Source of the DNA: Candidatus Heimdallarchaeota archaeon
Lineage (GTDB): Archaea; Asgardarchaeota; Heimdallarchaeia; Heimdallarchaeales; Heimdallarchaeaceae
Direction of reading: 5' to 3'
DNA length: 14,328 nucleotides
Assembly: GCA_030668875.1 (NCBI GenBank)
Contig: DAOVER010000066.1
Coordinates: 1-14,328, forward strand
Shown: piece after piece, positions 1-14,328 of the stretch
Layout of the letters: each line of letters opens with the position of its first letter
Numbering within the stretch: the stretch's first letter is position 1
The notes under the pieces: generated by a model
What the model was told of the DNA's origin: nothing
What the model saw: only the letters and a program-made list of their open reading frames with translations
Database searches by the model: none
Made by a program: the position numbers and the translations under genes

Positions 1-116
1 TCCCTCTTTTCTCTGTTCTGTTCCTGCTGTCACGCATCTCCTTTCTGAAGAACCTGTCACCCTCTACCGTGTGCGGCGACTCTTCAGAACGCTTACTGAG
101 GGAGGTGAGAGAGCGT
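1..116 (-). other. GC-rich structured element: candidate ncRNA or structured 5' leader of an off-window gene
   Basis: Bases 1-120 are 62/120 G+C (52%), clearly above the AT-rich flanks. There is a perfect 9-bp stem (89-81 UUCUGAAGA / 51-43 UCUUCAGAA) with an inner stem GUCGCC/GGUGAC (80-75/61-56). The inner stem has a G.U pair on the minus strand that is an A.C mismatch on the plus strand. A TATA-like element lies at 143-150. Confidence 0.35.
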
Positions 117-142
117 AAAAAAGCTTATTGCGGAAGTACTAG

Positions 143-150
143 ATATATAA
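143..150 (-). promoter_or_regulatory. TATA-box candidate for a leftward transcript starting near 118
   Basis: Minus strand reads TTATATAT, about 25 nt upstream of the edge of the GC-rich block. Confidence 0.4.
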
Positions 151-164
151 TACGATTATTAAAG

Positions 165-176
165 GAACACATGTTC
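165..176. promoter_or_regulatory. Inverted repeat GAACA-CA-TGTTC, candidate operator
   Basis: 5-bp inverted repeat with a 2-nt spacer, just upstream of the TATA candidate at 143-150 in a divergent intergenic region. Confidence 0.2.
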
Positions 177-319
177 TTAAGTACTTATTCTCAAATTGAT
201 ATAAATACCATGTAAAATTTCAGCACATTTCTTTTGCTTTTTTAATAAAACTTTCGTTTAAACTCCATTTCTTTTTGTCCTTAAGAACCTTTTTTGAGTG
301 AGTATGAGTGATTTTTTTC

Positions 320-795
320 ATGGCTTCTACAGAAAATACTTTTAATTATACTAGACCCGCTTTCTATTTAGGGTCGTTTTAATCAGTCTTGTTGGTGGTA
401 TACTTTTCTTCTTTGCTGAATTTGATTGGTGGTGGCCAGGTACTTATTCTTGGGGTTATGATTTTGCTCTCTATGGTGTGGAAGTGCCCTGGTTTGGTAA
501 GGTTATTCTTGTCTTACTTGCACTTGTTTATCTCTTTGTAGCTTTTGTTTCATTGTATAAGCTTTATCCATTCTTTAAAATCTCCAAAGATCTAGAAAAC
601 ACTCTAGAACTCTCCGCTATAATTGCAGCTATTGCAGTAGTTGGTCTAATCATCCTTGTTGCAATTATTTTTGCTATTATGGCAAGTGATTCTAACGATT
701 GGGACTTTGGAACAACCTTCTATACTGGTCTCTTAGGTGGGATAGTTACCACAGTACTTCTCTGGTTTGCTAGAAAAACTGAATCTACAAAATAA
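320..795 (+). CDS. Multi-pass membrane protein (about 4 TM helices) with an apparent -1 frameshift at 355-379
   Basis: The frame of the track ORF 478..795 is open back to 355 and encodes a hydrophobic segment (RFLFRVVLISLVGGILFFFAEFDWWWPG...). ATG 320, preceded by SD-like GAGTGA, opens MASTENTFNYTRP... in another frame that stops at 380-382. Confidence 0.6.
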
Positions 796-823
796 ATAAG
801 ATGATAAGAATTGTTATCACCTT

Positions 824-835
824 CTCCTTTTTTTC
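824..835 (+). terminator. U-tract terminator candidate CTCCTTTTTTTC
   Basis: T7 tract about 30 nt after stop 795. The identical 12-mer occurs at 12690-12701 after another stop codon. Confidence 0.45.
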
Positions 836-913
836 AATCTAACTGGATACATGCAAGAATACTCTCTAATATTACTAGGTAAGACATATTAACTGTTTAT
901 TCTTCTTAATCTC

Positions 914-1624
914 ATGAATAATGACAAAGATTCCTTCCGAATCGTGATTACTGGAGGTTCAAGTGGTATAGGTGAAGCTACTGCCTTTGAAATGGCTAAA
1001 AGTGGCCATTGTTTTTATCTAACTGGACGAAATGAAGAACGACTTCAGAAGATTGTTACTGAGCTTCATTCCTTAGGTTGTGAAGCTCACTATGGTGTTG
1101 GGGACGTAGCTGATGAGAAAATAGCTGAACAAATGTTTAGTGAAATAAAGCAAAAACTTGGTGGAGTAGATGTTCTTTTAGCAAACGCTGGTGTTGGGCA
1201 TTTTGGTAACCTTGAAGACTTATCTCTTGATCAATATGATAGTCAATTTAATACCAATGTTAGAGGAGTATTTCTCTGGATGAAGATGGTTTTACCTCTT
1301 ATGAAAGGTCAAAATAGTGGACAGATAATCGTTACTTCTTCCAGTCTTGGATTGAAAACTTCTGCCCGTTGCTCTCTTTATGCTTCAACCAAACATGCTG
1401 TTCAAGCAATGGTGTGGTGCCTTCGTGAAGAATTGAAAGGAACAGGTGTCAAAGCTGCAACAATTAACCCTGGTTCTGTTGATACTCCCTGGTTCGATGG
1501 AAAAGATGTTGATAGATCTAAGATGCTCTCTTTAACAGACATAGCCTCTGCTGTTCGTTTGATTATTGATCAGAACGATACAAGTGATATTGATCATATC
1601 CTTCTAACACCAGGTAGAAAATAA
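914..1624 (+). CDS. Classical short-chain dehydrogenase/reductase (SDR), probably NADP(H)-dependent
   Basis: TGGSSGIG (TGxxxGxG), GRN after beta2, ANAG, NTN, catalytic S...YASTK (YxxxK), PGSVDT. Confidence 0.93.
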   Translation: MNNDKDSFRIVITGGSSGIGEATAFEMAKSGHCFYLTGRNEERLQKIVTELHSLGCEAHYGVGDVADEKIAEQMFSEIKQKLGGVDVLLANAGVGHFGNLEDLSLDQYDSQFNTNVRGVFLWMKMVLPLMKGQNSGQIIVTSSSLGLKTSARCSLYASTKHAVQAMVWCLREELKGTGVKAATINPGSVDTPWFDGKDVDRSKMLSLTDIASAVRLIIDQNDTSDIDHILLTPGRK

Positions 1625-1625
1625 A

Positions 1626-1662
1626 TTACTCGAAGTAAATCTCGAGTGACCTTTATCTTTTT
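1626..1662 (+). terminator. Hairpin followed by U-rich tract after the SDR gene
   Basis: ACTCGA (1628-1633) / TCGAGT (1642-1647) inverted repeat, then CCTTTATCTTTTTT. Confidence 0.35.
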
Positions 1663-1667
1663 AAATA
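1660..1667 (+). promoter_or_regulatory. TATA box for a probably leaderless GNAT transcript
   Basis: TTTAAATA centred about 24-26 nt before ATG 1687; no SD motif. Confidence 0.45.
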
Positions 1668-1686
1668 TTTAATCTGAGCAAATTCC

Positions 1687-2745
1687 ATGCATCAAGATTG
1701 TGAGATAATGCTCTTTGATCACTCATTAGCTTCTGAAGATTTAATTGAGAAATATCATGATTTTGATGATACTATCGGTTTGGAATTGAAACCATATGAG
1801 GGATTAATGTCTAGAGATTTTCGAAGAAAAAGTTTACAGACTGTCAACCCTAATGTCGATGTTTATACTTGGCTGATTATGAACAAAGATGGGATTTCTG
1901 GACCTATCCTTGGTAGGGCAATCCTACGTGTTAAAAATTCTCAATCACCTACTTACAAACAAAATGGACACATTGCTAGAATAAGTCTTCAAGTTTTACA
2001 AGAGAACAGAAGAATGAATATTGGGTCAATTTTATTAGATGAAATAGTAAAGAAAACGGGTGAATTCCCCATTGTAAAGTTGCTTATGGTTAGTTCAAAT
2101 AACGAAATGGGTTGGCGGTTTTGTGAAAGTAAAAAAGCAAAACTTGCTTTAGAACAGACAGAATCAGTTTTAGATGTTAGCAGTGTAGACTGGGGATTGA
2201 TGACTGACTGGAGGAAACAGAAAGAAGTTCTAGCAACTACTGAAAATGTAGAATTCGTATTTTTTGAAGCTGTTCCCGAGGAGATTATTGAAGAATATGC
2301 AAGTCTCTATACAGAAACTATCAACCAACAACCTCTAGGATCCTTGCAGTTTCGAAATGTAATAACACCAGATACTTTGCGAAACAGAGCAAAAGTCTGG
2401 ATAGTTGGGGGAATGAAATGGCACACTTTAATTTCAAAAGAAAATAACGGAAAAATAAGTGGCCTAAGTGAATTTTTGTATAACCCAGAACAACCTAACA
2501 TAGTTCATCAGCTGTTAACTGGAGTTAAACAAGAATATAGAAAACGAGGGTTGGGAAAAGTATTGAAAGCAGAACTTCTATTCTTCATGAAAGATAAGTA
2601 TCCTAAGGCAAAATTCGTCTCAACATCAAATACAATTACAAATGAAGCAATGTTATCTATTAATACTCGTATGAATTTCAGAATAAAAAGCCCTCTGAGA
2701 TATTATGAATTTGATGTAGAAAAACTAAGAAAAGCTCTGAGTTAA
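1687..2745 (+). CDS. Tandem (two-domain) GNAT N-acetyltransferase
   Basis: C-terminal motif A TGVKQEYRKRGLGKVLK and NxxxNEAMLSINTRMNF. A second, degenerate motif A (VLQENRRMNIGSILL) lies in the N-terminal half. Confidence 0.85.
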   Translation: MHQDCEIMLFDHSLASEDLIEKYHDFDDTIGLELKPYEGLMSRDFRRKSLQTVNPNVDVYTWLIMNKDGISGPILGRAILRVKNSQSPTYKQNGHIARISLQVLQENRRMNIGSILLDEIVKKTGEFPIVKLLMVSSNNEMGWRFCESKKAKLALEQTESVLDVSSVDWGLMTDWRKQKEVLATTENVEFVFFEAVPEEIIEEYASLYTETINQQPLGSLQFRNVITPDTLRNRAKVWIVGGMKWHTLISKENNGKISGLSEFLYNPEQPNIVHQLLTGVKQEYRKRGLGKVLKAELLFFMKDKYPKAKFVSTSNTITNEAMLSINTRMNFRIKSPLRYYEFDVEKLRKALS

Positions 2746-2790
2746 TATATTCTGCTTTTCCTTTGAAAAAAACTAATTTGATTCTTTGCT

Positions 2791-3357
2791 TTATACTGCA
2801 TAAACTTTCTTTAACAGTACTTCTCTAGCTAAAGATTGGAAACATCTCTTTACTCCAATCCCCTCAACTGCAATTGTTTCATATATTGGAATGTTCATAC
2901 CTAAATCTAAGGCATCTACTAATTCCTTTTTATCCATTGCATCAGGAACATCTCTTTTATTTAATGCAATAACGATTGGAATTTCTCCTCCAATCTTGTT
3001 TCCTATCTCATTTTTTAGTTCTACTGCAGATTCTATATTATCAGCTAACATAGCTCTTGAAGAATCTGCAACAAATAACAACCCATCTACACCTTTCAAA
3101 ACTAGAGACCTTTGATGTCTGTGTCTTCTTTGACCAGCAACAGTGTATATGTCTAGAATGACAGAAGCTGTTGCCATAAAGGGACTAAAATCAAAGTATA
3201 TTGTCCTTCCTGAAGGATCTTCGATGCTATTTAAACCTCCCTTCTTAATCCCAGTCACATCAGTATGTAGTCTTCTAAGTAACGTAGTCTTTCCGGAAAG
3301 GCTTGGTCCAACAAAAACCAGTTTAAAATGCATTTTCCCTGAAGCGTCTTTTCTCAT
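2791..3357 (-). CDS. mglA: MglA-family small GTPase
   Basis: G1 GPSLSGKTT, switch I RTIYFDF (MglA RTLFFDF, with intrinsic Arg finger), G3 YTVAGQ (MglA YTVPGQ), LKGVDGxxFVADS, G4 NKRD, G5 ETIA. Confidence 0.9.
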   Translation of the reverse strand: MRKDASGKMHFKLVFVGPSLSGKTTLLRRLHTDVTGIKKGGLNSIEDPSGRTIYFDFSPFMATASVILDIYTVAGQRRHRHQRSLVLKGVDGLLFVADSSRAMLADNIESAVELKNEIGNKIGGEIPIVIALNKRDVPDAMDKKELVDALDLGMNIPIYETIAVEGIGVKRCFQSLAREVLLKKVYAV

Positions 3358-3416
3358 CTTACTTTGTCCTCGTCAAACGTATTGTGGCTAGTATTGTATC
3401 TATTTTATCTTCTTGT

Positions 3417-3719
3417 TTATTTCCTTTTTTCTCGTAACACTATCAATACATATTCATTTTCAGGTGCAACTAAAATTTCACCATGACTTGTATCTAGTGT
3501 GAAGAAGTTTAGGTGACCTTCTTCTAGTTCTGTTACTACTGCTTTAGCACGACCTACAAGAGAAGCAACAAGAGCAGAAACATTTTCCCTCATTTCCATA
3601 CTTAGGTTTTGTGTGCTTGATATTGGTAAACCATCATTGCTAGTAATAATCACTCCTCTAACTCCGGGATGTGATTCGAGAGATTTAAGTGTCTCTTCAA
3701 ATTGTTTTTGTGATATCAT
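3417..3719 (-). CDS. Roadblock/LC7-domain protein, dynein-light-chain-roadblock-like; MglB-position partner of the GTPase
   Basis: EETLKSLESHPGVRGVIITSNDGLPISST (alpha-beta-beta, DGxPI turn), central helix, then EILVAPENEYVLIVL. SD AGGAG 8 nt upstream. Confidence 0.9.
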   Translation of the reverse strand: MISQKQFEETLKSLESHPGVRGVIITSNDGLPISSTQNLSMEMRENVSALVASLVGRAKAVVTELEEGHLNFFTLDTSHGEILVAPENEYVLIVLREKRK

Positions 3720-3727
3720 TTATTAAT

Positions 3728-3769
3728 CTCCTTTAATGCAGCTATCTTTACAGACCATCCTTTTTATAA
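3728..3769 (-). promoter_or_regulatory. TATA box (TTATAAAA, 3769-3762) and SD (AGGAG, 3732-3728) of the roadblock-mglA operon
   Basis: Spacing predicts a short leader of about 20 nt containing the SD. Confidence 0.55.
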
Positions 3770-3963
3770 CTTATTAAGGCTGTTATATAGTTAAGACATT
3801 GTGTTTTTAAAGGCTTATGATAGTTTCTGCAATATCTAGGAAACATTGTCGTTTTTTACCATTGTGATAGTAGACATGACATTAAAAAAATTTTCACGTA
3901 TTATTTTCAATAAGATTTAATTAAAGTTATCTTCATATTGTATACACATAGAACAATTAAACT

Positions 3964-4653
3964 GTGTTGGTAACAATGCCAGATGATAAGGATTCACAAG
4001 AAAAGATTGAGGTTCTTTCGAGATTAAGATATCACAAAGTTGGATTAACTGAGAGAATGAAACAAGCATTTCTAAATGTTCCTCGTGAAGAATTTGTTCT
4101 TCAAAAACATAGAGAAAGTGCTTACATCGATACTCCTCTTCCTATTCTGGCAGGGCAAACCATTAGTGCTATTCATATGGTTATGATTTATATCTCGACA
4201 CACTGCACTGATCCCCAAATTGGAGACAAAGTACTTGAAATAGGTGCTGGAAGCGGGTATAATGCTGCTATGTTTGCTGAAATGGTTGCACCAGAGGGCA
4301 GTGAAAATCCAGGACATGTTTATGCTATCGAGATTGTACCAAAACTAGTTGAGTTTGCAAAAGAAAACATCGAAAGAACAGGATATTCAGATAGGGTTAC
4401 TATAATTGGAGGTGATGGGGGGATTGGTCTTCCTGAATATGCTCCATATGAAATTGTTTCTATTGCAGCTGCAAGTAAAAAGATTCCTCCTCCTCTTCTT
4501 GAGCAAGTTGCCATTGGTGGGAAAATGGTTCTGCCAGTTGGCAAAAGTTTCTATCAAGAGCTTATTCTTATGACAAAGGAAAAAGATGGAAGTTTCTCTG
4601 AAAAGAGTCTAGGGGGAGTTGCTTTCGTCCCACTCACAGGAAAATATGGCTAA
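3964..4653 (+). CDS. pcm: Protein-L-isoaspartate O-methyltransferase
   Basis: AFLNVPREEFV, AYIDTPLPI, GQTISAxHM, VLEIGAGSGY, GDGxxG, APYE, LLEQxxxGGKMVLPVG, FVPL. The start may be ATG 3976 rather than GTG 3964. Confidence 0.95.
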   Translation: MLVTMPDDKDSQEKIEVLSRLRYHKVGLTERMKQAFLNVPREEFVLQKHRESAYIDTPLPILAGQTISAIHMVMIYISTHCTDPQIGDKVLEIGAGSGYNAAMFAEMVAPEGSENPGHVYAIEIVPKLVEFAKENIERTGYSDRVTIIGGDGGIGLPEYAPYEIVSIAAASKKIPPPLLEQVAIGGKMVLPVGKSFYQELILMTKEKDGSFSEKSLGGVAFVPLTGKYG

Positions 4654-4689
4654 TTTCATTTATCGAAAACAAGTTTTTAAATCTTAAAA

Positions 4690-4697
4690 TATAAATA
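4690..4697 (+). promoter_or_regulatory. TATA box for a probably leaderless fen transcript
   Basis: TATAAATA about 26 nt before ATG 4720; no SD. Confidence 0.5.
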
Positions 4698-4719
4698 TTA
4701 TTGCTAGGTTGTTTAACAA

Positions 4720-5757
4720 ATGGGTGTAAAGAAAATCAGTGATTTGTTCAAAGGAACTCCAATTGAGCTAGCTCAACTAAGACAAAAGAAACTAGCTGTT
4801 GATGCACTAAATATTATTTATCAGTTCTTGGCTTCGATTAGAGGATATGATGGTAGCCTTCTTTCTGATTCAGAAGGTTATGTAACAAGTCATTTATCAG
4901 GACTTCTCTATAGAAATGCTCGGCTTTTAGAAAAAGGAATTCAACTTGCCTATGTGTTTGATGGTGCACCTTCTAAACTAAAGAGAGAAGAAATAAGGAG
5001 AAGAGCTAAAGTTAAACGGAAAGCAAGAGAAGAAATGGAGGAAGCGTTAGAACGAGGAGATATGGAGAGAGCTAGAACTGTAGCACAACGAACCAGTGTT
5101 GTTACTTCGTCAATGATCGATGATAGTAAAAAACTGTTGAGACACATGGGTATTCCTGTTATTGAAGCTCCAACTGAAGGAGAAGCTCAAGCAGCATATT
5201 TGGTTCAGAAGAAGAAAGTTTGGGCCGTTGCTTCTCAAGATTACGATAGCTTACTGTTTGGTTCTTCAACACTTGTAAGAAATCTAACCCTCTCAGGACG
5301 AAGAAAATTGCCAAAATCAAATCGATATACTACTATAAATGTAGAGGTTTTTCACCAACATGAATTGCTTAAAGCTTTGGAGCTGACTAAAGAACAGCTG
5401 GTTGATATGTCCATACTAATTGGAACCGATTTTAATCCAGATGGTGTGAAAGGAATAGGACCAAAAACTGCTTACAAATTTATCAAAAAGCACGGCACAT
5501 TGGAGGAAGCTATTATCAATGAAGAATCAGTTGTACTTGATGTAGATATTGATGCAATCCGTGAAATTTTCTTAAACCCTGAAATTAACGATGACTACAC
5601 ACTCGATTTCAAACCAATTGATGTTGAGGGTGTTACTGAATTTCTGTGTGAAGAACGTGGCTTCAATAAAGATCGCGTTGTAAGTACTTTAAACAAAGCT
5701 AGAATAGGGCAAGATTCTGCTCTTAAGCAAAAAAGTTTAGATGCTTTTTTTGGTTAA
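4720..5757 (+). CDS. fen: Flap endonuclease 1, archaeal type
   Basis: MGV start, DALNxxYQFLxxIR, VFDG, EGEAQAA, SQDYDSLLFG, GTDFN...GIGPKTA (H3TH), C-terminal PCNA PIP box QKSLDAFF (5728-5751). Confidence 0.97.
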   Translation: MGVKKISDLFKGTPIELAQLRQKKLAVDALNIIYQFLASIRGYDGSLLSDSEGYVTSHLSGLLYRNARLLEKGIQLAYVFDGAPSKLKREEIRRRAKVKRKAREEMEEALERGDMERARTVAQRTSVVTSSMIDDSKKLLRHMGIPVIEAPTEGEAQAAYLVQKKKVWAVASQDYDSLLFGSSTLVRNLTLSGRRKLPKSNRYTTINVEVFHQHELLKALELTKEQLVDMSILIGTDFNPDGVKGIGPKTAYKFIKKHGTLEEAIINEESVVLDVDIDAIREIFLNPEINDDYTLDFKPIDVEGVTEFLCEERGFNKDRVVSTLNKARIGQDSALKQKSLDAFFG

Positions 5758-5912
5758 AGGTTCTCATGAGTCATTCAATTAGCAAAATATATTCTCTCAA
5801 TTGGGAAAAGGCATTATTTCTACCTTCTTACAATTCATTCTGGAATCAGTATTTGTATTAGATTTTCTATAAAAAGCTAACATTAATATGGGAGGAATAA
5901 GGAGAAACAATC

Positions 5913-7166
5913 ATGTCTATTTCGTTCAATTCTTTTATCAAACTAGGCTCAAATAGAAATTTATCAAAAGCAGAACTTTCTCAAATTTTAGACTCCTTAA
6001 GGATTGAACAAGTCAAATATCAAGACTGGAAAGATTATCTTCTTTTGAGTTTAGGGAAAAATACTCAGAAGAAGCTTGTAAAAAAACTAGAACAAACAGG
6101 GAGTATCATCAAATTCGGTAATCTTGAGTTCAAAGTTGGAGTATCTGAGAAAAAAGCATTAAATAGCAACTTGGTAACAATTATTGATGGAATATTCTTA
6201 AAATATCTCCCTAAACGACAGAAGCAATTGAAATTGTCATTAAATATTCGGACTGATGATGTAACACAAAGATCAGAACTAAGTAAAGAAATAAGAAAAA
6301 TTATCCAAAAAATTTCTCAAGAAAAGCATCTTCCCGTAAAGGTTTTACCAACGAAAAAAGAAACTTATGAGCTTACCCCATTTGATTACAACAAAGAGAA
6401 TCTTCCAACAAGAGGAATTGAACTTAACTTATTTGTTATAAAATCGAAAATCTATTTCGGTCCAACTAGATGGGTAACTAATCCGTTTAAGGATATTAAA
6501 CAAGATGAGGAGCGACCAGTGCGTTTCTTCACCCATGGAACATCAATCAAATTATCTCGTACATTAGTAACATTAGCTAATATCCCCTATGATGGTGTAC
6601 TGTTGGATCCCTTTTGTGGTACTGGAACTATACTTATTGAGGCCTTAAAGCAAGGAATGAATGTTATAGGTGTTGACAAAGATCAAAAGTGCATTCGCTC
6701 TTCAAAGACTAACCTCCATCATTTCTCTGAGAAGTATCCCAGCCGTGAGAAAATGAAAACAAAATGGAGAGTTCGATTACATGATTCTCGGAAATTGACA
6801 GAAGCTATCCAGAAAAAGGTTGATGGGGTTGTTACTGAACCATTTTTAGGTCCTTTTCTCAAACATTTACCTCACATTGAAGAAGCACAGATGACAATGA
6901 AAAGTTTGGAACGTCTCTATACTAGAGTTTTAGCTCTATGTAAGAGTTTACTTAAAGATGGAGCCAGAATAGTTTTTATTATGCCTGAATATAATTATCC
7001 ACTAAAGAGATCTGTATATCCTAACGTCAAATCAATATGCGAAAAAACTGGTTTGACAACTTTAGAAGAAAGCAAATTTTTCAATATAAAATTCCCCATC
7101 GAGATCGGTAGAAAGCACAATGTTGTCGCAAGAAAATTATTTATTTTTGAAAGTAAAGAAAATTAA
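5913..7166 (+). CDS. THUMP-type tRNA (guanine-N2) methyltransferase-like protein (Trm11/TrmG10/Trm14 group)
   Basis: N-terminal LGxNxxLSxAEL, DEERP linker, motif I LLDPFCGTGTILIEA, GVD. Motif IV reads TEPF rather than DPPY/NPPY. SD GGAG upstream. Confidence 0.75.
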   Translation: MSISFNSFIKLGSNRNLSKAELSQILDSLRIEQVKYQDWKDYLLLSLGKNTQKKLVKKLEQTGSIIKFGNLEFKVGVSEKKALNSNLVTIIDGIFLKYLPKRQKQLKLSLNIRTDDVTQRSELSKEIRKIIQKISQEKHLPVKVLPTKKETYELTPFDYNKENLPTRGIELNLFVIKSKIYFGPTRWVTNPFKDIKQDEERPVRFFTHGTSIKLSRTLVTLANIPYDGVLLDPFCGTGTILIEALKQGMNVIGVDKDQKCIRSSKTNLHHFSEKYPSREKMKTKWRVRLHDSRKLTEAIQKKVDGVVTEPFLGPFLKHLPHIEEAQMTMKSLERLYTRVLALCKSLLKDGARIVFIMPEYNYPLKRSVYPNVKSICEKTGLTTLEESKFFNIKFPIEIGRKHNVVARKLFIFESKEN

Positions 7167-7189
7167 AAGAAGAACGTAGAAAGTTTGAA

Positions 7190-8119
7190 CTAAAACCTTA
7201 GAGTTAATTTAAGTGCTCCTTCCTTACAAGCATCTATACATTCTCCACAATTTGTACAAGCCTTATCCGTTATGTCCGTGTCATATGAAAGTATTGGTAC
7301 TTGTACTGGGCATGCTTTCTCACAAGCATCACAACCGCTTGTACATCTGTTTTTGTTTATTTTCATTCCCAGAATGCTGAATTTACTGAAGAATCCCAAT
7401 ATAACTCCTGTTGGACATAACCATCTGCAGTAGGCTCTTGGATATAGAATTATCATAACTAAAACAAATATTAGAACGGCTAATCGCAAGAAGAATAAGA
7501 ACTCCCATTGACCTATCTCTGCACCAACAGATTCACCTTGAATTCCCCATTTGAGATAATAATAGAGAGTTGCAAAAATAGTTGATACAGGATCTACAGT
7601 ACTAAATGGCATATCTCTTCCTGCTCCCCAAGCAGTTTTTGAGTGAGGATCTGAATTGGCATATGAAGTGCCGATAATAACTGACATTAATACAATGAAA
7701 ATAACTAATACTAATCCTACTTTCCCTAAGCTTTTGTTTGTAGGTCTTGAAACCTTTTTCTTTTTAGTTGGGATATAGCTAATCATATCTTGTACTGTAC
7801 CAAAGGGGCATATCCATGCACAAGATGTTTTTCCGAAAATTGAACCCACGAGAAGGAAGATTGAAATTGCAAGATATGGAAACATTCCAAATGTTATCGC
7901 ATATTGTAAAGCTTCAAATGCACTCCATACAGTTGAAAATGGTCCTCCAGAAGGATATTCAATGGGTAATATCACTGCCATTCTCCCTAAACCAAAAACA
8001 ACACCATTTATCAGTCCAAAACTTATAACTTGGACTAGTGTCCTAATTATTCGTATCCTATGTTCGCTTATTGGGCGCAGAAATACTGAAACTATATTCT
8101 TTTTTTGTTTTGTAGCCAT
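7190..8119 (-). CDS. Membrane-bound 4Fe-4S binding protein (NapH/MauN/YccM-like architecture)
   Basis: Several TM helices, CAWICPFG and YCRWLCPTG (CxxxCP), C-terminal ferredoxin motifs CTSGCDACEKACP and CTNCGECIDAC. Start placed at ATG 8119 because the track's GTG 8128 is part of the SD AGGTGA. Confidence 0.88.
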   Translation of the reverse strand: MATKQKKNIVSVFLRPISEHRIRIIRTLVQVISFGLINGVVFGLGRMAVILPIEYPSGGPFSTVWSAFEALQYAITFGMFPYLAISIFLLVGSIFGKTSCAWICPFGTVQDMISYIPTKKKKVSRPTNKSLGKVGLVLVIFIVLMSVIIGTSYANSDPHSKTAWGAGRDMPFSTVDPVSTIFATLYYYLKWGIQGESVGAEIGQWEFLFFLRLAVLIFVLVMIILYPRAYCRWLCPTGVILGFFSKFSILGMKINKNRCTSGCDACEKACPVQVPILSYDTDITDKACTNCGECIDACKEGALKLTLRF

Positions 8120-8136
8120 GGTCGTCACCTATTAAA

Positions 8137-8337
8137 TTATGTAAACGGTGGTCTTGGAAAACCTGTAGTGTAAGTATCCAGAAAGTCCACAATTTCAGAC
8201 CCAGTAAAATCTTTAATAACTGCGTAGTGTTCTATCTGGTTTTGTACGATAGCGACTAATAAGAAAATTATGCCAATAGACAAAAAGAATATCAGGTATA
8301 TCCTACTTCGAGTGTTCATAATAACTGAAGACATCAA
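8137..8337 (-). CDS. Small single-TM protein co-transcribed with the 4Fe-4S protein
   Basis: One clean hydrophobic helix (IYLIFFLSIGIIFLLVAIV) after basic residues. It ends 17 nt before the next start. The real start is probably ATG 8334 or 8319. Confidence 0.6.
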   Translation of the reverse strand: MMSSVIMNTRSRIYLIFFLSIGIIFLLVAIVQNQIEHYAVIKDFTGSEIVDFLDTYTTGFPRPPFT

Positions 8338-8425
8338 AAAAAGTACGTATTAAAAACTTTGCTTTTAATATATCTTTAACTTGAAAATATCTTACCTTGA
8401 TTAATCAAATCGTCTAATTACTGAA

Positions 8426-8752
8426 ATGAGAGTGAAGCTTCCATCTATCAAAACTCATTTAAAGTTCAACTCTACTATGTCAATTATGGGTTCTGACAGA
8501 ATGTGGAAAGTTACCCCTTTGAAATCTTGCATTTTGACAATATTAGAAAAAAGAGGTGGCGTGCTTTTGGAAGGTGATTTGGAAAATCCCCTCAGAGATA
8601 TGTACGGTGATTTCAGTAACTCTGAGCTAAATAAGGCACTGATGACTCTTGAAAATCAAGGTTTGATTCACGTTAGTTGGATTTCAAAAACGCGTAGAAG
8701 AATACATAAAATGACAAAAGATATGGGCTTCTTAGCTGTTGGAGAAGATTAA
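8426..8752 (+). CDS. Winged-helix protein upstream of cdc48
   Basis: Three helices plus wing: PLKSCILTILEK...EGDLENPL...SELNKALMTLENQGLIHVS...RRRIH. The start may be at a later ATG (8477, 8486 or 8501). Confidence 0.7.
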   Translation: MRVKLPSIKTHLKFNSTMSIMGSDRMWKVTPLKSCILTILEKRGGVLLEGDLENPLRDMYGDFSNSELNKALMTLENQGLIHVSWISKTRRRIHKMTKDMGFLAVGED

Positions 8753-8925
8753 GAACAATAAAAATTTCTTCTGTTTTGAATTATGTCAAAATCATTTCAT
8801 AGGTATTAAATACCCAAATCTACAAGTTATCTATATAAAATAGGGAATAAAACAAACCATTATAAAGTCCAAAGTTTTAGAAAAAACAAGCGTAAAAAAT
8901 GGTCAAGATTGTCTGAGGAGTTAAA

Positions 8926-11112
8926 ATGACCGATAAAGAAATTACACTGAGAGTTGCTGAAGCAAAGCAACGAGATGTTGGAAGAGGTAAAGTACGTTTA
9001 GATAGTATGGCAATGTCAAAAATTGGTGTTTCAACAGGTGACATTGTTGAAATTGTTGGCAAACGTTCTACTACTGCAGTTGCATGGCCTTCCTATCCAG
9101 AAGATTTGAAAAAAGAAATAATCCGCTGTGATGGCGTAATTAGGAGGAATGCAGGAGTTTCTTTAGGAGACAAAGTTGTTGTCAAAAAAGCAAAGGTAAG
9201 TGTTGCTAGACAAGTCACTTTAGCTCCAGAACAAATGTCAGTTAATATTGATTTTAGTTTCGAAAATTTTGTTAAAAGAAAACTCCTTGGTCAACCACTT
9301 TCAAGAAAAGATACAGTTTTAATACCAATTCTTGGTAGAGCAATTCCTTTCAATGTTGTTACTACAGTCCCTTCTGGAATTGTAGTTGTTACTGAAAGTA
9401 CACAGCTCAAAGTAGCTGAAAAACCATTACTTGAAGGAGAAAAAACTGCTCCCAGCATTTCCTATGAGGATATTGGGGGTTTACACCAAGAAATTCTGAA
9501 GATACGAGAGATGGTAGAACTTCCACTTAAGTTCCCGCAGCTTTTCGAAAAACTAGGTATTGATCCTCCTAAAGGTGTTCTACTCCATGGACCTCCTGGT
9601 TGTGGAAAAACCTTAGTTGCTAGAGCTGTAGCAAATGAATCAGCTGCTCACTTCATTGTTATTAATGGTCCTGAAATCATGTCAAAGTTCTATGGGGAAT
9701 CAGAGCAACGTTTACGAAGTATTTTCAAAGATGCTGAAGATAATTCTCCAAGTATTGTGTTTATTGATGAATTGGATGCAATAGCACCAAAACGAGAAGA
9801 CGTTACAGGTGAGGTTGAAAGAAGAGTAGTTGCACAACTACTAGCATTAATGGATGGGTTAGTAGCACGCGGACAAGTAATTGTTATAGGTGCAACTAAT
9901 CGACCCAATGCGGTTGATCCTGCTCTTCGTCGTCCAGGACGATTTGATCGAGAAATCGAAATACATGTTCCAGACAGAGATAGTAGAGAAGAGATTCTTC
10001 TTATTCATACACGTGGAATGCCTTTAACTCAAGATGTTGATTTGAAAGCATTAGCAAACGTTACTCACGGTTATGTTGGTGCAGATTTAGAAGCTCTGGC
10101 TCGTGAGGCTGCAATGAAAACTCTAAGAAGGGTTTTACCCTCTGTTAATCTTAGTGAAGAAAGTATACCCTCTGAAGTTCTAGACCAACTTGAAGTTACA
10201 CATGACGACTTTCTATCTGGTTTTAAGGAAATTACTCCAACAGCAATAAGAGAAGTTTATATAGAATCACCAAATGTCCCCTGGACTGATGTTGGTGGTC
10301 TTGCAAGTGTGATAACTGATATTCGAGAAGCTATAGAATGGCCTCTTACCCAAAAGGATGCTTTCAAAAGAATAGGTATCAAACCTCCTCGCGGCATATT
10401 ACTTTATGGGCCTCCTGGTTGTGGGAAAACACTACTAGCAAAAGCTGTTGCTACAGAATCTGAAGCTAATTTCATCTCTATTAAAGGTCCTGAAGTACTT
10501 TCAAAATGGGTAGGTGAAAGTGAGAAAGCTATCCGTGAAGTTTTCCGCAAAGCCCGACTTGCTGCACCATCAATTATTTTCTTCGATGAAATTGATTCTT
10601 TAATTCCTGTGAGAGGGACGTCTTCTGACAGCAATGTCACAGAGAGAGTTATCAGTCAATTATTAACAGAACTAGATGGATTGGAAGAGTTAAAGGATAT
10701 AGTAGTTCTTGCAGCTACAAATAGACCAGATATAGTCGATCCAGCAGTTTTGAGACCTGGCAGATTTGACAGATTGATTTTTGTAAATCCTCCTAACCAA
10801 AAAGGTCGAATGCAAATATTCAAGGTTTATACACGCAATATGCCACTCGCATCCTCTGTTTCAATAAAAGAATTGGCATCAGTTACCGATGGTTTTGTTG
10901 GTAGTGATATTGAAGCATTATGCAGAGAAGCTGGTATGCTTGCCCTTCGAGAAAGTTTTGAAATTAAAACTGTAACTATGAGTCATTTCAACACTGCTCT
11001 TGAAAAAATACACCCCACCGTTACACCTGATGTTATTAAATACTACGAAAAAATCAGTGAAAAGTTCAAGCGTCCAAGTCAAATTACAAGTCCAAAGATT
11101 GGTTACACCTAA
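8926..11112 (+). CDS. cdc48: Cdc48/p97/VAT AAA+ ATPase
   Basis: N-domain ([19 protein letters not shown]), D1 GPPGCGKT / IDELD / ATNRP / [10 protein letters not shown]2 GPPGCGKT / FDEID / RPGRFD. C-terminus IGYT. SD GAGGAG at 8915-8920. Confidence 0.97.
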
Positions 11113-11237
11113 GTAACCCCTACTCTTTTTCTTTAACTCTGTGTCATAACAAGTTCCCTTATTGTCTCGATATGATACTTAAAATAGATTTTTAAGCGTA
11201 TTGAGTCAATTGTAATATTGTAGGGTTGTGCAGACAT

Positions 11238-12089
11238 ATGATTGGATTCTACATAATAAACAAGAATGAAATGGAAGTGCTTTTTTGTCGTCCCCATACG
11301 ATTCAAAAAAAGGATCAAGAGGTAGATGATATAGTTAGATTTTTACTTCAATTTTACTCTGAAGCTGAAAAGCACTCCTCCTTAGATGAACTTCAAGTTT
11401 TGATGTTTGGTAACACAAAAATTCTGTTTAAGCATAAACACTCATTTTTATTTGTCTTGCTAAGCCCTCCAAATTATTCAACAGAAATGATTTCTTCTCA
11501 ATTATTTTTCTTCATGAAACTTTTTTTGAATGCCTTCGAAATTACAGATGAAACTAGTTCAACTGAATTCCTTAAAGAATTAGAAGGGATTAGGAGACGT
11601 GAAGTGTCAGAGTCACTCTCTCACTCTTTCTTGTTGTGGAATGTTTTAGATCTTCACATTGAGGATATTGATAAAAGGAATCTGGTAGAGGTGTTTGAAA
11701 ACATCTTAAATTCTATCTGGGTTGGGATAAAGAGTTATATTGAAGAAAGAAACTCTATGAAAATTGAAGATTTTTATAAGAAGTACAGTGAAAATTTACA
11801 AGCATATTTAGATGAAAATTATTCTTATCTAAAGGAAGTTTATTCTCTGACGCTTGAAGAGGGGTTTGATATTAGTGAAGTTGATACAAAGAAAATTACA
11901 ACAAGCGAAATCAAAAGAGAATTTATTTGTTTTCTTAAGAATATGTTAGATTGTTTGCAAAAGGAAATGGGAGAAGAAGAACTAAGGTACATAATTGCTC
12001 AGAAAGTACCTGTGGCAATGAAAGTAGAGTGGGAGAGGTTGAATGGATTAGGTTTAATTCAAGATTTATTAGATGTGGTATGGAGATAA
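11238..12089 (+). CDS. Protein with an N-terminal longin-like domain and a helical C-terminal region
   Basis: First ~100 aa follow the longin beta-beta-alpha-beta-beta-beta-alpha order (MIGFYIINK..VLF; helix; LQVLMFGNTKILFKHKHSFLFVLL; helix). Start placed at ATG 11238 (track GTG 11226). Confidence 0.65.
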   Translation: MIGFYIINKNEMEVLFCRPHTIQKKDQEVDDIVRFLLQFYSEAEKHSSLDELQVLMFGNTKILFKHKHSFLFVLLSPPNYSTEMISSQLFFFMKLFLNAFEITDETSSTEFLKELEGIRRREVSESLSHSFLLWNVLDLHIEDIDKRNLVEVFENILNSIWVGIKSYIEERNSMKIEDFYKKYSENLQAYLDENYSYLKEVYSLTLEEGFDISEVDTKKITTSEIKREFICFLKNMLDCLQKEMGEEELRYIIAQKVPVAMKVEWERLNGLGLIQDLLDVVWR

Positions 12090-12093
12090 AAAG

Positions 12094-12681
12094 ATGAATC
12101 AGTTACAAAAAATAATATGTGTTGGCTCAGCATTTGTTGGAAAGACTTCGTTAGCTAGAAGATTTACGTTAAATACTTTTATTCACAGCTACATACCAAC
12201 ATTAGGCGTAAGTTGGTTAACAAAAACATTAACATTTACACCAGAACAATTGAATGAGAACATGCTAAAAAAAATATATACAGATCCTGAAACTATCAGG
12301 TTATCTTGCTGGGATACAGGTGGTCAAGAAATGTTCACTTATCTTCGACCCAAATACTATGTAGGTGCTACATGTGCGATAATAGTTTTTGATATCACTA
12401 ATCAAAACTCATTTGATGATGTTGACATCTGGACAAATGAAGTTCTTTCTAGAGTACCTGATATCCCTATTGTCCTATGTGGAAACAAATACGATCTGAA
12501 AGATGCTCGAGCAGTATCTCGTGATGATGCTATTGCATTTGCGAAACTTCACCGATTTGATTATGTTGAAACTTCAGCTCTTTCAGCTTATAATGTTGAT
12601 AAACTATTCTTCCATGCTGGACGATTGGGAAAGCAATTTAGCGAAGAACATCTTAAATTTAGAACAGAGTATATGCTTTAG
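12094..12681 (+). CDS. Rab-like (Ras superfamily) small GTPase without a C-terminal prenylation motif
   Basis: G1 GSAFVGKTS, G2 YIPTLGV, G3 WDTGGQE, YYVGA, IVFDIT, G4 GNKYD, G5 ETSA. ATG 12094 has SD GGAG (12082-12085) and lies 4 nt after the longin-gene stop. Confidence 0.92.
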   Translation: MNQLQKIICVGSAFVGKTSLARRFTLNTFIHSYIPTLGVSWLTKTLTFTPEQLNENMLKKIYTDPETIRLSCWDTGGQEMFTYLRPKYYVGATCAIIVFDITNQNSFDDVDIWTNEVLSRVPDIPIVLCGNKYDLKDARAVSRDDAIAFAKLHRFDYVETSALSAYNVDKLFFHAGRLGKQFSEEHLKFRTEYML

Positions 12682-12689
12682 AAAACATC

Positions 12690-12712
12690 CTCCTTTTTTT
12701 CTACTTTCTTTC
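12690..12712 (+). terminator. U-tract terminator candidate after the longin-Rab operon
   Basis: CTCCTTTTTTTCTACTTTCTTTC, 9 nt after the stop. Confidence 0.5.
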
Positions 12713-12727
12713 AACTAATAAGAATCC

Positions 12728-12735
12728 TTTATAAT
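12728..12735 (+). promoter_or_regulatory. TATA box for a probably leaderless CBS-HPF transcript
   Basis: TTTATAAT about 26 nt before ATG 12757; no SD. Confidence 0.45.
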
Positions 12736-12756
12736 CATAAAAAATTGTATTAGCTT

Positions 12757-13917
12757 ATGAGTACTGATATATCGATTGTTTCTGATTTTACTTCAATCAA
12801 TCTCGATGAACCACTGTCAAAAGTGTTTGAATATTTTAAGGATAATGTACGAGAAGTTCTAGTTTTTGACGAAAAGGGCATCTTCTTTGGATATCTTACA
12901 AAGAAGAACATAACAAGGCAATCTAGAATACAACCTGGTTCTAAAGTAGCCAACTTGCTCCAAAAGGTTCCAACCGTGATGAGGAACTCTACTTTTGATG
13001 ATATAGCGAGAGCTCTTTTGTCTGCAAAGATAAACACCGTTCCTATCGAAGACAATGGGAAAATCATTGGTGTATATAGGGACATTGATGTTATTAGATC
13101 CTCAGCTGCATTGTTTAAGGATAAAACTGTGAAAGATATGATGACTCCGAATCCTATTTGTGTAAGCCCTGATACTACGGCGGCAAGACTAATTGCAATC
13201 TCTAGGACAAATAATATCTCAAGGGCACCTGTAGTCGATGAAAATAATTACTTATTGGGCATTGTAAGTCCTCATGATATGGCTGAGCTTCTAATTCCTT
13301 CCTTTCCCACTAAACAAACTAGGGGTGATAGATCAGCTGTGCAGCATACTCCTCTTACAGCGCCTATTAGAGAACTTATGACTGAAGAAGTGGTTAGTTG
13401 TAAGGAAAACGAATTGGTTCTTGAAGCTATAAGTAAGCTTTACAAAAACAATCACAAAACGCTAATTATAATAAATGAAGAAAATCACCCTGTTGGAGTT
13501 TTAACAACTACAGACCTTCTTGAAACAGTAAGCATCCCCCCTAAGACTGAAGGATACTATGTGAGAGTAATTGGAGATGTTGATGACGAAGATATGGAAC
13601 CAATCATTGAGATGGGAGTAGATCTTGTAAAGAAATTTGCTTCAGTGATTGGTAATTCTGGACAATTATTTATCCATGCTAAATCTATTCCAAAGAAGAA
13701 GTTTAGAGGTTTCGTTCTCTATCAAATAAGGTTGAGAATATCCACCAACAAAGGTCATACGTATGTTTCAAAGGCAGAAGGATATGGAGTCTTCAGCGCA
13801 TACGCAGTCGCCCTAGATAGGTTAGAAAGAGAGATTATCTCTGAAAGAGAATTAGCGATACAATCTAGACAAACTGGCAGTGAAAGATACCTTCTTGATG
13901 AACTTGAAGAAGTCTAA
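12757..13917 (+). CDS. Four CBS domains plus a C-terminal HPF/RaiA-like domain; candidate archaeal ribosome hibernation factor (Hib-type)
   Basis: CBS motifs (VPIEDNGKIIGV, VKDMMTPNPICV, APVVDENNYLLGIVS, IRELMTEEVV, IINEENHPVGVLT). C-terminal beta-alpha-beta-beta-beta-alpha domain ends in AEGYGVFSAYAVALDRLEREI, echoing HPF AxxxDxYxAIDxAxDKLERQ. Confidence 0.75.
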   Translation: MSTDISIVSDFTSINLDEPLSKVFEYFKDNVREVLVFDEKGIFFGYLTKKNITRQSRIQPGSKVANLLQKVPTVMRNSTFDDIARALLSAKINTVPIEDNGKIIGVYRDIDVIRSSAALFKDKTVKDMMTPNPICVSPDTTAARLIAISRTNNISRAPVVDENNYLLGIVSPHDMAELLIPSFPTKQTRGDRSAVQHTPLTAPIRELMTEEVVSCKENELVLEAISKLYKNNHKTLIIINEENHPVGVLTTTDLLETVSIPPKTEGYYVRVIGDVDDEDMEPIIEMGVDLVKKFASVIGNSGQLFIHAKSIPKKKFRGFVLYQIRLRISTNKGHTYVSKAEGYGVFSAYAVALDRLEREIISERELAIQSRQTGSERYLLDELEEV

Positions 13918-13921
13918 CCTT

Positions 13922-13950
13922 CTTATTTTTTTCATTTTTCAGCTATTTTC
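13922..13950 (+). terminator. Pyrimidine/U-rich terminator region
   Basis: CTTATTTTTTTCATTTTTCAGCTATTTTC directly after stop 13917, in a convergent intergenic region. Confidence 0.5.
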
Positions 13951-14127
13951 CTCTATTTGTTGCTTATATCCTTCAAACTAATATCATGCAACCTTAGTTC
14001 TGTTAGCGAATTACGTTTAGACAAATAAAAGAAGTTTTGAATCCAAATTTTCTTTTCCAAAAGCGCAAGTTTCTTTAGTTTGGAGCATTTTGAAATTTCT
14101 TTTAAATCCACTCTTATACTTTTACAA

Positions 14128-14328
14128 TCAAAGTTTCCTTTTCTTGTAGAGAAGGAGGACTGGTATAACAATAACTGGTAGGATGATCAGACTCATCAAT
14201 GCCCAATACGGACTCGTAGTATGAACTCGTTCCAATTGTTCTGTTAGAGGGTATTTATCCACTGCTTCTGCCTGACCTGCAATCTTGTATGATCCTTTTC
14301 CTTCATAATCTTTCCAGTAATTTCCCCT
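14128..14328 (-). CDS. 3' end of a surface/secreted protein with a C-terminal membrane anchor (5' part outside the window)
   Basis: Open frame from the window edge: RGNYWKDYEGKGSYKIAGQAEAVDKYPLTEQLERVHTTSPYWALMSLIILPVIVIPVLLLYKKRKL*, TGA at 14130-14128. Not in the ORF track because no start codon is in view. Confidence 0.8.
   Translation of the reverse strand, partial: RGNYWKDYEGKGSYKIAGQAEAVDKYPLTEQLERVHTTSPYWALMSLIILPVIVIPVLLLYKKRKL

Follow-up and report, generated by a model that had tools for sequence, protein, structure and literature searches.

In the 14,328-nucleotide window (the whole stretch of DNA that was analysed), a gene for a longin-domain protein of 283 amino acids (P0001) is followed directly by a gene for a Rab-like small GTPase (P0002), and this pair is strictly conserved in the Heimdallarchaeaceae. 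[quoted passage not shown] A direct interaction between the two proteins, one the regulator or partner and the other the switch, is quite likely. Asgard genomes encode dozens of Rab/Arf/Rag-like GTPases together with longin and roadblock proteins, and matches between regulators and switches are hard to assign; Asgard GTPases and longin or roadblock genes rarely occur in operons (Tran et al. 2024, PMC10933270). With strict coupling and co-inheritance, the genome itself supplies such a match as a testable pair. Published accounts of this longin-GTPase operon did not turn up in a literature search; the theme of longins and Rab-like GTPases in Asgard archaea is already known.

A two-gene unit downstream of cdc48

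The features on which the analysis draws are the following.

8926..11112, plus strand: gene for a Cdc48/p97-type double-AAA ATPase, 728 aa (Pfam CDC48_N, CDC48_2 and two AAA matches)
11126..11134, plus strand: T-rich tract T5-C-T3, 14 nt past the cdc48 stop (read from the sequence)
11184..11196, plus strand: TATA-like A/T-rich element ATAGATTTTTAAG, about 45 nt 5' of the start codon
11238-12089, plus strand: longin-protein gene (P0001), 283 aa, ATG at 11238, stop TAA at 12087-12089
11238..11591, plus strand: longin domain, aa 1-118 of P0001 (AF2 topology, VIA-align, sub-cut-off Pfam match)
11595..12089, plus strand: C-terminal helical domain, aa 120-283 of P0001, and stop codon
12082..12087, plus strand: Shine-Dalgarno-like GGAGAT, 8 nt before the GTPase ATG, within the end of the longin gene
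12094..12681, plus strand: Rab-like small GTPase P0002, 195 aa, stop included (Pfam Ras)
12229..12273, plus strand: interswitch insert of the GTPase, about 15 residues (aa 46-60) between beta2 and beta3 (Rab6 alignment gap, orthologue alignment)
12694..12700, plus strand: T7 tract, 13 nt past the GTPase stop (read from the sequence)

The start of the longin gene matches the N-termini of its homologues (MIGFY, MMGFY or MKGFY). At its 3' end, the first-pass annotation had placed the stop at 12089, a Shine-Dalgarno sequence in the last codons and the GTPase ATG at 12094, all of which the sequence confirms: GGAG at 12082-12085 lies inside the final Trp-Arg codons, and the GTPase gene (stop TAG at 12679-12681) begins after a gap of 4 nt. 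An in-frame ATG at 12073 was rejected as the GTPase start, since the orthologues all begin MNQLQKI. The same junction, TGG-AGR/CGG-stop followed by 2-5 nt and an ATG or GTG, recurs in 19 of the 19 orthologous loci printed, each with GGAG(G/A)T or GGCGGTGA at the matching place, so that the arrangement is far beyond chance.

Signals flanking the pair probably delimit it. The T5-C-T3 tract, with T-rich stretches at the matching place after cdc48 in orthologous loci, is the probable archaeal termination signal of cdc48, and the TATA-like element, kept upstream of most orthologous loci in the form AAATTTTTAAG, is the probable promoter of the longin-GTPase pair. With one T-tract belonging to cdc48 and a conserved TATA-like element belonging to the pair, the two look like separate transcription units. 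A U-tract terminator shared by the two genes had also been proposed. The T7 tract is indeed present and probably ends the two-gene unit as an archaeal termination signal, but a scan for bacterial-type hairpin terminators 3' of the pair found none, and the terminator is for this reason an oligo-T tract only, the usual termination signal in archaea. The window also contains a true roadblock-GTPase pair (2791-3719, minus strand).

Pairing within and beyond the Heimdallarchaeaceae

The longin gene occurs in 20 of 27 other Heimdallarchaeaceae genomes and in none of the 272 genomes of other Asgard families searched. All 20 species genomes with the gene have the GTPase directly after it and keep the order cdc48, longin gene, GTPase, so that the presumed conservation of the pair is borne out. 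The pair holds together even where identity to the window's proteins drops as low as 29% (longin protein), 58% (GTPase) and 81% (Cdc48). The two genes also agree in their distribution: the GTPase orthologue is absent from two genomes without a longin match (88% and 91% complete) and is present, cut off at a contig end, in two further ones.

Conservation of this kind might reflect inherited gene order, as the whole neighbourhood is syntenic in the family (FEN1, methyltransferase, Fe-S protein, cdc48, longin gene, GTPase, CBS protein) and cdc48 is linked as constantly as the GTPase. P0001 and P0002 would then be co-expressed members of a conserved housekeeping block, or both serve Cdc48 and the proteasome independently, without touching each other; the complex prediction, which is weak, fits such an arrangement. 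We regard it as improbable: the 2-5 nt coupling with its embedded Shine-Dalgarno sequence is kept even where the genes further downstream differ (at least five loci lack the CBS gene), the pair and cdc48 carry separate signals, and folds of the longin and roadblock type recur as platforms for GTPases (PMC10933270). The proximity to cdc48 that the first-pass annotation had pointed out is thus a conserved linkage (20 of 20), but one between probably separate transcription units, and a distant pair lacks it.

Beyond this group, P0001 belongs, as a divergent but full-length protein (hhalign 96.9%), to a family of about 275 aa whose profile matches 389 of 399 Asgard genomes; the source genome (92% complete) has one full-length member only. 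Outside Heimdallarchaeia, many of the matches span the full length and mostly do not adjoin a GTPase, tandem paralogue pairs occur in other Asgard lineages, and in other Heimdallarchaeia families (5 genomes) matches are limited to the longin part. A general link of the wider family to GTPases was rejected, as a GTPase lay within 1.5 kb in 1 of 20 loci, on the opposite strand (convergent). That most wider-family members do not adjoin GTPases counts against a cognate regulator-GTPase pair. In favour of one, a distant full-length homologue (21% identity, another Asgard lineage) likewise precedes a Rab-like GTPase, among unrelated neighbours and without cdc48. Orthology of the two pairs was rejected, and because this GTPase is not the reciprocal best match (it ranks fourth in that genome) and lies 209 nt from the longin-type gene, the co-location may be chance.

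Domains of the longin protein

The AF2 model of residues 1-118 runs strand-strand-helix-strand-strand-strand-helix-helix (E3-8, E13-16, H24-43, E53-57, E60-67, E70-76, H82-99, H105-117), with no N-terminal helix. Longin chains fill the VIA-align list (Z 8-12.2, 109-130 residues aligned, rmsd 2.7-3.8), headed by BLOC-3 (Z 12.2), Sec22 (11.5), CPLANE (11.0) and Mon1-Ccz1 (10.5). Model topology and structural matches together confirm the longin fold that had been proposed for the N-terminal region. The tri-longin RabGEF complexes BLOC-3, CPLANE and Mon1-Ccz1 are all within the six best structural matches; since SNARE and adaptin longins score level with the GEF longins, the fold alone is not indicative of exchange activity. 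MglB and Asgard roadblock chains rank below the longins (Z 7.3-7.5), and P0001 has no Pfam Robl_LC7 match at E<=1.

Sequence comparison narrows the affinity. P0001 matches Pfam PF19036 (Fuz_longin_1) with 21.7 bits (E 2.4e-4), below the curated gathering cut-off of 26.1 bits. At E<=0.01 the same domain is found in 16 of 35 family members, none above the cut-off, and in all nine wider relatives tested, one of them above it at 29.8 bits; MON1A is the best natural PDB match of the wide family profile (E 0.008). These matches support the first longin domain of Fuz, Mon1 and HPS1 as the closest sequence family of the P0001 N-terminus.

Longins also serve GTPase-activating proteins (GAPs), and P0001 might act as a GAP of the Rab-like GTPase, as MglB does on MglA or as the longin proteins FLCN, NPRL2 and SMCR8 do, a reading that we consider distinctly unlikely. 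There is a precedent: in mglBA, which among prokaryotic operons of a platform protein and a GTPase is the best known, the platform acts as a GAP (PMC9481161), and the longins of FLCN-FNIP (Z 9.2) and C9orf72-SMCR8 (Z 7.7) are among the fold matches. GAP-type longins (FLCN/NPRL2/SMCR8), however, carry a Gly-Pro (GP) motif at the loop end before strand 2 (PMC12290439), and this motif is absent in 35 of 35 sequences aligned; the Heimdall-branch loop reads N-K-x-x-M/L-E/D. The class also has a catalytic arginine finger beside the GP motif; here R/K18 comes after strand 2. The missing GP motif suggests, at the sequence level, a GEF rather than a GAP, and P0001 has no Pfam match to Folliculin, NPRL2 or Robl_LC7.

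The C-terminal domain (164 aa), modelled alone with AF2, consists of seven helices and a two-strand beta-hairpin (pLDDT 84). Residues 120-165 are the best-conserved stretch of the protein, and the positions invariant superfamily-wide, E151 and W265-x-R267, all lie in this domain, as does R147, nearly invariant in the Heimdall branch. Both arginines might favour the GAP reading, and we count it against a GEF that R267 could equally be a GAP finger.

The fold of this domain matched little that is known. Foldseek against the PDB returned no match (best E 0.63), the best of 48,161 chains in VIA-align reached Z 5.9, the noise level for helical models, sequence profiles gave marginal helical matches only against the PDB, and an ESM-Atlas feature search with residues 120-283 gave no usable match. 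By shape, ESM-Atlas returned one good match (TM 0.69), to a Thorarchaeota cluster of 278 aa that shares this architecture, and moderate ones (TM 0.55-0.57) to unnamed clusters and to a bacterial one of the DUF4388/PatA_N type; these offer only a lead. TRAPPC3 and V4R proteins have four helices on a four-stranded sheet, with a Cys4 zinc site in the archaeal and V4R forms (PMC10933270). An assignment to TRAPPC3/Bet3/V4R was rejected, as the topology differs and the Cys4 site is missing (zero conserved Cys), and no TRAPPC3 chains are listed among the VIA-align matches of the domain. Pfam found no DENN, uDENN, dDENN or Folliculin match in P0001 or family members. DENN and FLCN chains align to residues 1-146 only, the longin part, and none are listed for the C-domain model. 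The tests run suggest that the modelled domain is neither TRAPPC3 nor DENN, less firmly so for DENN.

A Rab-like GTPase as probable partner

By its sequence, P0002 is a small GTPase of the Ras superfamily (Pfam Ras, E 2.8e-45, 154 bits against a cut-off of 21.6) with G1 GSAFVGKT, the switch-I threonine T36, G3 DTGGQ, G4 NKYD and G5 TSA. Among solved structures it scores best against Rab6, Ypt1/Rab1, Rab11 and Ran (E 1e-30 to 1e-27), in agreement with its earlier description as Rab-like; Ran scores nearly as high as the three Rabs. The RabF-like words on which that description had drawn (LGVSW, RLSCW, YYVGA, IVFDIT) are all in the protein. They are partial matches to the consensus that Pereira-Leal and Seabra reportedly gave in 2000 (IGVDF, KLQIW, RFrsiT, YYRGA, LVYDIT), and RabF3 is poor (MFTYLR).

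The last 60 residues of P0002, ending ...KFRTEYML (KFRKEY[IL][IL] in orthologues), contain no Cys at all, and the C-terminal Cys motif that Rabs use for geranylgeranylation is missing. The interswitch insert is conserved in the Heimdallarchaeaceae orthogroup and missing from Rab6 and other Asgard Rab-like proteins. In the P-loop, Ala and a bulky Phe occupy the positions of Ras G12 and G13, where bulk is expected to hinder the entry of an arginine finger; judged from Ras, this should weigh against a GAP function of P0001.

A candidate exchange factor and its alternatives

Prediction of a 1:1 longin-GTPase complex gave an ipSAE of 0.57 (runs 0.55-0.59), against 0.00 for the best of three controls; the runs share at least 60% of contacts, with a partner pLDDT of at least 80. 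Of 80 solved complexes, 58 reached the complex-score mark, as did 2 of 110 mismatched pairs; with an ipSAE <=0.60, it was reached by only 7 of those 80 and by both mismatches. Without a good prior, predictions in this band are, per the tool, wrong in more cases than they are right. The result lends weak support to the interaction that had been proposed.

On the reading that we prefer, a cognate regulator-GTPase pair with a GEF favoured, the two genes would form one translationally coupled unit, presumably co-transcribed from its own promoter to the oligo-T terminator, and the longin protein would be the cognate partner of the Rab-like GTPase. The GTPase would dock on the longin platform of P0001, which is probably dimeric, as in other longin/roadblock platforms, and P0001 would control its nucleotide state, in the direction of exchange. 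The novel helical C-domain may complete the GTPase-binding surface or tie the pair to another component; the localising function earlier suggested for it is conjectural. That nucleotide exchange is the activity of P0001 we put at a little under even odds. A GEF is favoured over a GAP by analogy, the closest likeness of P0001 being to first longin domains of the Fuz/Mon1/HPS1 type. Counted against a GEF are its one longin domain and its single full-length copy, as tri-longin GEFs are heterodimers of three-longin subunits. The earlier label of a minimal Rab-GEF was too specific, given one longin domain instead of three and a GTPase without a prenylation cysteine.

P0001 could instead bind the GTP state specifically, as an effector, scaffold or localisation factor, and catalyse neither exchange nor hydrolysis, in the manner of the SRX longin of SR-alpha on SR-beta-GTP or of Ragulator on Rags. 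The structural matches include complexes of SRX with SR-beta (5ck3, Z 9.2; 1nrj, Z 8.7). The GTPase keeps its catalytic Gln and all G motifs, making unaided cycling possible, the C-domain is without a catalytic signature and might offer an adaptor surface, and conservation of the pair and its junction would serve this role equally. We nevertheless judge such a role unlikely, as the sequence affinity is to GEF-type longins and as a strict 1:1 operon with translational coupling, together with rapid co-divergence, is a pattern seen more typically with cognate regulators, MglB-MglA being one example.

Exchange activity of the pair in vitro, if real, would be direct evidence for a pre-eukaryotic origin of longin-based Rab activation, and the wider Asgard family would give candidates for unpaired GTPases; if the pair shows no activity, it is one more conserved Asgard gene pair without an assigned role. 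More speculatively, and with little confidence, the Mon1-type longin plus helical proteins of about 275 aa may be an undescribed family, the prokaryotic stock of tri-longin RabGEF subunits, of which the Heimdallarchaeaceae operon would preserve the one case hard-wired to its client GTPase, with the C-domain a new GTPase-regulatory or targeting fold that works with the interswitch insert.

Relation to known longin-GTPase systems

The pair shares with the tri-longin RabGEFs (Mon1-Ccz1, BLOC-3 HPS1-HPS4, CPLANE Fuzzy-Inturned) an N-terminal longin fold and a Rab-like GTPase as presumed client, and the sole recurrent Pfam signal of P0001 is their first longin domain, PF19036. Unlike their subunits, P0001 combines one longin with a non-longin helical domain rather than three longins and, as a single full-length copy, would form at best a homodimer where they form heterodimers. 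Its client also differs, having neither a prenylation site nor the switch-I Lys that the GEF uses in Mon1-Ccz1 clients (Y-I-P-T here).

MglB-MglA operons, of bacteria and archaea, likewise consist of two genes, that of the platform protein (longin/roadblock superfold) preceding that of its cognate small GTPase. The fold of P0001, however, starts with a strand (residue 3), as in longins, and not with the N-terminal helix of roadblock proteins, and there is no Robl_LC7 match; it carries an extra 164-aa domain, its GTPase is Rab-like rather than MglA-like, and the likely direction of regulation differs, MglB being a GAP. Longin GAPs (FLCN-FNIP, GATOR1 NPRL2-NPRL3, C9orf72-SMCR8) also place a longin on a small GTPase and have Asgard look-alikes (PMC12290439), Heimdall-group relatives included, but P0001 lacks the GP motif before strand 2 and apparently also a DENN-type C-terminal domain.

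Among Asgard archaea, the longin-TRAPPC3 fusion of Heimdall (Tran et al. 2024, PMC10933270) resembles P0001 in joining an N-terminal longin to a second domain of about 160 aa, which in P0001 instead has seven helices, a two-strand hairpin and no conserved Cys4; both raise the matter of how regulators and Asgard GTPases are to be matched. Liu et al. (bioRxiv 10.1101/2020.10.19.343400) describe a predicted Asgard operon in which a LAMTOR1-like roadblock, a Rab-like GTPase and a protein with a DENN domain are encoded together. There, too, a Rab-like GTPase is joined to a candidate GEF of longin/roadblock-type parts, whereas the operon described here has two genes instead of three, occurs in one family, and has no detected roadblock gene or DENN domain. 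The GTPases of MK-D1 as a rule share no operon with a longin or roadblock gene (Tran et al., PMC10933270); by contrast, the operon of the Heimdallarchaeaceae is strict.

Gene layout and conservation of the pair

The reading with most support is that P0001, a 283-aa longin protein, and P0002, the 195-aa Rab-like GTPase encoded directly downstream, would act as a cognate platform–GTPase pair. Both are encoded in a 3.2-Mb, 92%-complete genome of the Heimdallarchaeaceae (Asgard), directly behind cdc48, the gene of a p97-type AAA ATPase. On re-reading, everything that the first-pass annotation had stated about the sequence of the pair (reading frames, Shine–Dalgarno motif within the last codons, T-tract) was correct.

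Features of the pair and its surroundings
8926-11112, plus strand: cdc48, upstream of the pair, with its own T-rich tract after the gene
11238-12089, plus strand: P0001 reading frame, 283 aa, stop codon TAA at 12087-12089
12082-12085, plus strand: GGAG, within the last Trp-Arg codons of the P0001 gene
12094-12681, plus strand: P0002 GTPase reading frame, 195 aa, ATG 4 nt past the P0001 stop
13 nt past the GTPase stop, plus strand: run of seven T, read from the sequence
12757-13917, downstream of the pair: four-CBS protein (four CBS repeats, Pfam E 3.6e-39)

The ~120 C-terminal residues of the four-CBS protein, in which the first-pass annotation had suggested an HPF-like domain, are without any Pfam match. 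Comparison of orthologous loci revealed a conserved AAATTTTTAAG element ~45 nt upstream of the pair; this element and the T-tract that follows cdc48 point to the two genes being transcribed as a separate unit.

By family-profile search, 20 of the 27 further Heimdallarchaeaceae genomes carry the P0001 gene, and none of the 272 genomes searched from 29 other Asgard families does; among 1.84 billion proteins, the P0001 family has only 13 representatives. The order cdc48, longin gene, GTPase directly downstream is kept in all 20 genomes with the longin gene, and the longin/GTPase junction is essentially invariant across orthologous loci (spacing 2-5 nt). At its lowest, identity to the window's proteins is 29% for the longin protein, compared with 58% for the GTPase and 81% for cdc48, so of the three the longin partner is evolving fastest. 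Seven genomes of the family gave no longin match, five of which were inspected. In two, the contig breaks off within the GTPase orthologue (loci L027, G127:C91, and L028, G183:C3), which accounts for the absence of the longin gene from these assemblies. Two others (88% and 91% complete) contain neither gene, and in the fifth the only GTPase match, 43% identical, is probably a paralogue.

The longin protein and its wider family

No Pfam family matches P0001 above its cut-off, and the sole meaningful signal is to Fuz_longin_1, the first longin domain of FUZ, MON1 and HPS1 (E 2.4e-4, 21.7 bits vs a cut-off of 26.1). The longin fold proposed for the N-terminal region was substantiated by an AlphaFold2 model (29 aligned sequences, pLDDT 77), in which residues 1-118 have longin topology, by an all-against-all structural search led by longins (BLOC-3 Z 12.2, Sec22 11.5, CPLANE 11.0, VAMP7 10.8, Mon1-Ccz1 10.5, TRAPP sedlin 10.4) with roadblocks below them at ~Z 7.4, and by Foldseek, which gave the same result with weaker statistics. 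Residues 120-283, modelled alone, form seven helices and one hairpin (pLDDT 84) and matched nothing among solved structures. TRAPPC3/V4R, a four-strand sheet with a Cys4 Zn site, is unfit for this C-domain, and no DENN signal was found in P0001 by Pfam or in the structural list for the C-domain model.

Two marginal full-length profile matches, P0074 (Njordarchaeota) and P0075, served to build a wider-family profile with matches in 389 of 399 Asgard genomes. Many of the matches listed from outside Heimdallarchaeia are full length (positions 1-271, E 1e-30 to 1e-100), with two to three full-length paralogues in each of several genomes; the best matches in Heimdallarchaeia genomes are far weaker, at E 1e-7 to 1e-18. 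This family of ~275-aa proteins ("Mon1-type longin plus helical domain") is widely distributed among Asgard genomes. Judged by profile comparison, P0001 is a divergent branch of it, because the narrow family of P0001 orthologues aligns to the wider profile over 257 columns (hhalign, 96.9% probability, E 2e-10), the Fuz_longin_1 signal recurs in all nine wider-family members tested (one exceeding the cut-off), and the best natural PDB match of the combined profile is MON1A (E 0.008). P0001 is the sole full-length member in its own genome, where the other matches cover the longin part only, as they do in five genomes of other Heimdallarchaeia families. Members of the wider family seldom lie next to a GTPase gene (1 of 20 loci, and there on the opposite strand). 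Tandem paralogues, found at three loci, would suit a heterodimer.

Tandem full-length paralogues, each pair on one strand (genomes G050, G058, G041, of another Asgard family)
L033, 526-2329
L034, 1495-3613
L035, 347-2355

Downstream of P0075 comes a Rab-like GTPase whose tail is polybasic; a genome comparison of GTPases ruled it out as an orthologue of P0002, and its neighbourhood is without cdc48. The proximity of cdc48 to our pair, in which the first-pass annotation had seen either an echo of p97 membrane remodelling or an incidental feature, is constant within Heimdallarchaeaceae (20/20 genomes) and does not extend to this distant pair. That absence and the separate signals around cdc48 argue for inherited synteny. 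Cdc48 itself ends in PKIGYT (window 11098-11109) and its orthologues in IGFT or IGFS, an HbYX-like tail of the kind docking archaeal Cdc48 on the 20S proteasome.

The GTPase and its predicted relation to the longin protein

P0002 (Pfam Ras E 2.8e-45) has a complete set of G motifs with the catalytic Gln, and Rab6, Ypt1/Rab1 and Rab11 are its closest relatives of solved structure, followed closely by Ran (E 1e-30 to 1e-27). Since its RabF words are only partial matches and its sequence has no C-terminal Cys, we regard it as Rab-like, not a proven Rab. Alignment shows three marks of its orthogroup: a ~15-residue insert between beta2 and beta3, a conserved KFRKEY[IL][IL] tail, and the P-loop GSAFVGKT (window 12124-12147), in which Ala and Phe stand where Ras has G12 and G13. 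This P-loop hardly varies within the orthogroup and does not occur in other Asgard Rab-like proteins of the alignment. Among 38 Ras-family matches in the own genome, the best P0002 paralogue is only 40% identical. In some orthologues (L020, P0101-P0103), G3 reads DTGAQE vs DTGGQE, Ala replacing the switch-II Gly.

Complex prediction (one run set, 1:1, alignments for both chains) gave an ipSAE of 0.57 (runs 0.55-0.59), with the best of three controls scoring 0.00, "weak support" in the tool's verdict: of 80 solved complexes, 58 pass its mark, as do 2 of 110 mismatched pairs, and only 7 of the 80, plus both mismatches, do so at 0.60 or under. At least 60% of contacts agreed between runs, with partner pLDDT of at least 80. 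Part of this score may stem from resemblance to longin-Rab complexes of known structure. Because the genomic prior is strong, we read the prediction as mild support for binding; the two proteins may also not interact at all.

Within the cognate-pair reading, a GEF role of P0001 is favoured over a GAP role. Its affinity in sequence and structure is to Mon1/Fuzzy/HPS1-type longins. The bulky P-loop residues of P0002 should, by analogy with Ras, hinder an arginine finger. The GP motif, the mark of the GAP-type Asgard longins defined in PMC12290439, is absent from the P0001 family alignments. P0001 may instead be a GAP, or an effector or scaffold of the SRX-SR-beta kind. The "minimal Rab-GEF module" first proposed is partly supported: the longin fold, the conservation of the pair and the Rab-like character of the GTPase stand, and GEF would be the favoured activity.

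Comparison with known systems

A second platform-GTPase pair lies in the window at 2791-3719 (minus strand). Its platform is a Roadblock/LC7 protein of 100 aa (Pfam E 1.4e-20); the GTPase, Arf/MglA-like and 188 aa long (Pfam Arf E 1.1e-13), is encoded 59 nt downstream. Elsewhere in the genome (C71:33959-36010, minus strand), a 329-aa reading frame whose C-terminal part gives a longin-type match is separated by 4 nt from a 354-aa frame with a weak small-GTPase match, possibly another longin-GTPase unit.

It is well established that Asgard archaea have longins, roadblocks and Rab-like GTPases, and MK-D1 GTPases generally lie outside operons with longin or roadblock genes (PMC10933270); the Heimdall longin-TRAPPC3 fusion of that study is a different protein from P0001. 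Liu et al. predicted a roadblock/Rab-like/DENN operon (bioRxiv 10.1101/2020.10.19.343400). We found no description of the P0001/P0002 operon or of the ~275-aa family in the literature. The pair belongs to the known longin/roadblock-GTPase theme as a variant, and its main value lies in offering a ready-made pair for biochemistry and a link to the wider Asgard family.
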